From: Octopus vulgaris | Taxonomy: Eukaryota | Direction: 5' to 3' | Assembly (NCBI GenBank): GCA_951406725.2 | Contig: OX597822.1 | Coordinates: forward strand, 85,746,001-85,810,000 | Length of the DNA stretch: 64,000 nucleotides | Shown: in pieces, positions 1-64,000 of the stretch | Numbering within the stretch: the stretch's first letter is position 1 | Layout of the letters: every line of letters begins with the position of its first letter | Program-made: the position numbers and the translations under genes | Notes under the pieces: generated by a model | Database searches by the model: none | The model's input: only the letters and a program-made list of their open reading frames with translations | Told to the model about the DNA's origin: nothing

Positions 1-172
1 AAGTCAAGCCAAATTCTATTTCAATATCGGTACTGTCTGAGTAAACACAAAATGTGAAACGGTTCACAAGGAAAATTGATTTAAGACATTTTCTTCTTTT
101 TTGTTAAAATCTGAAATTTAAATAAAGGGTGGGGGTGGGGTGGGGATGTTAGATTGAATTTAATTTCTTTAC

Positions 173-328
173 CTTGCAAATATAACATATGTGCTTGTGA
201 CCATTAGTATAAGATTCTTCTTCTTCTTCAAAGCAACTTAAATGGAAAACACGCCAACATTTGTTGCAGCTAATAACATCTCCTGGACCATGGCATTTGA
301 AACAATACCAATCATGGCCATCATCAAC
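173..328 (-). CDS. ZMYND11: ZMYND11 second coding exon (PHD finger); gene continues beyond position 1
   Basis: VDDGHDWYCFKCHGPGDVISCNKCWRVFHLSC...HICYICK is a C4HC3 PHD finger matching ZMYND11 HDWYCFECH. Acceptor tttacag ends at 329 and donor AAG|GTAAAG is at 172. The exon is 156 nt, phase 0/0, and in frame with the upstream exon. Confidence 0.93.
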
Positions 329-2024
329 CTGTAAAGAACAATACAAAAACAATACAATCGCTGAATTAGTTAAAGAGTTGCAGTAAAGGGTCAACTAGAG
401 TTAAAATAGAAGGGAGTTGTTGAGAGAGCCATTGATAGAGAATTTATTCTGATAGTGGCAGAAATGATAGAAATAGACCCTCTTCTCTCATTGTTCAAGG
501 TCAATAGAAGATTGGCAACTGAGCAATTTAATCTAATGAAACACTACATATTGACATATATGCACAAGAACAGCACCCAGTAGACTCTGTAAAGTGGATA
601 GCATTAAGAAGGGCATCCAGCCATAGACACTGTACCAAAGATGATATTGGGGGGGCTCATCATAGTCTGGTGGCTTGACAGGTCCTGTCATCTGCCCAAC
701 CCATATCCAGTGGCTTGGCAGTTCCTATCAAACTGTCCAACCCATGCCTAGTGGCTTGACAGTTCCTCTCAAACTGCCCAACCCATTCCAGCATGGAAAA
801 TGGACCCTCAATTATAATAAGGTACAAACTTATAGAAACACACACACTGTCATTTTGGTAATTTGTAATTATACCAAAAGTAATGAAAATACAGTCAGGA
901 AAAGCAAAACAAAGACAAGTAGCCAAGACACTAACTTTCTTCAGCTCGGTCTTCTTATATTTAAATAAATATTGCAAGATATGATCACAACTCTAAGCAG
1001 TAGCAGAAGCACTGCAGAACATGATGTCACACTCCACCTCAACCCACTGTAACATGTGTTGTCACACCTAGGCAGAGTACAGCTATCAGCTGAATCTATA
1101 ATAAAGATAGTGCCGCCCACCAGGCTCTCGAAGGAAGGTGAGGCGTGTTTTTTCCTTACAGTGGCAGTGTTGGAAGAGTGTGTTTGGAAGACTAGACTGC
1201 AAGGACTTGTGACAGGAACCTTCATCCCTGGCCCTGGATCGCTCACCTTTTTCAGATATCATGTGAAGAGCAAGATAGGGCTGGAGAGGGGACAACTGTC
1301 ACAAAGTGTGTTTGACAAAAGATGGAAGGCTGTGGTAAGAAAGGTGGGTGCAAGTGACCCTGCTTAATCTTCATAGAAAAGGAAAAAGGTGTAGTCGCTG
1401 GGCTCTTCAGTCCAGCAAGTTTTACCCCCAAAAAGTCAAAATATATATCAATCCTAAATTTTTTAAATTCAACTATCATTCAAACTCATTATAACAATAA
1501 TTGTTTGTATTGTCCTGTTTTGTCCCCTCTGTTTATGATAACAATTATTTAAAAAAACAATTCAACCCACTGTGGAATGATTTTCCACAAGAACAATTGA
1601 AATTAGCACTGAAAATGGTTGGTTATGTTTGTATCTGTAACGTGACCATCACACCCTAACAGCCTCCTATACACCAGTAGAAACAGGGGCCAGTGTCAGA
1701 GTGTTTATACTCTGTTGTAGCCCCAACCTACAACAAAAAGTCAACTGATAGCAGAGATGAAATGATAGAGCGTCCATTAAAGCTACAGGCACAAGGCCTG
1801 CAATTTGGGAGCAAGTGGCTAACCAGTTACACTGACCTCAGTCCTTGACGGATATTTTATCAACCCCGAAAGGATGAAAGGTAAAGTTGATCTCGATGGA
1901 TTTTTAAACTCAGAACATAAAGTCAGAAGAACTGCCAGAAAGTATTCCATCCAACATGCGAACCATTCTGCCAGCTCAGCACTTTTGTAGTGAAAAGCAG
2001 ACTGTAAAACAAAAGATTCCTTAC

Positions 2025-2294
2025 CAGCTCACTTTCATCAGAAATCTTATATCCTTTCTGCTCCATCCCAGTCTTGGAGCCTTTGTTACCAATGGCAGTG
2101 TAGGAAATGATGAGGTTGTCTTTAACTGCATTCTGTAGCTGCTTGTGAGTTTCGGAGGGAGGAACTTTGTGTTCTCGCTGCATGTAGCGCGTGATGCGCT
2201 CCAAGTTGGGGATTTGCTTCTGTTGTTTGATATATGCAATGGCATTGAGTAGCTGTCGAGCTTGAACTACTGTTGCTTGTCTCCTCCACACCAT
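2025..2294 (-). CDS. ZMYND11: ZMYND11/BS69 first coding exon (N-terminal SAMD1-like winged-helix domain)
   Basis: MVWRRQATVVQARQLLNAIAYIKQQKQIPNLERITRYM...AVKDNLI...GNKGSKTGMEQKGY closely matches the ZMYND11 N-terminus as I recall it (RRQAD...IRNQKQIANIDRITKYM...AVKDGLI...GCKGSKAGIEQEGY). Acceptor tttttcag ends at 2341, so the exon is 2025-2340. There is an in-frame TGA upstream of the ATG. Phase-0 donor CTG|GTAAGG at 2024. Confidence 0.93.
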
Positions 2295-2357
2295 AGTCGT
2301 CCAACCGGGAGCTCTCTGGAAATCGAGTCACAAGCAATTTCTGAAAAATACGGAAAC

Positions 2358-2388
<31 letters not shown>

Positions 2389-2593
2389 GCTTCAAATTTT
2401 GCCACAAGGGCAGCCATTTTTTGGGGAGGAGATAAGTTGATCAATTGGTACTTGTTTTCATTGATCTCGAAAGGATGAAAGGCAAAGTCAACTTCAGAAC
2501 TCAGAATTTGAACTCAGAACATAGCGATAAGTGAAATACTGTTAAGCATTTTGTCCATCGTGCTAACGCTAACGATTCTGCCAGCTCACCACC

Positions 2594-2637
<44 letters not shown>

Positions 2638-4849
2638 CATAATGATGATGATAATAATGTTCTCTGATTTAGGCAGAAGGCCAGTAATTTAGAGGGGAGA
2701 GGGGAGGGTGTTAGTCAATAGCACTGACCAAAAGCGATGATGATGATGACAACTATTGAAAATAAGACATTTTTAGTTTTAAAAGGTGATATCTTTATAA
2801 TTGAAACAAGTTTTTAACAATCATGTTGAGAAATTCATTTATGTGTGTTTATCGAAGACAAAGAGAAAAGAGGAGAAAGAGAGGGAGAGAGGCAAGCAGA
2901 AAGAGAGAATAGAGATTCATATTTTTGTCTTCCAATAATTGTAAGAAGCTGCTGCTTTTAAAAGATCTACCTACCTACCTATCTAATCACCTCTCTGCTA
3001 ACCAACCTACCAACCTAGCCATCTATTTATTGATCTCTAAATGATGAAAGACAAAGTTCACTGATAGGGTTTGAACCTAAAGCACAGGGAGCCAAAACAA
3101 ATACTGATTTTCTACCAATTTCACTGCCTTCAATGTTTTTCTATCCAAACTTAATTCACGGCACTCCTCCTTCCCCATCACCCACACTGACAAAGTGTGA
3201 GAATTTCCCTTTCCTTTGAAATCCAAAATTAAGAGACGCCCTAACATGTTTTAATACAACAGCATTATATAACAGTCCCTTTCCCACCATAAATAGTAAA
3301 TATATAACAAACACCTCCCACCACCACTTCTGTATAGACTGCCACTGCACCATCTCCTACCATTGCTATGGTTACATTACCAGTTCTTAAGCCCTAACCC
3401 TCACCTTGTCCCCTCCACCCACTCAAATTGTCCTAGAATCACAGAGACTACATTGAAAAACAAAAGTGGAAAGATCACAACAACATCACTGGCACCCCAA
3501 CTCCCAAAACATCATCATCATCATCATCATCACAACAACCGTCAAAGATGTCTCTATGTGATCACTTGACGTACTAGAAATAGCAGTTAACACTTCCCAT
3601 AAATCACACCCTACTGTTATACAGACAAGATGGTCGGTTTTGGAATGCTTTTGATTGTAGATCTGCTTGGTGAACAATGGCCTGGGATTAAACAACTTCC
3701 AAAGAATTTATTCAGCATTCCAGTGGAGGAGGTGGCTGTCCCCAAAATGTCAGGGAGCCAGAATAAACAAATAGCTTCAAGTATGAGTCTTGGTTAGAGG
3801 GTAGAGGAGAAAGTTGAATGAGAGTAGAAGTTATGCAGTGAGAGGAGGGGGGTACTTGGAATGGTTAAAATAGGGTTGCAGAGATTGTCACAGTAGGAGT
3901 AATAGTAGGAGGGAAAGAGAGTAAAATCAAGATTTTTCTCAGGGCATTGACACCCTTAATAAAATGATGTTATTTCATTTCAGCAATTTGCTAATGTCTA
4001 TACAATCAACTGCAATGACTGCAGAGGGAGGGAGGGGGGGGGTTAGTTGATTACATTGACCCCAGTGCTTCACTGGTTCTTTATTTTACCAGAGCTGCAA
4101 GGATGAAAGGCAAAGTCAACCTCGATGGAATTTGAACTCGAAACACACAGACAGACGAAATGCAGTTAAGCAGTTTGCCCAATGTGCAAACAATTCAGCC
4201 AGCTCACCCACCTAAGCCACTGACAGCAGAACAATGGGGAGGGAACGAAAAGGTTTCAAGTTAGAACAGAGATGACCAAACACATTTAATCTGGGCAAAA
4301 GTCAGGAAAAAATCATCCTACAATTTCTTCATGTTGGAATTGTTGACTTTGGAGTGAATTTTATGTAGTTCTTCAAGAAGGATATTTAGGAATTGTGACA
4401 TGATGACAAGGGTTCTTAAGGTAACTAAAAGATCAATAACAACACAGATAGACACAGGCATTATTACTGTGTGGTAAGAAGTTTGCTTTCCAACTACATG
4501 GTTGCTGGTTCAGTCCCACTGCATGACACCTTCACCAAGTGTCTTCTTCTATAGCCCCAGGCTGACCAAAGACTTGTCAGTGGACCTGGTAGACAGAAAC
4601 ATATGTTCAACCTCTCTTTATTATTATCTCCTTTTCATTCAACCTCTTATTTTTCCAATCATTCACCATGTTGGACCACTGAACTCAACACATTTGTCTT
4701 CCTCTCTCTATTTATTTCCTCTTGTTTTTTTTCTGTTGAACAGCATAGGCTCAAAATGTAAAAAAACTTTTCCATTTTTAACTGAACATCAAGCTAATAT
4801 ACATGTTTGTTCCTACACCTGTCTTCGTCTTTGATTTTCTATAAATTTG

Positions 4850-4892
<43 letters not shown>

Positions 4893-6181
4893 CATGTAAA
4901 AAGCACCATCTGAATGTGGCCAATGCCAGTGCCCCATAAAAAGCATCCACTACATTCTCGGAGTGGTTGATGTTAGGAAGGGCATCCAGCTATAGAAACA
5001 TTGCCAGATCAGACTGGAGACTGGTGCAGCCTACTGGCTTACCACTCCTCAGTCAAACCATCCAACCCATGCCAGCATAGAAAACAAATGTTAAACAATG
5101 ATGATGATGGTATATATCGGTGTGTGAGTGTATGTCTTTTTGTGTCTGTCTCCCACCACTGCTTGACAAATGGTGTTGGTGTGTTTACATCCCCATTACT
5201 TAGCGGTTCAGCAACAGAGAACAGTAAGATAAGTACCAAGCTTAAAATAAAAAGAAGAACAAGGGTCAGTTTGGCTTGCCTAAAATTCTTGAACGTGGTG
5301 CCCCAGCATGGCCACAGTCTAATGACTGAAAAAAAGTAAATGACAAAAAGATATACATGTTCCTATGGATTCTGAAACCTAAAGGCATGACTGCTACAAG
5401 AGTAAGAATGCTGAGAAAAAATATGAGAACAGAATTAGGGAAAGGGAAACTACTGCCCCCCCCCTATTTTCCTTTTCATGCTAGCATAAGGAAGTTAGTT
5501 GTTGCATAATTAGATATTAAAATCTTCTTTTGCAGATATACAAGTCCTGCCTAGAGATAACGCTTCATCCATGACACTGGAGAGAGAGATAACGAGTCTT
5601 GCACAATACAGTAATTCTTTACAGGCTTGAATTCTTGTCCAGGTAATTAGTGGTTCAGAATATTAACCTTAAGCTAATTAATTATTTTAAGTAGGTTACC
5701 ATGTTATCAAGGATTGAATGATTTGCAAAATTTAGGCAAATTTTGATAAAATGCATAAATAAACATGGAAAAAAGAAATCAGGTTCCTGTGACTAGCCAA
5801 TCACTGCAAAATTGAATTTCATGGTTATTTCAGTAATGTTAAAGGTCTACCAGAAAATGGAATTGGTATTTCTGCAAGTCACACTACCACACTAACTCAA
5901 TAAACACGATTTATTCCAACACAAAATGACATTCTTCTACAAATGATAGATTGATATATAAAACTGTTCTTCAAAACTGAGGGTAATGGGATTTTGAGAT
6001 GATATATCTGATTCCTACAGGAGGAGGAGGAGGAGGTTAAAAAGGAACATAAACAGAAAGCCAAAAGTTATATTAATGCTATGTTCCTTTTAGATAATTC
6101 TTGTAGCTGTCACTTATCTATTTTCTATCTTAGAGAAGTTTCAATGAGGAGTCAGCCTGTGTCAAGATGACGACTTACCTT

Positions 6182-6235
<54 letters not shown>

Positions 6236-6307
6236 GATAAGTTCACTGTCAGAGAAAATCCAAAGGTACCATTACTTTGAACTTATTTAATAAACAGTGA
6301 CTCAATG

Positions 6308-6366
<59 letters not shown>

Positions 6367-7389
6367 AAATAGGTGGGATTTTGAAAATTTGGGCCTTCAG
6401 ATGTTGTTTAAGCAAATATTTTTACAGCTGGGCATTCTTCTTCTTGAGGCTTCATGACTCCAAATACAAAATACAAATGCCAACAGAAGCCGAGTCAACC
6501 ATCTTGCTTAGATATTTGGTCGTAACATACAAACCATTATCCTTGCTAGTCAACTTCAATGGCAACTTGGCGATTTTTGCAACAGCAATTCATGAGCCAA
6601 AGAAGGGAGTCCCTACTGCTTACTCAATTTGCTAATAATAGCAGCCAAATCTCTCTCAAATCACATTATTGTACAACATTCTTTTGCTGTATAGTATTGT
6701 ATGATAATGTATTATTCTATAGAGCTTTACGATAACAGCTTGTACCAACCCCACAAAACTGTCAGAATCTGGAACAGGGGTAAAATAACAAACCCCATTT
6801 GAAGAATCATCACACAGACCCATCCTCCACCTCTGCACACCCACAACAATTCCAGAAAGGCTAATCTTTGTCATCACTGTCCCCTCCCACCACCAGCACA
6901 TCTAAAATGCTATACAAATCCTTGGACAGATTCACACCAGTATACTCAACCATAACTAATGAACCAAACAAAGCCGATACAGGATTGCTTCAACAACAAA
7001 AGCCTTTACACACACACACAGAGTTTTAACTTCATTAGATTGTTAAGTTAATGGTCCATTCTCCTCAATTAGGCTGTAATGTTAATTAACTAAAATATTT
7101 TACCTCACCACACACTATATTAGCACCAACCTTTAATGTTGGCTCAGGTTGTTATGGTCATCTGAAATGGACAAGAACAACGCTTTCAAAACTAAAAATT
7201 TCCTAAGCACAGAACTACATGCTGTTACCCACATTTTTTTCAATCGATATGCCCCACTCCATTATTCGCCAAATCCATTTTACATCTACCCCCAGCCTTA
7301 CACCAATCACCAAGAAACCTGGCACCAAAACAACAGACTTAAAACAATCTTAAAACTAAATCATCTCTCTTCATAGCAACATAAAACAC

Positions 7390-7750
7390 CTGTCACCCCA
7401 CTGACCACAACATCAGCTTATCAGAGTCATACCACATCAGTCACCCCGTTGACCATAATATCTGACACCTCACTGACCACAACATCCAACACCTCACTGA
7501 CCACAACATAAGACACCCCAACGTCACTCACCCTGCTGACCACAATGTCAGTCATTCTCCTGACTACAAAGTCAGTCAACCTGCTGACCACAACATCAAT
7601 CACCCTCCCTCTCCGAGCAGCATAACGCCAGTCGCCACCCCCAAGACCACAGTATCACTCACCACACTGACCACAGTATCACTCACCACACTGACCACAA
7701 CATCAGTCACACCACTGACCACAACATCAGTTACCCCACTGACCACAATG
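7390..7750. repeat. degenerate minisatellite, core ctgaccacaacatcagtcac
   Basis: About a dozen recurrences of (c)tgaccaca at ~23-40 bp spacing. Confidence 0.8.
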
Positions 7751-10700
7751 GCAAATATTGCACTCAGACTCTCTCTACCTTATCCACCTCCATCACCACC
7801 ACACTCTACATAGATGGACTGGGCAGTTGAGAGAATAATACCCAGGCAGTTACAATACTTCCCCCCTCCTCTGTCACATACAATTTGTCACTGCATGTCA
7901 AGAAAGTGTAACAGTCATCAGTTACACACACACACACACACACACGCACGCACACACACACAATACAACTGGAAAATTGGATCTGTTGTGACTAGTTTCT
8001 CAACGGAGTCTCTCTACACCCTCGGTCTACTTCATCCCACTTCACGTGGAGCTACACAACAACACTGGTATCCAACTCTACACAACTACATTAAACAACA
8101 ACATTATTTGATAAAAACCCTATGCAACTCTTATAATTGACCACTTTTAAACACTTCTGGTATGTACAGAGTTCATGTTCGAACATGTTTTGCTTTGTTG
8201 GTATAGAAGAGTTCATGGAAAGTATAGATAAATAAAACAAGTTTGAAATCAAAAACCAGACTTCTCAAGTACCTACATAAAAATTGGCTGACTCACCAAC
8301 ACCATCATTGCATCTGTTGCAATAAATGTGTGCGTTTGTGTGTGTACACATGTAGATAGAGCTTTGCACTTGTGTATGGTTCTGGGCACTAGATTCAATA
8401 TGTGAGCACTCAAGCAGTGGAACATTAAAAGCACCATCTGAGTGTGATCGTTGCCAGGGCCACTAATTGGCTCCTATGCCAATGGCACATAAAAAGCACC
8501 ATTCGAGCGTGATTGTTGCTAGCGTCGCCTTACTGGCATGTGAAAAACGACATTCAAGTGTGGTCGTTGCCAGTGCCACCGGACTAGTTCCCATACAGGT
8601 AGCACATAAAAAACACCTTTTGAACCTGGTCGTTGCCAGTACTGCCTGACTGGCCCTCATGCCAGTGGAACGTAAAATCACTTACACTCTGTCGTAAATG
8701 CACACTGACACTACCCAGCCAGCAGAATATGCTGGCTTCACTTTGATATAAATCAACATAAGATATGCCTGTGCTGCCTGACTGGCTCGTAAAAAGCACC
8801 CACTACACTCTCAGAGTGGTTGGCATTAGTAAGGGCATCCAACTGTAGAAGCACTGGTAGATCAGATTGGAGCCAGGTGCAACCACTGGCTTTCCAGACC
8901 TCAGTCAAACCGCTCAACCCATGCCAGCATGGAAAACAGATGTTAAACGATGGTGGTGATGATGATGATGATGATGATGATCTTAAGTGGCCGAAGAACC
9001 AATAGGTCACAGGACATATTTCCTGTAACTGTTTATGATGCAAAACAACCAACTCGATAACATCCATGTCTCAAGCCCATCGCTTTGCACTGTAAAAATG
9101 AAATAACCTTTCCGATGTGGGAATGAATAGTTCAGCCGCTGGTTCAAATCTCCGACAAATACTTCTTTAGCCAATTTGCTTCATTCGATGTTACCGCATC
9201 ACACCCAGCTGTTTAAACTCATTAATTGTCAAACACAGATCATTACAGGTTTCCTCAGGTGTTACTGTTTACTTTGTCAGTTTACCTAACCATGGTGTCA
9301 AAGTGTTATGTGATCTGTGTGAAACAGGGGGGTGAGAAGGGAGATGAGGGTAGATATGCCCCCTTCCTATACAATCTAGTGACTGCATATATAGTGGTGG
9401 AACTTGAGAACTAGACCATGTTATTATAGTTTAACCCCAAGTCAGCCTTGATCAAGCAGACCCAGGATCAAAGGTATTTCCAGTTAAGACCACCCAGTCT
9501 TTTTGTATATCAGGAACCAATATTGTCTGTGTTCTTCCTCTCTTTTAAAACAGTAGGGTGAGAATTCTTTTAGCCATAGCTTAGCACTGATTCAATAGAT
9601 TAAAGGCATTCCTGATATTTTTGTATATCAGGAACCATCTAGTTCTTCCTTTTTGTGAGGGAGATTTGGCTCTATATCTAGCAAGCTGACTGACCACATA
9701 GAGTTGGTTTGTAGTTTGACACAACAAGCTGTAAACAAAGCAATTTGACACATGATAGAGTCTGATGTAAAATAGCAGACTGGTGTCTATAGTGTAAGAT
9801 ATTGTACCAGTAATACGGTAGGGTGTGTTGATAATGTTGACTAGCATGGCAAAGTACACGCACACACAACTAAACAAATAGATTCACACATATCATCATC
9901 ATCACCATCATTTAACATATATTTTTTCCATGCTGGCATGAGCTGGATGGTTTGACAGTAGATGGCCAGCTTCTAATTGTCTATTTTGGCATGGTTTCTA
10001 CAGCCGGATCATCATCATCATCATCAACATTTAACGTCCGTTTTCCATGGTGGCATGTGTTGGATGATTTGACTGAGGTCTGGAAAGCCAGCAGCTGCAC
10101 CAGGCTCCAATCTGATCTGGAGGCCTTTCCTAACGCCAACTACTCCGAGAGTATAGTGGGTGCTTTTTACATGCCGCCAGCACAGGAGCCAGCCAGAGGG
10201 CCCTGGCATCGATCACGTTTGGATGGTGGTTTTTACGTGCCACCGGCATGGGAGCCAGTCAGGGGGCACTGGCATTAACCATGTTCGGATGCCCTTCCAA
10301 TCACTTTACAGAGTGTACTGGATGCTTTTTACATGGCACCAGCACTATATATATATAGTGGAATGAGTAGCCCATTATATCTCTGTGCATCCGCAGCTAG
10401 ACATTTTGCTCAATGGTTGGCTCAACTTTTGTTTTTGTTTTTTATATTCTTCTGTGTTTATATAGAAAGTATTTTTGTTAAATTTGTAATAAACTGCAAC
10501 GAAACAACTTACAACGAATGTCGCATGTTAGGTTTGTAGAGTTGAGTGTGACTCAGGGTGGGCAACGGGTGGAGGTGCTAAGTTGCTGAACATTTCAACA
10601 GGAATATTTTTCATCTGATAACTATTAGACATCCAAGTGTCATTTGGAAAACATTTACCACAGTGACACTAATTGGTTGACTAATTGGATGATACAGCTA

Positions 10701-12439
10701 CTAATTCTACTAACATCATCATCACCAGCATAACCATTGATAGTACTATCAATGCTGACCAAGTTCTAGCATCATTAGTCAGAGATTATCAAGAAATCTC
10801 ACCAAAGAATTTTATCAAAGTTTGCCATCTTTGGTCTATGACATTTAGTTGTTGTCATTGTTGTTGCTGTAGTTGCTTCATCATAATGTCTGACAATCCT
10901 CTTCAGGAACTTCAAGCCTCATTAGCAGCTAATTAATGGCAACAATCCAAGCTAATGAAATAGTCATTAAAAGTAAATGAAACAAACAACACACACACAC
11001 ACACACACTGCTTAAACATTAAAGAGCTGATGTTTAGCAGTTTTACAGGATTTAGCTGATGAGAGGTAAATCTGTCTCTGGGTTAGGATACCAATCAATT
11101 CCAGCGAATATTCCCAAAGACCTTGGTATCTATTCCCCAGATGTAAGTGAGCTAAGGCAATATAAAATTAAATGCCCTCCTCAAAAACACAACACTCTCA
11201 CTGAAACTAAACCATTATAACCATTTCTCCATCAGCACCAAACCAATGATGGAGCAACCCATTTTTGGTATATCAGTGGCTCTCAAACTGTTTCATATCA
11301 TCATCATCATTTTACATCCAGTTTCTGTGGTGGCATGAGGTGGACAGTTTGACAGGAAATGGCAAGGCTGGAGAGCTGCACCAGGTACCAATTATCTGTT
11401 CTGACATGGTTTATACGGCTGGATGCCCTTCCTAATGCCAACCACTTTACAGAATGCATTGGGTGCTTTCTAAGTGTTACCTGCACAGGTGCTTTATATG
11501 TGGCACCAGCACTTTATATGTGGCACCAGTATGGCACCGGTACAGATGCCATTGTTGGAACTACTCGCTTCTGGAATTCAACCTCTCTGCCAATGTTGCC
11601 ACTCCTCAACCATCAACAGGAGAAATCTCACTATTTTAGCAACAGGAAGACTTGAAAACTCTCCAATTCCTTCTTCAGACTAACCATCATCATTGGTTTA
11701 ACATGCATTTTCCCATGCTTGCATGGCTCAGGAGGAATTTTCTTGAGGCAGATTTTCTACAGTTGGACACCCTTCCTGTTACAAACCCTCACCTCTTTCT
11801 AAGTAAGGTAATATTTGCCCCATGGCCAGACATGTTTTCACAGAAGATTGGAAATGAAGGATACAGCTTGCATGACAATGACATTTGTTAACAACTTAAC
11901 AACTATCACACAATGTGAAGGCAACAAAACACTAACACACACACACACATACACAACAGGATTCTTTTACTTTCCACCCATCAAATCCATTCAGGAGGCC
12001 TTGGTCAACCCAGGGCTATAAAAGTCAGCACTTGCTCATGGTTCCACGTGGTGGAACTGAACTCAAAATCAGGTTATTGGGAAACACACTCACACACACA
12101 CCCACACTTGGCAATCCTCAGCACAAACAATAGAAAAACACAACAAAAAAATTAATCAAACAAAGCAGACAAAAGGATGAAAGTGAAAGCTTGTCAACGT
12201 TGGTAAATGCTTCAGTGTTTGGAGAAGTGAGCGAGTGCTGATCTGGAGATGTCTTCAATGGAAGTGATTTTTAATCTAATATGATCTAATCAGGAACCAT
12301 TTGTGACCATAGCAACCAACACCAGCATCAATAAAACTGCAGGCCAGTTGGTGCACAACGTATGGATATCAAACTTACACGAATCACAGGAAATGCAGAC
12401 AGCTTTACAAGTATTATATAACTCTGTACATGCACAAGT

Positions 12440-12485
<46 letters not shown>

Positions 12486-12519
12486 CAGAGCAAATGTGTT
12501 GTTTCATGACACCACTCTG

Positions 12520-12810
12520 AAAAAGAGTGGTTAATGGTTCGGGTGTTTGACTCGTGATTGTAAGGATGTGAGTTCAATTCCCGGTGCCTCACTGTGTCCT
12601 TGAGCAAGACACTTCATTTCATGTTGCTCCAGTCTATTCAGCTAGCAAGAATGTGTTGTACCTGTAATTCAAAGGGACCAGCCTTGTCACATTCTGTGTA
12701 ATGCCAAATCTCTCTGAGAACTACATCAAGGGTATGCCATATCTGTGGAGCACTCAGCCACTTGCACATTAATTTCACGAGCAAGCTGTTCCATTGACCT
12801 GGAACCAGTT
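12520..12810 (+). mobile_element. CORE-like tRNA SINE
   Basis: tRNA head, then tgtgtccttgagcaagacactt. An inverted homologue lies at 31815-32100 and a related head at 41245-41330. Confidence 0.7.
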
Positions 12811-13385
12811 GTAAATATGCTTAGGTATACATATCCAGGAAGATCTCAGTGACAGAGACATTTGTATGTAACTCAGGAGTTTAAAAAAAAAAAGGCATCT
12901 GTTTGCTCCCTTAAATGTGTGGATGTGCATTCTGTCCACTGGAACCACAAAGATGAAAGCAGCACATCTCATACCATTGGCACTCATATTTCTACAAAAA
13001 CTGTCAGGCTTTTATAAACAATAACACAAAAGCATGCATGCGCACATGCACAAAAGTGGATGTGTATTAAAAGGAGTACATGTGTAATAGGTACCAATGC
13101 ACAAAGCTCTTGGCCCTTGAGTCACACTGTAGCTTTTGCTAATTGTTGGTTTCAAATTTTGGCACAAGGCCAGCAATTTCAGAGATGAGGTGAACCAATT
13201 ACATCAACCCCCAATACACAGCTGGTACTTATTTTTTATCAACCTCAAAAGGCAAAGTTGACCTCAGCAGAATTTGAACTTGAAACATAATGACAGACAA
13301 AATCCTGCATTTTGCCCAGCATGCTAACAATTCTGCCAACTCATCACTTTACTTCTAACTATTAATAAAACACATATAATTAGCA

Positions 13386-13528
13386 TAGGCATAGGAGTGG
13401 CTGTGTGGTAAGTAGCCTTGCTTACGAACCACATGGTTCCGGGTTCAGTCCCACTGCGTGGCACCTTGGGCAAGTGTTTTCTACTATAGCTTCAGGCTGA
13501 CCAAAGCCTTGTGAATGCATGTATATGC

Positions 13529-13564
<36 letters not shown>

Positions 13565-13752
13565 GTATGTGTGTGCATATATTTGCGTGTCTGTGTCTGC
13601 TTGATAACCGATGGTGGTGTTTACATTCCCGTAACTTAGCGGTTCTGCAAAAGAGACCAATAGAATAAGTACTGGGGTCGATTTGCTCGACTAAAGGCGA
13701 TGCTCCAACATGGCTACAGTCAAATGACTGAAACAAGTAAAAGAGTAAAAGA
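13386..13752 (+). mobile_element. tRNA-derived SINE family A (internal (TA)/(TG) microsatellite, gtaaaaga tail)
   Basis: A box tggctgtgtggt and B box ggttcagtccc, then ccttgggcaagtg, ending aatgactgaaacaagtaaaagagtaaaagag. Other plus-strand copies: 22978-23345, 31000-31390, 43710-44060, and split 4455-4600/5120-5350. Minus-strand copies: 11930-12085, 15325-15750, 37145-37535, 50993-51360, 52500-52730, and split 29200-29830. Confidence 0.85.
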
Positions 13753-14446
13753 GGACTCATGTTTTGAATTCTGCTTTCTTATATGTGTGTGTGCATTAAT
13801 AGGTATACATGAACACATGGCACTAACAGATGTACATAGACACATACTTGCAGACACGTTTGTGTATATGTCTAGATATATGCTGCCATGTTACTGGCTT
13901 AGTAACTAATCTTATTTGACAAACTGTTGTGACTGTGAGCAAAACAGCTCATTTTATTATTTACAGCCTCAGTCTATCTACCTGACAAACAGGTCCCATT
14001 ATTTCTGACACCAAATACTTGACTGGCCAACAATAAGGTTTTTCAGGTATCAAAAAATATTTGTGCCAACATTACCATAATGTTTGAATTGGCATAAATT
14101 ATTCCTGCTTTTTCCGCCAGAGAAGACTGATAGTAAATAGTGTGTGTGTATGTTTTGCTTGTTTAGACATTCTGTAATAGATGCAAGCAAGCATCACCAT
14201 TACACAAGAAGAGTCGTTTATTGCCAATCTTCCATGAAAACATGTCTGGACATTAGGAAATATCAACCAATTTATAAACAGATGAGGGTTGACAACAGGA
14301 AGAGCATCCACCCACAGAAAATCTGCCAAATTAAATTCTGTTTGATCTGTGGAAGCATGGAAAAATGGTGGCTAAAACAATGGTTATATATATATATATA
14401 CATACACACACACACACATACATACAGAGAGAGAGAGAGAGATGGA

Positions 14447-14484
<38 letters not shown>

Positions 14485-16042
14485 CACACACACATTCATG
14501 CATATACATAAGTGTGTGTGTGTGTCTCTCTCTCTTTCTCACATTATCATCATTCTAATCATTTGCTTGGCAGATCCAGATTAGATAGCATCACCGCTGC
14601 TGAAGCACTCTTCTTGTTGTTGTTATGAGGCAACCATTCACAGAAATAGGTCAGCAATTTCATAAAAGTGAGCCAGCAGTTACAGAGCAAACAACAACAA
14701 CAACAAAATGTGAATGAAGTAGACCAGTGTTTTACCATCAGTACAACAAAAGAGAGCGCAGGCATGCATGCAAACAGCCACATAGATTAGATAAGAGAGA
14801 TACACACACACACCAAGAAAAAAAACTGATACATTGATAGAAAGAGAGAGGGAGACAGACAGACAGACACACATCATTTCTACATATTATGCTAATCATT
14901 CCATAATATGCTAAAGGGGGATTCCTATTAATCCATCTTTGGCAAACTGCTAGGGGGCGTTCACTTCAAAAACTGAGTATAAACACAAATACATTTGTTT
15001 GGTTTGTTTTTTGTTCTTTTTGGTTCTTTTACTTACTTTTATTTATTTCAATCTTTCAACTGTGGCCATGCTGGGGCACTGGAAAGTTCAGTTGATGATC
15101 GAAATAGACCAGTTCTTATTTCAAGAAATGGCTTATTTGAATCATCAAGTTTGATGCTTATGCTAATAGGGTCATTGGGCCAAACTGCTAAATTATGGGG
15201 ACACAAACAAAACACCACCAGATCACACACACACACACACAATAAAATTTGAGAGATCGTTTATAAGGCTTTTACTTACACCAATTTACATGTTTCAATA
15301 ACAAAAAAAATTATTAGAATTTTTTTTCACTTGTTCAGTCATTAGACTGCGACCATGCTAGGGCACCACCTTGAAGAATTTTAGCTGAACGGATCAACGT
15401 CAGCACCTATATTTTTCTTAGCTTGGTACATATTCTATCGTTTATTTTCTTTGTTTGTTTCTTTGCTGAACTGCTAAGTTACATGGATGTAAAGACACCA
15501 ACACTGGTTGTCAAGCAGTGGCAGGGGACAAACACACACACACATGTGTATGTGTGTGCGTGTGCATGCGTGCGTGCGTGCGTGTGCGATGGCTTCTTTC
15601 AGTTTCTGTCTACCAAATCCACTCACAAGGATTTACTTGGTCTGAGGTTATAGTTTAAGACACTTGCATAAAGTGCCACACAGTGGAATTGAACCCGGAA
15701 CCATGAGGTTGGGAAGTAAACTTCTTACCACACAGCCACGCCTGCGCCTACCTAAATTTCATGATCCAAACATATGGCTAAATCTTTAGAAACATGTGAC
15801 CTTTATGCAAAACATTTTTAGATTGTTTACAAAAGTAAACATCAAAGGGACAGCAATATGCTTTCATTATATATTTTACACTAAATAACTTATCATAATT
15901 TATTATTAAGGAAACATCTATAAGATATTTTGCTCCTATTTTTTGTGCCTGTTCTGTGTGACAACCACAAACTCCAGAGTCATAGCAAATGATACAAATC
16001 ACATAGCAACATATGTTTGCCAGCATGGAAAGCAGACGTTAA

Positions 16043-16089
<47 letters not shown>

Positions 16090-17175
16090 AGACACATAAA
16101 CACAAATATATACATACAGATGCACACGTGTGTGTGTGTGTTACTTGATGATATCATCACTGTAGATATTCTATCTTTGCTGTTATACAATTGAATTTTC
16201 TCCTAATAAATATCAACACCAGCCATTCACTTGCTGGAATCGGTTCTGTTCCATTGTTATGTAGTTTTCAGTGCAAGAACCACTAGTTTCCATACCTGTT
16301 TCTAGTTCTTCATAACACGGTTCTCTTTTGGTGTCTCACCTAAGAAAATAGATTCACCATTGCCAAAATCCTTTGCTGTTTTAACTCAATTGTTTTGTTT
16401 CATAAGCAACATGTGTCGTCTGTTGTTGCCGACACAAGCTACACTATGCATGTGTGTGTGTGTGTGTGTATGGGTGTTTATGTATCTCTTTGTATGTGTG
16501 TGTAAGCATCAGTAATTGAAATACTGTTGCCGTCCTTTCTTCAAAGCCTGTTGAAGACTGACATTCTGAAATATGATTGTCCAAGAATGACATTGTTTAA
16601 GCAGTGAACTTGTTCCCCACCCACAAGATATTTTTTTGTGTGTGTCATCCTTTTTACAAGTCACTTTCTAATTTATAGAATTCTCTTGTGATAGACAAGT
16701 CTCTTGTAACTCATCTCTTTGAGGTAGAGGGAAGGACGGATGGAGTCGGAGGAAGGCACACACACACACACACACGAATGTAACAATTTAACATTTTACT
16801 ATCCAATAATTTGTGACATGAAGGCCGCAAGCTGTCACACAGGACAAAATGCTTGTTGGCATTTCATTTATCTTTATGTTCTGAGTTCAAATTCTGCTGA
16901 GGTTGACTTTGCCTTTCATCCTTTCGGGGTTGATAAAATAAGTTCCAGTCAAGCCCTGGGATCAATGTAAACAACTTTCCCCCTCCCCCAAAATGTCTGG
17001 CCTTGTGCCAAAATATGAAACCAATAGTTTGTGACATTCTTCTTGATTTGATGGACACACTGGAGATTAAGCCAAACATTACTGGCCACACACCGCACGG
17101 AAAGTTTAAGGAAAAAAACTTTGTATTTACATTATTTACATTTGATGGATATTTGTCCTCATTTTGTTTGTTGTT

Positions 17176-17220
17176 TACACAATGTTTCGGCTGATATACC
17201 CTCCAGCATCATCAGGTGTA
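17176..17220 (-). ncRNA. minimal type I hammerhead ribozyme motif
   Basis: Minus strand: tacac CTGATGA t gctg-gagggtatat-cagc c GAAA catt gtgta, with a perfect 5-bp stem I. Confidence 0.68.
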
Positions 17221-17255
17221 TTGGGAATGAGAACCCAGGTTTGAAATTTCCCCAA

Positions 17256-17301
17256 GACACCTGATGAAGGCTAGATGGTACATGAGCCGAAATGTTGTGT
17301 T
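17256..17301 (+). ncRNA. minimal type I hammerhead ribozyme motif
   Basis: gacac CTGATGA a ggct-agatggtacatg-agcc GAAA tgtt gtgtt. Predicted cleavage after 17296. Confidence 0.7.
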
Positions 17302-18213
17302 AGCAACAAACAAGATGAGGATAAATATCCGTCAAATGTAAATAATGTACATAATTCCTCTTAAATATAGAACTGTTTTAACTTTGTATAAAGTTAAAAA
17401 CTTGGAGAAACATGAAAAAAATCACAGTTTACTATGTTTTATTAATCATAATTATGTGTAAGAAAGTTATTATAACACGTTTTTTAAGATGTTTAACCAT
17501 TAGTATGAAGTTGGTAAAGCCTTGAATTGTATTTGAAAAATAAACTGTAGAGGATATCTAGATATTCCTTGCAGGGCATCATTTGAGAATCACCAGTCCA
17601 GAGAAAATATTAGAAGAGTGTGCATTCCTGCCATAGGTCATGTTAGGATTGGAGAAGACCGTGTCTATGTCTAGACAATGCATTAGAAGATAGGATGTTT
17701 CTGTTACTAGGACGTGTTGGGGCTAAATAAAATTATCAAGATTAATTCTGTGGTGATAAGGCAACATCTGAAATTCTTGCATCTGAGAACTTAAAACAGT
17801 GACAATATTGCAGTTAGAAAAGCTAATTGGTATGTCAAAGGGCTAGAGAAAACCCCATAACTAATTATTGTAAAGGGCCACAACTAAGCATGTTAGAGGA
17901 CCCTATCACATTCTCATCCTCATCATTTAACATCCACTTTTCATGCTGACCATGTGTTGGATGATTTGACAGGAGCTGGCAAGCTGCACTAGGCTCTAAT
18001 TGCTGGATGCCCTTCTTAACGCCAACCACTTTACACAGTGTACTGGGTGCTTTTTATGTGACACCAGCACAGGTGCTTTTTTACATAAGTATTGAATGTA
18101 ATAAAGATCCTATGTCAGAAGACCCCACAACTAAGACAATTAGTATATGTAGCAAAGGCCTTAATTAACAATGTTATAACCAGAGAAGACCCAAATGGCT
18201 AAATATCCTTTCA

Positions 18214-18261
<48 letters not shown>

Positions 18262-19533
18262 TTTACAATTTTCTTGTTTTGGGAAAATATTTAACTCCTT
18301 TTCATTGATAGAAAAAGTTGCTTAACTTACATAGACACACACGACCAAGAAACACAACCACCACCGTTGCCACCACCATATTTTTACTTACAGCCCCAAC
18401 CCTAACAAACAGTACAATTGATAACTATTTTTAGCTGTTCATCATATAAACACAACGCTAAACAGCTGTTTCACTAATGTTAACAAGACTGGAAACTGTA
18501 AAGCGAGAGTGGGGTATGGGGGCAGGATGGAATGGTGCGGGGGCAGAGGATTAATACAAGACTTTTTAATATTTAAGTAACAGAAGAACAATTTTACATA
18601 ATTTGACTTGAAAACTCAATAACTGTACAGCAGATGAGAGAGAAAGAGAGAGAGAGAGAATGAAGAAGATTTAAATGAAGGCCAATCTATTTCTATGGCA
18701 TCGACTAAAGCAAGAGACTATTCATTTAGAATAGTACCTAATCATTACCATTCCACCACTGCCGCACCCCACTCCTCCTCCACCACCACCACCACCACCA
18801 CCACCACTCTCCCACTTTAACTGAAATCAGACAAGACACAAAACAATTAAATTGAAATAAACATATGCATGCATGCACACACACACATACACGTATGTTC
18901 TCTTCTGTTTTTAATTATCTAAATTCTTCCTCTGAAGAAGGAGTTGGTTTCTTACAAAGATACAAAACTCCATCGTTGGAATGTTGATAACTAAAGCAAA
19001 GTCTCATTTTAAACTTGAAGAAAGTCTTGCATATTTTTACTGTTCCATTTACAGGTTGTGTTTGTAATATGTGAATCAGTTGGTTGAGTTCTTTGTTCTG
19101 AAAACCCTAGCTTATCCAGATTTTGCATATTTTAATGTCCATTTTCTCTGTCACACTCTAACCTTTCATCCTCTGACACAAGTTCCCTTCCTCAAATGCC
19201 CTACGCCTCTCATAATTTCTTGTCTTGTGACTTACTTGGTTACCCTGCCAGTGCTGGTGCCACGTTAAAAGCATCTAGTCCACACAGGTTGGCATTTGGA
19301 TGGGCATCTAGCTGTAAAAATCTTGCCAAAACCAACTTTACCTGTGCTTGTGCCACATAAAAAGCACCAAGTCCACTCTGCAGAGTGGTTGGTGTTAGGA
19401 AGGATATCCAGCCATAAAATCCCTGCCAAAACAGACTAGTGGCTTAGGGTAGTTTTTCTACTTGGGTGGCTCCTGTCAACCATCCTACCCATGCCTGCAT
19501 GGAAGATGGACGTTAAACAATGATAATGATGAT

Positions 19534-19567
<34 letters not shown>

Positions 19568-19579
19568 TATATACATATA

Positions 19580-19780
19580 TAGTGAATTCAAACAAAGAAG
19601 AACAAGCAAGAAAAACCAATAACACGAGGACGTGGTACAAGTACTGTATTATCAAGCCCTCAAGAAAGGAAGGATTTAACATTTCAAGCCAAGCTATTCT
19701 TCAGAAATAGAAAAAAATCCAAAGGAAGGAAAGACAGAGAAAGAAAATCACCCATGAAAACACGGTTATATTTTGAAATG
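19580..19780 (-). mobile_element. probable second Penelope-type terminal repeat with a degenerate hammerhead (19674-19708)
   Basis: Minus strand: attt CTGAAGA atagcttggctt GAAA tgtt aaat. The element sits next to a (TA)n tract. Confidence 0.4.
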
Positions 19781-20644
19781 CAGATGTATATATGCCTTGT
19801 TGAAGTTGGTGTTAACATTGAATGCATTGAGCATTAAAAGAGCCAACAATTAGATAGGAGGAGAGGACACCTGAGCTTGTCCCTCATACTTTAGCCTCTC
19901 AAAGCCTAGCATAAAACCACAGCTCAATGATGCTGCTGAGAATTGATGATAAAACTGGATATGGTAACCACTTTGAACAAATAACAGCTGTTATTGCAAT
20001 CAGAGTTTAACTTGATTGGATGTTAGCTGATTAATTGAAGGTATAGAATGCAATAGCAACAACTGAGACAGATTTGTAAAATATATTCAAAACCATTAAA
20101 ACATCAACATATTGCAATATCCTAAGATGTACTATGGGTTGCATGACAGGCTCATTTAAAAGTACCCTTGGTGCATTGGGGGAGACAATATGCTTGAGAA
20201 GACCTGTTGTGTCAAGTAAAACTAAAATCGTAGCTGTGGCCAGTGCCCACTGACTGGCTCCTGTGCCAGTGGCACGTAAAATGCATCATCTGAACTTGGT
20301 TGATGCCAGTGCCCCCTGACTGGCTCCCATGCTGGTGGCACGTAAAAAGCACTATCCGAACATGATCAATGCCAAGCCCACCTGACTGACTCCTGTGCCA
20401 GTGGCACGTTAATTACACCCACTACACTCTCGGAGTGATTGGCATTTAGGAAGGGTATCCAGCTGTAGAAAAATTACCAGATCAGATTGGAGCCTGGTGT
20501 AGCTGCTGGCTTTCCAGACCTCAGTCAAACCGTCCAACTCATGCCAGCATGGAAAGAGGACGTTAAACGATGATGATGAAGTTATCTCCCTTGCCGGATA
20601 TATTAGCAGTGCAGGAACTGTGAGAGGATAGAAATGATGCTTTA

Positions 20645-20875
20645 AGGCGGCAAGCTGGCAGAAACGTTAGCACACCAGGCGAAATGCTTAGCAGTATTTC
20701 ATCTGCCACTACATTCTGAGTTCAAATTCTGCCAAGGTCGACTTTGCCTTTAATCCTTTCAGGATCAATAGACTAAGTACCAGTTATGCACTGGGGTCGA
20801 TGTAATCGACTTAATCCCTTTGTCTGTCCTTGTTTGTTCCCTCTATGTTTAGCCCCTTGTGGGCAATAAAGAAAT
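20645..20875 (+). mobile_element. tRNA-derived SINE family B (MetaSINE-like)
   Basis: Head ggcg..gctggcagaa...ttctgagttcaaattc and central gactttgcctttcatcctttcggggtcgataaa..aagtaccag, which resembles the Meta domain. About 20 copies, e.g. minus 1790-1985, 2390-2595, 4030-4215, 13150-13350, 40175-40380, 42443-42670, 43330-43548, 60280-60475; plus 16822-17020, 21671-21880, 27567-27780, 45267-45460, 58655-58825, 61205-61500. Confidence 0.82.
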
Positions 20876-23800
20876 ATGAAATGATGCTCTTCCAGAATGC
20901 ATGGGGAGGGTTCCTCTACCATGAGATTCCTCGTCATACAGCAGGGTTTGGACATTAATATGCTACGCTTGTTGTAGTATCATCCCTTCATCTATGAACA
21001 ATATTACCCAGACAGCAGTCTAGTAGGTCATTTACGATTTGATGTGAATCAGCTTCAATCAGTGAAGAAGACATTCCACAGGTTAATCCAGCAATCAGCC
21101 CCCCCCCCTCCCGAACCCTGCACACACACACACACACATTTCAGATGGCTGTCTTATTTGGAAAAAGAATAAGATATTAATGTTTGTCAGGAGACCAGCA
21201 GCCATGCTGACAACAACACCAACAACATCTTCCCTGATAAATAAACCATTTCAACATGTCGTGTAACTTGTTAAACATTCCAAGGATTCACATGTCATTG
21301 ATCTTTGAATGGTTTCTTGTGTTTTTTTCCTTTCTTACTAACAAGACCAACCAATAACAACAACCTTATAAAATGCATTACAGGTTCAATAACTAAAGAA
21401 GACTGCTTTAAACACAAACCAGGTGTTAGGTCAAATTATTTTGACTTCTACATACATTTCTTTCATCATCATTATTATTATAGGTTAATTCTACCTTTCA
21501 TTTTCTTTCAGGTAGAGGAGGGAAGATGATAAAGTAACCAATAAAGTACAGCGGGGTCATGTGCCTCTTCCCCTCAAAATTGCTGGCTTTGTGCCAAATT
21601 TTGAAACGTTGTTGTTGTTGTTATTATTATTATTATTATTATTACTATTATCATTATTATTATCATGATAAAGGCATGGAGCTGGCAGAATCATTGGCAC
21701 AGCAGACAAAATGCTTAGCAGTATTTCTTCCACTGTTATGTTGTGAGTTCAAATCCCACTAAGGTTGACTTTGCCTTTCATTCTTTCAGGGTCAGTAAAG
21801 CAAAGTATCAGTCAAGTATGGGGGTCAATGGTATCAACTGACCCCTTACCCCAAAATTGCTGGCCTTGTGCCAAGATTTGTAGCCATCATCATCATTATT
21901 ATCATCATGGATTTTTCTTCTTTCAAATTAGTCTATTTCTTGCTGAGTGTCTTCCTGACACCTAGGGCAAAAAAACTCACTGTATACATTCATAAGTCAT
22001 TCAAATAAACACACCAGATTGTTTGTTTACAAAGTTATGTGAAAGAAAAAAAAAAGAAAAACTTGCCATGGGTTGTAATTGTCCTCACAGCAACAAAGCT
22101 CTTCTCAATATGTGTGAGGAACCAGTTAGAACAATGTTTTGCACTTCATGCATGGATGGGAAACCAGGGATCAAAATGTAAAATGAGGAAGGGGATTAGC
22201 AGAATCATTAAAGAGATTTCCTTTTTACATTCAGAGTTCAAATCCCATTAAGATAACCTTTATTTTTTTATTCTTTGGGCATCGATGAAATAAAGTACCA
22301 GTTATATATTGAAGTTGATGGCATCAACTAACCAGTGCTTACACAATTGCTGGCCCTGGGGTTCAGTTAGAACCCATCATCAAATGTAGGTGTGGGGCTC
22401 CAAAAGAGGTCTCAGGGAGTAGCGTCCCTACCTTCCTGAGATAGTTTTCCACTACATTTCTTAAAAATCATGATAGAGGCCTTGGTCTCGGAACCACTCA
22501 TGTCTAGAAATGAGGTTGAGGGTAAGCAAGAGCATGCTCCGCGTAAAAAACCCAGCTCCAAAAAAGCCCCATGATAGTAAGGGAGAATGGATACCAGCCA
22601 GCCCAAAGGTTGAGGTAAGCTGCATCTGCCTACCTTGGTTGCTATGGCATTGAGGTAGATCTGGCTACCCCCATTAACAGGGACAAAATCCAGACTCAAA
22701 ACACTGGATGAGGATGATGATGTCAAATGGTGAAGTGGTTAATTCATTTAAGACAAAATACTTGGTGGCGTTTGTTCCAGCTGTTTGCATTCTGAGTTCA
22801 AATCCAGCCAAAGTCAACTTTGCCTTTCTTCCCTTCAGGGTTACTAAAAAATGGCACCAGTCAGGTATTGGCGCCAGTTTTGTCAATGGAAACGGACTTT
22901 CAAATCTGAGAAAGATATTTTCTATATATTACTTAAATTATTGTTTTATTCTACATTTTTATTTATTTTATGTAAATAGGTGCAGATGTAGCTGTATGGT
23001 ATTTCAGTTCCTGACCACATGGTTCCAGGTTCAGTCTCACTGCATGGCATCATCAGCAAAGTGTCTTCTACTATAACCTCAGGCTGACCAAAGCCTTGTG
23101 AGTAGATTTGGTAGAAGGAAACTGAAAGAAGCATGTGTGTGTGTTTCTTTCCCACCACCACTCAACAACTGGTGTTGGTTTGTTCATGTCCCCAGTAACT
23201 TAGCAGTTCAGCAAAAGAGACCAATAGAATAAGTACCAGGCTTTAAAAAAAGGTCCTAGAGTCGATTCATTCAACTAAATGTTCTTCAAATGAATGCCCC
23301 AGCATGGCCACAGTCTAATAACTGAAACAAGTAAAAGATAAAAGATGTTTTTATTTCATCAAGTTATCTTTTGTATGTCATGTCTCACCCTTCATCTTCG
23401 TAGAATTTCTCTGGTCTGTTCTGCAGCACATCCTTTTCCAAGACCCCTCTTCAATGTTCTTTGTATTTTATAGCATTTCTTTGAGCCTTTGGGACTAATA
23501 AAGGAAACAACATCATCATCATCATTTTTATTGTTGTTTTGGGTGTTCCACACTTTTCTAATCCCTAACAGGTTTAACTTGTCACTCCAAAACCAGGTAC
23601 AGCCCAGCACTGGCATCAGCTGTTCCTTTTCCTCTTCACATCTTTCTAACACCTGGACATTCAGCAACAGTACATGTTCCAAAACTACTGACAATACAAA
23701 AGTGTGTGTGTGTGATTAAACTATACCCTAATAAAAACATTATTTATCACCCCTCTTGCTTGCTACATAAACCTAGGGTCAGTAATAAATTGTCAACCAG

Positions 23801-24222
23801 AGATTGTTTTTAATTGATATATATATCACCCACACACATACATACGCCCCCCCCCACACACACACACAACACACGCCCCCCACACACACACACAGACACT
23901 GATTTAACAAATGAATGAACAGGTACTCCACCCATGTTATCGAGTCTTTTTATTTATACAGAAGATTGTGATTTACAGTTGGTACTCAGAGTTTTGACAA
24001 GTGACAAGTTTCTATCCATGCTTGAAAGGGAGAGTCCACGCAAAAGATGGGACGGGGTGGGGGTGTCACGATCTTTTCCCCATTCCCTTTCCCAAACTCA
24101 TAAATGCAGACAGGTTATCTGATATAATGTTTTATGATGACCAGATGCTCTTCCTGTCACCAACCCTTCTTGGTCACTCTTTACAATCCACCCTGACAAG
24201 GTGGACAAAGTTTCAAATCTCA

Positions 24223-24277
<55 letters not shown>

Positions 24278-24519
24278 TCATACATGTATGTGTATTACTG
24301 TCTATCCACATGCGTTTGTGTGTGCACATATGTAAACATATACAAATCCTTACTGTTCTCACACACACACATACACACACATTTATACATGCCAGTCCTG
24401 ACTGAATTTCGATTCAACCCCTTATATGTATCATGCTTAAGTCTTCACTTTCAAAGAAGTCATTAAAATACCACCAAACACATTTACTGGGATCCATTCC
24501 AACAGACAAGAGTCTCCCA

Positions 24520-24674
24520 CACAAAATGTTTAGCAGGGTTTCTTCTATCTTCTGTGCTCCAAGTTCAAATTCTGCAAAGGTCAACTTTGCCTTTCACTCT
24601 TTTGGGGTTGATAAAATAAGTACCAGTTGAGCACTGGGCAAGATATTTCAAGCCTTGTGACTATAGTAGAAATG

Positions 24675-24706
<32 letters not shown>

Positions 24707-25200
24707 GGTGGTGAGCTGGCAAAATTGTTAGCACGTTGGATGAAATGCTTAACAGTATTTCACCCATCGCCACATTCTGAGTTCAATTTCCACCAAGGTC
24801 GACTTTACCTTTTGCCCTTTTTGGGGTTGATAAATTAAGTGCAAGTGAAACACTGGGGTCAATGTAATCAACTAGCCCCCTCCTCTCAAATCTGAGGCCT
24901 TGTGCCTCCAGTAGAAAGTATTATTATTATTATTATCATAATTATTATTATTATTGTTAAGGTGGTGAGCTGGCAGAATCGTTAGCATGCCAGGCGAAAT
25001 GCTTAGAAGCATTTCACCCGTCCCTATGTTCTGAGTTCAAATTGTGCCAAGGTAGACTTTACCTTTCACCCTTTCAAGGTCGATAAAATAAGTACCAGTT
25101 GAGCACTGGGGTTGATGTAATTGACTTAACCCCTCACCCAAACTTGCTGGCCTTGTACCAAAATTTGAATGCATTATTGTTATTATCCTTATTATTATTA
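24520..25200 (+). mobile_element. three head-to-tail family B SINEs separated by (ATT)n tails
   Basis: Units at ~24520-24704, 24705-24957 and 24958-25200. The second and third begin aaggtggtgagctggca directly after an (ATT)n tract. Confidence 0.85.
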
Positions 25201-25214
25201 ACTATCACATGACT

Positions 25215-25245
<31 letters not shown>

Positions 25246-25375
25246 TCTTTGGTGTCCCTTGTGCTGCAATGTTGGCAACAATAGCTAGAACATTCCTTCA
25301 AGTTTTCGTTCCAGCAGCAGACTTCTAAGATACAAAAAAGTTTTTAAAAACTCTTGTGTTTCAGATGTGACATGA

Positions 25376-25606
25376 GCAGATATTAATAAATCAGGTATAG
25401 CTGATCATGTATGGAAAAATGGAGGCCACCTCTCCCTGTGGGATGAAGTTAAAATAATAGACAGAGAACACCACTGGAAAATACGAAAACTAAAAGAGGC
25501 AGCATATATGCTGGGACATAATAACCTCCTAAGTAGACCAAGTGCAGATATGAGTAGCATATGGGAACCAGTATTAAGGAAGGATAGGAAAATATTAGAT
25601 TTATGA
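25376..25606 (+). pseudogene. Penelope-like element GIY-YIG endonuclease C-terminal fragment
   Basis: Manual translation (no ATG, absent from the ORF track): ADINKSGIADHVWKNGGHLSLWDEVKIIDREHHWKIRKLKEAAYMLGHNNLLSRPSADMSSIWEPVLRKDRKILDL*. It shows the typical PLE pattern S-x-(I/V)-A-x-H...W...K-I-I-D-x-E...R-K-x-K-E-A. Confidence 0.8.
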
Positions 25607-25637
25607 GCCCTAAAAATTTCACTCCATAATTGCCCAT

Positions 25638-25710
25638 GGGTATATGGCATAGTGGTTAAGAGCACAAGCTATTAACCCCAAGATTCTGAGTTCGATTCCA
25701 GGCAGTGACC
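25638..25710 (+). other. tRNA-derived segment (Pol III A/B boxes) inside the Penelope terminal repeat
   Basis: A box TGGCATAGTGG and B box GAGTTCGATTCC. The acceptor stem does not pair, so this is not a real tRNA. Confidence 0.7.
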
Positions 25711-25769
25711 TGAATAATAATATCAAAAAATACCTTAGGAATGAGAACTCAAGTTCGAAATTTCCCCAA

Positions 25770-25813
25770 GACACCTGATGAAGGCTGGAGGGTATATCAG
25801 CCGAAATGTTGTG
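25770..25813 (+). ncRNA. minimal type I hammerhead ribozyme motif
   Basis: gacac CTGATGA a ggctg-gagggtatat-cagcc GAAA tgtt gtg. Core boxes are intact, stem II is 5 bp, and stem I is shortened by a downstream deletion. Confidence 0.72.
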
Positions 25814-26974
25814 ACAAATATCCGTCAAGTGTAAATAATGTAAATAATCCCTGATTTGATACTCGGTGAGAACTATCCAGAGACACATGCATGGACATTG
25901 CTGATTTATAGTCAACAACCTTCCATAATGTTCTATCAAACTTCCATGGGTTGGGTCAACCCAACCCATGGAAGTGGTAGACACTAGTTATAAAACCCAC
26001 AGGTTTTATAACTGCAAAGTTTACGACTCAGTTACACTCCTACATACATGTATGTATATAAAATGTAGGCAGGTACTTATAATATGTATGTAGGTGTGGG
26101 TGCAGACACATACACATACAGATTAGTATAGTAGCATTAAATATCACATGATCTCAAATGTATATGTAAACATTCGTACGCACACACAGAAGACACAGAG
26201 TCTATTAAAGCAAGCCCAAAATAGAGGCAAGTGAGCCGATAAAGTGAAGTGCAACTCCTTTTTCAGCAGCCATGACCCACAGAACCAACAACATTTCAGT
26301 CCACAGCTAATCTCAACAAAAACATTTATTACATTAGATTTTTGCAAGATATCCACCCTTACATAGAGTCTCATTAACTCATCTACCCCCCACCCTATCC
26401 ATATTATTTCCACCCTCTTACACTTGTATGTCTGAAAAAAGAAAACAGATTTGTCTGTGACACTTTAAGTGTTTTGAAACTGTGCAGTTCTTTGGCCTCT
26501 ATTTTGGCATTTCCTTCATATTTATACATGTGTGTGTGTGTGTGTGTGTATTGTGCTTATATCAATGCATCTATGTCTTGTGTGCTTATGTATGCATATA
26601 TGTATGAGTATTCGTAGGTATTTCCTTGGCAACAGGGAGCCAGACTCTGGCTCCAGTGTAGTAATAAAGACTCCCTTGTTGGAATTCAGACAGTGGTAAG
26701 TGTGTGTGTGTGTTTTTAAGAGACAGACAGACAGACAGAGGGAGAGAGAGAGAAAGAGAGAAGGATGGGTGTGTGTAAGAGAGAACACTTCTAAGTAAAC
26801 AGTTCTGTGTAGCAAAGGGTTTCTTGGTAAACATGGTTTCCATAGTGGGTTGCCTCTGTTTTTTTAATTTTTGTCAGTAGATTTAGGAAAGGTATGAATA
26901 CCACATTATTATATTGTCACCCCATTTTGGAAAGAAACAATATTTTATCATTATTATGGAAGCAATGACAAGCG

Positions 26975-27565
26975 GCCAAGACCTTTAGAGATATGCTGTG
27001 CTTGAGAAGACCCAACAAGCCAAGTGAGATCATAGCAATGGCCTATGCCAGTGTCACATATCCAGGTCATTTAAGAGTTCCTTTCAACTGTTGGCCAATA
27101 TGCTGTACTTCAGAAGACCTGTTGAGTCAAGTGAAATTATTGTTGTAGCTAATGCCAGTACCACCTGACTGGCACCTGTGCCAGTGGGACGTAAAAATCA
27201 CCATTTGAGTGTGGTCGAAGCCAGTGCCGCCTGACTGGCTCCTGTGCCAGTGACAAGTAAAAGCTACCATTGAAGCATGGTTGATGCCAGTGACACTTGA
27301 CTGGCACCTGTGCCAGTGGAACATAAAAAGTACCATTTGAGTGTGGCTGATGCCAGTGCGACCTTACTGACCCCCATGCCGGTGGCACATAAAATGCATC
27401 AACTACACTCTGGGAATAGTTGGCATTAGGAAGGGCATCCAGCCGTAGAAACATTGCCAGATTAGATTGGAGCCTGGTGCAGCCAACTAGCCTTGCCAGT
27501 CCTCAGTCAAACCATTCAGCCCATGCCAGCATGGAAAGTGGACGTTAAACGATGATGATGATGAT
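26975..27565 (+). mobile_element. RTE-3'UTR family copy with internal ~62-bp minisatellite
   Basis: Repeated tgccagtgg(c)ac(g)taaaa..caccatt units, then ggcattaggaagggcatccagc and a (GAT)n tail. Other plus-strand copies: ~575-810, 4890-5108, 8420-8980, 19240-19530, 20160-20580, 38585-38945, 41035-41230, 48055-48440, 58825-59030. Minus-strand copies: ~9900-10345, 11298-11530, 17920-18080, 42325-42790, 48965-49150. Confidence 0.82.
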
Positions 27566-29347
27566 TAAGGAGGTGAGCTGGCGGAATCGTTTGCATGCCA
27601 GGTAAAATTCTTAATGGCATTTTGTCTGATTTTACATTCTGAGTTCCAATTGCACCAAAGTCAACTTTGCCTTTCATCCTTTCAATGTAAATCATTGGGG
27701 GAGATGGGGGTCAATGTAATCAACTTATCCCCTTCCCCCAAAATTGCAGGCCTTGTGCCAAAATTTGAAACCATTATTAGTACCACTGGGAGTGGCAAAC
27801 TGGCAGAATCCTCCCTCTGCATGGACAAAATGCTTCCCAGGATTTCTTCAAAGTCTGCCACAACAACACCACACACACACGCACCCCAAACAGCTACAGT
27901 AGATTTATACTTGAGACATTATATGAGCTTGGAGTTGAAATCTTTACCCAGTTGGTTATTTCATTTTTAATGAAACACTCAATGATTTTTAAGACAGTTT
28001 CAAGAATCAGAAAACTTTAAAAAAAAAAACAGGAAACAATGAAATAAAAATTGCGGGGTGGGAAGAAGGATTAAGCAGAAAGATAAAATAAAAGATGAAA
28101 TCTAGGAAACGATGGGGAGAATAGAAAAAAAAAAAAAATGCAAATGCAAATGCAAAACATCTGACATGGAAAATAGGCGAAAAGTGTTAAAAGATGTGAA
28201 TTAATTTGGAGGGAAAAATGAAAAGAAATATCCAGAAGGTAATAAACAGCAAAGATAGTTTCATTTCAGGGTTGAATTTTTGAGTGAGTGACAGCTAATT
28301 TCACAAGAATAAACAAACAAGAATCAAGAACACCACCCTAGATTTGTTTGCAGAGCAATACTATGGCCACCACTGCCTCCACCATCACCACCACCATCGC
28401 CAACCACCACCACCCCCTCCCGTCTCCAAGGCAAATATCTTCATGTCCTCTCAACTCCAACCAACCAGGTAACCTCAAATACAAACATTTCTCACAACTG
28501 GTGGTGGTGGTGGTAGCAAGAAGGGAGGGTGGGGGCATGGAGCACCTCCTTGTCCTCCTCTACTTTTCTGATGTAACCCCCACCCAACACGCTCCCTCTC
28601 TCTCTCAGAAGCTCTTCCCATGAGCTGACATAGAAGCCTCTATTTGGTTGTTTCGCATGCAAGAAATGGCAGTCAAATTCACTTTTAATCATAGAGTATT
28701 GTCTTTAAAAAGAAAAAGCATGAATCTAGGAGAGGCAGAAAGAAGGACAGTTGTGGCTAGAATGAATGTCTCTGCCCATGGATTTCCTTGATCAGAACTG
28801 ACCTGTACTTCCACCCAACACACCCTTTTATAAAACAAAACATTTTCATCTTTTATTTCCGTATTGTAAATATTTCACCTAACTCCAGGGGTCATCTACA
28901 AATCAGACAGGAAAGTCAGAGGATTCTTTCATAATCCTTTATTATTTTGGCACAAAGCCTGAAATTTATTAGGGAGGGGGCCAAGTTGATTACATCGACC
29001 CCCCAATACTTGACTGGTATTTATTTCATCAACCCTGAAATGGCAAACAGCAAAGTCAACTTCAACAGAATTAAAGGGATTCTTTAATAATGGAAACAGG
29101 TTTTGGCTGAGGGGTTAAGAAGTTCTCTTGGATCCAAATGGTAGCAAGACAAACTTAACCACACAACTAAGTCTAATACCTTTGCAGATCTTTTATTTTT
29201 CACTTGTTTCTGTTGCTTGACTGTGGCCATGCTGGGGCATCGCCTTGAAGAATTTTCAGCCCAAGTCCTTATATTTTTATTAAACCAGGCACTTGATCTA
29301 CCAATCTCATTTGTTGAAGTTAAAGGAACGTAAACACCCTAAGACTG

Positions 29348-29646
29348 AAAATTACTATTCAGCAACAGTAGTTTGGGGTAAACATTATTTGCCAACATAA
29401 CATGGCAGTCCTGGTTTGGGAGGAATGAAGGGAAATAACCTGGAAATCGTGATATTGTGATAAATCGTGATACACAGATATTGTTTTCAGCAGAGTGGGG
29501 GGTGCTAGATTCCCTTGTTCGAAAATATAAGGACACAGATCGTGTGGTATAGCCAGCTGGAGACGATGTCTCCTGGGGCTAAATTACAGCAACATGCGTC
29601 CTAAACCAAGACTGCCATGTTATGTTGGCAAATAATCTTTACTCCA
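29348..29646. mobile_element. second copy of the fold-back family, inserted into a family A SINE
   Basis: About 48-bp inverted arms (ttatttgccaacataacatggcagtc / gactgccatgttatgttggcaaataa). Flanking direct repeat caccctaa(g/c)actg at 29335-29347 and 29645-29657. Confidence 0.8.
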
Positions 29647-31814
29647 CCCTAACACTGGTTAGCAAGCATTGGGGTGGGATGACAGACACAAAGACACACA
29701 CACATGACAGGCTTCTTTGGGCGGCCCCAGGCTATAGTAAAAGACTCCTGACCAAGGTGCCACACAGTGGGCCTGAACCCAGAACCACATGACTGGGAAG
29801 CAAACTTCTTAGCACACGCCACGCCTGCACCAGTGAACTTGAGTCACTTCTCCAGGTATTTTGTTGCTTATTATTCAGTCCTGTCTTGTCTTGTTCTGTT
29901 GCCCTCGTTAAGGTTGAAGGGCAGAAGAACAAGACAAGACAAGACTACCTTATCTTGCTGTTTAAATAACCAGAGATCTGTGATAGTGGCAGAGAAAGAG
30001 AAAGAGAGAGAGGACTTGGCTGGTGGAACAGAGATTTAAATGGAAATAGTGGTGGTATCCTGTGATGATAACAGTGGTATTGGCCATGGTGGTGGTGGCA
30101 GCTGCAGCAGCAATGATGTCACAATGGTGAGATTTAGTAGCTTCTATGTACAACACTTGAGTTTGGAACTGAAGGACAGCAACAGACACTCTCCCGCGCA
30201 CCCGCCCAACCACACATACAATAACAACCACAACAACAAAAACAGACAAATGTTAATTTTTGCTTGTATTGTCAGAAACGGCATGATATTATTGATTTGC
30301 AGACCTGTTGGAACCTGAGCATTGCCAGCACAATAATAATGATAACAATAATAATAATAATAATAATAATGGAAAAAAGAAGACAAAGATATAAAAACAA
30401 GTCAATATTAAAATCAATTCCATTAGCAAGTAACCATTTGTTTCTTTATTTGTCTTGCTATGTGTGTGTGTGTGCGTGCATACATTGCTGCCAGATAGAG
30501 CAGGTGACAAATTAACTTTTATCTCCATCAACAGATTAATTCTGGTGACAGTCAAATTAGGTTCTTCATGAAGCTTATTGCAAATCAATTCTTTGTATTA
30601 GCAGCAAAACGTTCAACACACATACTGCGGTGGTGGTGGTGGTGGCGGTTGTCAGGGACAGGATTCTTCAGTTATATGTATTTGCAATTCTGCATTTAAA
30701 CAGATGCTACCAAAGAAAGGCCAATGTAAGAATGACCCACTTCTCCAAATTATCTTGGTCAGTGACTGAGCATGAAATTAGAAATAATTAAGTGACTCGT
30801 GCAGACAATTCCAAGAAATCGAGTCACATGGCCTGAGGGAATTTAATCACATGAACGGACATCATTATTTTAGTTTATCTTCACACAGCTATCATCAGAA
30901 TTTAGAATGTACAGAGAAGGGGGGGAGAGGAAGATACAAGGAAATTGTTGATGCATTGCTACAGTTAGACGAATAATATTTATATAATATTTATATTTGT
31001 AGGTGCAATGTGTGGCTGTATGGTAAGAAGTTTGCCTCCTAGCCATGTGGTTCCAGTTTCAGTCCCACTGCATGGCACCTTGGGTAAGTGTCTTCTACTG
31101 TATGGCCTCAGGCCAACCAAAGCCTTCTGAGTGGATTCGGTAGACAGAAACTGAAAGATACTCATCACGCACGTGCGTGCGTATGTGTTTGACCCCCCCT
31201 CCTGCTTCACAACTGGTGTTGGTGTGTTTACATTCCCATAACTTAGTGGTTCAGCATTAGAGACTGATAGAACAAGTAACCAGTTTTTAAAAAAATAAAT
31301 AAATTCTGGGGTCAATTCATTTCTCTAAGATTCATCAAGGTGTGCTCTAGCATGACTACAATCTAATGACTGAAACAAGATAAGAAAAAAAAAAGGAAGG
31401 TTTTAAATATTTCTGTTAAGATTAGTTAAATCTTTGAAATATTGATTTGGTCAAAGAAATCAATGACTGTTTGAGATAGACATGGCCATACACAGAGTCA
31501 AATATATAACCATCTTAAGATTTACATTTGAAAACAGGTCGTGTCCATTTAGAAAGTGGATGGTAATAATAATCTCATTGAATTTGCTGCAGAGGAATTT
31601 GAAGGAATTGATACGATTTGCTAATCCTTAATTAAATCAAAGCTTTTGATCTTATTTCTGTATTATAAAGTGAGAGGACAGCAAAATAGGTGTAACAGCC
31701 CCACTTTGCCACCCAGTCCTCTGACAGATTGTGCTTAGCATCGTGCCAGATGTCTATTTGAGCAGGTCTGCAACACAACTCTCCTCCTCTTGGCACTCTG
31801 TTGGTTATGATGAT

Positions 31815-32100
31815 GGGCGTTCCAGTTGCTTCAAACAGCCAGCTCATGAAATTAACATGCAAGTGGCTGAGTATGCCACAGACATGTACCCTTAACATAG
31901 TTCTTAGAGAAATTCAGTGTGACACAGAATGTGACAAGGCTGACCCTTTGAATTACTGGTACTACTCGTTTTTGCCAGCTGAGTGGACTGGAGCAATGTG
32001 AAATAAAGTGTCTTGCTCAAGGACACAACTCACCACTGGGAATTGAACTCATGATTCTATGATCATGAGCCAAACACCCTAACCACTTAGATAAGTGCCT
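31815..32100 (-). mobile_element. CORE-like tRNA SINE
   Basis: Reverse complement of 12520-12810 (aagtgtcttgctcaaggacaca, tgtgacaaggctg). Confidence 0.7.
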
Positions 32101-32159
32101 TCACATTACAACTCTTTAGGGAAAGGATCTAAATGGATTGAATTGAAGCAGCAGCAGTC

Positions 32160-32207
<48 letters not shown>

Positions 32208-32479
32208 TCTCTCTCTCTCTCTCTCCAGCTGTCACACTGTACTGGGTCAAGGGCTGACAGGGAGCCTCCCTAGATCTGATCACCACTATATAAGGATCTT
32301 AAAACAACAAGTAAAAGAATCATGCTCCCACCTCATTCATACTCATTAGCAAGTGACACCAAGCTCTACTTTCCAGATACACAAACACAATATACACATG
32401 TTAACGTACACATTCTTTTACCTGTATCAGCTATAGGACTGTGGCCATACTGGAGCACCACCCTAGAGAATTTTAGTCA

Positions 32480-32770
32480 ACCCCTGTGCCATGTGGGAAC
32501 CGGCATGTCAAAGAATAGACCCAATGTTCCTTCTACATGTCATAAAAGGTAACTAAAAGTGGTCGAAGTAGGAGTTGCACTCTGACCTCGTAAAACCCTC
32601 ATCAGCAACGACTACCCAAACAGACCCATAGATTGGAGGGTTGTCACCTCAGTGGTGCAAAGGTGTCATTCACCAAGGCTAGGGAATCACCAACAAATGG
32701 CAGATGCAGGGATGAACTATTACAGCATATGCCCTCACTCCCACTACTGCTGCTGCTACCACTACTACTA
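32480..32770 (+). mobile_element. unclassified interspersed repeat with (CTA/CTG)n tail
   Basis: Co-linear homology with 55696-55960 (gggaacc.gcatgtcaaagaa, gttgcactctga.ctcgtaaaaccctca, tggagggttgtcac). Confidence 0.7.
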
Positions 32771-33285
32771 CATTCACACACACACACATGATCCCCGAAT
32801 GTTGTGATTTCAGCTACAAAAATGTTGTGATGCTGCTTTACTTTTGGGATCCAGCCTTCTTTCCACATGTGGAGGCACGTGTGTGTGTGTGTGAGGCACG
32901 TGTGTGTGTGTGTGGTGTGTGTGTCTGTGAGAAGAAAGAAAATAAAAGGAACAACATTCTTCATTGACTCACAGTGTGTGATTGTATGTCTTCTGCTTTC
33001 ACACACTCTAGTGTGTTTGTGTGTGTGTGTGTGTGTGCAGGTGTTGTCTCTGTGAGTGTGTACATGAGTGGAGAGTATGTTTTTGTAAATGTGTGTGTGT
33101 GTGTTTGTTTACATTGAGTGTCAAGTGTGTATTCGTATACATGTGCGTGTGTGCATTTTATAAAGGCGTGGGTTTATGTGTGCATATATACATGCTCGTA
33201 AGAATGTATATGTGTGTGCATATAGGTGTATGTATAGTGTGTCTAAATATAGGTGTATGCAGTGTGTATATAAATATGCTTTGCC

Positions 33286-33319
<34 letters not shown>

Positions 33320-33953
33320 GGCAGATAGATAAATAGGTAAATGTAAAAATGCAGAGGAGACAGACAGACAGACAAAGTTACAGTAGTAAAGAAAAAGAGA
33401 AAGGGAGAGAGTTGTAATATAAATTCTTTTCGTTTATGTCACAGGTAGTCAGCAAGTTGGGTGAATGGCTGCCATCAAGATGGTAAATGTTTGTAGTTGT
33501 TCGACTAAAGTCAGAAGAGGTTAATTGAAATGTTAATCACCGATTCCACTGCAATGGGAAACAAATACATTTCTGACCTGGGCATGTACAAGAATGCCAG
33601 CGAACGTGATTCAATTTACGGACAACCCAAACCTTTCTAACTCTCTCTCTCTCTCTCTCTCTACAGACTCCAACCTCCCAATACAAAGTCACCAAGTGGA
33701 CAGAGAGTTCAGTCTCCAACATAAAATACACACAGGTTAAAACTTAAAGTCTTCTGCTGTAGATAGGATAGATTTTAACCCTTTCAAGTCTATACAGGCC
33801 AACTACACACTTAGAGGACCCATTTTTATTCAAACTCTTCTCTGTTGACCCGCAACCAAAAGCTAAAAAATTACTTCCATATATAGAATAACCCACCCGC
33901 CACACACACAAACTTATAAGGAAACCTCTATAAAACCTGCTTAATACATAGAC

Positions 33954-34184
33954 CAGAGGTTCTCAACCAGGGTCCATAAAGGATTTTGTTGTTAAAATTT
34001 ATTTGCAATACATTGCTTACTCTTCTGCATTACACAAAATATTTTAACAAATTTTATACAATTTTTAACAATATTTAGTAATAAAAATAATAGGATTTTT
34101 AAAATATTGAATGGCCGTGAGGTTTAATTCAAGTAAACTGGGAATCAAAGGAGTTCATAAGGGGAAAATGGTTAAGAACCACTA
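33954..34184. mobile_element. hAT-like MITE
   Basis: Imperfect TIRs cagaggttctcaacc / ggttaagaaccacta. No clear TSD. Confidence 0.5.
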
Positions 34185-34857
34185 ATGTATAACAACTAAA
34201 TCTCCTTCACCAAACAAAACTCCCAACAACGGTTCAAGTAAAGAGCAGATATTTTAAGCCACTGCCTCTCAGTTGAAATAAGTTAGCCATGATAAGAAAG
34301 ACTGGTCAAACATTTCATTTGCTTTGAATTGCAACAGTAGAGATGCTGCAGTCAAGCAGATCATGGTCAGCAGCTCCAGACAAACAACAGCAACACACAC
34401 AAAATAAACCAGACAAAATCAAAATAAATGTATGCCTTTAGACTTCAGGTTGACAAACTATAAACATGGCAGAGAAGAAGTGACCAGACAATATAAGAGG
34501 AGGAAAACAATTTACACATCACTGAAGTAAACTCTTAATTGCAACCAAGTGGCAACCAAGTAGCAACCAGTATGATAGAAGGTTTTGATTTTCTTAAGTA
34601 TTTAAGGAGTAAAAGCTATATTTGCTTCAATAATATGGTCAGATGTACAAGACAGTGTCCAGCTGGTTTGAATTTCAACAAAAAATACACAATTTTTTTG
34701 TATTTGAATGTATTTAATCTTGCGTTGTTGTAACGATTGCTTTGAGTTCAAAGTCAACAGATTGAGAATATTAGATTTAACAACTGGACTACAAGAATCT
34801 GCAGAATCTTCTCATGCTTAATACGGTCTTGTAGACACTTTACACAAAAAACTTTTA

Positions 34858-36180
34858 TGATCTTGTGCTCATAGCAGATTCCATATCAGAGCTAGAAGAG
34901 AAATTCCAGGTGTAGAAGCAAAATATGGAATTTAAGGATCTCAAAGTTAACTCAGCAAAGACTAAGCCCCTAGTAATCAAGAAAACAGACAGGACCCTAC
35001 CCCTTTCAGGTAGGTGGCTCTACCCAATTTGTAGGTAAGGTGTAGGCAGGAACGCGATACAGTGTTTCCCACTGTAAGCTATGGACATACAAGCGGTGCA
35101 GTGGAATAACAGGAAGGTTATCAGAGAAAGTAGGTGCACAGCTGCCATAAAAACTAGAGACTCAGGAAATTGATTCTCTAAAATGCCTCGGTGGCTCATT
35201 AGATGTAGTAGAGAATTTCTGCTACCTAGTGGACCATATTAGTCATGGGGTAGGATGCATGGAGAATGTGTATCACACTCTTCATGCATCTTCCTTAGAA
35301 TAAGAATAGGATGGAGGAAATTCAGAGAGTTGTCACCTGCTGTTAGCTGTGAAAGATTTCTCCGAGTGAAAGGAAGATTGTAAGATGCATGTATACGGAC
35401 AGTAATTCTACATGGTAGTGAAACGTGAGCCAAGAATTCAGAGGACATGTAAAGGTTAGAAAGGAACAAGGCTAGAATGCTCCACTGGATGTGTAATGTA
35501 AGTGTACATGTTCGACACAGTGCTAATACCTTGAGAGAGAAGTCAGGCATCAGAGGAATTAGTTGCTGTGTGCAAGAGAGAAGACTGCACTGGTTTGGTC
35601 ATGTGAAGCAGATGGATGCTGACAGCTCCATAAAAAAATGCCAATCTCTCAAAGTGGGTAGAACATGTGGAAGTGTAAGAGCCAGGAAGACATAGGACAA
35701 AATACTGAAGAATGACCTAAGGACAATGAACCTTTTAGGTGAGATGACAAAGGACCGAGACACCTGGCACCTTGCTGTACTCAAGAAGACCTTGTACTCC
35801 ATTGCAGAAATATTAAAACTGGTCCCCCTGGGGGTGATGATTAACCTGCAAGAGTCCTAGGCTGGTGCCATGTAAAAAGCACTCGTGGCAGTGATAAGTA
35901 AAAATGCTCATGCAAGGACACATAAAAGCATCCACAAGGTGCCACATAAAAGCACCAGCATAGTGCCACATGAAAGTGCCCGCACATAAAAGTGCCCTTG
36001 TGGCATCACATAAAAGCACCCAGCACACTCTATAAAGTGGTTGGTATTGGAAGGGTATCCAGCCATAGAAACCATGCCAAATCAGACCAGAGTCTGGTGC
36101 AGCTCTCTGTCTTGCCAGCTCTGGTCAAATCAACCAAACCATGCCAGCATGGACAATGGACGTATGCTGTTGATGATGTG
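34858..36180 (+). mobile_element. degenerate 5'-truncated RTE-clade LINE (RT C-terminal half, 3' UTR and GAT tail)
   Basis: Interrupted frames: DLVLIADSISELEEKFQV*KQNMEFKDLKVNSAKTK, LDVVENFCYL, RIGWRKFREL, ILHGSET*A, RMLHWMCNV, ERRLHWFGHV, RARKT*. These are followed by the dispersed 3' UTR family ending ccatgccagcatgga...gatgat. Confidence 0.85.
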
Positions 36181-36254
36181 CAGAATAGGTGTGTTGCTTT
36201 CACAAATTAACCAATAATAATAATAATAATAATGATGATGATGATAATAATAAT

Positions 36255-36620
36255 AGCCAGAATCGAGAAAGAAATAGATATAGCATGCCCAGCTGACGTG
36301 GTATGCGATAAGGAAGAAAGAAAAGTCGAGAGATATGACAGGTTAGCTTGGGAAGTTAAGCAGTTGTGGTCAATGAAAAAGGTAGCAGTAGTACCAATAA
36401 CTGTCGGAGCCCTGGGAACAGTGAGCAAAAATCTCGAGAAGTACATGGAACATATAGGGGCTGCAATAAGGGTGGAGCACTTGCAGAAAACAGCACTACT
36501 TGGAACCATTCGAATACTCCGGAAGGTGCTTGAAAAATAAGAGGTGTTGCCTTAATTCACTGGTAGTGAACAGCTAATACTGTAGTACATCTCCAGCATT
36601 AGAAGCTATGCAAAGGCAAT
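36255..36620 (+). mobile_element. 3' fragment of an RLE-type non-LTR retrotransposon (R4/Dong-like) in a (TAA)n tract
   Basis: IDIACP...KEERKVERYDRLAWEVKQLWSMKKVAVVPITVGALGTV...LQKTALLGTIRILRKVL* is the C-terminal part of a restriction-like endonuclease domain. (AAT)n lies on both sides. Confidence 0.78.
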
Positions 36621-38189
36621 GATAATAATAATAATAATTCTTTTAAGTAGCCACCTGAAAACACTCTGGTCTGGCTCTCTACCAAGTGAACCATTTCCCC
36701 TATACGCTGAAGGTGGGTTTTTCTTTTCATCTGACGATAAAGAGAATTTCTCTTTTGCATTATATCTGAAGCTAACATGGCATTTGTTTATTTTCTCTGA
36801 ACTCATTCTTAGACATTACATCCTTAACTGCAACAGTTTTGAACACACAACCCCTGTTATGTGTTAAAACATGTAATACTAACACAGGTGACTCAGCCTA
36901 TCTCTATAGCCACCAGCTTTAGTTGAGGTAGGGTTGAATAAATAAGAAAGAAAGGGGAAAAACAAATTCTTAAATCGTTCGGGGAGATGAAGCTTCTTTC
37001 TATGTCATTTCTAACATGGAGATTTGATTATTACAAAATCACTTGTATATTAAAGAACAGATGCAGGCAAGCAGCAAAAAGAGAAGCACAATGAGAAAGT
37101 AATTAAGCCAAATCAACTAATTAATACATTTGCATTTTTTTTTTAATTGTTTCAGTCATTAGACCACAGCCATGCTGGGACACAATCTTGAAGAATTTTG
37201 AGACAAACATATCGACCCCAGTACTTTTTTTAAGCCTGGTACTTATTTTATTGATCTCTGTAACTGAACCACTAAGTTATGGGGACATAAACATGCCAAC
37301 AGCAGTTGTCAACAGTGGTGGAGGATAAACACACACATACATACATACATATATACATATATATATATATACATGATGGACTTCCTTCAGTTTCTATAAA
37401 CAAAATCCATTCAGAAGGCTTTGGACAGCCCAAGGCTATAGTAGAAGACACCTGCCCAAGGTGCTACACAGTGGGACTGAACCTAGAACCATGTGGTTGG
37501 GAAGTAGACTTCTTACCACACAGCCACTCCTGTGCTTTGTAAATTTATATAGAATACTATAAATTTGGTCTCACATTGTACATGCATTCGATTCTATGAG
37601 ATCACTAAATGTAAGAAAGAATAACCATCATTAGAGGGGAGGGGCTCATGCAAGAGAGAAACAAAACATTAACCACAGTAAAGTAAAAGAATAAAAAAAA
37701 AATAAAAGTTGGCATCCAGTGTGTAGACATTACAAACTGTAGTTTATTGACTAATTGTCTTTAGCTTTTCAAGATTATACTTTCAAGGGGAGAGATTATA
37801 TTTGATCCCTGGGCCAATCTCATTATATCGCAGGTACTAATTTTGACTTACTCTCAAACTGACAGAATAACAAATTTTCCTACCATAAAACCATCTAAGA
37901 TCACTTGTTCTTAATTGCAACATTAAATCATTCACATTCATTCATTTAAATAATAACCAGCAACAGAAGAGAACACAGCAATAAAAGCTTCTTTGTAACT
38001 TAATAAATTCTTTTTTGTAGATGCCATTAAACATGTTCCATGTGCCACGTGTTAAATACTGTAAATAATAGAAAGTCATCAGAAACATAATTCAACACAA
38101 ACTCTTGGTTTATTTCTCAATTTCTTCAAAAACACAAAGCTAAGCAAAACACATTGAGCAAAAGAGCTCAATCTAATCATGCCATCATC

Positions 38190-38220
<31 letters not shown>

Positions 38221-38534
38221 GCGCCACCCCGACTGGCCTTGTGCTGATGGCACGTAAAAAGCACCATCCAATCGTGGCCGTTGCCAGCCTTGCCTGGCAC
38301 CTGTGCCAGTGGCATGTAAAAAGCACCCACTACACTTATTGTGGGCCTTGTGTCCAAAATTTGAGACCATTTTATTGTTGTTGTTGTTGTTGTTGTTCAT
38401 ATGGATTGGCAGAGTCATCAGAGTTTACACAGTAAAATTTCTTCATATATTCCATTATGTCACTCCTCCCCATCCTGAGTTCAATTCCTTCTGTCTGCTC
38501 TCACAGAATCAACCAGAGCAAGTAAGGGCAAGAG

Positions 38535-38585
<51 letters not shown>

Positions 38586-41583
38586 CACACGATTCAAGTG
38601 TGATCGTTACCAGTGTCGCCTTAGTGGCACATATGACAATGGCACGTGAAAAACAACATTCGAGCATGGTCGTTGCCAGTGCCACTGGACTGGCTCTCAT
38701 GCACGTAGCACGTAATAAACACCTTTTGAGCATGGCTGTTGCCAGTACCGCCTGATTGGCGCTTGTGCCAGTGGCACATAAAAGCACCCACTACACTCTT
38801 GGAGTGGTTGACGTTAGGAAGAGCATTCAGCTGTAGAAACTCTGCCAGATCAGATTGGAGCCTGGTACAGCCTTCTGGCTCACCAGTCCTCTGTCAAACC
38901 GTCCAACCCATGCCAGCACGGAAAGCGGATGTTAAACGACAATGAATAATAATATTAATAATAATGATGATGATAATGATAATAATAATACAGCAAGATT
39001 CCATTTCATTCATATGGATTTTGTGTTGAAATTCTTTCAGAGTTGACTTTTCCTGTTTCATTTGTCAGAAGTCAATAAAATAAGCAGCGCCAGACATGGA
39101 AGTCGAATCAATCAACTAAGCTGCTTCCTTAAATGAAAAGAAAGTTTGGTCTTCTGCAAAGGTTAAACACTACCACCAACAACAACAACAGCACCAAAAC
39201 CAAGAACAACAACAAGACCATTATCATCAGCATTACTGTTTATTTACAGAAAAGATTGCAGCTACATTTTAAGTACAAAAATCAGTTCAATTGGCCAGTT
39301 ATCAAAGTGCTATAAAAAAGGGGGGAAAAAAAAAGAGGGAGGACCCAACATGTTTATTTATATTCTTGGAAAATCATTGGAAGCATGTTCCTCAGCTCTC
39401 ACAGACAGTCTGTCTGGTTATCTGCCAAAACAACTAAATTTTGATCACAATTTCTTTAGTTTTCAAGAATATTTTATAAAGCAAAGAAAAGCAAAAAGAA
39501 ATAAGGAAAAAGTTAACTGAACCAGGGAAACCTTTACAAAAAAATTACCAAAGTTATGACATGAAAGCTAACAGCAACTTTGAAGAAAATGGACAAAAAA
39601 AATGGCAGCAACAACCATCATCATCATCATCATCATCATAGTTGTGGGAGAGATAATGGCAATGATATATGGAAAGCCAAAGTATTTTAAAACCTGGTAT
39701 CTCAGCAGTTGTTCTTCTCTGCCTACAAATAATAGTATTTTAACCCTTAAGCATTCAACCAAATGCTTTTAGACAGCAGTGACGTGTGCTTATCCTTTTA
39801 GCATATAAACTGACCACATCAGGCCTAAATATTCTACATGTTTTATGTTCAAACCAGTCAGATCCAGCCTATCACACCCATCCTACAATGTAATTCTAAA
39901 AATAATATGCAATTACATCATCTAAGTTTCGAAACTATGGCATGATGCAAATAAATAAATATTAGATTTGAAAGAATAAAAAAGAAATCCTACATAGTAT
40001 TCTGTTGTTGTTTATTTTTTGTATTATTCTAAAGATAACGGTAAGAGATGGGTTTAAACAAAAGTTTGTGCACACAGGGGGTGATTTATCTCTTTCATCC
40101 TGGATACATTAGTAACAAACAAACACGCATGAAGGTGTCACGCATAGACATAAAATTAATGAAATACAAGAAATTGGGTTCAAATTTGAGCATAAGGTCA
40201 ACATGTTCAGGAGAAATTGATTACGTTGACCCTTGTATGCAACCGGTACTTATTTTATTGACCCCAAAAGGATAAAAGGTAAAGTCAACCTCAGCAGAAT
40301 TTGAACTCAGAACATAAGGACAGACGAAATGCCACTAAGCATTTTGTCCAGCGTGCTAACAATTCCACCAGCTTGCCAAAATATAATAAAGTAAGAGAAG
40401 AACTTAGCAAGAAGTTACTGTGTCCAGGTTAAAAGAAAACTAAATGTCCTTCACATGCAACACAACAGTCCATTTGTTTCCATAAACTTTTACACCTGTT
40501 CTTGCCTAGATTTCTGTCGTTTCATTCCCTAAAGCATTCTAACTCGTTAACTATATCATTAATATACAAGTCAGACACAGTATGTTATTGGTTGAACAAA
40601 CAGCAAACAGGACAGGTTTCAACTTAAATATTAACCTGAAAGATGCTAATCTAGAAGAGAGTGAGAGAGAGAGAGCCAGACAGCATAACAACCTGTAGTA
40701 GTAGTGATACAAGACATGACAGGAATACAAAGAATCTGATTATATGTGACAAGTGCAATCGATTGATTGATTGAAAGACAGATGGAATCAAGCAAAGGAC
40801 AAAAGGAAGAAAGAGATGAAGTGAGATGGAAAATAATTCTTCTACAAATCCACAAGGAAACATACAAATCACAATTTGTTAATTTTTCTCCTACAAGAAA
40901 ATTCCACACTGCCTCTGTCAGCTGATGGCTTCTAGATACTTCAAGACACGGTAAATAATGTCTTAGATTTACCCAGCTGCTACTAAAGTGAATCTTACTC
41001 AAACCACAGATCCACACAAGTCACAAAACCCATGCTGGGGTCATGTAGAAAGCACCCTTTCTACACACTGCAAAGTGGTCGGCATTAAGAAGGACGTCCA
41101 GTCAGAGAAACCATGGCAAAACAGACAATTGGAGCCTGGTGCAGCTCTCTGGCTCGCCAACTCCTGTCAGACCATCTGACTCATACCAGCATGGAAAACA
41201 GACATTAACTGATGATGATGATGATGATGGTGTGTGTGTGTGTGAAGGGACACGGCCAAGTGGTTGCACTGAGGATCAGGCAGTGTGTTGTGTTCTTGAG
41301 CAAAACACTTCAGGTTGCTCCAGTACCCCCTTTCGATAAGGGGGTGAATGTTGGCTTGCTCGCCTTTCCAACAGGGTGGCATCATTTGAAGGCTAAAACA
41401 ATGCAAAGTGCATTGTGACAGTAATGTGTAACAACACCTGATAGCTTGGTCAGTTACATAATCACATGATACACACACACACACATCATTCTATTGAGGC
41501 TGTTAAAAAATCTTTATAAACTGTTCCTCAGAGCTTCACATAACCATTTGAGTGACAATTACTATTTTTAAATCTCACAACGA

Positions 41584-41927
41584 TATTCAGCAACAGTAGT
41601 TTGAAGAAAAGAATGTTTGCCAACATAACATGGCAGTCCTGGCTTAGGATGAAGATTGCTGTAATTTAGCCCCAAGACACATCGTCTCCAGCTGGCTATA
41701 TGACACGATCTGTGTTCTTATATTTTCGAACAAGGGAATCTAGCACCCCCACTCAGTTCAAAACAATATCTGTGTACCAATATTGTTAGATTCCCTTGTT
41801 CAAAAATATAAGGACACAGATCATGTCGTACAGCCAGCTGGAGACAATGTCTCCTGGGGCTAAATTACAGCAACATTCATCCTAAACCAGGACTGTCATG
41901 TTATGTTGGCAAATAATCTTTACTCCA
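41584..41927. mobile_element. fold-back element with ~140-bp inverted arms
   Basis: 41601-41743 is the approximate reverse complement of 41785-41927. Homologous to 29356-29646. Confidence 0.85.
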
Positions 41928-43568
41928 TTGTGAATTTAAAGTCTTCATGGTTACAAATTCATCAAATAAACTTTTGAAGCTGATTGTCCAGCCCCATCAC
42001 CTTTTGCCCTTCTCTTACCAAAGATCTCTTCAAATATGCTGACTTTGGTTCAGTTAATTTTGCAACAAATGAAGAATTTAGTGAAATAACTCACTATTAA
42101 TATTTGGAACATAATTTAACAGAATTTTGATGGACTGTTTTAATTCAGATCCCTTTAAAAAAGAAAGTTTGTATCATAGAACCAGGAGGGGTGGTCTCGG
42201 GTGGGTTGGCATCAAAAGGGTTAAAAATGTTTTGATGATTTGATAATCAGGAATACTTATAAATTCACAATTGTTGGACAAATGGTCGCAAGAAACTCAG
42301 TTTGTGAAGTTATTTTTAACCACATCATCATTATCATCATCAATATCCGTTTTCCATGCTGGCATGGGTTGGACAGTTTGTCAGGAGCTAGCAAGGCTGG
42401 AGAGCTGCACTAGGTTCCAGTATCTGTTTTAAGATGGTTTCTTGTTTCTTTATTGCCCATAAAGGGCTACACACAGATGGGACAAACAAGGACAGAGAAA
42501 CAGATTAAGTGGATTATATCGACTCCAGTGCGTAACTGGTACTTAATTTATCGACCCCGAAAGGATGAAAGGCAAAGTCGACCTCGGCAGAATTTGAACT
42601 CAGAACATAACGGCAGACGAAATACCGCTAAGCATTTTGCCCGGCGTGCTAATGTTTCTGCCAGCTCGCTGTTTTGACATGGTTTCTACATCTGGATACC
42701 CTTCCTTACATCATCGACAACTTTACAGTGTACAAAGGGTGCTTTTCACGTGGCACCAGTGCTTTCTACATGGCACCAGCACCGGAGCCTTTTCACCTCA
42801 ATAGAATAATATTTCACTCTACCTTTGGTATTTGAGTACTATTTTCTTTACCTTGTTTTGCACCTTTGTGCGCACATACTCCCTCACTCATGCCCCACCC
42901 ATTCACTCACTCACCCACCCACCCACAAGAGAGACGATGATTATTGAGAGATTGGGGAAGGTAGCCTAAAAAGTAAAGAGAGTTGATGTGACTAATATCA
43001 CAGCAAGATAAACAACAAAACGTAACCAGAAAGAAAAACTAAAGCTATTTGATGGAATGTCATTGCAGTTCAATATTTTATGCCAACAGTTTATTTATGT
43101 TATCTCACTGAGAACAAAGCTGGGCAATGTAACAGATGAAATCATAAATCATAAATGAAGAGGAGTTGGCCACATGTAGAGCATGTCGTTAACTCCAATA
43201 TATCCCACAGGCAGACCCTCGCCTGAAATTCTCATGGTGAGAGAAAATGTGTGTGTGTAGGCATGTAACAGGTGATATTGAGTGAGTGCTGGAACCAGAT
43301 GCCAGGAGTATGAGGTAACTTTGAAAATATAATCTTTTCTACTCTAGGCACAAGGCCCGAAAATTTGGGGGAGGGGCCAGTTGATAAGGTCAACTCCAGT
43401 ATGCAACTGGTACTTAATTTATCGACCTCGAAAGGATGAAAGGCAAAGTCAACCTCGGTGGAATTTGAATTCAGAACGTGAAGACAGATGAAATACAGCT
43501 AAGCATTTCGCCTGGCTTGCTAACAATTCTGCCATCTCGCCGCCCTAAGGTGAATGAAATGTGAAGAA

Positions 43569-44166
43569 CAGTAGGGCTCAACCCTTTTTTGCCTATGAAC
43601 TCTTTTGATCTCTCTTTTACTCCAGGTTAAAAGAAAAATTCTGTTATATTTCAATAATTAAGTATTATTAAGAATTGCATTAATAAAGTTGTGAAAATAT
43701 ACTTTAGTTATTGGCACAGTGTAGCTGATTGGTAAGAAGCTTGCTTCTATGTGGCACCTTGGGCAAATGTCTTCTTCTATAGCCTTGGGCCAACCAAAAC
43801 CTTGTGAGTGGATTTGGCAGATGGATACTGAAAGAAGCCCATCGTGTGTATGTATGTACGTATATGCTTGTGTGTGTGTCTTTGTCCCCCCACCATCAGT
43901 TGACAACCGATGTCGGTGTGTTTATATCCCCGTAACTTAGTGGTTCGGCAAAAGAGATCAATAGAATAAGTACTAGGCTTACAAAAAATAATCCTGGGAT
44001 CGATTTGTTCGACTAAAAGGTGGTGCCCCAGCATGGCCACAGTCAAATAACTGAAAAGAATAGATGAATTGTAGATATGTAACCAATTTCTTACTTATAA
44101 ACTTTAACAACACAACTTCATACGCCCCACCCCCAGGATCATATGGACCCTATTTGAGAAGCATTG
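43569..44166. mobile_element. old hAT-like MITE interrupted by a family A SINE
   Basis: Degenerate TIRs cagtagggctcaa / ttgagaagcattg. The 8-bp flanks gtgaagaa and gtctagaa match at 6 of 8 positions. Confidence 0.4.
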
Positions 44167-44466
44167 GTCTAGAAGGAGTCTCTGGTTGGGAAATCAAACA
44201 AAAGAAAGGAAGAAAATAAAGTGGTCCCTGATGAGGATTTCTCCCTCTGACAAAGATACTCTCCCTAATTATGAAAATGTTTCATCTTTACATGTCAGTT
44301 GATGATTCCCTGTATGCAAAGCCATGCAAAATGAGAGAGAGAGATTGAGTCCATGTGTGCATGAGTATGTGTGACTGAGAAAGGGAGACTGTGTATGTGT
44401 GTGTGTGCATGTTTGTGTTGAAACTTCACTATAGGATTTAGTTCTGTTTTTCTATACAGACCCTGA

Positions 44467-44762
44467 TGGAGGCACATGGCCTAGTGGTTAGAGCAGCGGA
44501 CTTGCGGTCGAGGGTTCGAATCTCAGACCGGGTGGTGTGTGTGTTTATGAGCGAAACGCCTAAGCTCCACGCAGCTCCAGCAGAAGGTAGTAGCGAACCT
44601 CTGCTGACTCTTTCGCCACAACTTTCTCTCACTCTTTCTTCCTGCATCTTGCAGCTCACCTGCGATGGGCCGGCGTCCCATCCAGGTGAGGAACCTATAC
44701 GCCAAGAAACCGGGAAACCGGCCCTTATGAGCCAGGCATGGCTCAAGAAGGAACAAACAACA
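44467..44762 (+). mobile_element. full-length V-SINE-like element with TSD
   Basis: A box tggcctagtggtta and B box ggttcgaatc. V-domain-like cctgcgatgggccggcgtcccatccagg...gaaaccggga. (CAA) tail. TSD atacagac(c/t)ctga at 44454-44466 and 44763-44775. Confidence 0.8.
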
Positions 44763-45849
44763 ATACAGACTCTGAGAGAATGCTTCTGGAATACAGCATC
44801 CTTTTACATACTTCAGTCCCCCTCCACAGTGTTTGTTCCATGAGGTTATGGTGCCAATATAGGGGGGGGCACACACACATACACACTGTTCTTAAGCCAA
44901 AAATGGATTTTAAGAGCTCGTTTATTGAAGGTAAATAAATGAAAATTAAATTTCCTTTATTACATACAGCATAGACTTATTTATGTCAGATACCATTCCT
45001 AGACATTTTCAGTGTGTCCTGTCAAGAGCCAGGTAAAGTGAAGCACACCGGAATAAGCCAGGATTCTACCAAACATACACAGGAACAATCGAACAGGAAA
45101 TGTTGAAGTGAAGCCCTTCCCTCCCCATGGCACGTGGACTAGTACACAAATAGCACAGTCTATGACAACAACAGCAACAATATTTACACAAATATGCAAA
45201 TACTTTAATTCAAGTCGATGTTCAATATTTGGTTAGAATCTATGCAATGTCTGTCTGTCTGCAAGAAGGCAGTGAGCAAAATGCTTAGAAGCATTCCATC
45301 CATTTTTATGTTCTGAGTTCAAATTCCAGCGAGGCTGACTTTGCCTTTCATCCTTTTGGGATCAATAAAATAAGTACCAGTCGAACACTGTTGTTGATGT
45401 GATCAGCTTCAACCCCCACCCCCGGAAATTGCTGGCCTTGTGCCAGCAATTTGAATCCAATATTTCTACAATTGCATCATATACAAAACACACTCATTTA
45501 CTTTCATTTCATCAGGACTGTGATGGTTTAACGATTGATGGATGTTGATGGGGGTCCCTTGACCCTTCGGAGAAAGTTCATATCAATAAACACTTAACTA
45601 TTCCCCAATTCTGTTAGTTTTCCTCTTTGCCATCGCTATATACTTTATTCCCATCAAAACATAAACGAATGAATTGAATTAAAATAACATTCATTGCAAA
45701 TAAGAGCACCAGGAAAAGAAAAGATTAGGCGACCTCTGTGTGTGTGTGTGTGTGTGCATTATTCAAGAGACAAAGGAAAACATTCACACACACAAAAAAA
45801 TTGTATATATACCAACAAATAAATAATTCAAAACATATAAAAACTATAC

Positions 45850-45860
45850 GTGTGTGTGTG

Positions 45861-45891
<31 letters not shown>

Positions 45892-45894
45892 GTG

Positions 45895-45943
<49 letters not shown>

Positions 45944-46216
45944 TTATATATATATATATATACATGTGTATATATGTGTGTGTGTGTATATATATTATAT
46001 GCCTATATATATATATGAATACATATATATGTATGCATATGTGTGTGTATGTATATATGTATGTGTATATGTATATATGTATGTGTGTATGTATATGCAT
46101 ATATGTATGTGTGTGTGTATATATATATATGTATCTGTGTGTGTATATATATATGTGTGTGTGTGTATATATGTGTGTGTGTGTATATATATGTTTTCTT
46201 TTTCCCCATATTTTAT

Positions 46217-46262
<46 letters not shown>
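45850..46262. repeat. compound (TG)/(TA) microsatellite
   Basis: Direct inspection. Confidence 0.95.
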
Positions 46263-46264
<2 letters not shown>

Positions 46265-46860
46265 TAAAAAAAAAAACTTTGAATATGAAAATATAATTAG
46301 AAAATTTCAGAAGCCATTAAAACTGAGAAATAACAAACGAAAAAACTGAAAAGTTCTTAAAGATTAGAAGAGAAAGAAAAACATAAATCTAGTCTTATGT
46401 ACAAAAAGATATTGCTTTTATTGGTGAAAATTATTGTAAGAAATATGAACAACAACAACAACAACGAAAGTAGTAGTGATGATGGCAGTGGCAGTGGTGA
46501 TGGTGGTAAATAATTAAATATAGTATACATTGCTGTGGATTGAATCTAATTACAATTTTTTTTCTTTTTTCTTTAAATTGCCAGTTTCTCACAGAGAATC
46601 ACCTCCAGGAAGCAAGCACTTTACCAACTTCTGGCATCTAAGAAATCAATTTACTCAGTCAATTACACCCAATGAAAGAGAGAGGGAGAGGGGGAGAGAA
46701 CGAGAGAGAGAGAGATAAAGTGAAGAGCAAAATACACATACACACACATATATAGCATACGCAACACACACATATGTAGCATACATAACACACATATATA
46801 CACACAATTATATAGGCACACAAATACATATAAAAACACACATGCCCACACAGGTTTTCT

Positions 46861-46898
<38 letters not shown>

Positions 46899-49534
46899 TA
46901 TATTCTCCAAGACTTTGACAAGATGTCTACTAAATGTTGAAATGCTATTAAATTTCAAAGTAATATTTTGTTGTTAAAAGTTTTATTTCTTTATTGGGAA
47001 TGGAGTGTGTTTCTGACAATATAGCAATTAAAATTGAACTCTTCTCAGATGGAGGGGGGAAGGGGGGGAAAGGGGGCAGGGGGGTGGACAGCTTTTAGAT
47101 GGATTCTTTATTTGATTCCTTGTTTTCTTTTATTAAATTACAGACAATGAGGCCAGGGATGTGCGTGGGTGGAGTAGAAGAATGGTAAAACAGATGGTGA
47201 GGGGGTGGCCATGGCTGGAAATAGAAAATACAGGAAAGAGAAATTGGAAAGAACTAAACATAGCATATATAAATATTAAAAAAATGTATCTGTAAAAGTA
47301 TGTACATGTGTGTGTGTGTACATATATGTAAATACAGATGATGATGATGATGATGATAAGTGAACTCCAAAGAAAGATATAAAAAAAAGTAAACTGAATG
47401 AAAGTAGAAGAGAAAGAGAAGAGGATTGTGGGAAGTAAATTTAATCTTTGAAAGTAAACAATACAACAACATGAACAGAAAGAACACCAAACAAGAGAGA
47501 GAGAGAGAGAGAGAGAGAGGATAGCAAACAACAGAAATATGAACAACAACAACAATAAAGAAGAGCAATTATGACAATAAAGTAATTAAGTGTTGACATA
47601 CTGAATGATGGACATAAAAATGTCTCAATGAATTGTAATCTACCTCTTAGTTGGAGAAAGAAAACAAAAACTGAGAAGGAATAATCGTTAGCGCTTCATA
47701 AAATGGGAAATATATTAATAGGAAATAACTTCAAAAAATTGATTTTAAAACCTTCAATTCTCCTGAGCAAGTGGGGTGGTGTCTAATCTTGGTCTGTAGG
47801 GGCAATGATTACAATGGGCATATTGATTCAGTATTTTTGATACTTTTCAGTGTAGCCGAGTCAGCATGAGCTTAATTAGTTTAGAGGAGTTTTTAGATGA
47901 AAGAAAGAGAGCTAAAGAATGTGGACATGGATCCTCAACCACTAAAGGACAAACCAATTTGGGGGTCATTTAATATTGAGCCACAAGAAAGAATAAATTC
48001 TTTAATTTTACTTCTGTTTCATTAACTACTGCAGCCTACAGGATAGTTTTGCTTTTGCCAGGGCGACAGATTGGCTCCTGTGCCGGTGACACATGAAAAG
48101 CACCATTCGAGTGTAATCGTTGCTAGCGTCGCCTTACCAGCACATGAAAAACAACATTCGAGCATGGTCGTTGCAAGTGCCGCCGGACTGGTTCCTGTGC
48201 AGGTAGCACATAAAAAGCACCTTTTGAGCGTGGTCATTGCCTGACTTGCCCTCGTGCCTGTGGCATGTAAAAGCACCCACTACACTCTTGGAGTGGTTGG
48301 TGTTAGGAAGAGCATCCAGCTGCAGAAACTTTGCCAGATCAGATTGAGCCTGGTGCAGCTTCTGGCTCACCAGTCCTCAATCAAACCATCCAACCCATGC
48401 CAGCATGGAAAGCAGACGTTAAACAATGATGATGATGATATATGTAATAATTAAATTACATATTAGGTACTTTATTGTGTTTAATTATGCCTTTGATTCC
48501 CTAGTCTGTAGAGAAAGTAACTTACATGAAACTGGTGTGGCATGCAAAAAAAAAAAAAAGGCTGTGGGCTGCTGCTGTAGACCAATGTTTGTAAAAGTGT
48601 GTAAAATCATCTGACAGAAGGAATACTAAGATTGTTGTAGGAGATGAATAGGAGTTAAGTGATTGCTAAAGGAATGTAGGGGTTTATTGGTGGACCCTCC
48701 TCTTCTCAAATATCCAGTCCCATCACGAGAGACTAAAGAGAGCAATTGACTGAACAAGTTTGGAAACATTGGCAGAGCAACTTTTCATGGAGTCTTTTAC
48801 CAATTGTAATAACAACAACTGCAAAAACAGCCTGTAGATAATGCCAACAGTACAAATCTTACAACTTACAAGAAATAACAGCCAAATCTCCCTCAAATCA
48901 CACCTTACAGTTTTAAAAGGAGGAAACATGTATCCCTGATGATGCAGCAGCCCTACATACAATGTACATCATCATCATTATTTAACGTGCTGGCATGGGT
49001 TGGATAGTTTAACAGGAGCTGGCATGGCTGGAGAGCTGCACTAGGTTCCATTGTCTGTTTTGGTATGCTTTCTACAGCTGGATGCCCTTCCTAATGCCAA
49101 CCACTTTACAAAGTGGGCTGGGTGCTTTTTTACATGGCACCAGCATCCACAGGATCACCAAATATCTTACAAGACATTACAAAACAAAAGCCCCTCAACT
49201 GGGGGGGGTGTATTGAGGGGAGGAGTGGCATTGCACTAGTTGAGAGCTTTAAGGTATGGGGTGGGGGATGATGGTCATGGCTTGAACATCTTTGATCCTA
49301 ATTCTCAATCAGAGCTGACCAAAGGCTGTGCCATGATAATAACAACAACAACAATCCAGCTGTCATGTGGAATGAATTGCAATGTGTTTATTGAAAGGCT
49401 TCTGGTCAACCGGTTGGGTTGGTCGGTTGGAGAAGGGATAGATTCAGGGATAGATGGATACATATCCATTCACATATAAATACACATATACATATATACA
49501 AATATATACAGAGAGAGAGAGAGAGAGAGAGAGA

Positions 49535-49570
<36 letters not shown>

Positions 49571-50504
49571 ATAAACAGCTAAAATGTTGTTGGAAAGGGG
49601 GAAGTGTACTGGTTGCAGGGAATGGGGTGAGGCTGTTTGGTTCTCATAAAAGATGAAGGGGTGGGGAAGCAGTCCACCAGTCTTTAGAAGGCAACCCCTA
49701 CTGGATGGAATGGAGGAACAGAAAATCAATACGGGGTGCGGAAGGGGTGATAGAATGTGGTGTGGTGTTGTGTGTGTGTGTTGTAATGTGGAGTGGCATT
49801 GTTGTGAGGCATGGATGAAATGTGATAAATGAAGAATCACAATTGAGAAACTGATAGGAAGAAAGTCATGAGTCTAGGAGGGGGGAGGAGGCAAATATGG
49901 AACGGGGAGAGAGGGGGTTAATAAACATAAGGAAGAGTGAGAAGGAGGGAGCAGAGAGTATTTTTGGGTAATTGTGTGTTGAAGGTGTAAAAAAAGATAA
50001 AAAGAAAATTGCCTGGAGACAAAAAATGGAGAAAGGAATAAAAAACAAAACAAAAATGAAATAAACATTTAGCAAAAAAAAAATAACATTGGGGGAGGGG
50101 GGTATTCTGGCTTCAAAATAGTTTGTATTTTTTCTCCAATATCATCTTTAAGTGCCATCAAAACCAGCATCACCACAGTTTATCATCACCATCATCATCA
50201 CCACCGGATGTGATTACCAAAAGCTGCCACCTCCACCATTAGCACAACAACATCATGAGGAAACTTAACTCAAACCATGACTAACAATCTTTATCTCAGC
50301 CATTAACACCACCACCCTTCCCGACATCCCCCCACACACACACGTCCCATTATTCTCACCACTACAACAACCACCAACACCAACATCACAACTGCCACTG
50401 TTACAACTACAACAACAACAACAATAACAAAAATCTTCACACAAAATGTTTGAGCATCCTTGAAATCATGTCTGCAAATGTTCCACTTTGTTGCCTTTCC
50501 TTTG

Positions 50505-50538
<34 letters not shown>

Positions 50539-50577
50539 CTTTTATTTTTAATGTGGTGCATAAATGAAAGTGTATGC

Positions 50578-50612
<35 letters not shown>

Positions 50613-50959
50613 GCGAGGAGGATGGGAGATGGAATGCAGGAAAAGAAAGAAAGTGAAAAGCAAAGGAGGGGGGAGGGGTCAAGGGTGGACTAATGGAGAT
50701 TTTTTTTCCATTTCCATGATGTGAATAATACATGTGAATAACACATGTGAATAACACATTCACCTAAACAGACAGCATCAATGGTGTGTGTGTGGGGTGT
50801 GTGCATGAGTGGGAGTGTGCGAGTATTTGTGGAATTGTGCAATGTACATAAAGAGGAACAAATCTGAAGACCAAGGAAATATAGGGGAGGGGGGGGCTTA
50901 TATCAGCAGACTTGTTTGAGGGGACAAGAAAAAGAAGTGGTGGTGGAAGTTGATTGTGC

Positions 50960-50990
<31 letters not shown>

Positions 50991-51402
50991 CTCTTTTACT
51001 TGTTTCAGTCATTTGACTGTGGCCATGCTGGAGCACCGCCTTTAGTCAAGCAAATCTATCCCACAGCTGATTCTTTGTAAGCTCAGTACTTATTACATTA
51101 GTCTCTTTTACCGAACCACTAAGTTACAACCAGCATTGGTTGTCAAGTGATGTTAGGGGACAAACAGATACACAAACATATACATACATATACATATATA
51201 TGACGGGCTTCTTCCAGTTTCCATCTACCAAATCCACTCACAAGGCTTTGATCAGCCCAAAGCTATAGTAGAAAACACTTGCCTATGGTGCCACTCAGTG
51301 GGACTGAACCCGGGACCATGTGGTTGGTAAGCAAGCTACTTACCACACAACCACTCCTGCATTCCATCTCCCAGCCTCCTCTCTAACACACACACACAGT
51401 GC

Positions 51403-51492
<90 letters not shown>

Positions 51493-54400
51493 TGGATGGA
51501 GCATGTTTGTAAATCCAGGATGAAAACCAAAGAAGATCCATAATGAAATATTAAAAGCAAATTTTTGTGGCTGTTTTTAGCTAAAAATTCTAAAAGTCAG
51601 GGTTTCCCAAGTTCCACATCAATTTGAAGCTAACCAAAGTTGAATTCCAGTTTCATGGCAGCAAAAGATAACTAAATCATAGACTACAAGTCTGTCTCAG
51701 ATCACATTCCCAGAAGATCTACAGAGGTATGTGGAATTAAATTTGCTGCATAAATACACAAAAGCAATGTTTGAAGTGGAATTGAACCAAAGAACTATGA
51801 ATCAATAACACAAGACCATATTCATTTGGTTATCTTCTTGCTTCTACTTGTTTAAGTCCTCCATTAGGAGGGGGAAGACCATACCCTATTCATGTGGCCA
51901 TTAGTAGATCCCAGAGGATGATGCTACTGCTGCTGTTGCTGATGATGATGATAGAGAAAGAGAGAACAAAGGAGGGAGAGAAAGAGATAAAGACTGTAAC
52001 ATCCCTCTGAGGATATTTCATAGAATCTCCTCTGCTTTCTCTGAAATCAACCAGCAGGAAATTCAATGGTGAAATTAACAGTCCTCACCAGCTAATTTGT
52101 AGAAATTTTCTCCTGAAGGGATTAAAAATTAATTGAACAGTATTGATTTCTTTCTTAGATAAATGTTCCTCCCTCCCTCTTCCACCTCTCTTATTTAAAA
52201 AAAAATTTTTTAAAGTTGTAACTGATACATTCAACTTAGTACATTGCTGTTATTTTATCATCATCATCATCATCCTCTTTTAAAGCCCACTCTTCCATGC
52301 CTGTATGTGTCACACAGGGTTTATTTGAGGCAGTTTTTCTATGGCTGGATGCCCTTCCTGTTGCTAATCCTCACCTGCTTCCAAGTAAGACATTTCCCAC
52401 GGCCAGACATAGTTTTCACAGATGACAAGAAACTAGTAACATTGTTTGTATCAAGATGTTCGTTTACAACTGTCACATTATGTCGAGACATGGGTGGGTA
52501 CACACACACACACATGTAAAAGACTTCTTTCAGCTTTAATTTACTAAATCTACTCACAGATATTTGAGAAACCTAGAGTTATAACAAAAGACACTTGCTC
52601 AAGGTGCCACGCAGTAGGACTGAACCTAGAACCATGTGGGGTTTTTTTTTTACCATTGCTCAAGGTACCACGCAGTGAGACTGAACCAACCCAGAACCAT
52701 GTGGTTTTTCTTACCATTCAGCTACACCTGCACTTAAGACACTGAGACAGTTTTTAAAGTTTATGTAAGAATGGTTAAAGGTAAAGTTGCCCCAGACAGA
52801 ACTTGAACTTTGAATGTCGAAGGAAGAAACTAAAACCCCTTACTTCACTGTAGATTTCATTTCTGAACTTTTGAGAGCAAAATAAGAGAAAAAAAAAAAT
52901 TTTTTTTTTTTTTTTTTTCAAAATGAAAATGAAACCAAGGATGATTCTTCAGATTGGCATAAAACCAGAAATTTATAAGGGTTGAGGTGTTAAAATAATG
53001 ATAGGATGTGAAATGATGAGAACTTGTGTTTTCATCAATGACAGAAGGATGCAAGGTAAAATTGATGCCAGAACAGTTTGAACTCAGAACGCAGTGACAT
53101 GAGACTAAACAACATTAAGTATTTAATCTGGTTTACTACTATTTCTGCCACTTCACTGTCTATAACATAATTAATTTTGATGAGCATAATAATAATAATA
53201 ATAATAATCCTGCTAATTGCAGTGTGTTGTTTGAAGCCATTTTTGCCACCAATCAATGCTTTGTACGTCCTCCAGTGTCGCTAAACAGAATTATTATCAC
53301 AGTCTTTATCAAGCAGACATCATCCAGAACATTGTGTAGTCACACTTGGCTATCAGCTTTGGTTTTGTTGGTGTTGTAATCGACGGATGGTGATGTCGAG
53401 GGCGGTGGTGGTGGTGGTGGCGGATATGCGAGGGGGAGGAAAACAAAAACCGTCAAATGTTTATTGTTTATAAACAACAACAGAGTGGAATAATGAGACT
53501 AAAATGAAACTAAAGAGTTGAGTCAGCAACCGTGGCGGCGGTGAGGAGGGAGTTCGCTTGAAAGAGATGTTCAAAAAGCTATTTAATGCAAAAATGGTAA
53601 TCATAGAATGTCATCAGAAAGTGAATCTGCAGTTGATGCAGTGCAAATGGAAATTGTTTGCATCAGGAAGCTGCTGCTGCTGCTGCTGCATATGCACCTC
53701 ACCCGCTCAGCCTCAGTCTCCGACCACTAATTGTCACAGTGAAACTAATCAGCGAAATTAGTCCTTGTAACGGTTACTAGCAATGACTTGTGAGAAATAG
53801 TGGAGGGTTACTTCAAATTCAATCTATACAAACCACTGCCACGGCTGCTGCCACTACCACCATCAAACCCCTCCACCATTGTCACCATCACCTTTATGAC
53901 CAGCACTGCCACCACCACCACCAGCTGGACGTCTTACTCAATTACAAAAGACAACATGATGTAATGGAGATATTTCATTTTGTGTCAGTGAAACATTTCT
54001 GTGATGTTGTCTTCTCCATAAAGTGACAGAGTGAGTCAAATGGGAACAAAAAGAAAGAAATTATTTAATAGAAAATGGAGAAAAACAAAACTGACAGGAA
54101 AGAAGAGAATAATGGTGACAATGCTCACCTGATTTCTTAATAATAACAACAACAACAGTGTGTAGCAACAGCATAGCAACTGGTCTTGGTGGAGTAATTA
54201 GTGAAACTTAGAGTGGGCAGTGAGGCACAGTGGGAGGAGGAGAAGACACACACACACTAAGAGAGGATGAAAGAGAGGAGATACATGCAAATGTGCAGAG
54301 AGGGAAAGAAGGGAGGTGAAGAGAGAGAGAAGTTTACAGATATACAGACAGGCAGGCAGACAGAAAGATTGAAAAAAGCAAGAATATTCAAAATGGAAAC

Positions 54401-54586
54401 AAGAAAATAAGGAGAAAAATGACATTCAAAGAAGAGGGAGGAGGAGGAGGAAGGATAAGACAGACAGAAGGAGTGAGGAAGGAGAGAAAGGGAGAGGGAG
54501 TGAGAGAAAAAGGAGAGTTATAGAAAAGTAACCTGAAGCCAAAAGTTATTTCCTTTAAAAGACAAAACAAAAAGAGAGGGGGGAAG

Positions 54587-54617
<31 letters not shown>

Positions 54618-55039
54618 CATGATAACATAAATGAGAAGAGATGTGCATTGAATGCAGGCGAGTGATGATGTGTTCAGCACATCAGGAGACATATACTGCC
54701 ATGCCGCAGGACTAAATCTTACATCTCCACAAACACACAAACGCAACAAACAGGACAAATGAACAATAAACTGGTTTCAGAGAAGAGTCACGGGAATTAT
54801 TCATTTATTTACTCTCCACCACCACCACCACCATCATTCCTCTCCACCAATTCTTCAGAGATGCAACAGTAATTCTCATCAGCAAATTCTTCATTTCATG
54901 CTGAGAGATACAAGTGGCCAAACTGAAGAGTTAAAATAGTCGTTAAGAGTTCAATGAATCCAAGTCTTTGGCTAATTCCACACGTCTTTGGCCGCTGGTC
55001 TTTGTCTTAAAACAAACACAAAAACTAAAAAAGCCATAA

Positions 55040-55218
55040 CTGAGTCACTCAACTGGCTAGGAAGAGTAGCTAAATCTCCCTCAAATCATATCTTAAAGGC
55101 TTAAATAAGATGACACATAACAGTCTTACATTCCCTTAAAATGACAGGATGGTCATAGCTGGAATGCTTTTAATCATAAGTTACTGACCACAATTACCAG
55201 GGGTTAAATAACAACAAA
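55040..55218 (+). mobile_element. old SINE/LINE 3'-end family with (CAA) tail
   Basis: tagc(c/t)aaatctccctcaaatca...ggatggtcatagctggaatgctttt. Related copies at 3570-3695, 9430-9680 (-), 28660-28820, 48875-48930, 57480-57560 (-) and 61930-62125. Confidence 0.6.
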
Positions 55219-55695
55219 TCCCTAAAGATAATTTCCTTGCTTCAGTGAATGCTTAAAGGGATCTAGTTTAATTAGGCCATTGTTATTTAATAGAGCTTGA
55301 AAGTGGAAAAAGAGGGGCAGCATTAAAATATGGATCCCATAATGAAAAACTTGTGTATTGCATTCTATTCTTTGAAACAAAGAAATGGAAATGGCTGCAT
55401 CGAGTTTGTCACTATAAACCAAATTCAATTGTCAACATCACTTTGCAATGGCTTCCACGAGGTAAAAGCAGACATGGCCAACCAAAGGAAATGTGGTGGA
55501 GAGGGTTAACAATGGAACAAGCTGTCAAGGACGCCCTCAGTGTTAGAAGGTGGAATGATCTTGCTGTTGCCTCAAGTGCCACAAGGCACAATGAAAACCG
55601 AATGAATAATTGAAATTTGGGATACAGATTTCCATTGCTGATTGAACCCTTTCAGGGTTTTATGGCACTAACTGAATGGAAGACAAAAAATCTTC

Positions 55696-55960
55696 CCTAA
55701 GCTGTGTAGGGAACCAGCATGTCAAAGAAGAGACCCAAAGTTTCCTCTGCATGCTGTAAAGGGGGACTAAAAGTGGTTGAAGTGGTTGCACTCTGAACTC
55801 GTAAAACCCTCACTGCCCAGACAGACCCATGGGCTGGAGGGTTGTCACTCGAGTGGTGCAATGATATCATCCACCAGGGGTAGGGAACCACCAACAAATA
55901 GTGAATGCAGGGTTACACTGTTATAGCACATACCCCAATACTACTACTACTACTACCACC
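55696..55960 (+). mobile_element. unclassified interspersed repeat with (CTA)n tail
   Basis: Second copy of 32480-32770. Confidence 0.7.
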
Positions 55961-56262
55961 TGAGCTAGTCAACTGTTTTTAAAGTAGAAATAACAAGCAA
56001 CTCAGCTGGCACCAACTACTTCTCAATGTCCTTCTTGAAACGTCTCTCACTTCCCCATTCCATACAGGAAATATCTAGAAATAGCAAAGACTTCTAAACC
56101 CACTTCTTGTTTCTTTTGTGTTTCAGTTTTAATCAAAAAGCAGTTTGACAAGCAACAACAACAACAACACAAGAAAACAAAAAGAAAAACTATTGGATTC
56201 ATGAAGTCAGTCAACAGATAATATATACAGGTGTGTGTGTGTGTGTGTGTGTATACATGTGT

Positions 56263-56315
<53 letters not shown>

Positions 56316-58182
56316 AACACACACATTAGTCCAACCCATGCCAGCATGAATAACAGACATTAGATGACGATGATGATGATGATGATGTATGTAAACATTC
56401 CACTGAAGCACATTCAATATTTTGTCAATTGCAAACCAGTGCATTATGGTATTATGGTAACCGAATGTTTTGTTGCTAAGAGATAAGTACATAGATACAG
56501 TGAGACCAGCTACAGACCTATTCAGAACTGGTCTAAGTGGTTTTCAGACATTCTGTTGAAATAGAAGCAGCTCGGAAAGGTGGGAGGGGGGAGAGGTAAA
56601 GAGAAACAGTTCTAAAGCCAGAACACAGATTAGCAAAGAATGGCAGGGGGGAGGGGCATATGTATATAACAAATTAGTTTCCAACATGCTGCTGCTGCTG
56701 CTGCTGGTAGAGGTGATGCAAAGGGTTAATTGTATGTACTTGATCACCTAGCAGAGACATTACAACATATTCATTGTTGCTGCTGTTGTTGTTGGATGCA
56801 GACATAAGAGAGACAGATTAGATCATTCACAGTATTAAAGTCAGTGCCGCTACGCAATTTTAATTACAAAATCAAATCTCATCTTCACCTATCACTCCTA
56901 AGGGAATTATTGATCTAATGAATGTTATTGATTTCCTTCAACTGAACTTTGGGTGAATTACTTATTGCCCTTACAATTTGGGGTCTCATGACTGGGAATC
57001 CTTTTAACCCATGTTCCTCCTCTTTGCTTTTGTGATTATAATCTCACCAGCAGTAACTCAACCATTCATTGATTAAACTAAATACCAGTTATAAACTGGT
57101 GGCAAGCCAATCAGTTGTACCTATTGACCTGTTCAAAGTACTCTTATACTTCAAACAAAATCAAAGCAATAAAACCTGTTACAATATTTAATTAGATCCT
57201 GCTATATTCTGAGTTCAAAACCTGTTATGGTATGATCTGAGGGGGATTTAGCTACTATTCCTAGCAGGTTGAGTGACTCTATTATGGCTTCTTTGGTTTT
57301 AATATTTCATTGGCCTTTCAAGCCTTCCATGATTAATAAAACAACAACCAACAACATATTGGATTCAACTGGCTTTGAATCACTGGAAGAAATGAATATC
57401 AAGAAGAGGTCAGTGGGAGGTGGGGGAAATTCAGATTGGAACTTTAAATGTATCCAGTTAAGAAACACAGGATTTTGTGTGAGAATTCTTGGCTGTTGTT
57501 TAACCCCAGGTCATCCTGAATCAGGAGACTTATTGGAATGCCTTCTTAGCTGGTGGGAGTGGATTCAAATCAAAGAGTAATGACCTGCTAGAGTGTTATC
57601 CAGGTAATATTATTCATTGATGAAAGGGTACCACAATAAACATCATAAATCAATTTCTGGGTTCTGCTGTATCACAGGGAACCTCAAAGCATAGACCTCT
57701 CCTCCCCAAAACATCCCAGGAGACCACCATTTTTATCCTCCCAGTTTCTCATCATGTGTTGCCTGCCAAGGGAGATAGCTCCATATCTATAAAGAAAACC
57801 CATGAAGCATCTCAGAACCACACACTTCTGATGAAAGACCCTTTAGGCATGACCATCCTGACTTTTCAGCAATGCATATGGAACAGTTGATTCTCATTGG
57901 CCCAGCACTTTCAACTGAAAAGTGTTTTAGTGACTTGCAGAGCTGAATTCAAATTCTACCATAAGCCAACTTTACAGAGGCACTCAGCTAAAATTAATAC
58001 AATTAATTCATATATATAGTAAGAAAACAAATTACACAAATCTATTTATTACTAATGAGATACATCAATAGCCACTGGCTAATTAATAAGACTTATTAAA
58101 GAACACTCAATAACATAATCAAGTCTTTACACAGGATAATGTTCCATACTTCACATTGCTTTTTGAAACGTGTACACACTTG

Positions 58183-58557
58183 TTACCTCTGCTTTAGCAA
58201 AGGCAGAGATATTGTTTTCAGTCGTGTTTGTTTGTTAGTTTGTTTGTCCATGGACAAGATATCTCAAGAACCGCTGGATGGATTCAGATGAAACTTTCAG
58301 GGATGTTTGGCCTTGTGACTGGCATGAACTGATTAGATTTTGGGAACAATCCGGTACCAGACAAGGATTCTGGATTATCTTTCTGGGATTTTTTACTTAA
58401 TTTCTGAGAGTGGTCGGGTTCATTTTTAGTATTCTTGTTTGTGAAAGCAGTCAAGTTTATTTCAGATATTCTCATTTTAAAAATTACCTCTGGCTAATCA
58501 TTGAGAGGACATTGGTGTTGCTTTGATGGAGGTTTGCACTCTCTGAGTGCTCTTGTT
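58183..58557 (+). mobile_element. non-autonomous Helentron-type element (HINE/DINE-1-like)
   Basis: 5' ttacctctgc...gcagag hairpin, (GTTT)n tract, subterminal inverted ggaggt, 3' hairpin gcactc-tct-gagtgc, and T-rich ends. Confidence 0.65.
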
Positions 58558-59599
58558 ATTCAATTTATTGCTAAAAAGACTAAAATTATACAGTGATTCC
58601 AATTCAGATTATGATGTGAGAACATGTCCCACGTTATTGGTATTGATTGTTACTAAGGTAGCAGGATGGCAAATTTGCCAGCACACTGGCTAAGGACACT
58701 TAGCAACATTTTGTTCATCTTTACATCCCAAGTTCAAATTCCACCAAGGTCATCTTTGCCTTTCATCGTTTCAGGTTCAATGAAATAAGTACCAGTTATG
58801 CACTGGGGATCAATGTAATTGACTGCATGCCAGGTAAAAAGCAATGGTGCTGATGTCATGTAAAAAGAACCCAGTACACTCAGTAAAGTGGTTGGCATTA
58901 AGAAGAGCATCCAGTTTTAGAAATCATGCCAAAACAATGGTGCTTGGTGCTGTTCCCAGCCTTACCAGTTCCAGTCAATCTGTCTAACCTATGCCAGCAT
59001 GGAAAACAGACATTAAATGATGATGATGATAGTGGTGTTGGTGATGGTGGTGATGATGATGATGGTGATGATGATGATGGTGGTGGTGGTGGTGGTGGTG
59101 GTGATGACTGAGGTAGTAACTTGGGAGAAACATTAAAATGCCAGACTTCAGGTCATATAGGGTTTAGTTTCATTCCTCAACACTTCTACAGGATCAACTT
59201 TATCATTCATCCAACTGGAGTACATAAATTTAGCACCAGTTATGCGCCGTGCTTGGTTCAATTTGCCAAACATCCTTGGCCTTATGCCAGTGTGAGAAAT
59301 CATCATCATCAATATCATCATCATCATTATTATTATTTTTAACTCCACCCAACATTTTATTCCAATTCCTGGTTAAATTTAGAGATGTTTATAAATAACA
59401 TGAAATCCAAAATGTTTCTAATGGAATTTTAAGTTTATTCACAGAATATGACACATTTCTGTGACAAATAATTTCACAATGCCATTCATGGTCACCACTA
59501 CCATCATCATCATCATTATAGTTCTAGTTTCTCTTACTGACACAATGAAGGAGCCACGTGCAGGATTCTTTTGTTTGAGTATTTTGGGGGCAGGTTTTG

Positions 59600-60125
59600 C
59601 AAACATCAAGAGGAAAACTGGGTATAAGAGGCATCAGATGTTGTGTGCAAGAGAGAAGACTGCACTGGTTTGGTCATGTGATGCATATAGAAGGAGACTG
59701 CTGTGTAAAGAAGTGCTGAGCTCTAATTATGGAGGGAACAAGTGGAAGGGGTCAACCAAGAAAGGTGTGGGACAAAGTCCTAAGGGACCTTCAGACACTG
59801 AGCCTCACTGACAGAATGACAAGGGACAGAGAGCTGTGGTGAATTGCTTTACATACAGGCTTGTCCTTTACAGGTGCCAGTGCCACATAAAATAGACTTG
59901 CACCGGTGCTGCGTAAATGCACCCATGCCAGTGGCACATAAAAAGTACCCAGCAAACTCTGTTAAGTGGATGGCATTAGGAAGGGCATCCAGCCATAGAA
60001 ACCATGCCACAACAGACAATTGGAGTCTGGACGTCTTCCTGGCTGGTCAGCTCCATGTCAAACTGTCCAACCCATGCCAGCATGGAAAGCGGACATTAAA
60101 TGAGGATGAGGATGATGATGATGAT
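59600..60125 (+). mobile_element. second RTE-LINE 3' fragment
   Basis: gtgtgcaagagagaagactgcactggtttggtcatgtg is identical to the 35.57-35.6 kb copy (VQERRLHWFGHV). It is followed by the same 3' UTR and (GAT)n tail. Confidence 0.8.
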
Positions 60126-60867
60126 TAAAACAAACAACTCTATTCTGGAAATATATTCTTGGTAAGAAGAACTTGACATAACCAAGTTAACCAAATAAGC
60201 TGGAGACATTCCATTTGTTTTGTTATGCAACAAAACACAACATAAAAGTAAAGCGTTTTGAAAAACCTTTCTATTAAAGACAGAAGGCCTGAAATTTGGG
60301 GCTGAGGCTGCAAGTTCATTGCACTGACCCCAGGCTCTCAACTGGTACTTATTTCAGTGACTCTGAAAGGGTGACAAGCAAAGTCAACCTTGGTGGCATT
60401 TTGAACTCAGAACATAAAGCCAGAAGAAATGCCAGGAAGCATTTTGTCCAGCGACCGATTCTGCTAACTCATTGCAGTGGTTCATTCCATATACTAAAAG
60501 CACAAGTCCAAAAGAAAATTATCTGGTGTTGGCTCTGGATATCGGGCTGAGTTCAGTCCTCTCAAGAGCAATGCAATAGCACATTAAATAAGATACAAAC
60601 CACTGCTCAACAATAAACCAATAATCTTCATACTGAGGAATGTTGGTTTGCATCTCATTTCATTATCTCCAACCAAATCAAATAGAAATAATAACAGATT
60701 AAAATGGACATTTCCAGGAATATCTATTGACTTATCCATGAAATGTAAAGACGAGTAGGTATAAATACTGCAAATGGACACCCTACCAATGAGAGAGAGA
60801 GTTCAAAGACTAATCTTAATAACAACAACAACCCAGACATTTAATTACGGAGCACTTTATGATAACT

Positions 60868-61158
60868 TATTTACCTTATTTACATTTGATGGATATTTGA
60901 CCTCATCTTGTTTGCTGTTAACACGTTTCGGCCAATATACCCTCCAGCCTTCATCTGGTGTCTTGGGGAAATTTCAAACCAGGGTTCTCATTCCTAAGGT
61001 ATTTTTCAATGTTATAAATTTTTATTATTCAGGTCAATTCGTGGAATCGAAGTCGGAATCTCAGGGTTAGTAGCCCATGCTCTTAACCACTACGCCATAT
61101 GCCCGTAAATAATGTAAATAATGTACATAATTCCTCATCTCTTAAATATAGAACTGTA
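60868..61158. mobile_element. Penelope-type insertion: inverted tRNA-head plus hammerhead cassette (60868-61104, minus) joined to the element 3' end (61105-61158, plus)
   Basis: Flanked by the 12-bp direct repeat tttatgataact (60856-60867 and 61159-61170). Ends in cttaaatatagaactgt like the 17.3 kb copy. tRNA-like head at 61032-61104. Confidence 0.8.
60920..60962 (-). ncRNA. degenerate hammerhead motif (core mutated to CAGAUGA)
   Basis: gacac CAGATGA aggctg...tggcc GAAA cgtgtt. It has a core substitution and a 3-nt deletion, so it is probably inactive. Confidence 0.55.
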
Positions 61159-62227
61159 TTTATGATAACTATTTGTAATCACTGGTTTTTGAGGTTTATA
61201 AAAAAGTTTTGGAGTCGATAAATTAAGTACCAGTCGTGTACTGGGGTTGATCTAATCGACTGGCCCTCTCTCCAAAAATTTCGGGCCTTGTGCCTAGAGC
61301 AGAAAAGATTATTATTATTATTATTACTATTATTATTATTATTATTATTATCATCATTACTCCGAGATTAACTTTGCTTTCATCCTTTTGGGGTTGATAA
61401 AATAAGTACCAGCCATGTACTGGGGTTAGTGTAATGAACAAGCCCAACCCACCAAAAACTTAAGGCTTCATGCCTCGAGTGGAAAGGATTGTTATTACCG
61501 TTACTAACAAGATTTTAAAATGTCAAAATTTTGGCAAGAGAGAGAGAGAGAGAGAGATGCATTAGAGTCTGGGAATTGGGGGTTTATTTCTGATGTTTAG
61601 CTCCAGTTTTATGGAGTTAATCAGGCAGGAAATAAATCTTGCTCAGGTGTCAGAACTTGCTAAATGGTCTGGAATGCTTAATATCCTGAAAAGAGAGCTG
61701 TGTAAGACAGGATCTGGTTAACTCCATAAGACTAAGGAAACCTTTCCTAAGCTTTATAGAGTTATTAAGATCCTGTAGAAACATACACACATAAGCACAA
61801 GCATATACACACACTCACTGACACATCTCTATATACCCTGCTCAACTACACAACCAGTTCGTTAAAGTATATACTTACAGCAGCACTATACTCAATAGGT
61901 GAGCAATGAGCCAATGAGTGGCACAACTTCCTAGAAACAGTAACCAACTCTTCCTCAAATCAAACCCTACTGCTTCAAATGTACATATTAGATAATGTAC
62001 ACTTAGATAAACTTTGCTTTGAAAAAAATCCAGTCATATCTGGAATGCGTTTTTCCTTTTTGTTTTTTTAATTATAGATTTGCTCCTCTGGGACAAGTGA
62101 CCTGGAACTAAATAGCAACAACAGGTTGGTAATGTAGGACAAGGTGTAGTCTAGGTAGGGTGGAGGCTGAGAGGTTTCTAGATACTGAAAAAAGACACAG
62201 ACATACACTTACATAAGTAAACTTACA

Positions 62228-62570
62228 TCACATAGCATATACATATACACACACACATTATATACATACACATACATTACATACATATATATACATATAT
62301 GCACATACACACACATTATATACATATATATACACATATACACATACACACACATTATATACATATATATACACATATACACATACACACACATTATATA
62401 CATATATATACACATACACACACATTATATACGTATATATACACACACATTATATACATATATACACATACACACACATTATATACATATATACACATAC
62501 ACACACATATACATATATACACATATATACACATACACACACATTATATATATATATATATATATATATA
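62228..62570. repeat. (CA/TA)-derived minisatellite with ~30-38-bp period
   Basis: Recurrent unit acacacattatatacatatatatacacatatacacat. Confidence 0.9.
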
Positions 62571-63756
62571 TGAACATCAATGGAATTTGTATCTTTGTGG
62601 TACCAGTGCCTGTGGCACACAAGAAATCCATCCGAACGTGGCCGTAGTCAGTACCGCATCGACTGGCCATCGTGCTGTGGGCACATAACAAACACCATCC
62701 GATCGTGGCCGTTCGCCAGCCTCATCTAGCACCTGTGTCGGTGGCACATAAAAACACCATCCGAAGACCCGGCAAGACTAGTCAGGCCATATCCCATGGC
62801 CCCTACCTGGGACGTAGTCAGTCCACCTGTGCATACCTTCCTCCTTGTGATACTTGTGAAGGCCTGTTGAGGCAAGTGAAAATCAAAATGAAATCAAAAC
62901 AAATCAAATCAAATCAAATCAAATCAAAATAGATGAACATTAATGGAATTGTATCTTTGTGGTACCAGTGCCGGTGGCACACAAGAAAACCATCCGAACG
63001 TGGCCGTAGCCAGTACCGCACCGACTGGCCTCCGTGCTGTGGGCACATAACAAACACCATCCGATCGTGGCCGTTCGCCAGCCTCATCTGGCACCTGTGT
63101 CGGTGGCACATAAAAACACCATCCGAAGACCCGGCAAGACTAGTCAGGCCATAACCTGTGGCCCCTACCTGGGACGTAGTCAGTCCACCTGTGCATACCT
63201 TCCTTCTTGTGACACTTGTGAAGACCTGTTAAGGCAAGTGAAAACCAAAACAAATCAACATAGATGAACATCAATGGAATTTGTATCTTTGTGGTACCAG
63301 TGCCGGTGGCACGTGGCACACAAGAAAACCATCCGAACGTGGCCGTAGCCAGTACCGCATCAACTGGCCTCCGTGCTGTGGGCACGTAACAAACACCATC
63401 CGATCGTGGCCGTTTGCCAGCCTCATCTGGCACCTGTGTCGGTGGCACATAAAAACACCATCCGAGCATGGCCGTCTGCCAGCCTCGTCTGGCACCTGTG
63501 TCGGTGGCACATAAAAAACACCATCCGAGTGTGGCCGTTTGCCAGCCTCGTCTGGCACCTGTGTCGGTGGCACATAAAATCACCCACTATACTCTCGGAG
63601 TGGTTGGCGTTAGGAAGGGCATCCAGCTGTAGAAACACTGCCAGATCTGACTGGACTGGTGCAGCTTTCGGGCTCCCCAGACCCCAGTTGAACCGTCCAA
63701 CCCATGCTAGCATGGAAAGCGGACGTTAAATGATGATGATGATGATGATGATGATG

Positions 63757-63757
<1 letters not shown>
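62570..63757 (+). repeat. young RTE-3'UTR-family copy with three higher-order tandem units
   Basis: Units start with atgaacat(c/t)aatggaat at 62570, 62933 and 63264. They contain ~55-60 bp subunits. The last unit runs into the family terminus catggaaagcggacgttaaa(tga)n. Confidence 0.88.
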
Positions 63758-63787
<30 letters not shown>

Positions 63788-64000
63788 TACTCACAAACTT
63801 GTTTACATATACTTATAACACACACTATGCACACATTTAAATGCACTTACAATTCACACACACACACACTCACATGTTAATGATATTTCTGTCTACAAAT
63901 ACTCCAGTGTTCAACAGAAAAAAATATTTAAATATTTAATCTTTGCCCAGGCTTGTATTTATTTTATATTTATTTTTAAACTAGACCTTAAAGACGCAAA

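Follow-up and report, generated by a model that had tools for sequence, protein, structure and literature searches.

The palindrome at positions 17117-17389 of this 64-kb stretch of Octopus vulgaris DNA (hereafter the window) carries a hammerhead ribozyme motif on each strand. This raises the question of whether such a fold-back is kept to control its ribozymes, or is what an ordinary insertion leaves behind. We confirmed the inverted arms proposed by an earlier sequence-only reading at 17124-17225 and 17251-17353, with a hammerhead in each, on opposite strands. The arms pair over a long block (17124-17207 with 17270-17353, 84 nt, 86% complementary) and a short block (17209-17225 with 17251-17267, 17 nt, 94% complementary). 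The whole palindrome folds into a rod, with z-scores of -20.8 on the plus and -16.2 on the minus strand and none of 200 shuffles as good, and the isolated arms fold like shuffled sequence (z of -0.9 and -0.4). A 10-bp direct repeat at 17117-17126 and 17380-17389 encloses the element. When 5000 pairs of 35-nt windows were drawn at random, 38 shared an exact match of at least 10 nt, and a second insertion of the same family in the window (copy 3) carries a 12-bp duplication, so that the interpretation of the direct repeat as a target-site duplication was upheld. A 24-nt hairpin at 17376-17399 overlaps the right duplication. A-to-I editing occurs in cephalopods, and the 100-bp duplex formed by 17124-17353, if transcribed, would be a likely substrate for it.

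The two focal arms are unequal. The left arm (17124-17225, minus strand) is a 5'-truncated family copy with a short, tail-less 3' end, which overlaps the last 3 nt of the left duplication. The right arm (17221-17375, plus strand), also 5'-truncated, begins about 30 nt further upstream, at 17221, and extends into a PLE-type (Penelope-type) 3' tail that ends at 17375. This tail (17347-17375) has no counterpart in the left arm, and is 22-29 nt long depending on the register of a 9-nt repeat; that of copy 3 is 34 nt long. The 3' ends of both arms face outward and abut the target-site duplication, and the arms are joined head-to-head over a few shared letters (17221-17225). We rejected a MITE or other DNA transposon as the source, since the arms are unequal and the inverted arm is 102 nt long, 54 nt long or absent across the three family loci of the window. 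Other fold-backs were also seen in the window, namely an element of about 330 bp that is 81% self-complementary (41602-41927), with a related copy at 29356-29646, and shorter palindromes at 29877-29946 and 25940-25975.

From copies 2 and 3, the family monomer is about 280 nt long and comprises a 73-nt head bearing Pol III A and B boxes, an (AAT)n linker, the hammerhead and the tail. Copy 2 (25638-25848, plus strand) contains head, linker and body, has lost the 3' side of stem I to a 21-nt deletion, and terminates in a short 3' end. It has a short palindrome at its 5' edge and neither a clear duplication (5 nt) nor an inverted arm. The main arm of copy 3 (60868-61104, minus strand) contains the full head, the linker, a hammerhead in which U4 is changed and 3 nt are deleted, and a short 3' end. 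Adjacent to it lies an inverted arm (61105-61158, plus strand) that consists of the last 54 nt of the family, including the tail, without a hammerhead. The 12-bp duplication of copy 3 (60856-60867 and 61159-61170) encloses the head, the body and the inverted tail piece. The left flank of copy 3 had no cover in run X14, which is not evidence either way. Both duplication-flanked insertions, two of the three loci in the window, thus have outward-facing arms, one short-ended and one tailed. The three short ends differ in position by no more than about 2 nt and the two long ends fall on the same position; the tail, present on one end only, is absent from the three other arms in the window. Copies 2 and 3 start at the same base with the 73-nt head, which the focal element lacks, and their homology ends exactly at the first base of this head; the 5' boundary of the family is defined from these two copies, and none of the loose ends listed for the public runs covers the sequence 5' of the head. 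The short palindrome bordering the head on its 5' side (25632-25643) recurs in a joint of run X1 and in the database entry P0019.

The head resembles a tRNA. In copy 2 (25638-25710, plus strand) the A box lies at 25645 and the B box 34 nt further along; the head of copy 3 spans 73 nt (61104-61032, minus strand). Scanning the window with the usual A-box and B-box patterns returned the copy 2 head and four other sites, compared with three matches in 20 shuffled windows. Copy 3 has a mutated B box, which the majority letter of the public runs repairs. Compared by eye with a tRNA, the head is collinear and retains five of six acceptor pairs; Rfam and ARAGORN did not recognise it as a tRNA and no parent tRNA was found, the relaxed ARAGORN search being uninformative, with 30-289 calls that represent noise. 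Head and body are joined at the same place in both window heads, and no free head occurs in the 64-kb window. Among the 32 records listed, two span head and body by at least 31 letters, and derive from other loci, as they differ at 16 and 11 letters; several of the joints among those listed also connect the body to the head. Contigs break at the (AAT)n linker, which limits these linkage counts. At least three other abundant short repeat families are present in the window, some with A/B-box heads (15738, 21695, 32093, 44477).

We then examined the hammerheads themselves. A scan of both strands of the 64 kb for core and stems gave four matches: the two focal motifs, the family copy at 25775 and one weak, unrelated match at 19704. 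Both focal motifs are minimal type I hammerheads with a 5-bp stem I. In the right one (17256-17301, plus strand; predicted cut after 17296) the core letters are intact, pair 5 of stem II is an A x G mismatch and stem III shows CpG decay. The left one (17176-17220, minus strand) is damaged; its extra A is deleted, G10.1 is changed and its stem III tetramer is not self-complementary. The core letters, the extra base after A9 and the G10.1-C11.1 pair are all present in the right arm, in copy 2 and in the family majority, and the left arm fails at G10.1 and the extra base. Rfam gave no hammerhead match at the focal site (E<=10) or across the window (E<=1). Since folding energy does not set an isolated arm apart from shuffled sequence either, we base the hammerhead call on its core letters and the geometry of its stems, and on these the minimal PLE-type assignment was sustained.

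The outer stem I pair was said to differ between the arms and still to pair, and it does (G-U in the right arm, U-A in the left). The letters reported after GAAA in the four copies are likewise present, with the correction that CGTG in the fourth copy is the product of a 3-nt deletion. The self-complementary ACGU tetramer is kept in neither focal arm: it wobbles in the right and mismatches in the left. Its proposed ancestral status with CpG decay was borne out, as the CG is kept in most of the depth of three DNA-type public runs, with transitions at its two letters of 4-15% and 8-26%. A palindromic 15.1-16.1 tetramer, with which a dimeric helix III is possible, is present in the family majority. 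The decayed tetramers of the two arms (17182-17185 and 17292-17295) are exact complements of each other, which is likely a coincidence of CpG decay on one strand.

The family is abundant in public runs. Contigs matching copy 3 at 80% likeness numbered 29,228, 26,200 and 22,915 in three DNA-type runs with three organism labels; a further 2,896 in X20, a run guessed to be RNA, are uninformative on expression. Summed depth relative to the unique flank was about 96,000-fold (X1) and 105,000-fold (X4) over the tail, about 77,000-fold (X1) and 88,000-fold (X4) over the 5' side of the hammerhead, and about 21,000- to 25,000-fold over the head in these runs; as summed depth is not copy number, we read these values only as abundance of the order of 10^4-10^5 with frequent 5' truncation. 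The 3' end is sharp, with loose ends at 61158-61160 in 713, 827 and 613 records of the three runs, and the sequence beyond the tail is unrelated among loci (agreement of about 0.4). Two opposite-strand joints were seen among 15 listed, and one rare head-to-tail joint (run X1, depth 248) suggests a dimer. Exact-pattern scans of metagenome, genome and viral collections returned no loci.

The majority letters give an intact core with U4 restored, a 6-bp stem II and the ACGU tetramer, and the stems hardly vary among the family's contigs in the public runs. Setting CpG changes aside, the 40 variant rows listed place family variation within the hammerhead only at N7 (14-19% for one letter, up to 12% for another) and in loop II. 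These positions are also third codon positions of a reading frame, so that constraint on RNA and inherited constraint on protein are inseparable here.

This frame starts with an ATG 34 nt upstream of the hammerhead core and continues across both hammerhead and tail. A remnant of it survives in the focal right arm (17227-17375, plus strand), with stops at 17242, due to CpG decay, and 17272. The CpG-decay stop of the focal arm and copy 3 is absent from 71-76% of the depth, and the frame is open in copy 2, in the majority letters and in the database proteins P0005 and P0006, which begin at the ATG of the element. A 49-codon open stretch arose in 1.8% of shuffles. The frame is likely the start of a PLE ORF, and we infer that it encodes the PLE N-terminus. 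The named proteins that contain family sequence belong to Octopus sinensis and O. bimaculoides, and one O. bimaculoides gene model (P0019) joins the head to the hammerhead frame. In P0005 (O. sinensis LOC115224785 isoform X2) and P0019 (O. bimaculoides dystrobrevin beta isoform X1) the element forms the first coding exon, and both gene models exit it at the same residue; going by these models, it may supply alternative 5' exons.

A profile search gave 214 matches, and most of the 150 listed belong to a second, related hammerhead-bearing family (P0007-P0155) with a different 5' part, a collinear frame and the same two 3' ends (72 tailed, 61 not). Partial tandems also occur in it, with 26 matches flagged by a loose pattern as having repeated units. 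The covariation seen in the helices amounts to a single pair, U-A versus C-G between the two families, as deduced from amino acids (modal WQ in 4 of 8; RR in 40 of 125). Reverse transcriptase (RT) or GIY-YIG motifs were absent from the 150 listed of the 214 matches, as were RT or GIY-YIG Pfam domains from the 59 matches scanned. Word-index searches for an autonomous partner gave one, no and two matches, and these, like the profile matches listed, were short spurious or exonised frames or chance matches (P0049, P0079), with no partner enzyme among them.

A gene on the minus strand of the window was recognised from a first coding exon at 2025-2340 on the minus strand (SAMD1_WH, E = 1.5e-12), with an ATG at 2294, an upstream in-frame stop and a splice acceptor at 2341, and from a frame at 152-394 on the same strand with a PHD-finger exon (E = 0.0013, below the Pfam cut-off). 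From its domain order we take this gene to be ZMYND11-like. The splice acceptor and the upstream in-frame stop at the winged-helix exon imply a non-coding first exon further upstream. A Pfam scan of 86 selected frames (of 1334) detected no other gene, with one weak match below the cut-off. CpG is depleted up to 62 kb in the window, and neither another gene nor a CpG-rich promoter was found at 2.4-62 kb. A rise in CpG at 62-64 kb was considered as a promoter and rejected, being a young repeat cluster instead; this is a CpG-rich tandem cluster of a SINE-like repeat (62566-63746) with units 89-92% alike. The palindrome is possibly inside an intron of the ZMYND11-like gene.

Such a location underlies the earlier proposal, which we read as the fold-back being retained because it silences the ribozyme and thereby shields the ZMYND11 pre-mRNA. 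Part of that proposal agrees with our models. In a transcript of the whole element from either strand, the antisense arm is predicted to sequester the hammerhead, with an unpaired probability of at most 0.05 for the core and a calculated cost of 41 (plus) or 45 (minus) kcal/mol for adopting the hammerhead fold; this arm would also be transcribed before the hammerhead. The implied upstream exon, with no rival gene or CpG-rich promoter at 2.4-62 kb, and a double change in the left arm that keeps the outer stem I pair, also fit it. Against this, the other double change, found in the right arm, disrupts its pair, and the gene-sense (minus) motif is the one that lacks both G10.1 and the stem III palindrome. 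Conservation of the hammerheads above their flanks was not seen: there were 10 changes in 92 hammerhead positions versus 5 in 114 outside (per arm, 5 in 46 hammerhead columns versus 1 and 4 in 57 outside columns), counted against the majority of four copies, with some columns decided by two of four. The geometry is normal for PLEs, and copy 3, on the same strand, has it without a second hammerhead and without a covering arm; whether a second hammerhead is included would follow from the extent of the inverted cDNA, which in copy 3 stops short of it. Furthermore, in the part of the report available to us, a lone minimal hammerhead did not cleave in vitro (PMC4209133). As both ribozymes are damaged and have changed at least as much as the remainder of the arms, a protective role is unsupported, and we give it hardly any credence. 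Sequestration is predicted, but little remains to be sequestered and there is no sign of selection. Taken together, these results indicate that the focal palindrome is genuine, and is a PLE-type insertion whose two hammerheads are decaying. It is an ordinary one, because the anatomy of PLE insertions is published and opposite-strand hammerhead pairs are already in print.

What kind of family produced this insertion is a separate matter, on which three other explanations bear. The copies could be solo pLTRs of an autonomous PLE, with a chance tRNA-like stretch and no separate non-autonomous family. PLE copies are mostly 5'-truncated, as the accessible text of PMC8557442 states, the summed depth over hammerhead and tail exceeds that over the head about fourfold, and the 5' boundary of the head is known from two window copies. 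On the other hand, the homology of these copies halts precisely where the tRNA-like head begins, at that point copy 2, the run X1 joint and P0019 all have the short 5' palindrome, and no attached RT or endonuclease (EN) sequence was found among the matches listed; we consider this explanation unlikely. If instead head and body were separate elements, (AAT)n-ended tRNA SINEs would be preferred and repeatedly hit targets of PLE ends. An (AAT)n run does lie between head and body, a PLE protein prefers AT-rich ATT cut sites (PMC11167929), and some PLEs show a bias towards microsatellites (PMC8557442, in the sections available). Nevertheless, both window copies, and likewise the bridging contigs of other loci, agree in head, orientation and junction, the 64 kb contain no free head, and the single duplication of copy 3 spans both parts, which makes separate elements very improbable. 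We attach even less weight to a non-LTR retrozyme, in which tandem units would be processed by the hammerhead into circular RNA and the palindrome would be a stray product. The unit size falls within the 170-400 nt given in the portion of PMC7229834 available, run X1 has one head-to-tail joint, and retrozymes have been proposed to derive from PLEs (bioRxiv 10.64898/2026.07.22.740005, available in part). All three window loci are, however, dispersed and none is a tandem with two or more same-strand hammerheads, unrelated sequence rather than a next unit lies beyond the tail, the hammerhead is minimal, and copies neither start nor end at the cut site.

We therefore favour, with good though incomplete confidence, a single decayed insertion of a high-copy, tRNA-headed, hammerhead-tailed octopus repeat, likely made by Penelope-type enzymes. 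That the repeat is a true Pol III SINE with a PLE partner, present at the order of 10^5 copies across Octopus and with the core intact in its source genes, is a more finely balanced proposition, towards which we lean slightly. Published work makes such a route plausible. A PLE protein acting at AT-rich targets cleaves both strands and extends them, starting reverse transcription from two internal sites that delimit the tail (PMC11167929). Of the RNA, only the region of the ORF start is needed, the hammerhead overlaps the start codon, and uncleaved RNA is the main substrate (PMC11167929). Inverted truncated arms, tails, duplications and 5' palindromes of PLEs are described in the accessible portions of PMC3846280 and PMC8557442.

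What we observed is the anatomy with its duplications, the two separate 3' ends, the linkage of head and body, the abundance and the intact majority core. The route beyond these would start with Pol III transcribing source copies from the tRNA-like head. A PLE reverse transcriptase/GIY-YIG protein would bind the captured ORF-start segment in trans and cut both strands about 10-12 bp apart. Reverse transcription would then begin at the short site on one side and at the tail site on the other, giving one cDNA per cut end, and the two 5'-truncated cDNAs would join head-to-head at microhomology. The template was likely uncleaved RNA, since the head, which lies upstream of the cut site, is retained in copies. 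The hammerhead would probably be kept as part of the recognition signal for the PLE protein, and cutting would require dimer formation or the help of a protein. At the focal locus both motifs are decaying, and the hairpin would be a by-product. The rule of one short and one long end, seen in both inverted insertions, is offered as a prediction, because the in vitro study saw no strand difference in start site (PMC11167929).

If the family is a PLE-partnered SINE, its hammerhead core has been held intact although cutting would sever the promoter, and its insertions form the largest natural record of two-ended PLE priming. The origin of the inverted arms and tails of PLEs would become testable on tens of thousands of natural insertions, with one short and one tailed end predicted for each inverted insertion, as would the purpose of the PLE hammerhead, whose cleavage is dispensable in vitro. 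The single focal palindrome is unimportant alone, and the family is the part worth following. PLEs make up 6.83% of the O. vulgaris genome, with 30 recently active Penelope families, according to the accessible text of PMC13282606, and the part of its supplement available to us does not mention hammerhead or ribozyme. The 2026 O. vulgaris library probably holds the family under some label.

The octopus repeat shares insertion marks with EN+ PLEs (Penelope/Poseidon, Neptune and Nematis), including a 5'-truncated inverted arm, an 8-12-bp duplication, a 5' palindrome, a 30-40-bp tail at one end only, a hammerhead over the ORF start and an AT-rich target. Unlike them, its unit contains neither RT nor GIY-YIG, has a frame of about 50 codons, and carries a tRNA-like head and (AAT)n upstream. 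Its ribozyme matches the minimal hammerheads of metazoan PLEs, as far as the available part of PMC4209133 defines them, in being type I with a 5-bp helix I and no loop 3, and in the extra nucleotide between 9 and 10.1, the G10.1-C11.1 pair and the palindromic 15.2-16.2. That report also places opposite-strand pairs 100-700 bp apart. In contrast to the hammerheads described there, the octopus one lies in a tRNA-headed unit, its helix II has 6 bp rather than the 7-8 of S. mansoni, and its family numbers of the order of 10^4-10^5 copies versus a reported 2,000-9,000 per genome.

Among short repeats, the SINE-like Sm-alpha and Sj-alpha of schistosomes, as presented in the text available of PMC6765202, are similar in being non-coding, with a Pol III-type promoter followed by a type I hammerhead. 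They are, however, often tandem, with a canonical hammerhead that cleaves in vitro, whereas the octopus family is dispersed, has a minimal hammerhead and bears the PLE tail and inversion marks. Animal non-LTR retrozymes are likewise short and non-coding, with a type I hammerhead and a proposed PLE dependence (PMC7229834; bioRxiv 10.64898/2026.07.22.740005). They are defined by tandem units with at least two hammerheads and by circular RNAs, and the accessible parts of these sources, of which the preprint argues PLE dependence for tandem retrozymes and samples no mollusc, describe no tRNA head.

With tRNA-derived SINEs the family shares a head of tRNA length with A and B boxes, a high copy number and dispersal; it differs from them in its 3' end, which is PLE-like rather than LINE-like, with a fixed non-repetitive tail and no A-rich or simple-repeat terminus. 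Octopus tRNA-derived SINEs named OK, OR1 and OR2 were reportedly described by Ohshima and Okada in 1994. A tRNA-headed unit with a PLE end is a new combination of known kinds, and may coincide with OK, OR1 or OR2 or with a Repbase or Dfam entry; no description of a PLE-mobilised tRNA SINE was found in the open full-text literature. SINEs have been described as depending on non-LTR retrotransposons. Parasites of LTR elements that use a Pol III promoter were described in 2024 (PMC10886601, as far as its text is available), and a tRNA-headed parasite of Penelope, if that is what the octopus family is, would fill a third slot beside those of LINEs and LTR elements.

Follow-up and report, generated by a model that had tools for sequence, protein, structure and literature searches.

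A coding Penelope-like element (PLE) of the Penelope/Poseidon type took up, long ago, the head of a tRNA or SINE, placed between stop codon and hammerhead, and was amplified together with it. In at least three organisms this tRNA-like head is a constant component of the 3′ repeat of the coding family, the reverse transcriptase (RT) domain itself lying outside the joined contigs. The element was met as a 5′-truncated copy, copy A, of a high-copy PLE at 25367-25848 on the plus strand of the window, that is, of the whole 64,000-nucleotide stretch of DNA analysed here. How firmly is the head tied to the coding element? And what could a tRNA-like segment be doing behind the gene of a retroelement?

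Copy A runs from a GIY-YIG endonuclease end through a 31-nt linker, the tRNA-like head and a minimal type I hammerhead to an AC-rich end (Table 1). Its frame corresponds to the final ~80 codons of a PLE endonuclease, with an in-frame stop near the beginning of the ORF piece and the true stop codon at 25604-25606. A GIY-YIG C-terminal frame had been proposed here by the earlier, sequence-only reading, and it is indeed a PLE endonuclease end: the piece is 63% identical over 71-74 aa to the terminus of P0019, an 806-aa RT protein that contains RVT_1 and whose last 122 residues are assigned at 0.96 to GIY-YIG clusters (21 of 30 matches in a protein atlas). Altogether 8 of 27 candidate proteins, RT proteins included, match the copy A frame at 50-66% identity. 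The RT domain is present in these homologues and none lies within the 64-kb window. By eye, the endonuclease of the homologues seems to show a CCHH motif, of which the window piece holds the two His only, and no additional Zn finger in the linker. Pfam gave no match in the 76-aa ORF piece, and the PDB search returned group II-type RTs only. By its identity to P0019 and the atlas assignment, copy A carries the C-terminal GIY-YIG endonuclease of canonical EN+ PLEs. At the other end, long loose ends lie behind 25848 in 196, 293 and 229 contigs of the public runs, and 21 nt are gone from copy A after 25813. Proteins P0002-P0033 comprise two related PLE families, one with an 806-aa ORF, at 50-66% identity to the window endonuclease end; a protein-alignment search for loci of related families gave 0 of 146, 1 of 28 (L001, weak at 37%) and 0 of 21 candidates. 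Immediately 5′ of copy A there is a 34-nt imperfect inverted repeat (25329-25362), and one X7 contig joins 25847 to 25329, which hints at a different locus structure in organism E.

Table 1. PLE features in the window, with the observations on which each assignment is based
Feature	Position	Strand	Basis
GIY-YIG endonuclease ORF, C-terminal end, 5′-truncated (copy A)	25367..25606	+	homology; X15 contigs extend the frame
31-nt linker, its end overlapping the palindrome centred at 25636/25637	25607..25637	+	depth far above flank
tRNA-derived head; A box 25645-25655, B box 25690-25698	25638..25710	+	pattern, shuffles, fold
Spacer: AAT microsatellite of variable length, then conserved segment	25711..25769	+	contig loose ends at 25713 and 25722
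Minimal type I hammerhead (by pattern and predicted fold), damaged in copy A	25770..25815	+	pattern search, fold, alignment
AC-rich end, main 3′ boundary of the PLE family	25816..25848	+	contig loose ends
Copy B: begins with the head, followed by spacer, damaged hammerhead and 3′ end; no ORF	60868..61104	-	sequence comparison
Inverted 3′ end and ~35-nt tail (53 nt), attached to copy B at its 5′ end	61105..61157	+	alignment
Copy C: from the spacer on; hammerhead, 3′ end, tail	17221..17379	+	alignment
Copy D: hammerhead and 3′ end in inverted orientation, placed head to head with C	17124..17225	-	alignment

That the head belongs to the element and is no chance SINE insertion had been argued from two window copies. 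Two copies alone are insufficient for this, and it is the depth over the junction in several public runs, together with 8 of 24 bridging contig pieces, that bears the claim out. Between 0.49 and 0.61 of the sampled window words were found in 14 DNA or unlabelled runs from five organisms. Contigs were mapped for 4 of the 24 listed runs, namely X1, X3 and X7 (three organisms) and X15; runs X17-X20, with word shares of 0.04-0.08, were left out of the evidence. Depth, given as a sum over contigs that is no copy number and dips where copy A departs from the majority, is 8-33 in the flanks (X1, X3, X7). In the junction bin 25620-25639 it exceeds the flank by factors of 2,554 (X1), 4,081 (X3) and 9,570 (X7), and for 25620-25629 a strict lower bound is 667-2,310 times flank depth. 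The hammerhead stands at 7-11 times the depth of the ORF end. Where the head starts, no less than 15-25% of the depth, and probably a third or more, continues upstream. Aligned contig pieces span <250 nt of the stretch at most. Among the best 32 of 62,871 pieces, 24 come from X1, X3 and X7, and 8 of these 24 hold the stop codon and the A box on one contig, each with 19-28 differences from copy A. Because the junction has a depth hundreds- to thousands-fold above the flank and is bridged by distinct contigs, the head is regarded as fixed. What kind of element was amplified? At all four listed non-synonymous sites where copy A differs from the family majority, the majority has the residue of the homologues (agreement 8/8, 8/8, 7/8 and 3/8), and therefore it was from a coding element that the amplified template derived. 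Of the 11 listed sites that separate copy A from the majority, seven are synonymous, three of these being CpG decay. Seven X15 contigs continue the endonuclease frame upstream of 25367; contigs of this run, whose type (RNA) is a guess, cover all parts of the element, and as contigs reveal neither strand nor start nor level, they are not taken as a sign of expression.

The head of copy A has perfect A and B boxes 45 nt apart, the spacing of class I tRNAs. The combined A+B box pattern matches twice in the window against none in 100 shuffles, the second match being the head of an unrelated SINE. The cloverleaf has decayed, with the acceptor and D stems of copy A unpaired. ARAGORN calls no tRNA for the head; the Infernal search that the sequence-only reading had recommended for the hammerhead, run as Rfam cmscan, gave neither a hammerhead nor a tRNA in the window copies at E<=5-10. 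The variable-loop/T-arm motif of the head falls inside an ARAGORN tRNA in 52 of 73 viral loci, and against these 52 motif-selected viral tRNAs the 5′ half scores 7-9 at best, no better than the shuffled maxima of 9-11. The head may resemble tRNA-Arg. In the window it is always accompanied by the hammerhead (2/2), the B box of copy B being altered. With A and B boxes inside a tRNA-derived 5′ head, the unit has the head of a SINE. As the cloverleaf is lost yet the boxes are kept at tRNA spacing, the likeliest role of the head is that of an internal Pol III promoter. Elsewhere in the window, at 44470-44760 on the plus strand, there is a tRNA-headed SINE-like element without a hammerhead; its A and B boxes are 37 nt apart and it has 66% identity to the copy A head.

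The hammerhead downstream consists of stem I (25770-25774), the core CTGATGA (25775-25781), a bulged A (25782), a stem II of 6 bp (25783-25802), GAAA (25803-25806) and a loopless stem III, with a predicted cut after 25810; core and GAAA, like the stop at 25606 and the head start at 25638, lie exactly where they had been placed before. The window has three matches to the core pattern, where 0.03 would be expected on average. The bulged base after A9, G10.1-C11.1, the long stem II, the 5-bp stem I and the palindromic 15-16 all fit the published minimal hammerhead, and by pattern and predicted fold it is a minimal type I hammerhead in a PLE pLTR. None of the four hammerheads in the window is intact, each having damage to the core, stem II or stem III. 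The one at 25775 has one stem III base changed and its stem I cut to 3 bp by the 21-nt deletion, and in the one at 60920 the core is altered and 3 nt are missing from the cleavage site. The family majority has a palindromic stem III, with 78-80% of depth at 25807 (X1, X3, X7). An alignment fold of the four copies gives 11 pairs, one with a two-sided change, which is no real covariation support; a search of metagenome, viral and prokaryote contigs with a 23-nt pattern from the hammerhead flank turned up no locus. Would such a ribozyme cut? For a hammerhead of this minimal class, lacking loop III, no cutting was observed as a monomer (PMC4209133), and that of anole Poseidon depended on protein and could be dispensed with for insertion in vitro (PMC11167929). 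In view of these precedents, the octopus hammerhead is probably active as a dimer or when helped by protein, and would be inefficient as a monomer. Efficient self-cleavage of the short RNA that had been envisaged is unsupported, this minimal class having failed to cleave as a monomer.

The four PLE pieces of the window represent three insertions: A, B and C/D. A second tRNA-spacer-hammerhead copy had been announced, and it was found at 61104-60868 on the minus strand, 78% identical (copy B). It begins at the equivalent of 25636-25638 of copy A, within one target duplication, and its insertion is flanked by a 12-bp duplication (61159-61170 and 60856-60867). C/D lie within a 10-bp duplication (17117-17126 and 17380-17389) and carry the tail of copy B, at one end only. 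According to two studies, inverted 5′ copies with a one-sided tail of 30-40 bp are a PLE signature (PMC8557442), explained by two RT start sites and the extension of both target strands (PMC11167929). Inverted 5′ copy, one-sided tail and target duplication are present in two of the three insertions (B and C/D), and copy A has neither tail nor clear target duplication. Copy A is the single ORF-linked copy in the window; copy B starts at the head and is non-coding, which copy A is not. A retrozyme in the defined sense, one of the two terms that had been suggested, is unsupported, since head-to-tail units occur in none of the three insertions of the window. One X3 contig of depth 325 (~18x flank) joins the 3′ end (25843) to an inverted head piece and then to the head (25637), and is possibly a tandem, retrozyme-like array.

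How might such a unit spread? We lean towards a mechanism in which the captured Pol III promoter makes short head-hammerhead RNAs that are reinserted by the PLE protein. A Pol III start at ~25630-25638 would yield a short RNA that contains the hammerhead and ends in the AC-rich part. There, if anole Poseidon is a guide, reverse transcription by the PLE protein would begin at two sites ~35 nt apart. Both nicked target strands would then be extended and the two cDNAs joined head to head (a mechanism taken from PMC11167929), which would create the inverted copy, the one-sided tail and the target duplication of B and C/D. Run-off of the cDNA where the Pol III transcript has its 5′ end would leave ORF-less, SINE-like copies such as B, and longer RNAs would give copies such as A. 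The coding element and its SINE-like offspring would thus have a single terminal repeat in common.

Which observations separate this reading from its competitors? An unrelated SINE inserted behind one PLE copy at this locus would suit the single ORF-linked copy in the window, but the window has the head only together with the hammerhead, and the multi-copy junction in three organisms, bridged by distinct contigs, refutes this reading. It is improbable that the head sits on a non-autonomous chimera, be it a PLE-tailed SINE on an ORF end or an internally deleted element, whose autonomous partner is headless. No contig piece spans head to RT, which would agree with it (the pieces being <250 nt); however, the majority keeps the homologue residues at the four non-synonymous sites, the endonuclease frame extends upstream in seven contigs, and the 5′-to-3′ depth gradient fits a long element undergoing truncation. 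Could the head instead be the promoter of the whole element, with Pol III reading a pLTR-ORF-pLTR tandem and hammerhead cleavage producing a cap-independent mRNA? It has been stated that pLTRs provide the promoter for a downstream copy (PMC6765202) and that self-cleavage can induce cap-independent translation (PMC13725137), and a T4 terminator is absent from the sense strand of every window copy. Such absence over 483 nt is, however, expected in 30% of shuffles and so not significant, and in PMC10886601 Pol III-driven retroelements measure 100-1,263 bp and autonomous partners are argued to need Pol II, which leaves this possibility very improbable.

More serious, and still unlikely, is the view that the head is a fixed but inert relic in the 3′ UTR of the PLE, transcribed by Pol II, and that the ORF-less copies are ordinary 5′ truncations clustered by palindrome fold-back or RT stalling. 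The Penelope of D. virilis has a LINE-like internal promoter (PMC2377424). Depth rises smoothly over the head, being 81-88% at 25637 and 78-89% at 25605 of that at 25641, with no sharp step. The start table of the public-run contigs has no pile-up of molecule starts, and none of the listed loose ends is near 25638 (1,400 further ends stand outside that list). In addition, a palindrome occupies 25633-25640, with its centre at 25636/25637. An X3 joint of depth 325 folds back exactly at this centre, so the joint hotspot may be structural. Copy B, which starts at the head, and this hotspot are also what speaks for a start by Pol III, expected at just this place. Five of the seven listed opposite-strand joints end at 25630-25642 (best 15 of 131 joints); the clustering has p 8e-6 under uniformity and 3e-4 when any 13-nt window is allowed, four of the five joints coming from one run and the listed ones having been picked by support. 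Against an inert relic stand the boxes, perfect and correctly spaced although the stems have decayed. Likewise, most of the clustered joints, and copy B, link the head start to distant 3′ parts with no local fold-back.

How does the octopus family compare with known systems? It shares with canonical EN+ PLEs the C-terminal GIY-YIG domain, the minimal hammerhead after the ORF, the inverted 5′ copies, the one-sided tail of 30-40 bp and the variable target duplications, as described in PMC4209133, PMC8557442 and PMC11167929, and differs in having a tRNA-derived segment with A and B boxes between stop codon and hammerhead. The accessible text of these papers makes no mention of a tRNA segment, and in that of PMC8557442 ‘tRNA’ occurs once, on selenocysteine. 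A small-RNA-derived Pol III promoter in a terminal repeat is also the hallmark of the TRIMp3 elements (Cassandra with 5S, Helenus with tRNA, and Ajax), in which the boxes are kept, the structure is lost and a SINE insertion into the repeat is the proposed origin (PMC10886601). In contrast, those are non-coding LTR elements with PBS/PPT whose autonomous partners are expected to lack the shared repeat, according to the same paper, whereas here a PLE pLTR with a hammerhead sits on a coding end. A term search of that paper found no ‘Penelope’. Membership in TRIMp3 was rejected: there are no two LTRs with PBS/PPT, and the repeats are single or inverted, PLE-tailed and ORF-linked. The Schistosoma Sm-alpha and Sj-alpha repeats likewise place a Pol III promoter before a type I hammerhead, but are tandem and non-coding with no PLE ORF reported in the available text (PMC6765202); compared by description only, the octopus units are dispersed and PLE-linked and have a minimal hammerhead. 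Animal non-LTR retrozymes are short units with a hammerhead, for which an origin from PLE pLTRs and the use of PLE proteins have been suggested; they are defined as tandem units of 150-450 bp (PMC7229834 and bioRxiv 10.64898/2026.07.22.740005), while the window has no head-to-tail units. A term search of that preprint gave no matches for tRNA, Pol III, promoter or octopus.

Octopus has tRNA-derived SINEs of its own, with tRNA-derived heads and in the same host group. They were reportedly described by Ohshima and Okada in 1994. Of these, OR1 and OR2 are CORE-SINEs (PMC4758252 and PMC4824008); a third family lies outside the comparison and may overlap with the PLE head. An ordinary tRNA SINE with a LINE partner was rejected as a description, the 3′ part being a PLE pLTR with PLE-type ends and no LINE-shared tail. 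Literature searches, with Repbase/Dfam outside their scope, returned no tRNA-derived segment in a PLE repeat and no PLE-mobilised SINE. The annotation of O. vulgaris attributes 6.83% of the genome to PLEs, in 190 families, and its supplement contains neither ‘hammerhead’ nor ‘ribozyme’ (PMC13282606). A family this abundant has probably been picked up by automated libraries already, though its structure may lack a description.

Two other frames of the window deserve a word. One, at 36211-36540 on the plus strand, presumably resembles the C-terminal end of a non-LTR retrotransposon protein and has no Pfam match above the cut-off. The other, at 1923-2327 on the minus strand, is an exon that we assume to belong to a ZMYND11-like gene; the PLE repeat copies sit upstream of it. 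It is likely coding, with a SAMD1-like winged-helix (Pfam PF21524, E 1.5e-12).

What would all this mean for PLEs? The literature treats SINEs as passengers of LINEs, and it places Pol III promoters within terminal repeats in non-coding LTR elements (TRIMp3). Tentatively, and with some doubt prevailing, the terminal repeat of a coding PLE may be a working Pol III unit that spawned a large class of SINEs moved by the RT of Penelope and not of a LINE. SINE and autonomous partner would then be united in one sequence, and PLEs would be linked to hammerhead SINEs such as Sm-alpha. If true, both ideas would extend to a third class of retroelements, and a SINE would have been caught arising from its partner's own repeat. 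A defined short RNA would become available for questions about the role of the PLE hammerhead and the template needs of the PLE protein, to which the Poseidon in vitro assay would be applicable. For the octopus genome, it may mean that an abundant PLE family is divided between the labels ‘SINE’ and ‘Penelope’.
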